Shown: one piece after another, positions 1-42,454 of the stretch | Layout: each line of letters starts with the position of its first letter | Numbering within the stretch: the first letter of the stretch is position 1 | Virus record (IMG/VR): IMGVR_UViG_3300029613_000341 | Span: 1 to 42,454 of that record | From: a virus | Taxonomy: Duplodnaviria; Heunggongvirae; Uroviricota; Caudoviricetes | Reading direction: 5' to 3' (one strand) | DNA: 42,454 nt | The notes under the pieces: generated by a model | Databases searched by the model: none | What the model was told of the DNA's origin: nothing | What the model saw: only the letters and a program-made list of their open reading frames with translations | Program-made: the position numbers and the translations under genes

Positions 1-1719
1 ATGATTTTTAGGGATAGCTTGAGAGTATTACCTTATGGTCGAGTAGATAATGATTTCTTCCAGATAGAAGAAAGACGTTCATGGAATGCAGGGCGATATT
101 ATTGGTCTAATAGAAGGATTTTTGGTTATATTGGAATTACTCAATCCAGTAATAAAGAGCTGAAAGATAAGTCGGGGAGAGAGGGATTCATAAGAAACCA
201 GGCTGCAAGAGAACTGAAAACTATTATATCTAATTTGTTAACTGAACTTGCTGATAGATTTTTTGGTTCACGTTCTGATGACCGTAAAGAGCTTTTAGAA
301 CAAGTTAAGCGTGAAAAAGAGTTAAGAAAATCTGCTCAACAACAAGCTCGAAAATCAACACAAAAAAGTTTTTCAGAAGCTTTGAAGAATCAGACACCAG
401 TTCTTGATGCTTCCTTGGAGGCTGTTAAAAGGCTGAAAACTAAGCTTGATAAAACTGATGGTTCGTTAGATTTAAACTATCTTAAAATTATAGACAGTGA
501 TCTTACAAACTTAGATGCGTTGCGCAGTGAAATTAAAACGCCTATCAAACCTCCAAAACTTGGAATGTATGAAGAGAAATATAGAGACTACAGAGATAAA
601 TTTAATGAGTTCTCTGCGTATATTCTACAAATGAAGTTAGCAATTAATAAACTTGATTCTGAATTAAATAAACTTGAGCCTTCATTGTCAGCGAAAAATC
701 ACCTTGAAAAAAATCAAGGTATTATTAATTCTAAACTAACTAAGTTTAATAACACGATAGAGGAGAAGATACATTCTCTTTTAAAAAAATGGGCCGATGA
801 AATAAAGGTTGATCGAAGTGATTATTATGCTAAAACTATATCAGTTGTTGATTCAATAGATAATGATTCACAAATTGAAAATGTGTTTAATTTGCTCGAT
901 AGTTTATATGTTGAGTCAGTTGATACCCTAACTTTCAAATATCAATCAATAATAAAAGGTCTCGATAGATTATTTGAAGGTATAAACTTAGATTCAGCAT
1001 TCTCATTATCTGAAGAAGAACGCTCATATTTTGAAGAAAAAGCTAAAAGTTTAAACGCGCTTGCACAGTTAGGTATTAGTGTTGAGATAATATCTCATGA
1101 ACTTGAAGAAATGGATTCTATGGTAACCAGAGGACTAAACTCTCTTCCTACTTCTGTAAAAGAACACCCTGGTTTTTCATTGGCGTTAAATGCTCACAGA
1201 TCGCTTACTCAACAAATACGTTTCTTATCACCTTTGAAAATATCAGGTTATCAATCCAGGCAGAGAATAACTGGAAAAAATATCATGGATTATGTCCTGA
1301 AGTTCTTTGGGGAGCGTTTCGAACGGCAACGAATAACTATTGAATTTAGTGAAGAGTTTAAGCAAATCGCAATAACAGATATACCATCAAGGATCTATCC
1401 TGTTTTTACTAATATTATCAACAATGCAATGTATTGGGTCAGTCTGTCAAATAATAGGCTCATAAAGATTGGTTTTGTGAATTCTTTGGTTATCATAGCA
1501 AATTCTGGTCCGGCAATTGATACCGATGATATCCCGCGACTATTTGAACTATTTTATAGCAAAAGAGCAAATGGACATGGGGTAGGTCTGTATCTATGTC
1601 GAGAAAACCTTGCTGTTGCACATCATAAAATATGGTATTCAGAACCTGATGAAGGCGATAACTATTTAATAAAAGATGGCGCTAATTTTGTGATCCAGTT
1701 CAATGGAGTGGAGTTCTAA
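1..1719 (+). CDS. Histidine-kinase-like protein: coiled-coil-rich region, HisKA-like H-box, C-terminal GHKL (HATPase_c-like) ATPase; ORF is open to base 1, so the 5' end may lie outside the window
   Basis: Long ORF in frame 1. H-box-like I-S-H-E-L-E-E (His codon 1096-1098). C-terminal ~130 aa carry N-box-like NIINNAMYW, G1-like ANSGPAID and G2-like GHGVGLYL motifs. Visibly AT-rich compared with the phage backbone. Confidence 0.55.
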   Translation: MIFRDSLRVLPYGRVDNDFFQIEERRSWNAGRYYWSNRRIFGYIGITQSSNKELKDKSGREGFIRNQAARELKTIISNLLTELADRFFGSRSDDRKELLEQVKREKELRKSAQQQARKSTQKSFSEALKNQTPVLDASLEAVKRLKTKLDKTDGSLDLNYLKIIDSDLTNLDALRSEIKTPIKPPKLGMYEEKYRDYRDKFNEFSAYILQMKLAINKLDSELNKLEPSLSAKNHLEKNQGIINSKLTKFNNTIEEKIHSLLKKWADEIKVDRSDYYAKTISVVDSIDNDSQIENVFNLLDSLYVESVDTLTFKYQSIIKGLDRLFEGINLDSAFSLSEEERSYFEEKAKSLNALAQLGISVEIISHELEEMDSMVTRGLNSLPTSVKEHPGFSLALNAHRSLTQQIRFLSPLKISGYQSRQRITGKNIMDYVLKFFGERFERQRITIEFSEEFKQIAITDIPSRIYPVFTNIINNAMYWVSLSNNRLIKIGFVNSLVIIANSGPAIDTDDIPRLFELFYSKRANGHGVGLYLCRENLAVAHHKIWYSEPDEGDNYLIKDGANFVIQFNGVEF

Positions 1720-1720
1720 T

Positions 1721-3469
1721 ATGACAGTGGCAAATTATAATTCTCTTGTCCAGAAAACTTTCTGCGAAAATGCAATTCGTTCCGTTGTCATGATTGATGA
1801 CGATTTTCTGACGTATTCTGAATCAATCAGGGCGTTGAATAACGAAGTTGATTTAGACTACAACAAAATTGACTCATCTAAACGAGCCGCTACTCTTGAG
1901 AGCTTTTTTCAATCTAAAAATATGATTTGTGATGTTGACAATGGTTCTGTTAATTTCGATGTGGATCGGATTAGAAAATCAGATCTTATTATTGTAGATT
2001 ATCATCTTGATAATAATGCACCTGATAAAACACTTAAACTATTACAAGATTTGAAAGACTCCGATCATTTAAATATGATTGTAATATATACTAGAGAGAA
2101 TTTAGAAACGGTTTGGATGCAGATATCATCGACTCTCAAAGGTGCTCTGGATATCAACAGCTTGATCATTGACTACGATAATGAAGATGTCCAAAGTTAT
2201 TGGGAAGACGTTGTATTACCGAACTTAAATGATAATGGTAATAAAGCTCTCACAAGAGATGAAACAATAGCCTATATTAAAGACAGTAAGCCTTGTAGAA
2301 GAATTAAAAGATTAATACATGATGATGCTGTGTTGGAGGATCAAAAGGATAAAAACTTCATTGCAAAAATGATTGCAGAATATGCTGTGTCTAGAAATGC
2401 AATTATTTCTAGCAACACATCTGGCAATGTCATTCGGGGTGATGAAAGCGGAGTAAAATGGATTCAATGTGGTAATATCTTTGTCTCCCTATTTCATAAG
2501 GTTCAAGATGATCATGAAAACGATGGAGATAGGATTTGGCAAACTCTCAATGATTCTCTCATTGAATGGAAACCATCTTATTATCAGTTAATAAAATCTG
2601 AAATTCAGAATGCAATCGAAGCTGAGGCTTTATCTTTTGTAAATCATTTGGCTAACGATCATTACGGTCAAGCTGCGTGGTTAAATGAGATATTAAAATC
2701 AGACTCGCCTGATATTAGATGTAGAAATATTGACTTTGTATTTGGTAATTTATCAGAAGAGCTTTATCAAAGACTTAAAAATAATAATACGCTGGATGAA
2801 TTTATCAAAAGTGTTTTTGATAGCTATTCAAATGAATACGCTAACAGCGGAGTTGCTGCATTGCTCCAATATTGCTCTTCAAAAATGGATCTGCCATCAA
2901 ATAATGATACTTATCACGAAATGTATCATGCTTTAAATATGAATTTGTCTTCAAAGAATTTTGAAGATGGTCATATTTCTACTGGCACTATTTTCTTTGA
3001 TACAGAGTCGAACAAATGGTATTTATGTGTATCTGCGGCATGTGATTTGGTTCCTACTCAGGGTAACGACCCTCACCATGTAAGATTAAGTCCGCACAGG
3101 CTCATTAAAGTTCTGGAGCTTTTTAACGCCAGTCAGAGTAAAGCATTGCCATTTGCTGAACATTCGAAATATATATATGTAATGCATAAAAATCAAAGAA
3201 AATATCTCTCTATTTTCGAAGGGGATAAAACGCTTCCTGTTGTTGATTATATGGTGGTGTTGAATCATGGAACAACAGTTGATGGCGAAGAAAAAAATAT
3301 TATTTCTGCCGTGTTTTTAAGTAATATGGATGGCAACGTGCAAAATGTTCCTGTCCGACTCAAACTTAAATCTCAACTGAGAACTGGTTATGCAGAAAGA
3401 TATCAGGCTATAGCGTCTCAGTATAGCTCAAGGATTGGTGTGGATTATGTATCAATGATGCTACCATAA
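1721..3469 (+). CDS. Receiver (REC)-like domain protein with ~450-aa C-terminal domain of unknown function
   Basis: ATG at 1721 one base after the upstream stop (TAA 1717-1719), GGAG-type RBS just upstream. N-terminal ~130 aa have the receiver pattern: VVMIDDD acidic pair, DLIIVDYHL with candidate acceptor Asp (codon 1997-1999), MIVIYT. Remainder has no motif I recognise. AT-rich. Confidence 0.5.
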   Translation: MTVANYNSLVQKTFCENAIRSVVMIDDDFLTYSESIRALNNEVDLDYNKIDSSKRAATLESFFQSKNMICDVDNGSVNFDVDRIRKSDLIIVDYHLDNNAPDKTLKLLQDLKDSDHLNMIVIYTRENLETVWMQISSTLKGALDINSLIIDYDNEDVQSYWEDVVLPNLNDNGNKALTRDETIAYIKDSKPCRRIKRLIHDDAVLEDQKDKNFIAKMIAEYAVSRNAIISSNTSGNVIRGDESGVKWIQCGNIFVSLFHKVQDDHENDGDRIWQTLNDSLIEWKPSYYQLIKSEIQNAIEAEALSFVNHLANDHYGQAAWLNEILKSDSPDIRCRNIDFVFGNLSEELYQRLKNNNTLDEFIKSVFDSYSNEYANSGVAALLQYCSSKMDLPSNNDTYHEMYHALNMNLSSKNFEDGHISTGTIFFDTESNKWYLCVSAACDLVPTQGNDPHHVRLSPHRLIKVLELFNASQSKALPFAEHSKYIYVMHKNQRKYLSIFEGDKTLPVVDYMVVLNHGTTVDGEEKNIISAVFLSNMDGNVQNVPVRLKLKSQLRTGYAERYQAIASQYSSRIGVDYVSMMLP

Positions 3470-3540
3470 TTATTATATTTTAGGCGTGGTGATTTTTTTT
3501 CGCCATGCCTATTTTATATTTATCATCACAATGATGTTGT

Positions 3541-3957
3541 TTATTTTTGTTTAAGTCTTCTAAGCTTCATGCATTCTAATGAGAATAATAATAGAGTTGT
3601 GCTGTATATAAAGCCAGAGTTAGTTAATAACTTTAAATTTAATGCTTCAGGATTTTCACTGAGAAAGTGAAAGGCATAAACTAAGTATACAGCTAAAGTA
3701 GCCGTTCCAATTGTTGGTCCAATATCGCCTTGATCATGAGGTTCAAGGTTTACATTGAACTTGAAGATTAGCCATTCAAATCCCCAAGTAAAAAAAACAA
3801 CTAATATCATGGCTGCGAATAATTTCGCGATGTTATCTGCTGATGGATTCATCAGAACAGATTGTTTCTGAAAAAATTCACAAAGTGAGAGTCCGAAAAA
3901 AATAAAAAAAAGTGGTCTGGAACTAAATTTTTCAAAAACTTTGAATAGGGTTTCCAT
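3541..3957 (-). CDS. Small hydrophobic (membrane) protein, unknown function
   Basis: 138-aa ORF with several hydrophobic stretches (LFFIFFGLSL, LFAAMILVVFFTWGF, IGTATLAVYLVYAF), directly downstream of and co-oriented with the P4-type integrase; AT-rich. Confidence 0.35.
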   Translation of the reverse strand: METLFKVFEKFSSRPLFFIFFGLSLCEFFQKQSVLMNPSADNIAKLFAAMILVVFFTWGFEWLIFKFNVNLEPHDQGDIGPTIGTATLAVYLVYAFHFLSENPEALNLKLLTNSGFIYSTTLLLFSLECMKLRRLKQK

Positions 3958-3995
3958 TTTCTTTACCTTCAGGATTATATTAGCTATTCTGATAC

Positions 3996-5225
3996 TTAGG
4001 CTACCAGAGCATTTGATCTTTGAGCTTGAACGTAATCACTCCACCATTGCATCAAACTCTGTCGCTCTATCAGATATTCTGCACGATTGTATGCTGCGAT
4101 AATTTCATCTTTTTTCGAGTGGGCAAGCGCTGCCTCAAGAACTTCAGCTCTGAATTTACCAGACTCCTCTGCCGCTGTTCGTGCAATAGAACGCATACCG
4201 TGAGCTACAAGCTCGCCTCCGAACCCCATTCGGATGATAGCTGCGTTGGCTGTTTGTTCATGCATATGATTAAGAGGCGCTTTTATGCTGGGGAAAACCC
4301 ATTCTCTATGCCCACTTATTGATTTCATTAATTCAAGGATGCGCAAAGCTTCTTTACTCAAAGGAACTTTGTGAAGCTTTTTCATTTTCATGAAATCAGC
4401 AGGAATGTTCCAAATGCTGTTGGTTGTATCAATATCAGACCACCTTGCGCGAACGGCTTCACCCGGACGAACCCATGTCAACAATTGCCATTCAATTAGC
4501 ATACGTGTTTCCAACCGGATTGACGCATTCGTCAAAGATTCCATAAACCTTGGCAATTCGCTTGGGGGAAGGGCAGGCATATTTTGCTTTTTTGGTTTAC
4601 TGAATCTTTGACCAAGGTTGTCAGCCGGGTTGAACTCAATAAGTTCTTCAGTAGCTGCCCACCGGAAGATTTCATTCAGACGTGAAATGATACGGCGTAG
4701 AGTTTCCAATACGCCTCGTTGCTCAATAGGATCAAGGTGTTGTTTTAAGAGCTTAGGTCGGATCTCATTGATAGGGACATTACCCAGACCGGGAAAGACA
4801 TTTCTCTCTAAGCTGCGCCAGATGTCTGCTGCATGGTCTTGTGAGATACCTGATGTCTTTACCTTCTCATCTAACCATTTCCGCGCTACGGCTTGGAGAG
4901 TGTGCTCAGTAGCACTCTTTAATGCCTTCGCCTTATCGTTGTTATGGATTTGGGGATCAACACCATTTGCCAGAAAGGAGAGATATTCATCACGTAAGGC
5001 TCTGGCTCTTGCAAGGGTAAGGTGAGGATATGTCCCAAGGCTCATTTTGGTTCTTTTCTTGCTCACTGGTACTGCATACCTGAAATACCAATTTTTCTTG
5101 CCTCCTTTCGCCAAAGGAGCGATTCGTAGAATCAGACCATCACCGTCAAACAAGTTGATTTCTTTATCGGCTGGCTTGGTGCTTTTGATTTCAGTGTCAG
5201 TGAGCTTCTTAGCGATTTTTGCCAT
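3996..5225 (-). CDS. int: Tyrosine recombinase/integrase, P4 (CP4-57 IntA-like) family
   Basis: ORF 3996-5267; most likely start is the Met of MAKIAKKLTDTEIK (5225). N-terminal arm-binding region typical of P4-family integrases, C-terminal catalytic motifs (AHGMRSIART, AAYNRAEY). Lies ~170 bp from the ssrA 3'-end fragment, the usual tmRNA-int arrangement. Confidence 0.85.
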   Translation of the reverse strand: MAKIAKKLTDTEIKSTKPADKEINLFDGDGLILRIAPLAKGGKKNWYFRYAVPVSKKRTKMSLGTYPHLTLARARALRDEYLSFLANGVDPQIHNNDKAKALKSATEHTLQAVARKWLDEKVKTSGISQDHAADIWRSLERNVFPGLGNVPINEIRPKLLKQHLDPIEQRGVLETLRRIISRLNEIFRWAATEELIEFNPADNLGQRFSKPKKQNMPALPPSELPRFMESLTNASIRLETRMLIEWQLLTWVRPGEAVRARWSDIDTTNSIWNIPADFMKMKKLHKVPLSKEALRILELMKSISGHREWVFPSIKAPLNHMHEQTANAAIIRMGFGGELVAHGMRSIARTAAEESGKFRAEVLEAALAHSKKDEIIAAYNRAEYLIERQSLMQWWSDYVQAQRSNALVA

Positions 5226-5319
5226 TTTGGGACCCTCGGTTTTTGGACCCTTCTTAGTGGGTCCCATTCAGGGTGCCATAACTCGTAGTTCTCAGCAATT
5301 CTCACTGGACGACAATAGA

Positions 5320-5356
5320 CGTAAAAAAGCCCGCAGAGCTTGTGCTGTGTGGGCTT
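5320..5356 (-). terminator. Imperfect hairpin plus T5 on the minus strand; probable remnant of the original ssrA terminator
   Basis: Minus strand reads GCCCACACAGC-ACAA-GCTCTGCGGGC followed by TTTTT, ~35 bp downstream of the displaced ssrA 3' fragment. Confidence 0.3.
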
Positions 5357-5390
5357 AGTAGACTTCATTGAACTTCAAACAACTAAAAAG

Positions 5391-5435
5391 TGGTGGAGCT
5401 GGCGGGAGTTGAACCCGCGTCCGAAATTCCTACAT
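5391..5435. repeat. att direct repeat (45 bp identical to the ssrA 3' end at 41395-41439)
   Basis: TGGTGGAGCTGGCGGGAGTTGAACCCGCGTCCGAAATTCCTACAT occurs at both positions; the copies diverge immediately afterwards (ACC here, CCT at 41440). Confidence 0.85.
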
Positions 5436-5549
5436 ACCATTTTTAATATAGTGAAAACAGTTATTTATATTTAAAAACAGAATGTTAGTATTTTGCGGTG
5501 TTTGTCCGTTTTAGGCATTTTTAATGCTCTGCCGCCAAAATGCCGCCAC

Positions 5550-6569
5550 TTATTTACCTTGAGAATCTATAGGTAAGATCCCCTTAAAAATCAAAAAATC
5601 TGGATCGTAAGCATAATTGGCTAAAAAATCACCGTTATTGGCAGTTGCTTGGAAAATAATTGTATTTTGATCAATTAGCATGTACAGAGATATCAATATA
5701 TCTCGTAATCCACGAAACATTTCTTTTATTTCTTTTTCATCTGAAAATGATGTTTCTATTCCTAAGTTTGATATCGGATCAAAAATCTCAAATTTGTTGA
5801 CTTCTCTTTCATAATTAACTCCTAGTTCTCTACACAGCCATACCACTTGTGCTTCAATGTTCTCTAAATTAGATATGTTAACTTGTTTTGGGTAAAGCTG
5901 ATTGTATCTTGCTATTTCATGCCCAATGTTGTTATATATATTTTCTAATTTTTCAAGGAATGATTTATCAACTTCATTGTTATATCCAGTGGAGATTGAG
6001 GATTTTGTGAATATTTTTTTATATAATGAGTAGGTATGAACTACAGATAGTTTAATTGTGTCTTTTTCGAAAGTTGTATTATCTCGACGAGAAAGGGTAA
6101 ATGACGGTAACGTTTTAAACATATCCGAATAATTCTTGAGGTGAGCGTAGTAAGCATCACTGCGGTTTTTCTCAGTCACTAGATCTATCTGTTGCTGTGT
6201 TTTCCTAATTTGATTTTCCGTTTGTATTGTTCTGTGAATGTTAGCGACTATAGCTACAAAGGGTATCGAAAGGGAAAGAAGAGCGATAGGCAACTTGCTT
6301 ATTTCAATGAAGTTTGAAAATCCATCAGCATCAAATTGAGGAGAGTGTCCCATCCATGAGAATATACCGAAGTATAAGGATGAGATAATAGGTATTCTGA
6401 TGGATTGTTTAAATAAATTTTGTTTTGTTAGCCTTTCCTCAGTCATTTCAAAATAATTATTATTTTTGTTTTTTGTGTATTCAATAAATAGATATATTAA
6501 ATAAAGAATTATAAGGAACGTAGATATTTCTGGTTTTTTTATATAGCTAATTACGAATTCTTGAGTCAT
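5550..6569 (-). CDS. Membrane protein of unknown function (prophage moron between attL and int)
   Basis: ORF 5550-6581; the Met at 6569-6567 overlaps the int stop as ATGA (TGA 6568-6566), suggesting translational coupling. About three N-terminal hydrophobic helices, ~200-aa soluble C-terminal part. Strongly AT-rich. Confidence 0.5.
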   Translation of the reverse strand: MTQEFVISYIKKPEISTFLIILYLIYLFIEYTKNKNNNYFEMTEERLTKQNLFKQSIRIPIISSLYFGIFSWMGHSPQFDADGFSNFIEISKLPIALLSLSIPFVAIVANIHRTIQTENQIRKTQQQIDLVTEKNRSDAYYAHLKNYSDMFKTLPSFTLSRRDNTTFEKDTIKLSVVHTYSLYKKIFTKSSISTGYNNEVDKSFLEKLENIYNNIGHEIARYNQLYPKQVNISNLENIEAQVVWLCRELGVNYEREVNKFEIFDPISNLGIETSFSDEKEIKEMFRGLRDILISLYMLIDQNTIIFQATANNGDFLANYAYDPDFLIFKGILPIDSQGK

Positions 6570-7594
6570 GGTGTGGTCCATTTTAATCTATATAAAGGGT
6601 TTTTTGATACTGCATCCTCTAAATGATCAGGTGCAAAATGTGCATAAACCATAGTCATTTTTATATCCGAGTGACCAAGGATGTCGCGCAACACGAGTAT
6701 GTTTCCGCCGTTCATCATAAAATGGCTAGCGAATGTATGGCGCAGTACGTGGGTGCATTGGCCCTCCGGTAGATCTATACCTGCCCGTTTTACTGCTCGT
6801 TCAAAGGCTTTTCTACATGGTGAGAATAACTTCCCTCTGTTCTTTGGGAGTTCGTCATACAGCTCCTGTGATATGGGTACTGTTCTGTTTTTCTTGCCTT
6901 TGGTCTTTGTATAAGTAATTCGGTATTTCGATATTTGGTGGCCCTGTAGGTTTTCTGCTTCACTCCATCGCGCACCAGTAGCCAGGCATATTTTTGCAAT
7001 CATTAGTAGGCTGGTGTTTTGAGATTCGGCGCAGGCATTAAGCAGGCGTTTGATTTCGTCCGTGGAAAGAAAAGCCAATTCACCTTCAGCAATTTTGAAG
7101 GTTGGAAGCCCTGCCAGTGGGTTTGGTGCGGACCAGTGCCCTAGTTTTTTCAATGTACCGAACACCGATGACAGATTGCGTTGTTCAAGATTTACCGTGC
7201 GGGGCTTAACCGGTGACATGAGCACGCCATCTTCGTTTTTGATCTCACCTTTTAATCTGGCTTCCCGGTACTTTGTGAAATCACCTGCTGTCAATTCAGA
7301 AGCGATGGGATCGCCAAGCCCATTACAAATGATTTTTAGCTTAGCCATTAATCGCTTAGGGTCAGCGAGTGTCTGACCGTACAGGGAATACCATTGCTCA
7401 ATCACTTCTGACAGTGGTCGCCGATCTTCCTTTTCTCCCAGCCAAGGTTTCTTGTTTACCTCATCCATGGTGAAATTCTCAAACGCAATGGCTTCGCCTT
7501 TCGTCGCAAATTGTTTGCGTACGCGTTTGCCATCTCTCCCGTTTGGGTAGCATTCACATAACCACTTTCCGTTCGGCTGTTTTCTGATCGTCAT
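6566..7594 (-). CDS. int: Phage integrase (P2/186-type tyrosine recombinase)
   Basis: 342-aa ORF with catalytic motifs HVLRHTFASH and LGHSDIKMTMVYAHF; recalled similarity to P2 Int; immediately downstream of cI. Confidence 0.9.
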   Translation of the reverse strand: MTIRKQPNGKWLCECYPNGRDGKRVRKQFATKGEAIAFENFTMDEVNKKPWLGEKEDRRPLSEVIEQWYSLYGQTLADPKRLMAKLKIICNGLGDPIASELTAGDFTKYREARLKGEIKNEDGVLMSPVKPRTVNLEQRNLSSVFGTLKKLGHWSAPNPLAGLPTFKIAEGELAFLSTDEIKRLLNACAESQNTSLLMIAKICLATGARWSEAENLQGHQISKYRITYTKTKGKKNRTVPISQELYDELPKNRGKLFSPCRKAFERAVKRAGIDLPEGQCTHVLRHTFASHFMMNGGNILVLRDILGHSDIKMTMVYAHFAPDHLEDAVSKNPLYRLKWTTP

Positions 7595-7596
7595 GA

Positions 7597-8235
7597 TTAG
7601 ATGCTCTTAATCACTTTTACCACACGCCCTACAACGTCTACGTCATCAACTGCACATTCAAAGGTTGTTTCTTCCTGATGAACAACAAGCTTATTTCCGG
7701 GAATTCGAGCTACTTTTACGATGCTTTTCACTCCATCAATATCAACAAGCCAGGAGCCATTACTGATCTGTTTTACAGATACATCAACAATAAAACTTTC
7801 TGTTGTCGTTTGTATGAATAGATAGTTTGACGAGTCGCCCTCAACCAACCTGCTATCTAATAAAATTTCGTCATATGATTGAAGTTCACCATTTCTTAAC
7901 TCTGTGTATTTGATACTGGGAGCTACGATTTTAGAAAGTGGTCTAATTGTGACGTCATTATCATTTTTGAGAATGTTTACGTCACTGTTATCTGCATACA
8001 TATCACCCTGTCCGGTTGCCAACCAAAGAAGCGAGATCCCGGTTTCTAGTGCACATTGAATTACCCATTCTGCTGGAAAACTATCTCTTAAGTATCTGTT
8101 TGCCATGGTACTTTTTGATACTTTTAAGTGTTCGCAGAGTTGTTGGCGTGAGCTGAAATTGTAGGCTTTTATCAGCCTGTTGATGGCATCACGACCCCCA
8201 CTATCGTTTCCACCCTTGATTAGACTCATAATCAA
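7597..8235 (-). CDS. cI: Immunity repressor, phage 186 CI-like
   Basis: Matches my recollection of 186 CI over its length (NRY.R, CALETG..L.WL.TG.G, GLWLVDI.G..SI, FEC..DD....GRVV.V); divergent from the early operon. Confidence 0.8.
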   Translation of the reverse strand: MIMSLIKGGNDSGGRDAINRLIKAYNFSSRQQLCEHLKVSKSTMANRYLRDSFPAEWVIQCALETGISLLWLATGQGDMYADNSDVNILKNDNDVTIRPLSKIVAPSIKYTELRNGELQSYDEILLDSRLVEGDSSNYLFIQTTTESFIVDVSVKQISNGSWLVDIDGVKSIVKVARIPGNKLVVHQEETTFECAVDDVDVVGRVVKVIKSI

Positions 8236-8240
8236 ACCCC

Positions 8241-8269
8241 TTGACGTATATAAAATGCGATCTTAATAT
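8241..8269 (+). promoter_or_regulatory. Putative early lytic promoter (sigma70-like -35 TTGACG, 17-bp spacer, -10 TAATAT)
   Basis: TTGACG at 8241-8246 and TAATAT at 8264-8269 in the cI to cox/apl intergenic region, oriented towards the early genes. Confidence 0.35.
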
Positions 8270-8345
8270 CCATTCATGGTTTGAAAAGCAAAACCAAACC
8301 ACATAAAACGAGATGAGACGATTACAAACTAAGAGATACTGCACT

Positions 8346-8594
8346 ATGAGCAACGACATTTCAATTCGTGTACCAAAAGTGATGGCGACACCAGCTGAGT
8401 TCGCGGAATGGGAAGGCTACTCTCGCGGTTCGGTATATCAAATGATTCATAATGGTAAGCTCGCTAAGTTTTTAGAAAAAAAGGAAAAACCGAAAGACAG
8501 AGTATGTATACGTTACCTTGAGTACAAAAAGGAACAAGTCAGGAAAAACATGGGCCAATCCAATTTCAACTTTAATGTCATCGTTGGTGGCTAA
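8346..8594 (+). CDS. Cox/Apl-like excisionase and repressor-antagonist (small DNA-binding protein)
   Basis: First rightward gene after cI; segment ATPAEFAEWEGYSRGSVYQMIHNGKLAKF resembles the P2 Cox helix-turn-helix region as I recall it. Confidence 0.6.
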   Translation: MSNDISIRVPKVMATPAEFAEWEGYSRGSVYQMIHNGKLAKFLEKKEKPKDRVCIRYLEYKKEQVRKNMGQSNFNFNVIVGG

Positions 8595-8626
8595 GTTCAA
8601 TTATGAGAACTTTCTAAGGGGGCCGC

Positions 8627-9136
8627 ATGTTTGATTACAAGATTTCCAAACATCCGCATTTTGATGAAGCCTGTAGAGCTTTTGCACTACGCCACAATAT
8701 GGCGAAGCTGGCAGAACGTGCAGGAATGAATGTTCAGACACTGCGAAACAAACTCAACCCAGATCAACTGCATCAGCTCACAGCGCCAGAAATCTGGTTG
8801 CTTACCGATCTGACTGAAGATTCAACGCTGGTAGATGGCTTTCTGGCACAGATTCACTGCCTGCCATGTGTACCAATTAATGAGGTGGCAAAAGAGAAAC
8901 TGCCGCATTACGTCATGAGTGCAACCGCAGAGATCGGGCGTGTTGCTGCAGGTGCGGTATCTGGCGATGTAAAAACCAGTGCAGGTCGTCGTGATGCGAT
9001 CAGCAGCATTAACTCTGTTACACGACTGATGGCGCTGGCTGCTGTTTCATTGCAGGCCCGTTTACAGGCTAATCCTGCGATGGCGAGTGCAGTTGATACC
9101 ATGACTGGTCTTGGTGCTTCATTCGGTTTGCTGTGA
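8627..9136 (+). CDS. cII: CII-like lysogeny establishment regulator (phage 186 CII family)
   Basis: 169 aa; near-collinear with 186 CII as recalled (MFD..SKHPH.DEACRAFA.RHNMAKLAERAGMNVQTLRNKLNP...LWLLTDLTEDSTLVDGFLAQIHCLPCVP). Confidence 0.8.
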   Translation: MFDYKISKHPHFDEACRAFALRHNMAKLAERAGMNVQTLRNKLNPDQLHQLTAPEIWLLTDLTEDSTLVDGFLAQIHCLPCVPINEVAKEKLPHYVMSATAEIGRVAAGAVSGDVKTSAGRRDAISSINSVTRLMALAAVSLQARLQANPAMASAVDTMTGLGASFGLL

Positions 9137-9143
9137 GGTGCTT

Positions 9144-9440
9144 ATGCTTACGAAAGAACCATCATTTGCATCGCTGCTGGTTAAACAAAGCCCGGCAATG
9201 CATTACGGTCACGGCTGGATCATGGGGGAGGATGGTAAACGCTGGCATCCGTGCCGTTCACAAGATGAATTGCTGTCTGAATTGACCACGAGGAAACGGA
9301 GAAAGTCAAAATGTATGCAGCGGAAAGTGAAGTGGTTTATCAGTTTCGTTACAGAGGGGAGAGTTATTCAGTACCTGAAGATGATTTGCTCTGTTGTTAT
9401 CCGTCGTTGTCGGGCGATGGCAGTTACTTTTTCACGCTAA
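9144..9440 (+). CDS. Hypothetical early-region protein (uncertain; overlaps the next ORF in another frame)
   Basis: ATG at 9144 with GAGGTG RBS directly after cII; its 3' part overlaps ORF 9311-9535, so one of the two may be spurious. Confidence 0.25.
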   Translation: MLTKEPSFASLLVKQSPAMHYGHGWIMGEDGKRWHPCRSQDELLSELTTRKRRKSKCMQRKVKWFISFVTEGRVIQYLKMICSVVIRRCRAMAVTFSR

Positions 9441-9535
9441 GGGATGGGACGTTTTTACGGGGAGAGCAGGTTAAAGAGACGATACGAAAAAATGTATCTC
9501 CTCTTGAACGTTACCGTAAGAACAAAGAACGATAG
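9311..9535 (+). CDS. Hypothetical early-region protein
   Basis: 74-aa ORF with GGAG upstream of its ATG. Confidence 0.35.
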   Translation: MYAAESEVVYQFRYRGESYSVPEDDLLCCYPSLSGDGSYFFTLRDGTFLRGEQVKETIRKNVSPLERYRKNKER

Positions 9536-9557
9536 TTGCGTTTTGGGGATATGAATT

Positions 9558-9899
9558 ATGGCAATTAATGGCGCTGCGGCGACTGTTTCATTAAGCCCTG
9601 GTGAACGCCTGAATGGACTTAATCACATTGCGGAGTTAAGGGCGAAAGTATTTGGCCTGAATATTGAGTCAGAGCTTGAGCGGTTTATTAAAGATATGCG
9701 TGATTCACGGGATATTAATAACGAACAAAATAAACGAGCACTGGCTGCCATATTCTTTATGGCAAAAATTCCAGCTGAACGTCATAGCATCAGCATTAAT
9801 GAGCTGACCACTGACGAAAAGCGGGAGCTGATTAAAGCAATGAATCATTTTCGTGCAGTGGTGAGCTTATTTCCCAGACGGCTAACCATGCCGAATTAA
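9558..9899 (+). CDS. Hypothetical early-region protein
   Basis: 113-aa ORF, backbone-like GC, compact spacing with neighbours. Confidence 0.5.
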   Translation: MAINGAAATVSLSPGERLNGLNHIAELRAKVFGLNIESELERFIKDMRDSRDINNEQNKRALAAIFFMAKIPAERHSISINELTTDEKRELIKAMNHFRAVVSLFPRRLTMPN

Positions 9900-9960
9900 C
9901 CAATTAATGAAATTCATGGCGTAAACCCGCCGGGCATCCCTTTATCTAAATTCAGGAGAA

Positions 9961-10200
9961 TTGATTATGCGTAATATTGAAACCCTCACGACTAAAACCG
10001 GACCGGATGATGCAGGTCTTAATCTTTTACTGACAGAGGCCCGTCTTGAAGAACGTCGGGCAAGGGCTGAGGCAATGGCTGCCCGCCTTGATAGCCTGGC
10101 GTGTCATATCACATCCCGCCAGCTAAACCACGTCGAAGCAGCAGAACTGCTGCGTGTGACCGCTGAAGCAATCCAGAACGAAGCGCAGGAGATCCACTAA
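9961..10200 (+). CDS. Hypothetical early-region protein
   Basis: 79-aa ORF with AGGAG RBS; its stop is adjacent to the next gene start. Confidence 0.5.
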   Translation: MIMRNIETLTTKTGPDDAGLNLLLTEARLEERRARAEAMAARLDSLACHITSRQLNHVEAAELLRVTAEAIQNEAQEIH

Positions 10201-10427
10201 TGGCTGATGCAATGGATCTCGTACAGCAGCGCGTTGAAGAAGAACGCCAGCGCCATATCCGTGCTGCCCGTGCCAAAACACCGGGCGTGTCCCGCGTGCT
10301 TTGCATTGAGTGTGAAGCGCCAATTCCGCCAGCACGACGCCGCGCCATTCCGGGTGTGCAGCTTTGCATTACCTGCCAGGAAATCGCAGAGCTGAAAGGC
10401 AAACATTACAACGGAGGTGCTGTATGA
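10200..10427 (+). CDS. TraR/DksA-family C4 zinc-finger protein
   Basis: CIECEAPIPPARRRAIPGVQLCITCQ four-cysteine motif; stop overlaps the dam start as ATGA. Confidence 0.65.
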   Translation: MADAMDLVQQRVEEERQRHIRAARAKTPGVSRVLCIECEAPIPPARRRAIPGVQLCITCQEIAELKGKHYNGGAV

Positions 10428-11281
10428 GCACCATCCTGAAATGGGCGGGAAATAAAACCGCCATTATGTCCGAACTGAAAAAACACCTTCCTGATGGCCC
10501 GCGACTGGTTGAACCTTTCGCGGGTTCCTGTGCTGTGATGATGGAGACGGATTACCCCAGCTATCTGGTTGCGGATATTAATCCTGATTTAATCAACCTC
10601 TATAAAAAGGTTGCCGCTGATTGTGAATCGTTTATATCTCGCGCCAGAGTTTTATTTGAGATCGCAAACAGGGAGGTGGCTTATTACAACATAAGGCAGG
10701 GGTTTAATTACTCCACTGAAATTACTGATTTCATGAAAGCGGTATATTTCCTGTATCTCAATCGTCATGGTTACCGTGGATTATGTTGCTATAACAAGAG
10801 CGGGCATTTCAACATTCCGTACGGTAATTATAAAAATCCGTATTTCCCTGAAAAAGAAATTCGCGCATTTGCAGAGAAAGCCCAGCGTGCAACGTTTATC
10901 TGCGCAAGCTTTGATGAAACGCTGGCGATGCTGCAGGTGGGGGATGTGGTGTATTGCGATCCGCCGTATGACGGTACGTTTTCCGGCTATCACACTGATG
11001 GTTTCACTGAAGATGACCAGTATCACCTGGCATCCGTTCTTGAACATCGGTCATCAGAAGGACATCCGGTCATTGTTTCTAACAGTGACACATCCCTGAT
11101 CCGTTCGCTTTATCGCAATTTTACTCACCACTACATCAAGGCAAAACGCAGCATCGGCGTAGCAGCTGGTGAGAGTAAATCTGCAACAGAAATCATCGCT
11201 GTTTCCGGGCCGCGCTGCTGGGTGGGATTTGATCCTTCGCGTGGCGTGGATAGTTCTGCCGTGTACGGAGTGCGTGCATGA
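10424..11281 (+). CDS. dam: DNA adenine methyltransferase (Dam-like orphan N6-adenine MTase)
   Basis: N-terminal KWAGNK...FAGSCAV (SAM-binding) and catalytic DPPY motif ([10 protein letters not shown]). Confidence 0.85.
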
Positions 11282-13692
11282 GCCATGCTGATATGAACAA
11301 CTGCAGCGGCTTTAACGAGGCCGCCGCAGCATTCTCATGGAACAGCCCGAAAAAGGCTATTAACCCTTATCTGGACCCGGCGGAAGTTGCGCCGGTTTCT
11401 GCGCTGTCAAACCTGATCACTCTGTACGCTACCGATAACGAGCAGGAACAACTGCGCCGCGAGGCACTGAGTGATCAGGTCTGGGAGCGTTATTTCTTTA
11501 ATGAATCCCGTGATCCTGTCCAGCGCGAAATGGAGCAGGATAAGCTCATTAGCCGGGCAAAGTTGGCGCATGAGCAGCAGCGTTTTAACCCGGACATGGT
11601 CATTCTGGCAGACGTCAGCGCCCAGCCCTCCCATATCAGCAAGCCGCTGATGCAACGTATTGAATACTTCAGTAGCCTGGGCAGGCCAAAGGCTTATTCC
11701 CGCTATTTACGTGAGACGATTAAGCCATGTCTGGAACGACTGGAGCATGTACGCGACAGTCAGCTATCCACTTCTTTTCGCTTTATGGCAAGCCATGAAG
11801 GGCTGGACGGCCTGCTAATCCTGCCTGAAATGAGTCAGGATCAGGTCAAACGCCTGTCCACCCTTGTAGCTGCGCATATGAGCATGTGCCTTGATGCAGC
11901 TTGTGGCGATTTGTATGCCACCGATGATGTTAAGCCAGAAGAAATCCGCAAGACATGGGAAAAGGTGGCAGCAGAAACCCTGCGTCTGGATGTCATCCCG
12001 CCTGCGTTTGAGCAACTCCGTAGGAAAAGAAACCGCCGTAAACCAGTGCCCTATGAACTCATTCCGGGTTCGCTGGCGCGTATGCTGTGCGCCGACTGGT
12101 GGTATCGGAAATTGTGGAAGATGCGTTGCGAATGGCGGGAAGAGCAGTTGCGTGCTGTCTGCCTGGTCAGCAAAAAAGCATCTCCCTATGTCAGCTATGA
12201 AGCCGTGATGCATAAACGTGAGCAGCGCCGTAAGTCGCTGGAGTTTTTCCGTTCTCATGAACTGGTGAACGAAGACGGCGACACGCTGGATATGGAAGAT
12301 GTGGTAAACGCCAGTAGTAGCAACCCGGCGCATCGCCGCAATGAGATGATGGCATGTGTTAAAGGTCTGGAGCTTATCGCGGAAATGCGCGGTGACTGCG
12401 CCGTTTTCTACACCATCACCTGTCCGTCACGTTTCCATTCCACGCTAAATAACGGCAGGCCCAACCCGACCTGGACAAATGCGACGGTAAGACAAAGCAG
12501 TGATTATCTGGTCGGCATGTTTGCTGCATTTCGTAAGGCGATGCACAAAGCCGGATTGCGCTGGTATGGCGTGCGGGTGGCTGAGCCGCATCATGACGGT
12601 ACAGTTCACTGGCACCTGTTGTGTTTTATGCGCAAAAAAGATCGCCGCGCCATTACTGCTTTGTTGCGTAAGTTTGCCATTCGTGAAGACCGCGAGGAGC
12701 TGGGTAATAACACAGGACCACGCTTTAAGTCTGAGTTGATTAACCCGCGCAAAGGTACGCCAACAAGCTACATCGCGAAATACATCAGTAAGAACATTGA
12801 CGGGCGTGGTCTGGCTGGCGAGATCAGCAAGGAAACGGGTAAATCCCTGCGTGATAACGCTGAATACGTTAATGCCTGGGCGTCTCTGCATCGTGTTCAG
12901 CAATTCCGCTTCTTTGGCATTCCGGGGCGTCAGGCTTACCGTGAACTGCGATTGCTGGCTGGTCAGGCGGCAAGGCAACAGGGGAACAAAAAAGCAGGTG
13001 CGCCGGTACTGGATAACCCACGCCTTGATGCCATCCTGGCTGCTGCTGATGCTGGTTGCTTTGCCACCTACATAATGAAGCAGGGCGGCGTACTGGTTCC
13101 CCGTAAATATCACCTCATCAGAACCGCTTATGAAATCAACGAAGAGCCGACCGCCTATGGCGATCACGGTATTCGTATTTATGGCATCTGGTCACCCATT
13201 GCAGAGGGCAAGATCTGCACTCATGCAGTGAAGTGGAAAATGGTTCGTAAGGCCGTTGACGTTCAGGAGGCGGCAGCCGACCAGGGCGCTTGCGCCCCTT
13301 GGACTCGTGGCAATAACTGTCCCCTTGCTGAAAATTTGAACCAACAGGAGAAAGATAAATCAGCTGATGGGGACCCCAGAACGGACATTACCAGCATGGA
13401 TGACAAGGAGTTGCACGATTACCTGCACAGTATGAACAAAAAAGAGCGCCGGGAACTGGCTGCAAGATTACGCCTGGTGAAACCGAAACGGCGTAAAGAC
13501 TACAAACAGCGAATTACAGACCATCAGAGACTGCAGCTCGTCTATGAGCTGAAGTCCAGAGGATTTGATGGTAGCGAGAAAGAGGTCGATTTACTCCTTC
13601 GCGGCGGCAGTATTCCGTCAGGAGCAGGCTTGCGTATTTTCTATCGGAACCAGCGTTTGCGGGAAGATGATAAGTGGCGGAACCTGTATTAA
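11278..13692 (+). CDS. A: Replication initiation protein A (rolling-circle HUH endonuclease, P2 gpA family)
   Basis: 804 aa; HUH motif VHWHLL and tyrosine pair YIAKYISKN; position after the early genes matches P2/186. Confidence 0.9.
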
Positions 13693-13784
13693 TTACGCGG
13701 ATTAACAATTCGTGCTCTTAATAATACCAGGCATATCAGGCTGATGAACGTAAAAAAACGTTTTACATCAGTAAGATTATTATA

Positions 13785-13804
13785 TACTGTAAATATAAAC
13801 AGTG
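13785..13804 (+). promoter_or_regulatory. LexA (SOS) box
   Basis: TACTGTAAATATAAACAGTG: CTGT-N8-ACAG with an AT-rich centre, ~45 bp upstream of the 13845 ORF. Confidence 0.6.
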
Positions 13805-13844
13805 GTTATGTATACAGTATTGCTTTGGTGTCATAGGAGGAAAG

Positions 13845-14033
13845 ATGCAGGACTATTTTTTGGAGTCTTTGAAGCTCCAGCGCATTGATTTTTTTCTTAA
13901 GCTTGTAGCGGCTAGTGAGTGTAGTGATGAAGAGAAGGGGCTGGCCCTGCAGTGGGTTTCTGAATTGACTGATGAACTCATGGCAAAAATCAGAACTCAC
14001 GAATACAACCGCTCAATGGATGTCATCAGTTGA
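13845..14033 (+). CDS. Small protein downstream of the LexA box (possibly the N-terminal part of a Tum-like antirepressor module)
   Basis: 62-aa ORF with strong RBS (AGGAGGAAAG before the ATG); same position as the SOS-inducible tum operon of phage 186. Confidence 0.45.
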   Translation: MQDYFLESLKLQRIDFFLKLVAASECSDEEKGLALQWVSELTDELMAKIRTHEYNRSMDVIS

Positions 14034-14043
14034 GGTGACTTTT

Positions 14044-14277
14044 ATGCGCATTGAAATAATGATCGATAAAGAGCAGAAGATTAGCCAGTCTACCCTGGAC
14101 GCTCTGGAGTCCGAGCTTTACCGCAACCTGCGCCCCCTGTATCCCAAAACGGTAATTCGTATCCGTAAAGGTAGCTCTAACGGTGTGGAACTGACCGGAC
14201 TGAAACTGGACGAAGAAAAAAAACAAGTGATGAAAATTATGCAGAAGGTGTGGGAAGACGACAGCTGGCTGCATTAA
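14044..14277 (+). CDS. DinI-like protein (DinI/Tum C-terminal domain family)
   Basis: 77 aa, MRIEIMIDKEQKISQSTLDALESELYRNL...KIMQKVWEDDSW resembles DinI as recalled; downstream of the LexA box. Confidence 0.7.
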   Translation: MRIEIMIDKEQKISQSTLDALESELYRNLRPLYPKTVIRIRKGSSNGVELTGLKLDEEKKQVMKIMQKVWEDDSWLH

Positions 14278-14591
14278 GAAACGTTGCCCCCAGGAGGATT
14301 CATTCTGATGGGGGCTAGTTTGGGCAACGAGTGAAATAAGGTGTAAGGTCATTTTGATAAATGATCGTCTGCTTTGTGCAAGATGCAAACGTTTCTTCTG
14401 CTAACTTTCGTTAATTAACGAATGGCAGACTAATTCGCAACGGATAATCTGAATTTTGTAAGATTATGGGCATTTCTATAAAATTTACTAATAATAACCT
14501 TACAATGTACACTACCGATTGAATTTTCCATAGTTGGCCTTTGGCTCTACTTACCATCTATGTTTATGTATTTTATCAAAATGGACTAAAA

Positions 14592-16484
14592 ATGAACAAT
14601 ACGTACATCAAAGACTATATAGAATATTACCTTAGCCTTACAACTGAACCTCAATACGCCATTATGCTTAAAGGTGCTTGGGGATCAGGTAAAACTTGGT
14701 TCATTGAACAAGTTCTTGAAGAATATAAGCAGAAGAATTCAGAGTTTAAATTTCTAAAAGTGAGTTTGTATGGCGTCAACTCTATTAAACAGATTGAAGA
14801 TGAGTTCTATCGTCAACTTCATCCTGTCCTATCAAACAAAGCCCTTATCTTTGGTGCAAATGTACTAAAAAATACGCTTAAGGCTACTTTCAAGATCGAT
14901 CTCAATGGCGATAATAAATCTGACGTTGATGTCAATACCAATGTTCCCACCATTAATCTTAACGATTTTAGTAGAAAACCAGATGGTTTTGTGCTGGTCT
15001 TTGATGATATCGAGAGAGCTGGTATAGATTTACCAATTTTATTTGGATATATAAACCACTTTGTAGAAGTAAACGGATACAAAGCGATCTTGGTTGCCAA
15101 TGAAGAAGAAATAATCAATAGAGAAAAGCGAATAAATAATGATGATGAGAAATCTAGCAGCGAATACATGAGAACAAAAGAAAAGCTTGTTGGTAAAACA
15201 TTTGAAGTAACGTCAGATTTACATAGTGCTTGTAATGTTTTTTTGGGCGTAATTAGCAGTTTACACGTTGCTAATATATTTAAAGAAGATATGCAGGCCA
15301 TAGAAGACATCTATGTGTCGGCGAAATATAATAATCTAAGACACTTGAGGCAGTTCTTTCTTGATGTACAACGCATCATTTCCCTTTTGGGAAATAAATA
15401 TGTCAGCAACGACGATTTTATGAGGGTATTTTTCCAGCAGTTGTTAATTTTCTCGATAGAGTACCGGGGAGGGAACCTTAACTACGAGGAATTCGATTCA
15501 ATCAGCAATGTTAATTATGGTATGTTTTTAGGTAAAGAGCGTACCAAAACTAAGTATGACATGATCGTCGAGAAATATTCATCTCCTGTATTAACCGAGA
15601 AGTTACTGGATGGTGCGTACTGGAGGGAGCTAATCTGTGATGGAAAGGTAACGAGTGAACTTCTCGCTCAGTTGGATATTACGCGATTTTTTAGAAGCAC
15701 CGATGCCCAAGCATGGGAGTATTTGTGGAACTATCGAGAACTTAATGAAACTATGCTTAATGAGCAGTACGCCATTGCCAAGGATAATCTATTTTCAGGT
15801 AAGATCACTTCCTTAGGTGAACTCCTGATGACCGCGAGTATTTTGCTGGACATGGCGAAAGAAGGTCTAACAACAGATGATGTTCATGATCTCATAAATG
15901 AGACAAAACAGAATATAAATAATTATTATAATAGACTTAGAGCTGAAGATATACATAAGGAATATGCGCAAACGCATTATAACGAATTAAGGGCATGGCG
16001 TGGCTTTGGTTTTCTTGACAGGGATAGCGATGAATTCAAACTCATTATTGAGCATATTGAGATAGCGAAGAAGAAACGGTTTGATGAATCAATTCCGGAA
16101 TTTGCGTTGCAGTTCAGCGATGAGTTGCAAAGGGGAAACTTATCGTTTGTATCTGAATTGAGTCATTCTAATAATAGGCAGTTAAATCTTCATAATGTGC
16201 CTTTTTTACACTTGGTTCCTCCTGAAGTTTTCATTGAAAGCTATAGGAAACTTGACCCAGTCCTCATGAGGAAACTGGCATTTAGCTTGCGGAATCGTTA
16301 TTCTGATGGGGATGCTAGAACCAGACTGACCGAAGAATACAACTGGTTGATTAACCTAAAAGAGATAGCTGTAGATTTCACTCAAAACGCAGCCAATAAC
16401 TCCTTTCAGGTTTTTCACGTAAAGTTTTTTATTGACTATGTATTAACTAGCGCAATCAAATTCTTTACTGAGGGAACTGATTAA
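14592..16484 (+). CDS. P-loop NTPase (Walker A GAWGSGKT, Walker B VLVFDD; possibly KAP-type), ~630 aa
   Basis: ATG at 14592 (ORF open from an alternative TTG at 14541); Walker A and B motifs present; long C-terminal region without motifs I recognise; strongly AT-rich; followed by a terminator. Confidence 0.7.
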   Translation: MNNTYIKDYIEYYLSLTTEPQYAIMLKGAWGSGKTWFIEQVLEEYKQKNSEFKFLKVSLYGVNSIKQIEDEFYRQLHPVLSNKALIFGANVLKNTLKATFKIDLNGDNKSDVDVNTNVPTINLNDFSRKPDGFVLVFDDIERAGIDLPILFGYINHFVEVNGYKAILVANEEEIINREKRINNDDEKSSSEYMRTKEKLVGKTFEVTSDLHSACNVFLGVISSLHVANIFKEDMQAIEDIYVSAKYNNLRHLRQFFLDVQRIISLLGNKYVSNDDFMRVFFQQLLIFSIEYRGGNLNYEEFDSISNVNYGMFLGKERTKTKYDMIVEKYSSPVLTEKLLDGAYWRELICDGKVTSELLAQLDITRFFRSTDAQAWEYLWNYRELNETMLNEQYAIAKDNLFSGKITSLGELLMTASILLDMAKEGLTTDDVHDLINETKQNINNYYNRLRAEDIHKEYAQTHYNELRAWRGFGFLDRDSDEFKLIIEHIEIAKKKRFDESIPEFALQFSDELQRGNLSFVSELSHSNNRQLNLHNVPFLHLVPPEVFIESYRKLDPVLMRKLAFSLRNRYSDGDARTRLTEEYNWLINLKEIAVDFTQNAANNSFQVFHVKFFIDYVLTSAIKFFTEGTD

Positions 16485-16549
16485 CTTTTTGTTGATTAAC
16501 ATAGGCAATATTATTAGAAGTACTAGGGATAGTCAGTAAAATTATTAAC

Positions 16550-16581
16550 GTCCGCTTCGCTCAAAGCGGACTTTGTGCTTT
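16550..16581 (+). terminator. Rho-independent terminator
   Basis: GTCCGCTT-CGCTCA-AAGCGGAC stem-loop followed by TTTGTGCTTT, ~65 bp after the NTPase stop. Confidence 0.55.
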
Positions 16582-16769
16582 ATAAAAACGAGAGTTTTGT
16601 TTTTCAAGCGGTCATTCGGTTACGGGATTTCACTTCCCCCGTAAGTGCATGACTATGCCGCATGAGATCGCATGATCGTTTGCGGATCGTTTTTGCTAAG
16701 GCACGCCAGAACTGGTGGGATTTTGCGTAGATCATGCGCCTGCATGAAAACCGCTACATAAAGCGGGCA

Positions 16770-16788
16770 GGCGTGGCGGGGATACGAG
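16770..16788. other. Candidate cos site (cohesive-end region)
   Basis: GGCGTGGCGGGGATACGAG followed by GCGCGCTG; the first 13 bases match my recollection of the 186/P2 cohesive end (GGCG[T/A]GGCGGGGA). Coordinate and identity are tentative. Confidence 0.3.
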
Positions 16789-16896
16789 CGCGCGCTGTAT
16801 GCCTGAAGTGGCTAAAATAGTATCTGTCATAGGTACAACTTAGTGTAGTATCATCCATATAATCCATTGAAATATAATCGACTCTCATTAGAGGTG

Positions 16897-17895
16897 ATGA
16901 TGAACGGAATCTGGTACGAAAACACTCATACACGCATTCCTAATTTTGAAACAACAGTACATCAAAAGCACAAATTCGGTTACGCTTATGAAACAACAAG
17001 TCATTTTGTGCATCTGTATGGGCGTGACGTGGGATTTAATGTAATATCAGTTGGGTTAACTGTTATTGAGCAACGAAGTGGAACTCTCAATGATTGGGTT
17101 CGGAGAGTATTTGGGGCTCAGAACATATCTCCTTTAGATAATGAAATTGGACATGTAACTAGGGGAGTGTGGCGGCCATCCTTATATTATGTCAATGATA
17201 CAGAAACAGCATTAGGTATCGATGAGTTTGAAAAAAGAGCAACAGAGCAAGCTCTAAGAGTTTTGATAGAAAAACTCGATGATATTTTTCTATATGTAGA
17301 ACCAAGTGCCCATGGTTTGATTTCTTACAGTCATAAATGTAGAGAGCTATTAATTCTTGCTTGTACTGAGGTTGAAAATCAATGGGTGTCAATCATTGGT
17401 AATTCGAATTTATCTCGTTCAAATGGTCGATACTCCACAAATGATTATGTGAAATTATTAGATAAGTGTTATTTGTCTGAATATAAAATTCAATATTTGA
17501 ATTATGACGGATTAAGGCATTTCAAACCTTTTGATGGGTGGAATGCAAGTACCCCTACAACATCTTTGTCATGGTATAATGCATATAATAAAACTAAACA
17601 TGATAGATCAGGAGCATTCCACTTTTCCACTTTAGAAAATGTGATGGATGCAGTTGCTGCTTGTGTTGTAATGTACTGTGTAAAATATGGCCCGTTTAGC
17701 TTATTGGAAGCCAATACGTCTCTATCAACGATCGTTAATCAAAACTTTTCAATTTCATTAGATAATAGCAATCCAGCAAGTTATTACATTCCTGAAATTG
17801 AACTTCCACCGGATACAAGAACGGATTTATTAATTTATGATTGTTATCGAGAAAACCATAATAAAGCATGGGTCACTGATCCCCTAGTGCTCTAA
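16897..17895 (+). CDS. Hypothetical protein (~332 aa), unknown function
   Basis: ORF 16867-17895 (alternative TTG); ATG at 16897/16900 with GAGGTG RBS; AT-rich; no motif I recognise. Confidence 0.5.
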   Translation: MMNGIWYENTHTRIPNFETTVHQKHKFGYAYETTSHFVHLYGRDVGFNVISVGLTVIEQRSGTLNDWVRRVFGAQNISPLDNEIGHVTRGVWRPSLYYVNDTETALGIDEFEKRATEQALRVLIEKLDDIFLYVEPSAHGLISYSHKCRELLILACTEVENQWVSIIGNSNLSRSNGRYSTNDYVKLLDKCYLSEYKIQYLNYDGLRHFKPFDGWNASTPTTSLSWYNAYNKTKHDRSGAFHFSTLENVMDAVAACVVMYCVKYGPFSLLEANTSLSTIVNQNFSISLDNSNPASYYIPEIELPPDTRTDLLIYDCYRENHNKAWVTDPLVL

Positions 17896-17951
17896 TTTCC
17901 TGCTAAAGGGAGCTTTTAATTATAAACGCTCCCTTCGGTTGTCGCTATTTA

Positions 17952-18578
17952 TTATATATCAATAGAGTTTTGAAATTTTAATAACTGCCATCTTGTTAAT
18001 AGTGGTTTTATTGCTATGTTGTGTTGGGTATTTATTTTTAAACCTTCGAATTTCGAATATCCATTTTCCAAGGCTTCCACTGAAAAATGAATGGTTTTTG
18101 TTATCGGGTTTATAGCACAAAGATTTAGGTCATATAAAGTATGAATGTCACTTCTGAGCAATAATCCATTGCTAATATGATTGTGACTATCGTTTCGATA
18201 TACATTAATGTGAGCAGCATCAAGAATATCAACAAGCTTACAGCCCGTAACCGCACAAGTAGGATTTGATTTTAATAGCTGGTCGCGAAATGTTTTTTGC
18301 CCACTTCGTTGTTTTATTTGCCGTTCTACAATTTGCCGTTGATCTTCACCCATTAAAGTGGGGGTGTCTTTATCAGCTTCGCTGGCGTTGAGCTCCAGAA
18401 TAATAGTATGTTGGGCGGTAAGCAAAGCAACAGCCCATTGATAGTTAACTTCTTGGATGGACATTTGCCCATTGTAGCGTGGAGTTTCATCTATAAATTG
18501 TGACATTGTAATATTGGATAATTTACGGTACTGGTTGCCGCAGTATGCTATAAATTCTTTAGCTGGCTCAAAAACCAC
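17952..18578 (-). CDS. HNH endonuclease domain protein (C-terminal part of an apparently split gene)
   Basis: HNH motif CAVTGC...LDAAHI...NGLLLRSDIHTLYDLNL; annotated start is GTG; the frame stays open upstream to a stop at 18669-18671, overlapping the end of the upstream ORF. Confidence 0.7.
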   Translation of the reverse strand: MVFEPAKEFIAYCGNQYRKLSNITMSQFIDETPRYNGQMSIQEVNYQWAVALLTAQHTIILELNASEADKDTPTLMGEDQRQIVERQIKQRSGQKTFRDQLLKSNPTCAVTGCKLVDILDAAHINVYRNDSHNHISNGLLLRSDIHTLYDLNLCAINPITKTIHFSVEALENGYSKFEGLKINTQHNIAIKPLLTRWQLLKFQNSIDI

Positions 18579-18625
18579 TCTGGGTTCATCAAATTCATGG
18601 CCATTATCACAACGCCACTCTGATT

Positions 18626-18919
18626 TTATAGTTTTCCTTTGAAGAATTTTTTTGCTTTGCAGTCTAGGTTAATACATTTGTTACGCTTCTTATTAATGCT
18701 CTGTGTTTCTAATTTTTCAATAACAGATATACCTAAAATATTTTCTCTGTTGGTAATAATATCACCGTCTTTTACATTTTTGTGGTTCGCTACAAAACTG
18801 TCATAGCGATAGAAAACTGATGAGTCATCGGGATAACTATCATTTCCCCAGTATCTAAGATCGTCTTTCTCAATTGCCTTAAAAAAAACCATACTTGCTG
18901 TACCATGAACTTTTCCCAC
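18626..18919 (-). CDS. Small ORF immediately upstream of the HNH ORF (likely the N-terminal part of the same gene, separated by a frameshift)
   Basis: 97-aa ORF ending ...CKAKKFFKGKL; an A7 run (T7 on plus strand, 18647-18653) lies where the two frames overlap. Confidence 0.4.
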   Translation of the reverse strand: MGKVHGTASMVFFKAIEKDDLRYWGNDSYPDDSSVFYRYDSFVANHKNVKDGDIITNRENILGISVIEKLETQSINKKRNKCINLDCKAKKFFKGKL

Positions 18920-18976
18920 TAATCAAATTTTGGTTTGTTCTATCGAACAGCAAAGCATGTTGATATACAAGAGAAA

Positions 18977-20008
18977 TCATCCCAAAGAATATGGCTCAAA
19001 TCGCAAAATTTTTTGTTCTAACCAGTCATTTACTTCACGCATCCTTTTTTGCAACGGTAATAATTCATTTCGCACAAACACATTTGCCGCCTTCTCCACA
19101 TCCCCAAACCCCCCAACATTGCTAGGCATTATCCCCATCATTTGTGGTGGCACACGATGCGCTGCCATCATGTCATCCCGACTCACGTTCTTGATGTTAA
19201 GAAATTCATCCTTCGCTGCGACTTCTGATAGCGGGATAATCTGAAGCCCGTCTTTTTTGCCGTTAGGCGAGTACATAAACAGGTTGCGGAAGTTACCCGG
19301 ACCTTTGGCACTTTTCATCGCGTTGCGGAGGTTGTTTACATCCTCCTGGTTCTGCGCGGCGTCGGTCATGTACATGATGAAGCCTGCATGACTGCCGTTG
19401 ATGTAATACTTACGGCGGAACAGCGTGGCGGACTCATTGAGCAGGGCGGACGGAATGGCAGAAAGATAGCCGGGCAGGCCGTAGATCTCTTGGTTAATGT
19501 CCGGTTCCATCAGATGAAAAATGCTGCCTTTCGTGAACTGATACGGCTGGGTTGTCATACCGTATTGCACAAACCAGTAGGTATTCAGGTCTAACCCGCG
19601 TCGGGTGTATTTTGCCAGAGCAGGCTCAAGGGCGATAACTTCACCGAAGCGGTTCGTGCGTTTCTCCAGGTAGGCGTTACCAAATACCAGATAGTCCTGC
19701 ACAAAACGTGAAAAAGCCTGCTGGCTGAGCAGCGGGTGAGGGATGTAGGTACTGGTCAGAATGTTGCATTTCACCGCAATTGGTGAACTGTGATGCACGG
19801 CGGCGCGGAAGGTGCGCGCCAGTCCGTCAAAACTCACTGGCGGCTCATACCAGCGATCTGTCTGTACGCATTCCACATAGTCCAGTAGTTCACGGCGGTC
19901 CAGAACCGGAACGGGATCGCCGAAGCTGAATGCTTCGGCTGAAGTCTGGTTTTTATGCTGGGTCTGTTTCGTCGCCGCAGCGCGGTTCTTCTTACTCTTT
20001 CCCATCAA
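18977..20008 (-). CDS. Q: Portal protein (P2 gpQ family)
   Basis: 343 aa; position and recalled similarity to P2 Q; stop abuts the terminase start. Confidence 0.9.
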   Translation of the reverse strand: MMGKSKKNRAAATKQTQHKNQTSAEAFSFGDPVPVLDRRELLDYVECVQTDRWYEPPVSFDGLARTFRAAVHHSSPIAVKCNILTSTYIPHPLLSQQAFSRFVQDYLVFGNAYLEKRTNRFGEVIALEPALAKYTRRGLDLNTYWFVQYGMTTQPYQFTKGSIFHLMEPDINQEIYGLPGYLSAIPSALLNESATLFRRKYYINGSHAGFIMYMTDAAQNQEDVNNLRNAMKSAKGPGNFRNLFMYSPNGKKDGLQIIPLSEVAAKDEFLNIKNVSRDDMMAAHRVPPQMMGIMPSNVGGFGDVEKAANVFVRNELLPLQKRMREVNDWLEQKILRFEPYSLG

Positions 20009-21771
20009 AAAATCTCCACAATATTGCTGGTATTGGCGGACTCGCCCTGCAGCGGTTCGTTAAACAGTGCGTGCATTGTTGCCCAGGCCAGATCGGCATG
20101 GCTGGCTTCTTCGCTGCGGCTGGCTTCATAGGTCGGGCGGTTGCCGCTGGCGGTGGTGGCGCGACGGATTGCCATGAATGACTGCGCAATGTCGGTGTGC
20201 CCGGCGTCAAACTCAAGACGGCGGTGGCTGATAATGTCGTAGGCCTTGAGTACCAGGGCGTTTTTAACGTTGGGGTTGTAGACAAACTCCCGGACGGCAG
20301 GAAAAAACGCTTTCACGTTCTCGTAAACCCCGTGACCAACGCCGGTTGAGTCGATGCCGATATAGGTCACGTTGTACTGTTCGGTCAGTTTTTTGATGGC
20401 GTCAGCCTGGGCGCGAAAGTCCATTCCGCGCCACTGGTGACGCTCAAGAATGCGGAACTTACCGCCTGGCACGGCTGGCGGTGCCACCACCACGCATCCG
20501 GCGCTGTCGCCGTTCTGCGTACCTTTTGCCGGGTCATAACCGATCCACACTTCGCGCCAGCCAAACGGGCGCAGGGCCAGTGCATGAAAGTCGGTCCAGA
20601 CTTCCCAGCTGTCCACCATGCACGCCTGCAATTCGCTGAGCGGGAACACGGACGCGAGATCGTCCACGAACTCGCACATCAGCAGGTTCTGGTATTCGTC
20701 AGGGCTGTACTCCATGCGCAACTGGTCAAGGTCGAACAGGTTACAGCCGCCGCGCACCGCATCTTCCACGGTGACTATCTGGCGGTATTGCCCGTCTGCG
20801 CACAGCAGGCCGGGGGCCAGATTGCTGTGGGACAGGTCGATGTCCACCTTGTCAGCTTTGTTGCGCCCACGGTTGAACAGCGCACCGGACCAGAACGGAT
20901 AAGCACTGTGGGTCAGACTGGATGGTGTGGAAAAATAGGTCTGCCGCCATTTCTTGTGAATAGCCATACCGGAAGCCACTTTGCGTAGCTCCTGAAATTT
21001 CGGTATCCAGAAATATTCATCCAGATACAGGTTGCCGTGATAACTCTGGGCCGTGCGGGCATTGGTGCCGAGGAAGTAAAGCGTGGCCCCGTTAGGAAGC
21101 ACCATCGGATCGCCTTTCAGCTCCACCTCCACTTCTTTGGCGAAGTCGATGATGTACTGCTTAAAGACGTGGGCCTGTGCCTTACTGGCGGAAAGGAAAA
21201 TCTGGTTACGCCCGGTAAGCAGGGCGTCAATCAGGGCTTCACGGGCAAAGTAAAAGGTCGCGCCGATCTGGCGTGACTTCAGCAGGTTGCGGATGCGGTT
21301 GGTTTTTCCGGCTTCCCACCAGTGGCGCTGGTAGTTGAACATGGAGGAATGGAAGATTTCTTCCAGCTTCTCAATCTGTTCATCGGTGAAGACATTTTTT
21401 TCCGGCTGACGGCGCGGGCCTTTGTTGCGGTTGGCGACGTTAGGATTTAAGTCGGCTTCGTTGCCGCCATTGTTAAACTTGCCGATCCGCGCGTGGCGCT
21501 CAGACTGGCGCGCCAGCAGGTCAATCTCTTTGAAATCTTTCCCTTCTTTGTGCTCCTTCATAATGAGCTGGCAGTAGCGTGCGGCGGTGGTGAGCTGCAT
21601 CTGATCCAGCGGCCCATAGTCACCCCACTTGTCGCGTTTTTTCCAGCTGTGAACGGTTGCAACTTTCTCGCCCAGCATTTCAGCAATGCGGGCTACGCGG
21701 TATCCCTGAAAGTACAGCAGCATGGCCTGCCGACGGGGATCGAGATCTGCGGGTGTCAGTGTGGTGTTCAT
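20005..21771 (-). CDS. P: Terminase large (ATPase) subunit (P2 gpP family)
   Basis: 588 aa; divergent from the O-N capsid operon as in P2. Confidence 0.9.
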   Translation of the reverse strand: MNTTLTPADLDPRRQAMLLYFQGYRVARIAEMLGEKVATVHSWKKRDKWGDYGPLDQMQLTTAARYCQLIMKEHKEGKDFKEIDLLARQSERHARIGKFNNGGNEADLNPNVANRNKGPRRQPEKNVFTDEQIEKLEEIFHSSMFNYQRHWWEAGKTNRIRNLLKSRQIGATFYFAREALIDALLTGRNQIFLSASKAQAHVFKQYIIDFAKEVEVELKGDPMVLPNGATLYFLGTNARTAQSYHGNLYLDEYFWIPKFQELRKVASGMAIHKKWRQTYFSTPSSLTHSAYPFWSGALFNRGRNKADKVDIDLSHSNLAPGLLCADGQYRQIVTVEDAVRGGCNLFDLDQLRMEYSPDEYQNLLMCEFVDDLASVFPLSELQACMVDSWEVWTDFHALALRPFGWREVWIGYDPAKGTQNGDSAGCVVVAPPAVPGGKFRILERHQWRGMDFRAQADAIKKLTEQYNVTYIGIDSTGVGHGVYENVKAFFPAVREFVYNPNVKNALVLKAYDIISHRRLEFDAGHTDIAQSFMAIRRATTASGNRPTYEASRSEEASHADLAWATMHALFNEPLQGESANTSNIVEIF

Positions 21772-21913
21772 GGCACAAACCTACAGCCTTGAATGAAGGC
21801 TTTCCCCGCCTGCGGTTTGTGTGGTTGTCGGTACAAATACCGCGCATTGTTTCACTGCCCCCATCACCGCAACCATAAGGCTCCAGTAAGTTTTTTCTAA
21901 CGGAGCACGGCTC

Positions 21914-22747
21914 ATGACAGTGAAAGCAAAGCGTTTTCGCATCGGGGTGGAAGGTGCCACCACCGACGGACGCGAAATCCAGCGTGAATGGCTGGAACAG
22001 ATGGCAGCCAGCTACAACCCGGCGGTGTATACCGCGCTGATTAACCTTGAGCACATCAAGTCTTATCTGCCGGACAGCACCTTTAACCGCTACGGCAAGG
22101 TGACGGCGCTGTTTGCTGAAGAAATCACGGAAGGTCCACTGGCAGGCAAGATGGCGCTGTATGCCGACGTTGAGCCAACGGAGTCCCTGGTGGAGCTGGT
22201 GAAAAAAGGCCAGAAATTATTCACCTCTATGGAAGTCAGCCCGAAGTTTGCTGATACGGGCAAAGCCTACCTGGTTGGCCTGGCTGCCACTGATGACCCT
22301 GCCAGTCTGGGCACTGAAATGCTGACATTCAGCGCCAGTGCAGCTCATAACCCGCTGGCAAACCGCAAGCAGAATCCTGCAAATCTCTTTACCGCTGCAG
22401 AGGAAACGGTGATCGAACTGGAAGAAATCCAGGATGACAAACCGTCCCTGTTTGCCCGTGTCACGGCGTTGTTTACCAAAAAAGAGCAGTCCGATGACGC
22501 CCGGTTCTCTGATGTGCATAAGGCCGTGGAGCTGGTCGCCACTGAGCAGCAGAACCTGAACGCACGCACCGAAAAATCCCTGTCTGAGCAGGAAGAACGC
22601 CTGTCTGAGCTGGAGACTGCCCTGCAGGCACAGCAAACCGCCTTTAACGAACTGGTGGACAAGCTGAGTCATGAAGACAGCCGCCAGGACTACCGCCAGC
22701 GTGCAACAGGCGGTAACGCCCCCGCTGACACTCTGACCAATTGCTGA
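21914..22747 (+). CDS. O: Capsid scaffolding protein (P2 gpO family)
   Basis: Recalled similarity to P2 O (FRIGVEG...DGR, YLVGLA.TDDPASLGTE, DDARF.DVH); GGAG RBS. Confidence 0.9.
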   Translation: MTVKAKRFRIGVEGATTDGREIQREWLEQMAASYNPAVYTALINLEHIKSYLPDSTFNRYGKVTALFAEEITEGPLAGKMALYADVEPTESLVELVKKGQKLFTSMEVSPKFADTGKAYLVGLAATDDPASLGTEMLTFSASAAHNPLANRKQNPANLFTAAEETVIELEEIQDDKPSLFARVTALFTKKEQSDDARFSDVHKAVELVATEQQNLNARTEKSLSEQEERLSELETALQAQQTAFNELVDKLSHEDSRQDYRQRATGGNAPADTLTNC

Positions 22748-22763
22748 TGGAGCACAAAACCCG

Positions 22764-23822
22764 ATGAAGAAGAATACCCGCTTTGCTTTTAACGCTTACC
22801 TGCAGCAGCTGGCGCGTCTGAACGGTGTGGCAGTTGAAGAACTGTCCAGCAAATTCACTGTGGAGCCGTCTGTGCAGCAGACGCTGGAAGACCAGATCCA
22901 GCAGTCCGCCGCTTTCCTGACGCTGATTAACGTCACGCCAGTGACTGAGCAGTCCGGTCAGCTGCTGGGGCTGGGTGTTGGCAGCACCATTGCCGGAACC
23001 ACTGACACCACCGCGAAAGAGCGTGAACCTGTCGACCCGACGCTGATGGTCGATGTGGAATATAAATGCGAGCAGACCAACTTTGACACGGTGCTGACCT
23101 ACGCGAAGCTGGACCTGTGGGCGAAGTTTCAGGATTTCCAGGTGCGTATCCGTGACGCCATCGTGAAACGTCAGGCACTGGACCGCATCATGATCGGCTT
23201 TAACGGCGTGAAGCGTGCGAAAACCTCCAACCGTAGTGAAAACCCGCTGCTGCAGGATGTGAACAAAGGCTGGCTGCAGAAAATCCGTGAGGATGCACCG
23301 GATCACGTCATGGGCAGCACCACCACGGGCGGCGAAACCACACCGGGTGCGGTGAAAGTCGGGAAAGGTGGCGAATATGCCAACCTGGACGCTGTGGTGA
23401 TGGATGCGGTCAATGAGCTTATCGACGTGGTCTACCAGGACGATGACGATCTGGTGGTGATTTGCGGTCGTGAACTGCTGTCTGACAAGTATTTCCCGCT
23501 GGTCAACAAAGAGCAGGAGAACAGTGAAAAACTGGCTGCCGATATGATCATCAGCCAGAAACGTATGGGTGGCCTGCAGGCGGTGCGTGCGCCGTTCTTC
23601 CCGCCGAATGCGCTGCTGATCACCCGTCTGGATAACCTGTCCATCTACTGGCAGGAAGATACCCGCCGCCGTTCAGTTATCGACAACCCGAAACGTGACA
23701 GGATTGAAAATTTTGAATCCGTTAACGAAGCCTATGTGGTTGAGGACTATCGCTGCGCTGCACTGGTGGAAAACATCCAGATTGGTGACTTCAGCGCCGC
23801 CGCAGCAGAAACCGGAGCGTAA
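22764..23822 (+). CDS. N: Major capsid protein (P2 gpN family)
   Basis: Strong recalled similarity to P2 N over the whole length (TRFAFNAYL, KFTVEPSV, NGVKRA.TS.RS.NP.LQDV, QKRMGGLQAVR). Confidence 0.9.
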   Translation: MKKNTRFAFNAYLQQLARLNGVAVEELSSKFTVEPSVQQTLEDQIQQSAAFLTLINVTPVTEQSGQLLGLGVGSTIAGTTDTTAKEREPVDPTLMVDVEYKCEQTNFDTVLTYAKLDLWAKFQDFQVRIRDAIVKRQALDRIMIGFNGVKRAKTSNRSENPLLQDVNKGWLQKIREDAPDHVMGSTTTGGETTPGAVKVGKGGEYANLDAVVMDAVNELIDVVYQDDDDLVVICGRELLSDKYFPLVNKEQENSEKLAADMIISQKRMGGLQAVRAPFFPPNALLITRLDNLSIYWQEDTRRRSVIDNPKRDRIENFESVNEAYVVEDYRCAALVENIQIGDFSAAAAETGA

Positions 23823-23825
23823 TTC

Positions 23826-24476
23826 ATGAGCCTGAGTCCCGCACGGCAGCATCGCCTGCGCGTTCAGGCTGAACAGGCCGCTCGCGAGGGTGGCAGTGTT
23901 CGCCACGCGTCGGGCTATGACCTGATGCTGCTGCAACTGGCGGAAGACCGCCGCCGTCTCAAGGGCGTTCAGTCCACGGTCAAAAAAGCGGAAATCAAGG
24001 TGGAGCTGCTGCCGAAATATACCGCCTGGGCGGAGGGCGTTCTGGCTGCCGGAGGCGCTCAACAGGATGACGTGCTGATGTACGTGATGCTGTGGCGCAT
24101 TGATGCCGGAGATTATGCCGGGGCGCTGGAGATCGGGCGTCATGCCCTGCGTCATGGCTGGGTGATGCCGCTGGGTAACCGCAACGTGCAGACCGTGCTG
24201 GCAGAGGAAATGGCAGACGCGGCGCAGAGCGCAATGCTTGCCGCCACCGGCTTTGATGCCGATCTGTTGCTGCAGACGCTGGAGCTGACAGACGGTCTGG
24301 ATATGCCGGACCAGTCACGGGCGCGTCTGCATAAAGCGATTGGCGCTGTCCTGAGTGAAAGCAATCCGGCTTCCGCCCTTAATCATCTCAACCATGCGTT
24401 ACAGCTCGATCCCCGCTGTGGCGTGAAAAAAGACAAACAGCAGCTGGAGCGCAGACTGCGCAATGACAGCCGCTGA
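23826..24476 (+). CDS. M: Terminase small (endonuclease) subunit (P2 gpM family)
   Basis: Recalled similarity to P2 M (AQRH..RV, GAQDD.LM.VMLWR.D.GD.AGALEI, RAKLHK). Confidence 0.85.
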   Translation: MSLSPARQHRLRVQAEQAAREGGSVRHASGYDLMLLQLAEDRRRLKGVQSTVKKAEIKVELLPKYTAWAEGVLAAGGAQQDDVLMYVMLWRIDAGDYAGALEIGRHALRHGWVMPLGNRNVQTVLAEEMADAAQSAMLAATGFDADLLLQTLELTDGLDMPDQSRARLHKAIGAVLSESNPASALNHLNHALQLDPRCGVKKDKQQLERRLRNDSR

Positions 24477-24571
24477 CAGAACGTGCCCCCGCGCACGGGC
24501 GGCACGGGGTGGCGAAAGGCACTGCCACATCAAAACCCCGTCCACCGCCCTCTATTTCAGGAGAAAGCAGC

Positions 24572-25036
24572 ATGAAGTTTGTTGCGCCAGAACAGGCACC
24601 GGAACAGGCGGAAATCATCAGGAATACGCCGTTCTGGCCTGATGTGGACCTGTCGGAGTTTCGCTGTGTGATGCGCACTGACGGCACGGTGACGCAGCCG
24701 CGTTTAAAACAGGTTGCCCTGTCGGCAATTTCGGAGGTCAACGCAGAGCTGTATGAGTTTCGCAGACGCCAGCAGATGCTGGGATATGCCTCGCTGGCAG
24801 AGGTTCCGGCAGAACAGCTGGATGGGAAAAGTGAGCGCATTCAGCACTATTTCAACGCGGTTTACTGCTGGGCACGCGCCATGCTCAACGAACGATACCA
24901 GGACTATGACGCCACGGCATCGGGTGTGAAGCGAGGCGAGGAACTGGCAGAAGCCAGCGGTGATTTGTGGCGTGACGCCCGCTGGGCCATCAGCCGGGTA
25001 CAGGATGCGCCGCACTGCACAGTGGAGCTTATCTGA
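24572..25036 (+). CDS. L: Head completion/stabilisation protein (P2 gpL family)
   Basis: ATG at 24572 with AGGAG RBS; recalled similarity to P2 L (NAELYE.R, ELWRD.RWA..R.Q). Confidence 0.85.
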   Translation: MKFVAPEQAPEQAEIIRNTPFWPDVDLSEFRCVMRTDGTVTQPRLKQVALSAISEVNAELYEFRRRQQMLGYASLAEVPAEQLDGKSERIQHYFNAVYCWARAMLNERYQDYDATASGVKRGEELAEASGDLWRDARWAISRVQDAPHCTVELI

Positions 25037-25239
25037 TGAAAGTACGTGCGCATCAGTATGACACGGTGGACGCGCTTTGCTGGCGTCATTACGGGCGCAC
25101 GCAGGGTGTCACGGAGCAGGTACTGAAGGCAAATCCGGGGCTTGCCGAATACGGCCCCTTTTTACCTCACGGGCTGCAGGTGGAGCTGCCGGACATTCCG
25201 ACAACCACCACCGTGCAGACCGTCCAGCTATGGGACTGA
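25036..25239 (+). CDS. X: Tail protein X (P2 gpX family)
   Basis: 67-aa ORF in the conserved position after L. Confidence 0.8.
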   Translation: MKVRAHQYDTVDALCWRHYGRTQGVTEQVLKANPGLAEYGPFLPHGLQVELPDIPTTTTVQTVQLWD

Positions 25240-25242
25240 ATT

Positions 25243-25458
25243 ATGACGCTTGAGCGAATCAGCGCCTTTATCACGTATTGCATCGCCGTCGTGCTGGCCT
25301 GGCTGGGCGATTTGTCCATCAAGGATGCCTCAACGCTGGGTGGCCTGATGATCGGTGTGCTGATGCTGGCTATCAACTGGTACTACAAACACAAAGCCTA
25401 CCAGCTTCTGCGCGACGGGCAGATCACGCGGGAGGACTATGAATCCATCAATCGTTAA
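25243..25458 (+). CDS. Putative holin
   Basis: 71 aa with two hydrophobic segments, immediately upstream of the endolysin. Confidence 0.6.
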   Translation: MTLERISAFITYCIAVVLAWLGDLSIKDASTLGGLMIGVLMLAINWYYKHKAYQLLRDGQITREDYESINR

Positions 25459-25951
25459 ACGCTGCCTTGTCGGGACCGTGCTGGCTATTGCTGCCACGCT
25501 GCCGGGTTTTCAGCAGCTTCACACCTCCGTGGAGGGGCTGAAACTGATTGCCGATTACGAAGGCTGTCGTCTGCAGCCGTATCAGTGCAGCGCGGGTGTC
25601 TGGACCGATGGCATTGGTAATACGTCGGGCGTCATTCCCGGCAAAACCATTACGGAACGACAGGCAGCAGAAGGGCTGATTTCCAACGTGCTACGTGTGG
25701 AGCAGGCGCTGGAAAGGTGTGTGAAGCAACAGCCGCCGCAGAAGGTGTATGACGCGGTGGTGTCGTTTGCCTTCAACGTGGGAACGGGCAATGCCTGCAG
25801 TTCCACGCTGGTGAAATTGCTCAACCAGCGGCGCTGGGCGGATGCGTGCCGACAGTTGCCGCGCTGGGTTTATGTGAAAGGTGTGTTTAATCAGGGGCTG
25901 GATAACCGCCGTGCGCGGGAGATGGCCTGGTGCTTACAGGGAGCAAACTGA
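25439..25951 (+). CDS. K: Endolysin (phage lysozyme; hydrophobic N-terminus suggests a SAR-type signal anchor)
   Basis: 170 aa; N-terminal LVGTVLAIAATL then a lysozyme-like region (LIADYEGCRLQPYQCSAGVWTDGIGNT); GGAGGA RBS. Confidence 0.8.
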   Translation: MNPSIVKRCLVGTVLAIAATLPGFQQLHTSVEGLKLIADYEGCRLQPYQCSAGVWTDGIGNTSGVIPGKTITERQAAEGLISNVLRVEQALERCVKQQPPQKVYDAVVSFAFNVGTGNACSSTLVKLLNQRRWADACRQLPRWVYVKGVFNQGLDNRRAREMAWCLQGAN

Positions 25952-25952
25952 A

Positions 25953-26330
25953 ATGAAAAAGAAATTAATCAGCGGGCTGTTTCTGATGTTATGGATGGCG
26001 CTGTTGATCGCAGCAATGGTGTATCCGCAGGGGATTTTTCCGGTACTGGCAGCGTCCGGTATCTGGGTAGCCTGTCTGCTGACATGGGCGGTAATTCCGG
26101 TAGCACTGGCTGCGTTAATTAAGAACGGCCCGCTCTGGGAGGAGTTGAGGGCATCTTTGCTAAAGACCATTACCCGAAAAGAAAACGTATTTATCAGCTG
26201 GGTAATGCGATTGCTGATTGTCGTAAGTCTCGCCTGGACGGGGTGGGCCATTACCCTGGTCTTTTATCTGCTGACCGTTATTGCCTTCTGGATCACCCGT
26301 AACCAGATGGCGCAACAGGTAGCAGCATGA
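25953..26330 (+). CDS. LysA-like membrane protein (lysis timing/accessory)
   Basis: 125 aa with multiple transmembrane segments, between endolysin and the spanin genes. Confidence 0.55.
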   Translation: MKKKLISGLFLMLWMALLIAAMVYPQGIFPVLAASGIWVACLLTWAVIPVALAALIKNGPLWEELRASLLKTITRKENVFISWVMRLLIVVSLAWTGWAITLVFYLLTVIAFWITRNQMAQQVAA

Positions 26331-26755
26331 ACCGGTTGCTGCTGGTTGTGCTGGCGTTATTACTGGTGGCGCTGGGCTGGCAGACGTGGCGGCTGGCTGA
26401 TGCCAGCCAGACCATCAGCACGCAGGCGGACGAGCTGCAGAGCAAAAGCCAGGCACTGGCAAAGAGCAACAGCCAGCTTATCAGCCTGTCCATTCTGACT
26501 GAAACCAATAACCGGGAGCAGGCGCGGCTCTATGCCGACGCAGAACAGACCAGCGCGCAGCTGAGACAACGACAACACCGAATTGAGGAACTGAAGCGTG
26601 AGAACGAGGGTTTACGCCGCTGGGCTGATACTCCTTTGCCTGCTGACATTATCCGGCTGCGGGAACGTCCGGCACTCACCGGAGGTGCAGCTTACCGTCA
26701 ATGGTTGTCCGCGAGTGACGCCGTGTCGGCTGGATCAGGCAGCGCCGCGCACTAA
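26327..26755 (+). CDS. lysB: Inner-membrane spanin component (LysB/Rz-like)
   Basis: N-terminal transmembrane helix followed by a coiled-coil-like region; conserved position in the lysis cassette. Confidence 0.65.
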   Translation: MNRLLLVVLALLLVALGWQTWRLADASQTISTQADELQSKSQALAKSNSQLISLSILTETNNREQARLYADAEQTSAQLRQRQHRIEELKRENEGLRRWADTPLPADIIRLRERPALTGGAAYRQWLSASDAVSAGSGSAAH

Positions 26756-26888
26756 CGGTGATCTGAACGCGTTGCTGGATGAAACGGAGGCCGCCTGGGC
26801 GGTCTGTGCAGACAAAGTGGACATGATTATTGCGTGTCAGGAGCGAAACAGTGAACAAACCACAATCCCTGCGCCACGCCCTCAATAA
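26598..26888 (+). CDS. lysC: Outer-membrane lipoprotein spanin component (LysC/Rz1-like), overlapping lysB in another frame
   Basis: Signal peptide with lipobox LTLSGC; embedded in and extending past lysB, as in P2. Confidence 0.5.
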   Translation: MRTRVYAAGLILLCLLTLSGCGNVRHSPEVQLTVNGCPRVTPCRLDQAAPRTNGDLNALLDETEAAWAVCADKVDMIIACQERNSEQTTIPAPRPQ

Positions 26889-27282
26889 AGCGGTGCCTTA
26901 TGTCCGCAATAACCCGGACAAACTGCATCTGTTTGTGGATAACGGTTCGCTGGTTGCCACGGGGGCCAACTCCATGTCGTGGGAGTACCGTTACACCCTG
27001 AACGCGGTGATTGAGGATTTCAGCGGCGACCAGAATCTGCTGATGGCCCCGGTTTTGCTGTGGCTGAGGGATAACCAGCCCGATGCCATCAATAACCCGG
27101 CGTTACGGGAAAAACTATTCACCTTTGAGGTGGATATTCTGCGCAACGATGTCTGTGATATCAGCCTGAACCTGCAACTGACGGAGCGTGTGCTGGTCAG
27201 CACTGACGGTAGTGTGTCGAGCGTTGAAGCTATAGCGGAACCTGATGAACCTGAAGAAATGTGGACGGTGAAACGTGGCTGA
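26851..27282 (+). CDS. R: Tail completion protein R (P2 gpR family)
   Basis: GTG start at 26851; recalled similarity to P2 R (SLR.AL, FVDNGS, NQPD). Confidence 0.8.
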   Translation: MNKPQSLRHALNKAVPYVRNNPDKLHLFVDNGSLVATGANSMSWEYRYTLNAVIEDFSGDQNLLMAPVLLWLRDNQPDAINNPALREKLFTFEVDILRNDVCDISLNLQLTERVLVSTDGSVSSVEAIAEPDEPEEMWTVKRG

Positions 27283-27721
27283 ACTGCAGAAAGTGGACGA
27301 CTGGCTGAGTGCCTTGCTGGCGAATCTGGAGCCAGCCGCAAGAAGCCGCATGATGCGCCAGCTGGCGCAGGAACTGCGCCGGATACAGCAGCAGAACATC
27401 AGGATGCAACGCAATCCAGATGGCAGTAGTTATGAACCGCGACGGGTAACAGCACGCAGTAAAAAGGGGCGCATCAAACGTCAGATGTTTGCAAAGCTGC
27501 GAACCACAAAATACCTGAAAACTGCCGCCAGCGCCGATTCTGCCAGCGTGCAGTTTGAAGGCAAGGTACAGCGCATTGCCCGTGTTCACCATTACGGCTT
27601 GCGTGATCGCGTCAGCCGTAAGGGGCCACAGATACGTTATGCTAAACGTAGGTTACTTGGAATTTATGATACTGATTTTGATATTATAGAAGAGATAATC
27701 ATGAATTTTTTGATTCGTTAG
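27275..27721 (+). CDS. S: Tail completion protein S (P2 gpS family)
   Basis: GTG start; recalled similarity to P2 S (LLANLEPAAR..MMRQ.AQELRR.QQ.NI..QRNPDGS.Y.PR.VTARSK.GRI.R.MFAKLRTT.Y, QRIARVHHYGLRDRVSRKGP). Confidence 0.85.
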   Translation: MAELQKVDDWLSALLANLEPAARSRMMRQLAQELRRIQQQNIRMQRNPDGSSYEPRRVTARSKKGRIKRQMFAKLRTTKYLKTAASADSASVQFEGKVQRIARVHHYGLRDRVSRKGPQIRYAKRRLLGIYDTDFDIIEEIIMNFLIR

Positions 27722-28880
27722 ATTCATTAATTTTCTTAAAGTATGAGTCTATTTTTTCAATTAATAAATTGATGCTTTTTATAAATTCTTTTGTTTCTTT
27801 CTCTGTTGGTTCATGTGATGTATGAGCTATTTTGTCACGTAATTCTTTCCTATTTTTATTTGCATGTTGCCACTCAAGTGGCGCAATTTCGGGTACAGAG
27901 ATGTTAAAGAGTTGTTTGAATAGTTTTTTACATCTATCATCGAACTTCCAGTTTTTATTTAATGTTTCTTTTGTCTGGCATTCATTGATACCATTGCGAT
28001 GAAAGGCATTAATAATTTTTCTGAGAATATAGCTTTCAAGGCCTGCTGATGCTTCAATTACGGCTGATCTAAATGCACCTTTATGAACAAGATTGTCTGC
28101 TCTAATCAATAATAGTTCAGGATGTTCATTGAATTCATTTGACATTAAACGTTTTTTGAAATTATCAATGAGACTTTCATCGTGTTTATACCAGCTTTCT
28201 CTCATTAATGGGGTGATTACTCCAACTAAAGGAATTGCACTTATCTTAATACCATCGCAATAATGCTCTTGTAACACTCCGTTGGTAAATCCTGAGCCAA
28301 CTTGATAAAGAGATATCTCGTCTGCAAATTGATCTTTAAAGGCAACTCTATACTGTTTTATAAAGTGGTTTATTATTCCGATGCATTCCTCTGATCTTTT
28401 AGGTGGAAATATCTCTCTAGCAGTTTTTATTTTTCTCTCTAACTCTATTTTTTTATCTATATCTTGCTGGCTCATTTTGGATAGGAACATCTCAGCATCT
28501 TCCACAGATGGGAAGTTATCTTCTTTCCTTATTTGGTTTCTTATAGAGTTGATTAGTTCTTCATGTGATATTTCTAAAAGGTCAAAACATTCCCAATAGT
28601 TGGCGAGAGAAATAATAGTCCGGCATTTCATTATCCCTCTTTCATTTGTGTGATGTGGTAGTAGTTGTTCTCTGGTACCGATTAATAGGGTTTGAGGGAA
28701 TAAGCTTGCATCTTTAAATAGTGCATAGTAATCGTTGTGAACTGTTAAGCGTAAATGGTTATTTTCATATAGAAAATCATAATCACCATCTGGAATATTG
28801 AGGACATAAGGCAACTCGACCAAGTAACGTGCAGCAAAGATCATTTCAGTCATCTCCATATGAGAATTCAATTGTGCCAA
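27699..28880 (-). CDS. Hypothetical 393-aa protein (moron between S and V, antisense to the late operon)
   Basis: Long minus-strand ORF in the otherwise plus-strand late region; very AT-rich; occupies the slot I recall as orf30 in P2; no motif I recognise. Confidence 0.55.
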   Translation of the reverse strand: MAQLNSHMEMTEMIFAARYLVELPYVLNIPDGDYDFLYENNHLRLTVHNDYYALFKDASLFPQTLLIGTREQLLPHHTNERGIMKCRTIISLANYWECFDLLEISHEELINSIRNQIRKEDNFPSVEDAEMFLSKMSQQDIDKKIELERKIKTAREIFPPKRSEECIGIINHFIKQYRVAFKDQFADEISLYQVGSGFTNGVLQEHYCDGIKISAIPLVGVITPLMRESWYKHDESLIDNFKKRLMSNEFNEHPELLLIRADNLVHKGAFRSAVIEASAGLESYILRKIINAFHRNGINECQTKETLNKNWKFDDRCKKLFKQLFNISVPEIAPLEWQHANKNRKELRDKIAHTSHEPTEKETKEFIKSINLLIEKIDSYFKKINESNESKNS

Positions 28881-28935
28881 AAATCATACACTGCCACAAC
28901 GATGAAAAAAAATCTTGCTTTGCAACTATAGAAGG

Positions 28936-29514
28936 ATGAATGCACAACTAACCGAAATCATGCGCCTTATCACCAACCTGATCCGCACTGGTGTAGTCAC
29001 CGAAGTGGACAGGGAAAACTGGCTTTGCCGGGTGAAAACAGGCGACTTAGAAACCAACTGGATCAGCTGGCTGACCCTGCGTGCCGGGAATGCCCGGACA
29101 TGGTGGCGACCATCGGAAGGTGAGCAGGTGGTGCTGCTGAGTCTGGGCGGCAATCTGGAGACCGCCTTTGCGCTGCCCGCTGTCTATTCGAATCAGTTCG
29201 CACCACCGTCGACGTCGGCGGACGCCTGCGTGACAGAACATCCTGACGGTGGCTGGTTTGAATACGAACCCGCCACCGGGCGCTGGTATGTCAGGGGCAT
29301 CAAATCCATGGTTATTGAGGCTGCCGACAATATCACCCTGAAAACCAGTGAGTTTGTGCTGGAGGCTGACCGCACGCGTATTAATAGTGAAGTAGTGATC
29401 AATGGCGGCGTTACCCAGGGCGGCGGTGCGATGAGTTCTAACGGGATCGTGGTTGATGCGCATCAGCATACTGGCGTCCTGAAAGGCGGCGATACAACCG
29501 GAGGCCCGGTATGA
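28936..29514 (+). CDS. V: Baseplate assembly/spike protein V (P2 gpV family)
   Basis: ATG at 28936 with AGAAGG RBS; conserved position; glycine-rich C-terminus. Confidence 0.85.
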   Translation: MNAQLTEIMRLITNLIRTGVVTEVDRENWLCRVKTGDLETNWISWLTLRAGNARTWWRPSEGEQVVLLSLGGNLETAFALPAVYSNQFAPPSTSADACVTEHPDGGWFEYEPATGRWYVRGIKSMVIEAADNITLKTSEFVLEADRTRINSEVVINGGVTQGGGAMSSNGIVVDAHQHTGVLKGGDTTGGPV

Positions 29515-29870
29515 CGCTTTATAGCGGGATGAACAATACCAGCGGTAAAGCCATTACTGATATTGACCATCTGCGCCAGTCGGTGCGGGACATTCTGCTG
29601 ACACCGCAGGGTAGCCGCATTGCTCGCCGGGAATATGGTTCCCTGCTGTCGGCACTGATAGATCAGCCACAAAATCCGGCATTACGCCTGCAGGTCATGT
29701 CGGCAGTGTATGTGGCGCTGAGTCGCTGGGAGCCACGGCTGACGCTGGATTCCATCACCATCAACAGCAATTTTGACGGTTCAATGGTGGTGGAGCTGAC
29801 CGGGCGGCGGAATAACGGTGTGCCTGTTTCCCTTTCCGTATCAACAGGAGCAGAGAATGGCAGTGATTGA
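29511..29870 (+). CDS. W: Baseplate protein W (P2 gpW family)
   Basis: 119 aa; conserved position with overlapping stop/start. Confidence 0.85.
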   Translation: MTLYSGMNNTSGKAITDIDHLRQSVRDILLTPQGSRIARREYGSLLSALIDQPQNPALRLQVMSAVYVALSRWEPRLTLDSITINSNFDGSMVVELTGRRNNGVPVSLSVSTGAENGSD

Positions 29871-30765
29871 CCTTTCGCAGTTACCTGCGCCGCAGATTGT
29901 GGATGTGCCGGACTTTGAGACGCTGCTTGCCGAACGCAAGGCAGAATTTGTGGCGCTTCATCCGAAAGATGAGCAGGAAGCAGTGATGCGTACGCTGGAA
30001 CTGGAATCTGAACCCGTCACCAAATTGCTGCAGGAGAACGCTTACCGTGAGTTGCTTCTGCGCCAGCGCATTAACGAAGCCGCGCAGGCTGTGATGGTGG
30101 CTTACGCGATGGGCGGCGATCTTGACCAGCTCGCTGCTAACTACAACGTGAAACGCCTGACGGTGACACCTGCTGATGATGACGCTGTACCGCCCGTTGC
30201 GGCTGTGATGGAAAGTGATGAAGCGTTACGCCTGCGTGTGCCTGCAGCCTTTGAAGGGCTTTCTGTTGCTGGGCCAACTGCCGCTTATGAGTTTCATGCA
30301 CGAAGCGCCGACGGTCGGGTGGCGGATGCCAGTGCAACCAGTCCGGCACCTGCAGAGGTGGTGCTTACGGTCCTAAGCCGTGAAGGCGACGGAACAGCAG
30401 AAAAAGACCTGCTGGATGTGGTGGAGAAAGCCCTGAACAGTGAGAACGTCCGCCCGGTGGCTGACCGTCTGACGGTTCGCAGCGCGGAAATCATCCCGTA
30501 CCGCGTGGAAGCCACCATTTTTCTCTATCCGGGGCCGGAAGCAGAGCCGGTAATGGCAGCGGCAAAAGCCAGCCTGCAGAGGTACATCGCCAGTCAGACG
30601 CGGCTTGGTCGGGATATTCGCCGTAGCGCCATTTTTGCCGCGCTGCATGTTGAGGGTGTTCAGCGTGTGGAACTGGCTTCCCCGCTGGCGGATGTGGTCC
30701 TGAACAAAACGCAGGCGGCATCATGTACGCAGTGGAGCGTGACCAACGGGGGAACGGATGAATAG
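29857..30765 (+). CDS. J: Baseplate protein J (P2 gpJ family)
   Basis: ATG at 29857 with AGGAG RBS; ~302 aa. Confidence 0.85.
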   Translation: MAVIDLSQLPAPQIVDVPDFETLLAERKAEFVALHPKDEQEAVMRTLELESEPVTKLLQENAYRELLLRQRINEAAQAVMVAYAMGGDLDQLAANYNVKRLTVTPADDDAVPPVAAVMESDEALRLRVPAAFEGLSVAGPTAAYEFHARSADGRVADASATSPAPAEVVLTVLSREGDGTAEKDLLDVVEKALNSENVRPVADRLTVRSAEIIPYRVEATIFLYPGPEAEPVMAAAKASLQRYIASQTRLGRDIRRSAIFAALHVEGVQRVELASPLADVVLNKTQAASCTQWSVTNGGTDE

Positions 30766-31363
30766 TCTGCTGCCACCGGGTTCAACGCCACTGGAGCGCC
30801 GACTGGCGCAAACCTGCAGCGGGATTTCTGATCTGCAGGTGCCGCTGCGTGACTTGTGGAATCCGGCAACCTGTCCGGTCAGTTTCCTGCCTTATCTCGC
30901 CTGGGCGTTCTCTGTGGATCGCTGGGACGAGGGCTGGACAGAAAGCGTCAAACGTCAGGTGGTGAAGGATGCTTTTTATATTCATCAGCATAAAGGAACC
31001 ACCAGTGCCGTGCGGCGGGTGGTGGAGCCGTTCGGCTTTCTGATCCGCATTATTGAGTGGTGGCAGACCGGAGAGGCACCGGGCACGTTTCGTCTGGATA
31101 TCGGCGTGCAGGACCAGGGCATCACTGAAGATACCTATCTGGAACTTGAGCGACTGATAAGCGATGCCAAACCATGTAGCCGTCACATGATCGGCATGTC
31201 CATCAACCTGCAGACTAGCGGCCCGCACTGGGTGGGAGCCGCCAGCTATCTTGGCGAAGAAATCACGATCTATCCGTATATCAACGAAACAATTATTTCC
31301 GGCGGCACCGCGCATGAATGCGGGGCGGTCCATGTTATTGACACAATGAGAGTGAATCCATGA
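30758..31363 (+). CDS. I: Baseplate/tail protein I (P2 gpI family)
   Basis: 201 aa; conserved position between J and H. Confidence 0.8.
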   Translation: MNSLLPPGSTPLERRLAQTCSGISDLQVPLRDLWNPATCPVSFLPYLAWAFSVDRWDEGWTESVKRQVVKDAFYIHQHKGTTSAVRRVVEPFGFLIRIIEWWQTGEAPGTFRLDIGVQDQGITEDTYLELERLISDAKPCSRHMIGMSINLQTSGPHWVGAASYLGEEITIYPYINETIISGGTAHECGAVHVIDTMRVNP

Positions 31364-32901
31364 GCACAAAATTTTATACCCTGCTGACGGATATTGGCGC
31401 GGCGAAACTTGCCAGCGCCGCCGCGCTCGGTGTGCCGCTAAAAATTACCCATATGGCGGTGGGCGATGGCGGCGGAGTATTGCCGACGCCGGACGCAAAG
31501 CAGACTGCACTGGTAAATGAGAAACGCCGGGCTGCGCTGAATATGCTCTATATCGACCCGCAGAACAGCAGCCAGATTATTGCTGAACAGGTGATCCCTG
31601 AAAACGAGGGCGGTTGGTGGATACGTGAAGTGGGCCTGTTTGATGAGTCAGGGGCATTGATTGCCGTGGGGAACTGCCCGGAAAGCTATAAACCGCAACT
31701 GGCTGAAGGCAGCGGGCGCACCCAGACCGTGCGCATGGTGCTGATTACCAGCAGCACGGAAAATATCACCCTGAAAATCGATCCTGCTGTAGTGCTGGCA
31801 ACCCGCAAGTATGTGGATGACAAGGTACTGGAGCTGAAGGTGTATGTGGATGACCTGATGGCAAAACACCTTGCCGCACAGGACCCACATTCACAGTATG
31901 CACAGAAAGAAAGTCCGACGTTTACCGGGACACCCAAAGCGCCAACGCCAGCAGCAGGGAATAACACCACGCAGATTGCGACCACCGCGTTTGTTCAGGC
32001 GGCACTGATGGCCCTTATTAATGGTGCGCCAGCCACACTGGATACGCTGAAAGAAATTGCCGCTGCCATTAATAATGACCCGAAATTCAGTACCACCATT
32101 AACAATGCGCTGGCACTGAAAGCGCCGTTGTCGAGTCCGGCACTCACCGGAACGCCAACAGCCCCCACGGCGGCGCAGTCGGTCAACAATACACAGATTG
32201 CCACTACGGCTTTTGTGAAATCGGCGATTGCGGCAATGGTGGGTTCTGCACCTGCGGCACTGGATACACTGAACGAACTGGCGGCGGCGCTGGGGAATGA
32301 CCCGAACTTTGCCACGACAATGCTTAATGCACTGGCAGGTAAACAACCGCTGGACAATACGCTTACCAATTTGAGTGGAAAGGATGTAGCTGGTCTTCTC
32401 GCATACCTTGGTTTGGGAGAAGGTTCGGCATTACCCGTTGGTGTGCCTGTTCCGTGGCCTTCAGCCACACCGCCTACTGGCTGGCTGAAATGCAACGGTG
32501 CGGCTTTTTCTGCCGTTGAATATCCAAAACTGGCGAAGGCTTACCCGACAAATAAATTGCCTGATTTACGTGGTGAGTTTATTCGTGGCTGGGATGATGG
32601 GCGCGGGGTAGATTCTGGTCGTTCCCTACTTTCGGCACAAAATAGTCTTTCTTTCGATCACCGTCATTTCTTACCAACTGCTTACGGAAGTGGTGGTGAT
32701 GGATTGATGTCTGCTGTTTTCAAAGATGACAATAGTGCAATGTCATACTATCCAGCAGGAACAAATGAATATAATGCGAGTCCATCATCAGGGACAATCC
32801 TCCAAACATATTCAGCGAGAAATACTGATGGTTCAGATAAATTCGGTAACGAATCACGTCCACGAAATATTTCATTTAATTATATCGTGAGGGCTGCATA
32901 A
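31360..32901 (+). CDS. H: Tail fibre protein H (conserved N-terminal anchor, divergent C-terminal receptor-binding part)
   Basis: 513 aa; P2 H-like N-terminus (MSTKFYTLLTD.GAAKLA.A...G); internal ~40-aa repeats; AT-richer C-terminal part. Confidence 0.85.
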   Translation: MSTKFYTLLTDIGAAKLASAAALGVPLKITHMAVGDGGGVLPTPDAKQTALVNEKRRAALNMLYIDPQNSSQIIAEQVIPENEGGWWIREVGLFDESGALIAVGNCPESYKPQLAEGSGRTQTVRMVLITSSTENITLKIDPAVVLATRKYVDDKVLELKVYVDDLMAKHLAAQDPHSQYAQKESPTFTGTPKAPTPAAGNNTTQIATTAFVQAALMALINGAPATLDTLKEIAAAINNDPKFSTTINNALALKAPLSSPALTGTPTAPTAAQSVNNTQIATTAFVKSAIAAMVGSAPAALDTLNELAAALGNDPNFATTMLNALAGKQPLDNTLTNLSGKDVAGLLAYLGLGEGSALPVGVPVPWPSATPPTGWLKCNGAAFSAVEYPKLAKAYPTNKLPDLRGEFIRGWDDGRGVDSGRSLLSAQNSLSFDHRHFLPTAYGSGGDGLMSAVFKDDNSAMSYYPAGTNEYNASPSSGTILQTYSARNTDGSDKFGNESRPRNISFNYIVRAA

Positions 32902-33503
32902 TGGGTGGAGCTGTATTAAATGATGCGCTGATCGCGGTAAAGGCAGGGGATATTACCGTTTATAACTATGATAATGGGACACAGGAATATATCTCAACAT
33001 CAACCGAATATCTTGCTGTCGGTGTCGGTATCCCGGCATGTTCTTGTTTAGATGCACCTGGTACACATAAAACGGGTTATGCAATTTGCCGCTCAACGGA
33101 TTTGAACTCGTGGAAATATGTGCCAGATCATCGCGGTGAAATTGTTTATAGCACCGAAACGGGAGAACCAAAAGAAATCACAGCGCCAGGGGATTACCCT
33201 GAAAATATGACCACTATCGCTCCGTTAACGCCATACGATAAATGGGATGGTGAGAAATGGGTAACCGATACCGAGGCACAATACGGTGCCGCAATAGAAG
33301 CGGCAGAAGCACAGCGCCAGTCACTGATTGATACTGCAATGGCTTCCATTAGTCTGATTCAACTGAAATTGCAGGCCGGGAGGAAGCTGACGCAGACAGA
33401 AACCACCCGACTAAACGCTGTGCTGGATTACATTGACGCGGTGACGGCAACGGATACCAGCGCTGCACCTGACATTAACTGGCCCGAGATACCACAATTT
33501 TAA
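32901..33503 (+). CDS. G: Tail fibre assembly chaperone (gpG/Tfa family)
   Basis: 200-aa ORF immediately after H, start overlapping the H stop. Confidence 0.7.
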   Translation: MGGAVLNDALIAVKAGDITVYNYDNGTQEYISTSTEYLAVGVGIPACSCLDAPGTHKTGYAICRSTDLNSWKYVPDHRGEIVYSTETGEPKEITAPGDYPENMTTIAPLTPYDKWDGEKWVTDTEAQYGAAIEAAEAQRQSLIDTAMASISLIQLKLQAGRKLTQTETTRLNAVLDYIDAVTATDTSAAPDINWPEIPQF

Positions 33504-33638
33504 ATTCCTACCCCCGCGTCTGCGGGGCTTATTTCATCCTGCCGTTGTACCATTCTCCATACAAAACCCAATTCGTGCATCCTGTGCGCATCAACCAGAA
33601 CATAGGCAGACCCCCTCTACAACCGGAGAGACTGCCTT

Positions 33639-34811
33639 ATGGCTCAGGATTACCACCACGGCGTGCGCGTTGTTGAAGTCAACGAAGGCACCCGATCCAT
33701 TACCACGGTGAGCACCGCCATCGTGGGCATGGTCTGTACGGGCGATGATGCCGATGCAAAAATGTTTCCTCTTAATAAACCCGTACTGATCACTGATGTG
33801 CTGACTGCCAGCGGTAAAGCGGGTGAGTCAGGCACGCTGGCTCGTTCGCTGGATGCCATCGCTGACCAGGCAAAACCCGTGACCGTTGTTGTGCGTGTGC
33901 CGCAGGGTGAAACGGAAGACGAAACCACGACCAATATCATCGGCGCAGTGACTGCTGAAGGTAAAAAAACAGGTATGAAAGCCCTGTTATCTGCACAGGC
34001 TCAGCTCGGCGTTAAACCGCGCATTCTCGGCGTGCCAGGCCACGACACCAAGGCGGTAGCTACTGAGTTGCTGAGCGTGGCGCAAAGACTGCGTGGATTT
34101 GCTTACCTGTCAGCGTATGGCTGCAAGACGGTACAGGAGGCGATCACTTACCGTGAAAACTTTAGCCAGCGCGAAGGGATGCTGATCTGGCCTGACTTTA
34201 CTGGCTGGGACACGGTGCTGAATGCCGAAGCAACGGCATATGCCACCGCCCGTGCGCTTGGTCTGCGCGCCAAAATTGACGAGCAGACCGGATGGCACAA
34301 AAGCCTGTCCAACGTGGGCGTGAACGGTGTCACCGGAATTTCTGCAGATGTGTTCTGGGATCTGCAGGACCCGGCAACCGATGCAGGTCTGCTGAACCAG
34401 AACGACGTCACCACACTTGTGCGTAAAGACGGTTTCCGCTTCTGGGGTTCCCGCTGCCTGAGTGATGACCCGCTCTTTGCCTTCGAAAACTACACCCGCA
34501 CGGCGCAGGTGCTGACGGACACGATGGCAGAAGCGCACATGTGGGCGGTGGACAAACCGCTGAACCCGTCGCTGGCGCGCGACATTATCGAAGGTATCCG
34601 CGCCAAAATGCGCAGCCTGGTCAGTCAGGGCTATCTCATTGGTGGTGATTGCTGGCTGGACGAGTCGGTGAACGATAAAGACACGCTGAAAGCCGGGAAG
34701 CTCACCATCGACTACGACTACACGCCAGTGCCGCCACTTGAAAACCTGATGCTGCGCCAGCGCATCACCGATCAGTACCTGGTGAATTTTGCCAGCCAGG
34801 TCAGCGCGTAA
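33639..34811 (+). CDS. FI: Tail sheath protein FI (P2 gpFI family)
   Basis: 390 aa; extensive recalled similarity to P2 FI ([55 protein letters not shown]). Confidence 0.9.
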
Positions 34812-34820
34812 GGGGACAAC

Positions 34821-35336
34821 ATGGCTTTACCACGCAAATTAAAACACCTGAACCTGTTTAACGACGGGAACAACTGGCAGGGGATCGTTGAGTCGCTGAC
34901 ACTGCCGAAATTCACCCGCAAATATGAGAAGTATCGCGGCGGCGGAATGCCGGGTGCAGTGGATGTGGATCTGGGGCTTGATGACAGTGCTCTGGACACA
35001 GAATTTTCCATTGGTGGTACTGAACTGCTGCTGTTTAAGCAGATGGGCAAAGCCACTGTGGATGGCATCCAGCTGCGCTTTACCGGCTCTATCCAGCGTG
35101 ACGATACCGGGGAAGTGCAGGCTGTGGAGCTTGTGGTGCGTGGACGTCACAAAGAAGTGGATTCCGGCGAGTGGAAGACGGGCGAAAGCAACACCACCAA
35201 AGTGACCAGCACTAACAGCTACGCGAAGCTGACCATCAATGGTGAGGTGCTCTATGAAGTGGACCTCATCAACATGGTGGAGATCGTGGACGGTGTGGAC
35301 CTGATGGAAGCACACCGTAACGCCCTCGGCCTCTGA
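34821..35336 (+). CDS. FII: Tail tube protein FII (P2 gpFII family)
   Basis: 171-aa ORF directly after FI. Confidence 0.85.
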   Translation: MALPRKLKHLNLFNDGNNWQGIVESLTLPKFTRKYEKYRGGGMPGAVDVDLGLDDSALDTEFSIGGTELLLFKQMGKATVDGIQLRFTGSIQRDDTGEVQAVELVVRGRHKEVDSGEWKTGESNTTKVTSTNSYAKLTINGEVLYEVDLINMVEIVDGVDLMEAHRNALGL

Positions 35337-35389
35337 TGTATCTGACGGCGCGGAATACCGCGCCAGAACCTAATTTACAGGACAGCAAA

Positions 35390-35692
35390 ATGAGCGATAA
35401 GCAGACTGAAAAGACCATTCAACTGGATACCCCTATCAAGCGTGGTAAAACAGAAATCACCGAAATTGTGCTGCGCAAACCGCAGTCCGGTGCGCTGCGC
35501 GGTACACGCCTGCAGGCGATTATGGATATGGATGTGAACGCGATGATGACCGTGATCCCCCGCATCTCCAGCCCGGCACTGACTGCACAGGAAATTGCAG
35601 AGATGGACCCGGCAGATCTCACTGCCATGTCGGTTGAGGTTGTCACTTTTTTGTTGAAGAAGTCGGTACTTGCCGGTTTACCGACAGCCTGA
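35390..35692 (+). CDS. E: Tail assembly chaperone E (P2 gpE family)
   Basis: ATG at 35390; conserved position before the tape-measure gene. Confidence 0.8.
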   Translation: MSDKQTEKTIQLDTPIKRGKTEITEIVLRKPQSGALRGTRLQAIMDMDVNAMMTVIPRISSPALTAQEIAEMDPADLTAMSVEVVTFLLKKSVLAGLPTA

Positions 35693-35826
35693 CGGTTGAC
35701 GATCTGGTGGCAGATATCGCCACCATTTTTCACTGGCCGCCATCCGTTACTGACGTTATGCCGCTGACCGAAGTGCTGGAATGGCGGTATAAAGCGATTC
35801 AGAGAAGCGGGGCCAACGATGAGTGA
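35390..35826 (+). CDS. E+E' fusion made by -1 programmed ribosomal frameshift at a TTTTTTG slippery site (35647-35653)
   Basis: Slippery heptamer near the end of E; hand translation shows the -1 frame open from 35650 to a TGA at 35824-35826, overlapping the start of T. Confidence 0.6.
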
Positions 35827-38800
35827 TAATAACCTGCGTCTGCAGGTCATTCTTAATGCGGTTGACAAACTCACCCGCCCATTCCGTGCTGCACAGGCCA
35901 GTTCGAAAGAGCTGGCTGGCGCAATTCAGAATACCAGAAACAGCCTCAAAGAACTGAATAAGCAGGCTGGCAGAATTGATGAGTTTCGCAAGACTCGCTC
36001 GCAACTAGCCATAACAGCCAACAACCTGAACGCAGCCCGCGAAGAGGCGGCAAAACTCGCCACACAATTTGCTGCCACTAACAGGCCAACCGCCGCGCAG
36101 GCAAAGTTATTCAGTCAGGCCAAAACACGAGTACAGGAACTTCAGCAGACCTATAACGGCTTGTTGGGGGCGGTCCAGAGACAACGTCAGGCACTTAAAG
36201 AATCAGGGATTGATACCAGGCAACTCAGTAGTGCCCAGCGAGAACTTAAGAAAAATGCTGAAGAAACAAGTCAGGCACTGGAGGGCCAGCAAAAAGCACT
36301 TAAACGTCTGGGTGAACAACAGGCACGGATGAACGCTGCCAGAGAACAATACTCAAGACGGCTTGAAGTGCGCGATCGCATCGCAGGAGCCGGAGCCACC
36401 ACCACGGCTGCAGGGCTGGCAATGGGCGCACCAGTGATGGCGGCGGTAAAAAGCTATACCAGCATGGAAGATGCCATGAAAGGTGTGGCAAAGCAGGTCA
36501 ATGGTCTGCGTGACGATAATGGCAACCGCACTGCACGTTTTTATGAAATGCAGGATGCCATCAAGGCTGCCAGCGAACAGTTGCCGATGGAAAACGGTGC
36601 GGTGGATTTCGCTGCACTGGTTGAAGGTGGTGCGCGCATGAACGTCGCAAACCCTGACGACAGCTGGGAAGACCAGAAACGTGACCTGCTGGCCTTCGCT
36701 AGTACGGCAGCAAAGGCGGCAACAGCCTTTGAGCTGCCAGCGGATGAACTGTCAGAAAGTTTGGGGAAAATCGCCCAGCTCTACAAAATCCCTACCCGCA
36801 ATATTGAACAGCTCGGTGATGCGCTGAACTATCTGGATGATAACGCCATGTCGAAAGGGGCAGACATTATTGATGTCATGCAACGTCTGGGCGGTGTGGC
36901 GGACCGTCTGGATTATCGTAAAGCGGCGGCGCTGGGTTCCACCTTTCTGACACTGGGCGCTGCGCCGGAGGTTGCAGCCAGTGCAGCAAACGCGATGGTG
37001 CGTGAATTGTCCATTGCCACCATGCAGAGCAAGAGTTTCTTTGAAGGGATGAATCTGCTGAAACTCAATCCTGAAGTGATTGAAAAGCAGATGACGAAGG
37101 ATGCGATGGGAACCATCCAGCGCGTGCTGGAGAAGGTGAACGCACTGCCGCAGGACAAGCGTCTGTCTGCCATGACCATGTTGTTTGGTAAAGAGTTTGG
37201 CGATGACGCGGCGAAACTGGCAAACAACCTGCCGGAACTGCAGCGCCAGTTAAAGCTGACAGCGGGCAATGATGCGCTCGGTTCCATGCAGAAAGAATCC
37301 GACATCAACAAGGACTCACTTTCTGCTCAGTGGTTGCTGGTCAAAACCGGAGCGCAGAACACCTTCAGCAGCCTGGGTGAAACGCTGCGCCAGCCGCTGA
37401 TGGATATTCTGTACACGGTGAAAAGCGTCACGGGGGCGTTGCGTCGCTGGGTGGAAGCTAACCCGGAACTGACGGGCACACTGATGAAAGCAGCGGCTGT
37501 TGTGGCTGCGGTTACCGTGGGCCTCGGCACCTTAGCGGTGGTGTTAGCTGCAGTGCTGGGGCCGCTGGCAGTGATCCGTCTGGGGTTCTCTGTGCTGGGT
37601 ATCAAAACGTTACCTTCCGTTACGGCAGCAGTAACCCGAACCAGCAGCGCGTTGTCCTGGCTGGCTGGCGCACCACTGGCACTGCTGCGACGCGGGCTTG
37701 CTTCATCGGGCAACGCCGCAGGTTTACTTACTGCGCCGTTGTCGTCTTTGCGCCGCACGGCATCACTGACGGGAAATGTCCTGAAAACTGTAGCAGGTGC
37801 GCCGGTTGCACTTTTGCGGTCTGGATTATCCGGTTTACGTGCTGTTGCTGTGATGTTTATGAATCCTCTGGCGGTACTGCGCGGTGGACTGGCCGCCGCA
37901 GGCACGGTGCTGCGAGTACTGGCATCTGGTCCACTGGCGATGCTGCGCGTTGCCCTGTATGCCGTATCTGGTCTGTTAGGTGCTCTGCTCAGTCCGATAG
38001 GTCTTGTGGTTACTGCACTGGCGGGCGTGGCGCTGGTTGTCTGGAAATACTGGCAACCCATCACCGCATTTCTTGGTGGCGTGGTGGAAGGATTCAAAGC
38101 GGCGGCAGGTCCCGTCAGTGCAGCATTCGAACCGCTTAAGCCCGTGTTCCAGTGGATTGGCGACAAAGTACAGGCGCTGTGGGGCTGGTTTACTGATCTG
38201 CTGACGCCCGTTAAGTCGACCTCTGCCGAACTGCAGAGTGCAGCGGCAATGGGACGGCGATTCGGGGAGGCACTGGCGGAAGGGCTGAATATGGTCATGC
38301 ATCCGCTGGACTCCCTGAAATCCGGCGTTTCCTGGTTGCTGGAGAAACTCGGCGTTGTCAGTAAAGAGGCCGCAAAGGCGAAACTACCGGAAAGTGTGAC
38401 GCGTCAGCAACCTGCGACGGTGAATACAGACGGTAAAGTGATGATGCCATCGGGTGGTTTTCCGTCATGGGGATATGGCTTTGCGGGGATGTATGACAGC
38501 GGCGGCTATATCCCGCGCGGGCAGTTTGGCATCGTCGGTGAAAACGGGCCGGAAATTGTTAACGGCCCGGCAAATGTGACCAGCCGGAGAAATACAGCTG
38601 CACTGGCTGCCGTTGTTGCCGGAATGATGGGCGTTGCTGCCGCGCCAGCAGAGCTTCCACCGTTGCACCCTTTGGCACTTCCCGCGAAAGGTGGAGAAGC
38701 AATTGTGAGTCGCGCAGCCACTGTGCCGCCCGTTTACAGGATTGAGGCACCGACGCAGATCATCATCCAGACGCAGCCAGGACAAAGTGCGCAGGATATT

Positions 38801-38896
38801 GCGCGGGAGGTGGCCCGCCAGCTTGATGAACGTGAACGCAGGCTGAAGGCAAAAGCCAGGAGTAACTACAGCGATCAGGGGGGATACGACGCATGA
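35819..38896 (+). CDS. T: Tail tape-measure protein T (P2 gpT family)
   Basis: 1025 aa, alpha-helical and Ala/Gly/Leu-rich with internal repeats; follows E/E'. Confidence 0.9.
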   Translation: MSDNNLRLQVILNAVDKLTRPFRAAQASSKELAGAIQNTRNSLKELNKQAGRIDEFRKTRSQLAITANNLNAAREEAAKLATQFAATNRPTAAQAKLFSQAKTRVQELQQTYNGLLGAVQRQRQALKESGIDTRQLSSAQRELKKNAEETSQALEGQQKALKRLGEQQARMNAAREQYSRRLEVRDRIAGAGATTTAAGLAMGAPVMAAVKSYTSMEDAMKGVAKQVNGLRDDNGNRTARFYEMQDAIKAASEQLPMENGAVDFAALVEGGARMNVANPDDSWEDQKRDLLAFASTAAKAATAFELPADELSESLGKIAQLYKIPTRNIEQLGDALNYLDDNAMSKGADIIDVMQRLGGVADRLDYRKAAALGSTFLTLGAAPEVAASAANAMVRELSIATMQSKSFFEGMNLLKLNPEVIEKQMTKDAMGTIQRVLEKVNALPQDKRLSAMTMLFGKEFGDDAAKLANNLPELQRQLKLTAGNDALGSMQKESDINKDSLSAQWLLVKTGAQNTFSSLGETLRQPLMDILYTVKSVTGALRRWVEANPELTGTLMKAAAVVAAVTVGLGTLAVVLAAVLGPLAVIRLGFSVLGIKTLPSVTAAVTRTSSALSWLAGAPLALLRRGLASSGNAAGLLTAPLSSLRRTASLTGNVLKTVAGAPVALLRSGLSGLRAVAVMFMNPLAVLRGGLAAAGTVLRVLASGPLAMLRVALYAVSGLLGALLSPIGLVVTALAGVALVVWKYWQPITAFLGGVVEGFKAAAGPVSAAFEPLKPVFQWIGDKVQALWGWFTDLLTPVKSTSAELQSAAAMGRRFGEALAEGLNMVMHPLDSLKSGVSWLLEKLGVVSKEAAKAKLPESVTRQQPATVNTDGKVMMPSGGFPSWGYGFAGMYDSGGYIPRGQFGIVGENGPEIVNGPANVTSRRNTAALAAVVAGMMGVAAAPAELPPLHPLALPAKGGEAIVSRAATVPPVYRIEAPTQIIIQTQPGQSAQDIAREVARQLDERERRLKAKARSNYSDQGGYDA

Positions 38897-39378
38897 TGAT
38901 GGTGCTGGGATTGTACGTGTTTATGCTGCGCACCGTGCCGTATCAGGAGCTGCAGTATCAACGCAGCTGGCGACATGCGGCAAACAGCCGGGTAAACCGA
39001 CGTCCGTCCACGCAGTTTCTGGGACCGGACAACGACATGCTGACGCTTTCCGGTGTTCTTATGCCGGAGATAACAGGTGGCAGGCTGTCGTTGCTGGCAC
39101 TGGAGCAGATGGCAGAACAGGGGAAAGCATGGCCCCTGATTGAAGGCAGCGGCACGATTTATGGCATGTATGTGATTGAGGGACTGAATCAGACTAAAAC
39201 GGAGTTTTTCCGCGACGGTATGCCGCGCCGGATTGAGTTCACCCTGTCGCTCAAACGGGTGGATGAATCCCTGTCCGATATGTTCGGTGATCTCAGTGCG
39301 CAGCTGAATAATCTGCAGGGAACGGCAACATCTGCCTTAAGCGATATCAGTAAAACGGTGGGAGGGCTTCTGTCGTGA
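38893..39378 (+). CDS. U: Tail protein U (P2 gpU family)
   Basis: 161 aa; conserved position. Confidence 0.85.
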   Translation: MMMVLGLYVFMLRTVPYQELQYQRSWRHAANSRVNRRPSTQFLGPDNDMLTLSGVLMPEITGGRLSLLALEQMAEQGKAWPLIEGSGTIYGMYVIEGLNQTKTEFFRDGMPRRIEFTLSLKRVDESLSDMFGDLSAQLNNLQGTATSALSDISKTVGGLLS

Positions 39379-40475
39379 ATTTCAGCTCTGAACTGCTTAA
39401 CAAAGGCAACAAAACTCCGGCATTCAGCATCAGTATTGAAGGCAGGGATATCACCACTGTGCTGGACAACCGCCTGATGGGGCTGACGCTGACGGATAAC
39501 CGGGGATTTGAAGCGGACCAGCTTGATCTGGAGCTGGACGACGCCGATGGAAAAATCGTGCTGCCGCGCCGTGGTGCGGTCATTACGCTGGCGCTGGGCT
39601 GGAAGGGGCAGCCGCTTTTCCCGAAAGGGGCATTCACGGTGGACGAGATTGAACACACTGGCGCACCGGACCGCCTGACTATCCGGGCGCGAAGTGCTGA
39701 TTTTCGTGAAACGCTGAATACCCGCCGTGAAAAGTCGTGGCACAAGACCACCGTTGGGGAAGTGGTGAAGGAAATAGCTGCGCGGCACAAACTGAAGATG
39801 GCACTGGGTAAAGACCTGTCAGATAAACCCGTGGAACATATAGACCAGACCAATGAGAGTGACGGCAGTTTTCTGATGCGGTTGGCGCGCCAGTACGGTG
39901 CTATTGCGTCGGTGAAAAATGGCAATCTGTTATTCATCCGACAGGGACAGGGTAAAAGCGCCAGCGGTAAACCACTGCCGGTGATCACTATCACACGCAA
40001 GGACGGCGACAGTCACCGCTTTACCCTGGCAGATCGCGGAGCCTACACGGGCGTAATTGCCAGCTGGTTGCATACCCGCGAACCCGCGAAGAAAGAAAGC
40101 ACTACGGTGAAGCGTAAGCGCAGAACGAAGAATCAGAAGAAAGAGCCGGAAGCGAAGCAGGGCGATTACCTGGTGGGTACGGATGAAAACGTGCTGGTAC
40201 TTAATCGCACCTATGCCAACCGGGGCAACGCTGAACGGGCAGCGAAAATACAGTGGGAACGTTTGCAACGCGGCGTTGCGTCATTCTCGCTACAACTGGC
40301 GGAAGGGCGGGCAGATCTCTACACGGAAATGCCTGTGAAGGTCAGTGGCTTTAAACAGCCGATAGATGATGCGGAATGGACCATTACGACTCTGACGCAT
40401 ACCGTCAGCCCGGATAACGGTTTTACGACCAGTATTGAACTTGAAGTGAAGATTGATGATCTTGAAATGGAATAA
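39375..40475 (+). CDS. D: Tail protein D (P2 gpD family)
   Basis: 366 aa; conserved position before ogr. Confidence 0.85.
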   Translation: MNFSSELLNKGNKTPAFSISIEGRDITTVLDNRLMGLTLTDNRGFEADQLDLELDDADGKIVLPRRGAVITLALGWKGQPLFPKGAFTVDEIEHTGAPDRLTIRARSADFRETLNTRREKSWHKTTVGEVVKEIAARHKLKMALGKDLSDKPVEHIDQTNESDGSFLMRLARQYGAIASVKNGNLLFIRQGQGKSASGKPLPVITITRKDGDSHRFTLADRGAYTGVIASWLHTREPAKKESTTVKRKRRTKNQKKEPEAKQGDYLVGTDENVLVLNRTYANRGNAERAAKIQWERLQRGVASFSLQLAEGRADLYTEMPVKVSGFKQPIDDAEWTITTLTHTVSPDNGFTTSIELEVKIDDLEME

Positions 40476-40543
40476 ATGGTTCTCAATATTGGTATTTTGT
40501 GTATCATTACGATGATTCTGATAGCAAAGGTAGGGATCTGGAT

Positions 40544-40762
40544 ATGATGAATTGTCCAAAGTGTGGTCATGCGGCGCACACAAGGAGCAGTTTTCAAGTA
40601 ACAGAAAGCACCAAAGAGCGTTACTGCCAGTGCCAAAATATTAACTGCGGGAGCACTTTTGTTACCCATGAAACAGTGGTCCGGTTTATTGTGACACCCG
40701 CACTGATTGCTACTGCTCCTCCACATCCATTGCCAGGTGGTCAGGGGCATATGAATTTTTGA
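40544..40762 (+). CDS. ogr: Late-gene transcription activator, Ogr/Delta zinc-finger family
   Basis: 72 aa from the Met at 40544; C-x2-C...C-x4-C zinc finger (CPKCGH ... CQCQNINC); matches P2 Ogr as recalled. Confidence 0.85.
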   Translation: MMNCPKCGHAAHTRSSFQVTESTKERYCQCQNINCGSTFVTHETVVRFIVTPALIATAPPHPLPGGQGHMNF

Positions 40763-40788
40763 GAAAGAGAACCTGCTACGGCAGGTTT

Positions 40789-41271
40789 TTATTCATCTGG
40801 GATCTCACCCGTTTCAAGAAAATGTATAAAGCCAGGCTCATCTATGATGATTGTGCCTTTCATCCTGGCTGCCGATACTTTTGATGGGCCTGCATTGTAA
40901 CCGCAACAGAGCATCTGAAGGCTTTGGGTTACAGAGGTTCTTACCGTTAATCCTTGTTCATTCGCCTTATCAACCAATCTTTCTTTATCTGCTTTCTTAA
41001 ATCCGGTGAAACACACATCGAATGTATTTTTTTTCGGACCAGATTGCTTAGTGAGATGTGAGTAGTTTTCGGGGAGGAATGACGCGCATTCCTGAATGGC
41101 TTGTTCTGGTGAATCGTACTGTTTAAGAATGCGGTCTTTTCGGAAGGTTTTTATTCGATCGGTGTTCTTACAAATGCCCTGTATATGATTTTCGCTATAA
41201 CTGATGCTCTGTATAGAGTGAACACCGATACGACCATTTGCATTGATGTAAACAAAGTGAAGTTCTTCCAT
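40789..41271 (-). CDS. Small protein with C-terminal BRCT-like domain and unknown N-terminal domain (moron next to attR)
   Basis: 160 aa; C-terminal FDVCFTGF...QGLTV.TSVTQSLQMLCCG.NAGPSKVSAARMKGTIIIDEPGF resembles the BRCT domain of NAD-dependent DNA ligases; AT-rich; lies between ogr and att. Confidence 0.55.
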   Translation of the reverse strand: MEELHFVYINANGRIGVHSIQSISYSENHIQGICKNTDRIKTFRKDRILKQYDSPEQAIQECASFLPENYSHLTKQSGPKKNTFDVCFTGFKKADKERLVDKANEQGLTVRTSVTQSLQMLCCGYNAGPSKVSAARMKGTIIIDEPGFIHFLETGEIPDE

Positions 41272-41354
41272 GTGAAACCTCTTTGCATGATTTCAAGATG
41301 GCGACAGGCAAGATGGACGCAAAAGTCTGTCGCCATTTTGCCGCCACTACCAAA

Positions 41355-41388
41355 GAAAAAGGGGCTACGCTTTCACGTAACCCCTTGA
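41355..41388 (-). terminator. Rho-independent terminator of ssrA
   Basis: Minus strand reads GGGGTTACG-TGAAAGC-GTAGCCCC followed by TTTTT, just downstream of the tmRNA 3' end. Confidence 0.5.
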
Positions 41389-41394
41389 TTTATT

Positions 41395-41439
41395 TGGTGG
41401 AGCTGGCGGGAGTTGAACCCGCGTCCGAAATTCCTACAT
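41395..41439. repeat. att direct repeat (phage core overlapping the ssrA 3' end)
   Basis: Identical to 5391-5435. Confidence 0.85.
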
Positions 41440-41757
41440 CCTCGGTACTACATGCTTAGTCAGTCTTTACATTCGCTTGCCAGCTGCGGACGGACACGCC
41501 ACTAACAAACTAGCCTGATTAAGTTTTAACGCTTCAACCCCAGGCAGGGCTTCCACGCGATCTCTTTTGGGTTTGACCTCTCTTGATCCCCGTCCTAAGA
41601 GCGGAGGCTAGGGAGAGAGGGCTCTAAGCAGGTTATTAAGCTGCTAAAGCGTAGTTTTCGTCGTTTGCGACTATTTTTTGCGGCTTTTTACGAGGCCAAC
41701 CGCCCCTCGGCATGCACCTTGGGTTTCGCAAATCCCGTCGAATCCAGAATCAGCCCC
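41395..41757 (-). ncRNA. ssrA: tmRNA (SsrA), 363 nt
   Basis: Reverse complement begins GGGGCTGATTCTGGATTCGACGGG and ends ...GTTCAACTCCCGCCAGCTCCACCA; contains the tag reading frame GCAAACGACGAAAACTACGCTTTAGCAGCTTAA (ANDENYALAA-stop); matches E. coli ssrA as I recall it. Confidence 0.95.
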
Positions 41758-41971
41758 AATGTGTAAAGGTAAGTATACCAGATTTATGAGCGCCATGACC
41801 AGCCTCAATGGCGTTATCGTTAAAGATTTAGCACCCATGTAGCCTGATTTTTATTCGATTAAGCAATGGGATGGCAACATTTGTGTCGGATGTGATAGCC
41901 AATAAGATGTTCATTCGCGCCGCCGGAGAGGGAGGCGCGGTGAGGAACTGGTCAATAATTGGAGTGCAGGT

Positions 41972-42454
41972 TTAACGGTGGGCGTTTTTCATGATACGTG
42001 CTTTATCCACCTGCCATTCGCGTTCTTTGATATCTGAACGTTTATCGTGCTGTTTTTTACCTTTGGCGACGCCGATTTTCACTTTGCACCAGGCATTTTT
42101 CCAGTACAGGGAGAGCGCCACTACGGTATAGCCTTCTCGATTGACGCGACCGTACAATGAGTCCAGTTCGCGCTGGTTGAGAAGTAACTTGCGGGTACGG
42201 GTAGGATCGCACACCACATGCGTGGAGGCCACGGCCATTGGCGTGATGTTAGCGCCAAACAGAAATGCCTCTCCGTCACGCAGAAGGACGTAGCTGTCGC
42301 TGATATTGGCTTTTCCTGCGCGCAGGGATTTAACCTCCCAGCCTTGCAGGGCAAGTCCCGCTTCGAACTCTTCTTCGATAAAGTATTCGTGACGGGCGCG
42401 CTTGTTAAGCGCGATGGTCGCTGAACCAGGTTTATGTGCTTTTTTCTTCGTCAT
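41972..42454 (-). CDS. smpB: SsrA-binding protein SmpB
   Basis: 160 aa beginning [47 protein letters not shown]; matches E. coli SmpB as recalled; start codon is at the last bases of the window. Confidence 0.95.

Follow-up and report, generated by a model that had tools for sequence, protein, structure and literature searches.

A low-GC gene lodged in antisense orientation between tail genes S and V of a P2-like (Peduoviridae) prophage encodes a protein in which an N-terminal region of ~235 amino acids is fused, within one polypeptide, to a predicted C-terminal HEPN domain carrying an invariant Rx4H motif. We lean toward a function for this cargo protein as a single-gene, HEPN-based abortive-infection or exclusion RNase, a reading that fits the motif and the cargo setting of the gene and that retains, as the most likely function, the exclusion or defense role first proposed in the initial annotation. 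The family comprises uncharacterized, uncurated HEPN-domain proteins found in a subset of P2-like prophages, and conceptually it lies near known prophage HEPN defenses.

A selected gene at the boundary of two late operons

The cargo gene and its immediate surroundings are arranged as follows within the window, the whole 42,454-nucleotide stretch of DNA that was analyzed.

27275 to 27721, plus strand: tail completion gene S, whose final ~20 codons fall within the AT-rich cassette, the terminal 23 nt overlapping the 3′ end of the cargo gene
27660 to 28870 (approximate), no strand assigned: AT-rich variable cassette, delimited by alignments A2 and A3, composition and a repeat scan
27699 to 28853, minus strand: cargo coding sequence, 384 amino acids from ATG 28853, based on the ORF list, PHROG 28299, RefSeq and the N-termini of homologs
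28873 to 28890, plus strand: TGT-N12-ACA dyad, the predicted Ogr/Delta-type activator site of the V promoter (P_V), based on a pattern search, conservation and P2 annotation
28936 to 29514, plus strand: baseplate spike gene V, which opens the V operon

As initially described, a long AT-rich ORF of 1.18 kb (27699-28880) occupies the minus strand between S and V, and its TGA stop codon (27701-27699) falls inside S, giving a 23-nt overlap between the 3′ ends of the two genes. GC content is 0.31-0.36 over positions 27600-28950 versus 0.53-0.61 on both sides (~0.32 versus 0.57). The length of 393 amino acids was counted from a mechanically assigned TTG, whereas RefSeq entry WP_228337576.1 from E. 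coli E2348/69, an accession for which our literature search found no paper, and PHROG 28299, which matches residues 10-392 of the TTG-started frame, place the start at ATG 28853 to give 384 amino acids. Most homologs begin at the next ATG, 28844 (MIFAARYL, 381 amino acids), which is preceded 9 nt upstream by GGAG. TTG 28880 lies inside the activator-binding dyad of P_V and is an unlikely initiation codon; the true start is probably ATG 28853 or 28844, corresponding to 384 or 381 residues. Residue numbers below refer to the 384-residue form.

Every database name attached to the ORF is only “hypothetical protein”, which would suit a chance open frame in an AT-rich spacer rather than a gene. Against this reading, a 393-codon open frame has a probability of ~6e-14 at this composition, Nei-Gojobori dN/dS values between diverged copies are 0.07-0.15, homologs with as little as 19% identity keep the motifs described below, and the fold prediction is confident. 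These observations refute a chance origin, whose remaining probability we regard as vanishingly small, and the cargo ORF is a real gene under purifying selection.

In P2, the Ogr/Delta late activators bind a dyad of the form TGT-N12-ACA. Seven such sites occur in the window, below the number expected by chance, and four of them lie just upstream of the first genes of late operons, at 21760 and 21818 (the divergent P-O region), 28873-28890 (V) and 33546 (FI). The P_V dyad is centered 55 nt before the V ATG, a geometry identical to that of P2, and it is invariant in nine loci. On the opposite strand the same dyad precedes the cargo ATGs 28853 and 28844 by 19-28 nt, a spacing incompatible with activation of the cargo gene in the canonical −55 geometry. 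The P2 record lists, in order, S, a putative O-operon terminator, the minus-strand, AT-rich and non-essential Orf30 (261 amino acids), the pV activator site, and V with a transcription start at its ATG. This layout bears out the initial assignment of the slot to the orf30 position of P2. S and V are, however, transcribed as parts of separate late units, so that the cargo gene is located between operons, at the boundary of the O and V operons, and it leaves the P_V activator dyad intact; the earlier view that it interrupts a late operon is therefore incorrect.

Resemblance to P2 Orf30 (NP_046770) is confined to position, antisense orientation and AT-richness (GC ~0.34 in P2 orf30). The two proteins are not homologous (hhalign probability 0.13%, E = 0.43), and P2 has a bidirectional terminator between S and orf30 in place of the overlap seen here. 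A terminator scan detected no intrinsic terminator for the minus-strand gene and none after S, while a promoter scan found no consensus sigma-70 promoter upstream of the cargo gene. The sole upstream space for a cargo promoter, 28854-28935, overlaps the P_V region. No Rfam RNA family was matched within positions 27200-29300.

A polymorphic slot for dispensable cargo

P2-like phages have three variable regions, of which orf30 is one (PMC3091744, PMC6823313). Together with the old/tin and Z/fun regions, it is a site of horizontally acquired genes in these phages (PMC3091744); phage R18C, for example, carries another ORF in this slot (PMC6823313). Similarity of the present phage to relatives with an empty slot ends near 27660, within the last ~20 codons of S, and picks up again at the P_V dyad. 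A repeat scan found neither direct nor inverted repeats flanking the cassette, and hence nothing to indicate insertion by a transposon or an integrase-type element.

The slot is empty, with a 68-bp intergenic region, in phages 500465-1, Klebsiella 4LV2017, Fels-2 and SopEPhi. Other phages carry different minus-strand genes there, namely Cartapus gp14 (176 amino acids), SEN8_17 (311), RE-2010 gp27 (283), ST437-OXA245phi4.1 gp18 (288) and ST512-KPC3phi13.2 gp27 (169), and no record in the phage collection has the cargo gene described here. SEN8_17, an FRG-domain protein, is matched by the PADLOC candidate defense model PDC-S15 (E = 3e-31); the remaining four have no Pfam match and, with PADLOC, a single marginal one among them (E = 0.0068).

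Of 5426 complete E. coli genomes, 1052, or about a fifth, contain the R-S/V-W backbone. Among 49 informative slots from an evenly spaced sample of these genomes, 30 are empty and 19 hold other cargo in at least 10 size classes, with annotations that include DUF6216 (as in BL21(DE3)), DUF2971, DUF5677, PcfJ and hypothetical protein. The slot is polymorphic in E. coli. The present cargo occurs in 21 of the 5426 genomes at ≥99.4% identity, including that of the EPEC reference strain E2348/69. Presence/absence polymorphism in close relatives and an atypical composition are both observed, and the cargo gene is dispensable. Its description as a moron therefore stands insofar as close relatives have an empty slot or another antisense gene; the recent acquisition that the term implies does not, given that divergence of the gene tracks that of its flanks.

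Family distribution and divergence

A word-indexed search of 5.8 billion proteins returned only 20 clusters, all labeled hypothetical protein and all devoid of Pfam domains, and PHROGs places the protein in family 28299, annotated without function. Exhaustive profile searching of 1.84 billion representatives recovered 198 relatives at E ≤ 1e-3, of which 45 scored E < 1e-30 and were nearly all full length at ~375 amino acids. A tail of relatives of 400-460 amino acids has only the C-terminal 150 residues in common with the family.

In each of 17 P2-like loci examined, the homolog (33-99% identity) lies antisense in the S-V slot. The enterobacterial loci read comprised 12 from IMG/VR together with those of P0002, P0006, P0019 and P0020, at 33-100% identity, with Escherichia, Enterobacter, Pantoea and metagenomic hosts, and every enterobacterial homolog with a readable context occupies the same slot of a P2-like phage in the same orientation. 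Most homologs overlap S by 8-35 nt at their 3′ ends, and GC content is 0.33-0.36 versus 0.55-0.62 in the flanks at 9 of 9 loci measured. Identity of the cargo protein was compared with that of the flanking core proteins R, S, V, W and J.

Cargo identity 99-100%: flank identity 98-99%
Cargo identity 90%: flank identity 87%
Cargo identity 72%: flank identity 83%
Cargo identity 41-46%: flank identity 63-66%
Cargo identity 33%: flank identity 57%

Cargo and flank divergence are correlated with a Spearman rho of 0.89 across 14 loci that are not independent of one another. This pattern of sequence divergence suggests long residence in the slot within the carrying lineages or, failing that, exchange confined to similar phages. 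In contrast, P2 defense loci are reported to swap rapidly and without such correlation (PMC13586616), and the S-V cargo would represent a candidate defense gene that, rather than being swapped, diverges in step with its phage.

Distant members (20-34% identity) are located outside P2-like phages and have a GC content near that of at least one flank. They were found beside an IS110 transposase in Pseudoalteromonas phenolica, in Verrucomicrobiota-type MAGs (Opitutaceae, Verrucomicrobiae) and a low-GC IMG/VR contig, and in a metagenomic cluster of uncharacterized genes that includes a YobI-type ATPase. No conserved partner gene adjoins any distant member examined, and in the window the cargo gene fills the slot, leaving no room for an antitoxin ORF. 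Across GTDB species-representative genomes, the close-family profile identified no locus and the distant subgroup profile three non-phage loci; neither the wide alignment nor subgroup A7 brought up anything further in IMG/VR.

Predicted HEPN domain with an invariant Rx4H motif

Three segments of the coding sequence are distinguished from structure prediction and conservation.

28140 to 28853, minus strand: N-terminal region, residues 1-238, comprising a predicted beta-meander (4-89), a helical segment (97-172) and a beta-hairpin (193-210)
27702 to 28136, minus strand: predicted C-terminal HEPN domain, residues ~240-384, with invariant R262 and near-invariant E267 in the RSAIIEASAALE helix
27822 to 27839, minus strand: Rx4H codons, R339-D-K-I-A-H344, the predicted HEPN RNase catalytic site, from the sequence read and its conservation

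An AlphaFold2 monomer model built on a 20-sequence alignment (mean pLDDT 82.8, pTM 0.75) shows strands between residues 4 and 89, helices at 97-172, a beta-hairpin at 193-210 and an all-helical C-terminal domain at 226-383. The latter is modeled as the four-helix up-down bundle of ~110-150 residues that typifies the HEPN fold. An Rx4-6H motif is the signature of HEPN ribonucleases, enzymes whose activity is metal-independent, and the bundle contains one as R339-DKIA-H344. Just seven positions (E13, P15, N162, G192, R262, R339 and H344) are invariant in 40 full-length members with 19-68% identity, and R339 and H344 are also invariant among 20 closer homologs, the motif reading RDKIAH here and RHKIAH in the consensus. 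On the grounds of modeled fold and motif conservation, the C-terminal third is a HEPN domain. The initial annotation saw no recognizable domain in this protein, a statement overturned by the modeled fold and the invariant motif.

Curated family libraries leave the protein unplaced. Weak Pfam matches across family members are all sub-threshold and of HEPN type (HEPN, DUF4145, Hypoth_Ymh and RiboL-PSP-HEPN; best E = 0.0038), and an indirect chain runs through the distant relative P0119, which the family profile detects at E = 2.5e-7 and which in turn scores 20.8 bits against Pfam HEPN (cutoff 22). The cargo protein matches no curated HEPN family of Pfam or NCBIfam at threshold, and the best of the PADLOC 2.0.0 models is CARF_HEPN_Csx20 at only E = 0.19 over residues 236-390. 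A sequence search of all PDB chains returned nothing at E ≤ 10, nor did Foldseek against the viral BFVD at E ≤ 0.001.

Several further candidates were set aside. A tandem HEPN arrangement was considered for R218-x5-H224, which is invariant in the 20 close homologs and not in the wider family. Similarity to Pfam tRNA-synt_1e and TIGR cysS (E = 3e-4; 20.7 bits versus a cutoff of 27) appeared in 1 of 40 members and was attributed to chance, as was a group II intron maturase match at E = 0.04.

The N-terminal region of ~235 residues matches no known fold. Its invariant residues are E13 and P15, which form part of an ELP motif, together with N162 and G192, and we propose that it serves as a sensor or autoinhibitory module.

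Proposed mechanism and alternative roles

The Rx4H site is the one catalytic signature that the family conserves. HEPN RNases, as reportedly set out by Anantharaman et al. 2013, require two HEPN domains that together build a composite active site, and they are toxic in their active state. With no antitoxin to restrain it, a HEPN protein encoded by a single gene would consequently have to inhibit itself. In the mechanism we propose, the lysogen would make the cargo protein at a low level and in an inactive state, with the N-terminal module restraining the HEPN domain. The module would lift this restraint on detecting a product of infection by another phage, or some consequence of that infection. 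Two or more subunits would then bring their HEPN domains together into the composite RNase site, which would cleave tRNA, mRNA or rRNA, translation would stop, and the infection would abort through abortive infection or superinfection exclusion. RNase activity, autoinhibition, trigger, expression in the lysogen and anti-phage phenotype are all properties that we infer for this protein. Support for a defense role comes from a real, selected gene in a polymorphic cargo slot, from a stand-alone module that lacks an antitoxin, and from the precedents of HepS and the P2 old/tin and fun loci. Pointing the other way are the occurrence of HEPN domains in non-defense contexts and in catalytically different forms, the absence of a PADLOC match beyond E = 0.19 or of a curated HEPN family at threshold, the lack of a consensus promoter upstream, and divergence that tracks the flanks (rho 0.89, n = 14 non-independent loci), which could mean a phage-intrinsic role.

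Such a role, in which the protein serves the phage itself for instance as an RNase that processes or degrades transcripts of host or phage in lytic growth or lysogeny establishment, or as a weapon against P4-type satellites or host defenses, would be consistent with long residence in one slot and divergence in step with the flanking core genes. A cargo 5′ end interlocked with a P_V activator site that is itself conserved in all loci compared, and the presence of every enterobacterial homolog examined in a P2-like phage, point in the same direction. We nonetheless consider it unlikely: most close relatives are viable phages that lack the gene (500465-1, 4LV2017, Fels-2 and SopEPhi), distant homologs exist outside phages, and the gene opposes the late operons, so late transcription would work against its expression. 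A selfish toxin or addiction element that stabilizes the prophage, or a mobile toxin, in either case without a defense role, appears highly improbable, given that the slot holds no antitoxin-sized partner ORF, no neighbor is conserved across contexts, no Rfam RNA was found, the cassette has no flanking mobility repeats, and a single stable toxin offers no obvious addiction mechanism. The HEPN domain of the cargo protein might instead be a non-nuclease of the ligand-binding, protein-binding or nucleotidyltransferase-partner type, with the protein having some other role in lysogenic conversion. This we find very doubtful, as the Rx4H dyad is the most conserved feature of the family and R262, R339 and H344 are among the seven positions invariant in 40 sequences.

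The defense reading can be extended to a more specific proposal, decidedly unlikely when taken as a whole, in which the gene is an old partner of one P2-like branch, the N-terminal region is a new sensor fold, expression is tied to the late switch, and low GC is kept by selection, for instance through H-NS control. The cargo 5′ end abuts the Ogr/Delta site of P_V, and read-through from the O operon would run antisense across the gene body. Speculatively, Ogr occupancy and this antisense read-through could lower cargo expression during the prophage's own lytic cycle. With such wiring, a prophage could silence its own RNase when lytic, a form of self-immunity by transcriptional architecture.

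Relation to known systems

The Gifsy-1 prophage encodes a HEPN protein, HepS, that by itself can both sense and abort infection; activated by a siphovirus tail-tip protein, it cuts tRNA anticodon loops (PMC13043305). HepS (PDB 9oik) is, however, a single-domain protein of 218 amino acids without the additional ~235-residue N-terminal region of the cargo protein, with which it has no sequence similarity (PDB sequence search, nothing at E ≤ 10), and it is encoded at another locus of a lambdoid phage, as opposed to the S-V slot of a P2-like phage. The sequence homology and single-domain tetrameric architecture by which HepS-type proteins are recognized were thus not found in the cargo protein.

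Single-protein HEPN Abi families (AbiU2, AbiJ, AbiD/F, ApeA/DUF4145 and RiboL-PSP-HEPN) resemble the cargo protein in combining a variable N-terminal module with a C-terminal HEPN Rx4-6H motif and in their location on mobile elements, but the cargo family never reaches a curated threshold for these families, and PADLOC, which models these Abi proteins, gives no match. RnlA and LsoA are type II toxins of ~350 amino acids with an NTD-NRD-HEPN organization. A three-domain toxin of this kind was rejected, as the N-terminal model has no such similarity and there is no antitoxin gene.

Among the hotspots of P2, old/tin (A-Q) and Z/fun share with the S-V slot the character of AT-rich, non-essential and polymorphic cargo sites. 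The old/tin and fun loci are validated P2 defense hotspots with many single-gene defenses (PMC9122126, PMC9519451), whereas the S-V slot appears in the literature found as a variable region only, and we found no paper treating it as a validated defense hotspot.

Significance

HEPN Abi proteins of prophages form an established class, so one further member offers an incremental advance. A recurrent occupant of the long-unexplained orf30 slot is nevertheless now predicted to join an HEPN RNase to a sensor-like module, which provides a concrete and readily testable candidate for a new single-gene anti-phage protein, one present in E2348/69, an EPEC strain in standard laboratory use. The predicted HEPN occupant suggests that the S-V slot is a defense cargo site alongside old/tin and fun. 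Should the gene prove to be an old partner of its phage branch with expression tied to the late switch, the S-V slot would constitute a further P2 defense hotspot, governed by its own regulatory logic.

Cassette exchange in the S-V slot

The AT-rich cassette that carries the HEPN-domain cargo gene takes in the last ~20 codons of the tail completion gene S (window 27660-27721), the 3′ end of which overlaps the cargo gene. The C-terminus of S is recoded (…LLGIYDTDFDIIEEIIMNFLIR) and is unlike that of relatives with other cargo. Because these codons lie inside the cassette, swapping it also replaces the 3′ end of S, an essential tail gene. The slot also has other occupants. In Salmonella phage SEN8 the gene there (locus L024 740-1675, minus strand) encodes a protein with an FRG domain and a match to the PADLOC candidate defence model PDC-S15, and the E. 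coli occupants (genome matches H136-H147) include proteins annotated as DUF6216, as in BL21(DE3), as well as DUF2971, DUF5677 and PcfJ. All alternative occupants examined run antisense to the late genes.

At the opposite edge lies the activator-site dyad of the late promoter P_V; in nine diverged loci, nothing else between the cargo gene and V is invariant. The V start codon lies 55 nt downstream of the dyad centre (window 28873-28936; L032 1740-1809), a spacing which implies that V would be translated from a leaderless transcript. This geometry agrees with the P2 record, whose annotation puts the start site of the V operon at the V start codon.

The prophage of E. coli E2348/69 (L001, NC_011601 873272-882453; L005) is rearranged, and its S gene is found in two pieces, with residues 1-137 encoded at one site and residues 119-148 adjoining the cargo gene. 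The cargo gene is now adjoined by a gene for a 188-aa 'recombinase family protein' and by the tail sheath operon. This layout is consistent with an inversion with its breakpoint at the cassette edge.

Base composition and distant relatives

GC content was compared between the cargo gene and its phage in the window (27699-28853) and in loci L004, L006 and L009-L015, with 41-100% identity among the encoded proteins. In all nine loci measured, the cargo gene had a GC content of 0.33-0.36 versus 0.55-0.62 for the phage. Distant family members from other hosts mostly have GC contents near those of their own flanks. The persistent AT-richness in P2-like phages could reflect selection, for example for control by H-NS, or a restricted exchange pool.

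In P0120, a distant relative of 632 aa, residues 258-404 match the C-terminal domain of the cargo protein family and residues 439-625 match the Pfam domain HEPN_AbiU2 (E = 6.8e-9), which makes it a possible two-HEPN protein. The gene for P0063, a family member with 22% identity on metagenomic contigs (L033/L034), closes a co-directional series of unannotated genes in which a 1280-aa YobI-type ATPase comes first and a DUF6998 protein is also encoded; this series may be an uncharacterised defence island.

Candidate defence genes elsewhere in the prophage

In the window, three genes occupy the classical old/tin hotspot, which lies between replication gene A and portal gene Q. A further ORF, close to the right-hand end of the prophage, has a weak PADLOC match.

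Genes of the old/tin hotspot and right end
14541-16484, plus strand: hotspot gene 1, 647 aa, matches PADLOC candidate defence model PDC-S49 (E = 1e-159)
16867-17895, plus strand: hotspot gene 2, 342 aa, no match in the PADLOC search
17952-18578, minus strand: hotspot gene 3, 208 aa, HNH-like (E = 2.5e-9)
40789-41271, minus strand: right-end ORF, 160 aa, weak match to the C-terminal part of PDC-S48 (E = 1.8e-7)

Given the hotspot genes, including the PDC-S49 match, the prophage in the window has two or more distinct loci that are candidates for defence.

Follow-up and report, generated by a model that had tools for sequence, protein, structure and literature searches.

A WYL-BRCT protein gene beside the attachment site of a P2-like prophage

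Introduction

In phage P2, the late-gene activator gene ogr lies close to the attachment site (att). In the P2-like prophage analyzed here, a small gene on the opposite strand lies between the two, which raises the question of what kind of protein it encodes and to which part of the phage program it belongs. The window, i.e., the whole stretch of DNA that was analyzed, comprises 42,454 nucleotides of IMG/VR record IMGVR_UViG_3300029613_000341. An earlier note on this DNA had described a gene inserted in the ogr-att gap and coding for a stand-alone BRCT domain that might act as a sensor or as an anti-defence decoy. The structure, homologues and genomic surroundings of the gene were used to examine this description.

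Coding sequence and conservation of the gene

The gene occupies 40789..41271 on the minus strand and encodes 160 amino acids from an ATG start, followed by a stop codon; the reading frame cannot be extended upstream. A Shine-Dalgarno sequence, AAGAGG, is located 6 nt 5' of the ATG on the minus strand (41278..41283, read as 41283..41278), in or beside a small hairpin in the predicted fold of the leader RNA. The GC content is 41.2% (GC3, 39%), compared to 49.4% for the whole prophage and 54 to 60% for the adjacent tail genes. The earlier description of an AT-rich, 160-aa gene on the opposite strand was therefore exact.

Between E. coli alleles of the gene, dN/dS was 0.04 to 0.07, and comparison of the E. 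coli gene with a Yersinia phage copy gave a dN of 0.21 with dS saturated. Together with full-length homologues down to ∼30% identity, the dN/dS values exclude a chance ORF. The gene is functional, conserved at full length and under purifying selection (dN/dS of ∼0.05), and the possibility of a degenerate remnant lacking conservation, which had been raised as a potential refutation, was checked and did not hold.

Organization of the right end of the prophage

The attR core, 45 bp at 41395..41439, forms the 3' end of ssrA and is a perfect direct repeat of attL at 5391-5435. The ssrA gene (tmRNA; 41395..41757, minus strand) was the sole match of an Rfam scan, and smpB (41972..42454) comes after it in the window. 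On the phage side, ogr is located at 40544..40762 on the plus strand, as assigned by Pfam (Ogr_Delta, 9e-21) and by the RefSeq annotation of identical loci, and is convergent with the gene under study. A hairpin at 40770..40787, identified by a hairpin scan and in the sequence, is common to both genes and, since a T-run follows it on the plus strand, also resembles an ogr terminator.

Read along the minus strand from ssrA, the order of elements is a hairpin (41386..41359), a 21-nt block (41327-41347), an inverted partial copy of that block (41298-41307), the ribosome-binding site and the gene. The hairpin at 41359..41386 (minus strand) is strongly terminator-like, with a 12-bp stem and a T-run. 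It stands directly after ssrA, between the ssrA/attP core and the gene, is supplied by the phage side of att, and is kept in SopEΦ, RE-2010 and a Klebsiella phage. In the block at 41327..41347, CTGTCGCCATTTTGCCGCCAC, the minus strand has two copies of TGGCGRC as direct repeats. The block is kept in all related attP arms, including those of phages integrated at other sites, and phages without the gene have both the block and the terminator hairpin in invariant form. CTGTCGCCATTTTGCCGCCAC therefore probably represents integrase arm-type sites and the inner limit of attP. The gene begins ∼55 nt past this motif. The inverted copy, 10 bp in length and found only in the E. coli lineage, is able to pair with 41327-41336 across a loop of 19 nt; the motif and its inverted copy might be Int arm sites and/or a regulatory element.

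The gap itself is empty in SopEΦ and RE-2010, relatives that also integrate at ssrA and in which ogr ends ∼50 to 80 bp from att, and in the Klebsiella phage it is filled by an unrelated small ORF. The gap thus appears as a variably filled cargo slot, and the gene had been correctly described as an insertion in it.

A promoter scan found no σ70-like promoter 5' of the gene; in an upstream alignment inspected by eye, a plausible -10 element (TGTAAT) was seen only in the Klebsiella/Citrobacter type. Given the lack of a σ70-like site and the presence of a terminator that cuts the gene off from ssrA and from the cI-int unit, expression in the present lysogen is putative.

Family size, distribution and domain variants

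A word-indexed search returned 122 homologues from Enterobacterales and beyond, nearly all of 155 to 175 aa and matching over the full length. An exhaustive HMMER search extended the family to 2777 cluster representatives at E≤1e-3, with 198 at E≤1e-30. Relatives were found in Klebsiella, Citrobacter, Yersinia, Vibrio, Mannheimia, Burkholderia and marine bacteria, while two IMG/VR scans for related loci recovered mostly the enterobacterial att-edge lineage.

Among 5426 complete E. coli genomes, 176 (∼3%) carried the gene. A related D gene was present in 1313/5426, and the D-ogr module of the present prophage in 186. Most P2-like prophages therefore lack the gene, which is fixed in a single right-end module. 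The interval from the D stop to the ogr start (40473-40547) looks like a recombination breakpoint: the 3' end of D was matched at 90 to 96% identity in the 1313 genomes, homology ended at the D stop codon in most, and it continued past that codon into the present ogr allele in only 186/1313. These alignments suggest that ogr, the gene and attP are exchanged together, as one right-end module.

Many relatives are longer. N-terminal extensions were found in 45 of the best 150 of the 2777 representatives, and in 39 of these 45 the extension was predicted to contain transmembrane (TM) helices followed by a low-complexity linker, with one to three such helices at the N terminus of many relatives. 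C-terminal extensions occurred in 16 of the same best 150. Apart from occasional extra BRCT domains, no Pfam domain was detected in the N- or C-terminal extensions of the longer relatives. Four C-extended proteins (P0133, P0156, P0174 and P0189; 395 to 485 aa) have in common a conserved extension of ∼230 aa with the motifs PR..L.A.F, GW, LQV and LL..G..P and no Pfam match. P0156 is encoded between the repressor gene and int of a P2-like prophage. This extension may be an effector or a partner-mimicking domain.

The C-terminal BRCT domain

An AlphaFold model built from a 44-sequence alignment had a pLDDT of 92 and a pTM of 0.52, the latter being as expected when a flexible linker connects two domains. 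This model was used throughout; a single-sequence prediction (pLDDT 47) was discarded. The domains are separated by a linker at aa 63-83 (41023..41085, minus strand), which forms the block of lowest pLDDT (69) and is variable in length and poorly conserved in the alignment.

Residues 84-155 (40807..41022, minus strand) form a BRCT domain of the LigA/RFC1 type, as indicated by Pfam, residue conservation, the AlphaFold model, Foldseek and a profile search of the PDB. With Pfam BRCT (PF00533), the 160-aa protein alone remained under the cut-off of 21.3 bits, with a score of 19.5 (E 1.1e-3), whereas 41/44 homologues (best 2e-6) and 38/45 longer relatives (best 7.5e-21) were matched. The model displays the β-α-β-β-α-β-α order of the BRCT fold, so the C-terminal half was rightly called BRCT in the earlier note and the absence of such a fold, named there as a refutation, was not encountered. 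When the family profile was searched against all PDB sequences, only the BRCT domains of RFC1 and LigA were significant (E 4e-5 to 4e-4). The best BRCT matches in Foldseek were likewise bacterial LigA and RFC1 on nicked or gapped DNA, with 26 to 28% identity to RFC1.

The residues expected of a phosphate pocket and DNA contact surface are present, i.e., a T/S-G pair after β1, a basic residue in α1 and a lysine at the start of α2. T89, G90 and K131 are invariant in the family alignment, and K96 is conserved in at least 90% of sequences. In the HMMER alignment, K96 corresponds to R174 and K131 to K209 of yeast Rfc1, two residues that line the DNA channel (PMC9293009). The preferred ligand of the isolated RFC1 BRCT domain is a 5'-phosphate end bearing a 3' overhang (Kd, ∼10 nM; earlier work summarised in PMC9293009), and the LigA BRCT domain contributes to DNA binding (PMC10504179). 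Since LigA and RFC1 were the only significant PDB sequence matches, 5'-phosphate ends, nicks or gaps are a likelier ligand than phosphoproteins. Of the two ligands named in the earlier note, phosphorylated proteins or DNA ends, the second is thus favored and the first is less likely. As judged from its domain class, the protein probably binds 5'-phosphorylated DNA ends or gaps.

Fold, closest sequence class and the T-G, basic and lysine positions of the phosphate pocket are common to this domain and to LigA and RFC1. Here, however, the BRCT domain is fused to another module, described below, with neither ligase nor AAA+ clamp-loader parts attached, so that it can only bind, not seal DNA or load a clamp. 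Another small phage protein with a LigA-type BRCT domain is subunit B of the split NAD+ ligase of T5-like phages (PDB 9hu3_B, LigB of phage Eps7); that subunit has HhH motifs and a catalytic partner, subunit A, whereas the present prophage has neither.

The N-terminal WYL-type domain

The earlier note had left the N-terminal ∼75 aa without an assignment. In the AlphaFold model, residues 1-62 (41086..41271, minus strand) form a five-stranded SH3/Sm-like barrel as found in WYL domains, with strands at aa 3-9, 15-25, 29-34, 40-44 and 48-52 (pLDDT 93 to 96) and a helix at 55-62. Conserved residues of this part are Y8 and the motif T42-F43-R44-K45-D46-R47, which corresponds to the WYL β5 motif and is the sole conserved sequence feature of WYL domains in the family. 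The 160-aa protein itself gave no Pfam WYL match at E<=10. Pfam WYL (PF13280) matched 9/44 close homologues (best 1.5e-5) and 24/45 longer relatives (best 1.2e-8), and the PADLOC WYL model matched 27/45 longer relatives (best 7.9e-11). Foldseek returned PafBC (9fnd_Y, prob 0.97) and a small phage "WYL domain-containing protein" (prob 1.0). A profile of the N-terminal part alone had a single weak match among PDB sequences, in which the FRxDRI motif of 8bnv_A was aligned at E 1.5; the assignment therefore rests on the Pfam and PADLOC matches of homologues together with the fold.

On this evidence from homologues and the predicted fold, the N terminus is taken to be a divergent WYL domain. The BRCT domain recognized in the earlier note is accordingly not stand-alone, as residues ∼1-55 form a WYL-type barrel, and the profile and structure searches called for there have supplied the missing assignment. 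The combination as such was listed previously by Makarova et al. in 2014 (PMC4012209) as a WYL+BRCT fusion.

WYL domains bind single-stranded DNA (ssDNA) (PMC11662680, PMC9186387, PMC11804915). In CapW, arginines flanking the W-Y-L triad (RWHVR) contact ssDNA, and the WCX domain completes the ssDNA crevice (PMC11662680). In the present protein, the triad is replaced by H-I-Q, the strand reads H/Y-I/L-Q-G-I-C across the family alignment, and the flanking arginines are absent from the family. Neither an HTH nor a WCX domain was detected in the 160-aa protein by Pfam or in the model, and the barrel stands at its start and the BRCT domain at its end, unlike the wHTH-WYL-WCX order of the regulators. 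With no triad, no flanking arginines and no WCX crevice, the ligand of the WYL domain may differ from that of the regulators.

The likeness to the wHTH-WYL-WCX regulators PafBC, DriD, CapW and BrxR, which are often tied to phage defence and DNA-damage sensing, thus consists of the SH3-like barrel and the β5 motif FRxDR(I/V), while HTH, WCX, triad and flanking arginines are all missing. Because its output domain is BRCT, the WYL-BRCT protein is not a transcription factor of the PafBC/CapW type.

Database names

PHROG 2561 matched the protein over its full length (E 2.2e-77), with residues 1-159 aligned to positions 2-167 of the 167-position profile, and is named "DNA ligase." In the genome of phage Cartapus, the gene is called "putative exonuclease," and RefSeq uses "hypothetical" or "BRCT domain-containing protein." Identity with NAD+ DNA ligase LigA was rejected: the score with the NCBIfam model TIGR00575 was 19.6 bits, where 444 is the cut-off, only positions 549-650 of 652 were covered, and no adenylation (KxDG), OB, Zn-finger or HhH domain was found in the 160 aa. 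A DEDDh exonuclease was rejected likewise, as NF004719 gave 26 bits against a cut-off of 389 over positions 229-307 of 331, which are the BRCT tail of that family. Judged by these alignments, both labels are BRCT-only mislabels; they are wrong and should not spread further. That the gene is an enzyme fragment or a decaying ligA remnant, which is what the two names would suggest, is barely conceivable, since scores far under the cut-offs were confined to the BRCT part, ligase domains are lacking, and decay is excluded by the full-length conservation and low dN/dS.

In PADLOC-DB v2, no known defence model matched the 160-aa protein over most of its length, and an SspE match was weak. The candidate model PDC-S48 was matched in its BRCT part only (28.6 bits, E 1.8e-7, positions 335-406 of 411). 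Its C-terminal BRCT domain is closely related, with matches to 38/45 longer relatives down to 5.5e-17, but the remainder of PDC-S48 is absent from the WYL-BRCT protein and PDC-S48 is itself only a candidate.

Genomic context of WYL-BRCT genes

The distribution of the gene next to att was surveyed in 29 non-redundant representatives (<90% identity). Thirteen were located at the att edge and convergent with ogr/D, while at least 12 of the 29 lay directly 3' of a repressor gene, separated from it by -67 to +35 bp and often followed by int. In both positions, the WYL-BRCT gene was co-oriented with cI and int. Its place in the ogr-att gap was thus correctly seen for the present prophage but is not peculiar to that gap, as elsewhere the gene lies within the repressor-integrase unit.

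In Mannheimia phage PHL101, a CI-like repressor gene is followed after 4 bp by the WYL-BRCT gene. In a Xenorhabdus prophage, CI, the WYL-BRCT gene and int follow one another at distances of 35 and 3 bp, and in Vibrio phage PV94 a small ORF stands between the WYL-BRCT gene and int, after the repressor gene. Serratia ficaria has the order HTH, Flk_N protein, WYL-BRCT gene, int; a 405-aa C-extended relative is encoded in the order HTH, ORF, WYL-BRCT gene, int; and the gene of a TM-tethered relative begins 10 bp 3' of an XRE repressor gene. In Burkholderia phages, XRE, an ORF and the WYL-BRCT gene follow each other, convergent with D. The gene therefore pairs with both 186-type CI and XRE-type (XRE/HTH_3) repressors. 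On one strand of their virion genomes, Cartapus and Yersinia phage MLG42 carry cI, int, cargo in some cases, attP and the WYL-BRCT gene, in this order.

In the present prophage, the lysogeny unit, delineated with Pfam, spans 5550..8235 on the minus strand and contains cI (8235..7597), int (7594..6566) and a cargo gene, ORF343 (6581..5550). By the geometry of excision, the minus strand of the circular form reads cI, int, ORF343, attP, WYL-BRCT gene, with the lysogeny unit upstream on the same strand, as in Cartapus. It is well supported by these arrangements that the WYL-BRCT gene is an accessory ("moron") gene of the P2-like lysogeny transcription unit. In many phages it directly follows, and is co-transcribed with, the repressor gene; in this E. 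coli lineage it lies just past attP, which separates it from the cI-int unit, so that it might be expressed differently in the integrated and the excised phage.

Accessory genes are known from neighboring intervals of such phages. The cI-int interval of Vibrio P2-like phages is a defence hotspot (Rousset et al., PMC9122126), and a 2026 survey found defence cargo in the int-att interval of P2 (PMC13586616).

The latter interval is also occupied here. ORF343 (343 aa, 5550-6581, minus strand) fills the interval between attL and int, with a 16-nt overlap into the int stop region. It matched PHROG 17460 (unknown function), had no Pfam or PADLOC match, and was found in 2/5426 complete E. coli genomes; Cartapus has a different, 401-aa "RES" gene in this slot. 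Given the rarity of ORF343 and the presence of the "RES" gene, the int-att gap is a second, highly variable cargo slot. ORF343 was considered as a partner of the WYL-BRCT protein and rejected, because it occurs in 2 and the WYL-BRCT gene in 176 of the 5426 genomes and because Cartapus has another gene in its place.

Left of attL, a second integrative element stands in tandem at ssrA (window 1-5267). It contains a P4-type integrase gene (3996..5267, minus strand), an ORF of PHROG 6556 (3541..3957, minus strand), a gene with HATPase_c and HEF_HK domains (1..1719) and a Response_reg_2 (PF19192) gene (1703..3469); going by their domains, the last two are possibly a conflict or signalling pair. In E. 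coli 13P477T, the phage was found with the WYL-BRCT gene and a piece of ssrA in a separate replicon record of 37,446 bp (CP019275.1), in which ogr is labelled "levansucrase regulator," and ORF343 was matched at 100% in the chromosome of the same strain (CP019273.1). CP019275.1 may represent the excised or circular phage as assembled.

Discussion

The data well support a two-domain protein without a catalytic domain, built from nucleic-acid-binding modules. What is new is best described as a BRCT output in place of HTH on a WYL sensor, located in a prophage lysogeny module, the fusion itself having been noted in 2014. Literature on WYL+BRCT proteins and on BRCT domains in phage defence contained no function, ligand or phenotype for the WYL-BRCT family, and no paper with an experimental assignment was found, in line with the earlier note.

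A role in superinfection immunity or defence is proposed tentatively, as a real possibility short of an even chance. The WYL-type barrel belongs to the kind of module that senses ssDNA in PafBC, DriD and CapW, and BRCT domains of the LigA/RFC1 class grip DNA at 5'-phosphorylated ends, nicks and gaps; in the model, a flexible linker would join the two. The protein would be made in the lysogen, for which expression is clear where the gene abuts the repressor gene and putative in the present prophage, and would then bind a single-strand/double-strand junction or a 5'-phosphate end. Possible targets are the cohesive or resected ends, nicks and gaps of incoming or replicating foreign DNA. Binding could block circularisation, ligation or replication, or report the foreign DNA to a partner. 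In the TM-tethered relatives, DNA might be captured at its entry site in the inner membrane, or the tether might mark a membrane effector. Immunity is favored by the patchy, low-GC, hotspot-type distribution of the gene, its independence of the repressor family, its orientation away from the lytic operons and the membrane tethering of relatives. Speaking against it, the 160-aa form lacks an effector domain, and the inspected neighborhoods showed no partner gene that recurs throughout. The stronger proposal, that the family is a new class of prophage immunity without an enzymatic effector, which senses the 5'-phosphate end or single-strand/double-strand junction of invading DNA and blocks its circularisation or replication, is more doubtful, although conceivable.

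Genes for lysogen-expressed immunity beside the repressor include λ rexAB, those for membrane Sie proteins and glo of Vibrio phage K139. The accessory, low-GC, patchy and repressor-linked logic of these genes, and of the cargo of the cI-int interval in Vibrio phages, is the same as that of the WYL-BRCT gene. There is, however, no kinship in sequence or fold, and exclusion by the WYL-BRCT protein is only putative.

The repressor-adjacent location fits a regulatory role equally well, and this is the main rival reading; a sensor, as suggested in the earlier note, would be plausible. The protein might modulate the lysogeny switch or induction, with WYL and BRCT domains sensing ssDNA or damaged DNA and signalling to the repressor, to integrase and excision, or to an attP complex; the operon logic would resemble that of immR-immA-int of ICEBs1. 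Such a role would account for the many phages in which the gene directly follows the repressor gene and precedes int, is in keeping with the characterised WYL proteins, which are DNA-damage sensors, and would suit a gene start ∼55 nt from the conserved attP-arm repeats. It is nevertheless rather unlikely: the gene accompanies unrelated repressor families (186-type CI and XRE/HTH_3) and is absent from SopEΦ and RE-2010, close relatives with the same switch, its low GC content and patchy distribution argue against a core regulator, membrane-tethered variants are a poor fit to action at an operator, and the protein has neither a protease nor an HTH domain.

Action on the phage's own DNA or against host defence seems distinctly unlikely. 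Here the protein would, by capping or mimicking ends or nicks, shield phage DNA from RecBCD or other nucleases in a Gam-like manner, or compete with or recruit LigA, and the closeness of its BRCT domain to LigA and RFC1 and the separate BRCT-bearing ligase subunit B of T5-like phages are what speaks for it. Anti-defence genes are normally early lytic, however, whereas this one belongs to the repressor/integrase unit and faces away from the lytic operons; the prophage has no catalytic ligase subunit as a partner, and the ends would have to be protected at a stage when no phage gene is yet expressed. Membership in the repressor-integrase transcription unit across phages argues for a lysogen-expressed function over the anti-defence decoy suggested in the earlier note, which is thereby disfavored. 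An adaptor for a phosphorylated host or phage protein, by analogy to eukaryotic BRCT domains, is highly improbable, as the sequence groups only with the DNA-binding LigA/RFC1 class, phosphopeptide readers usually have a tandem pair where a single BRCT domain is present here, and no kinase was encoded in any inspected neighborhood.

Should the immunity proposal or a damage-sensing role prove right and DNA ends or gaps be bound in lysogens, P2-like prophages would possess a very small, single-gene means of policing incoming DNA or of sensing damage. If true, a WYL domain without HTH output and a bacterial BRCT domain outside LigA would each acquire a defined role as well.
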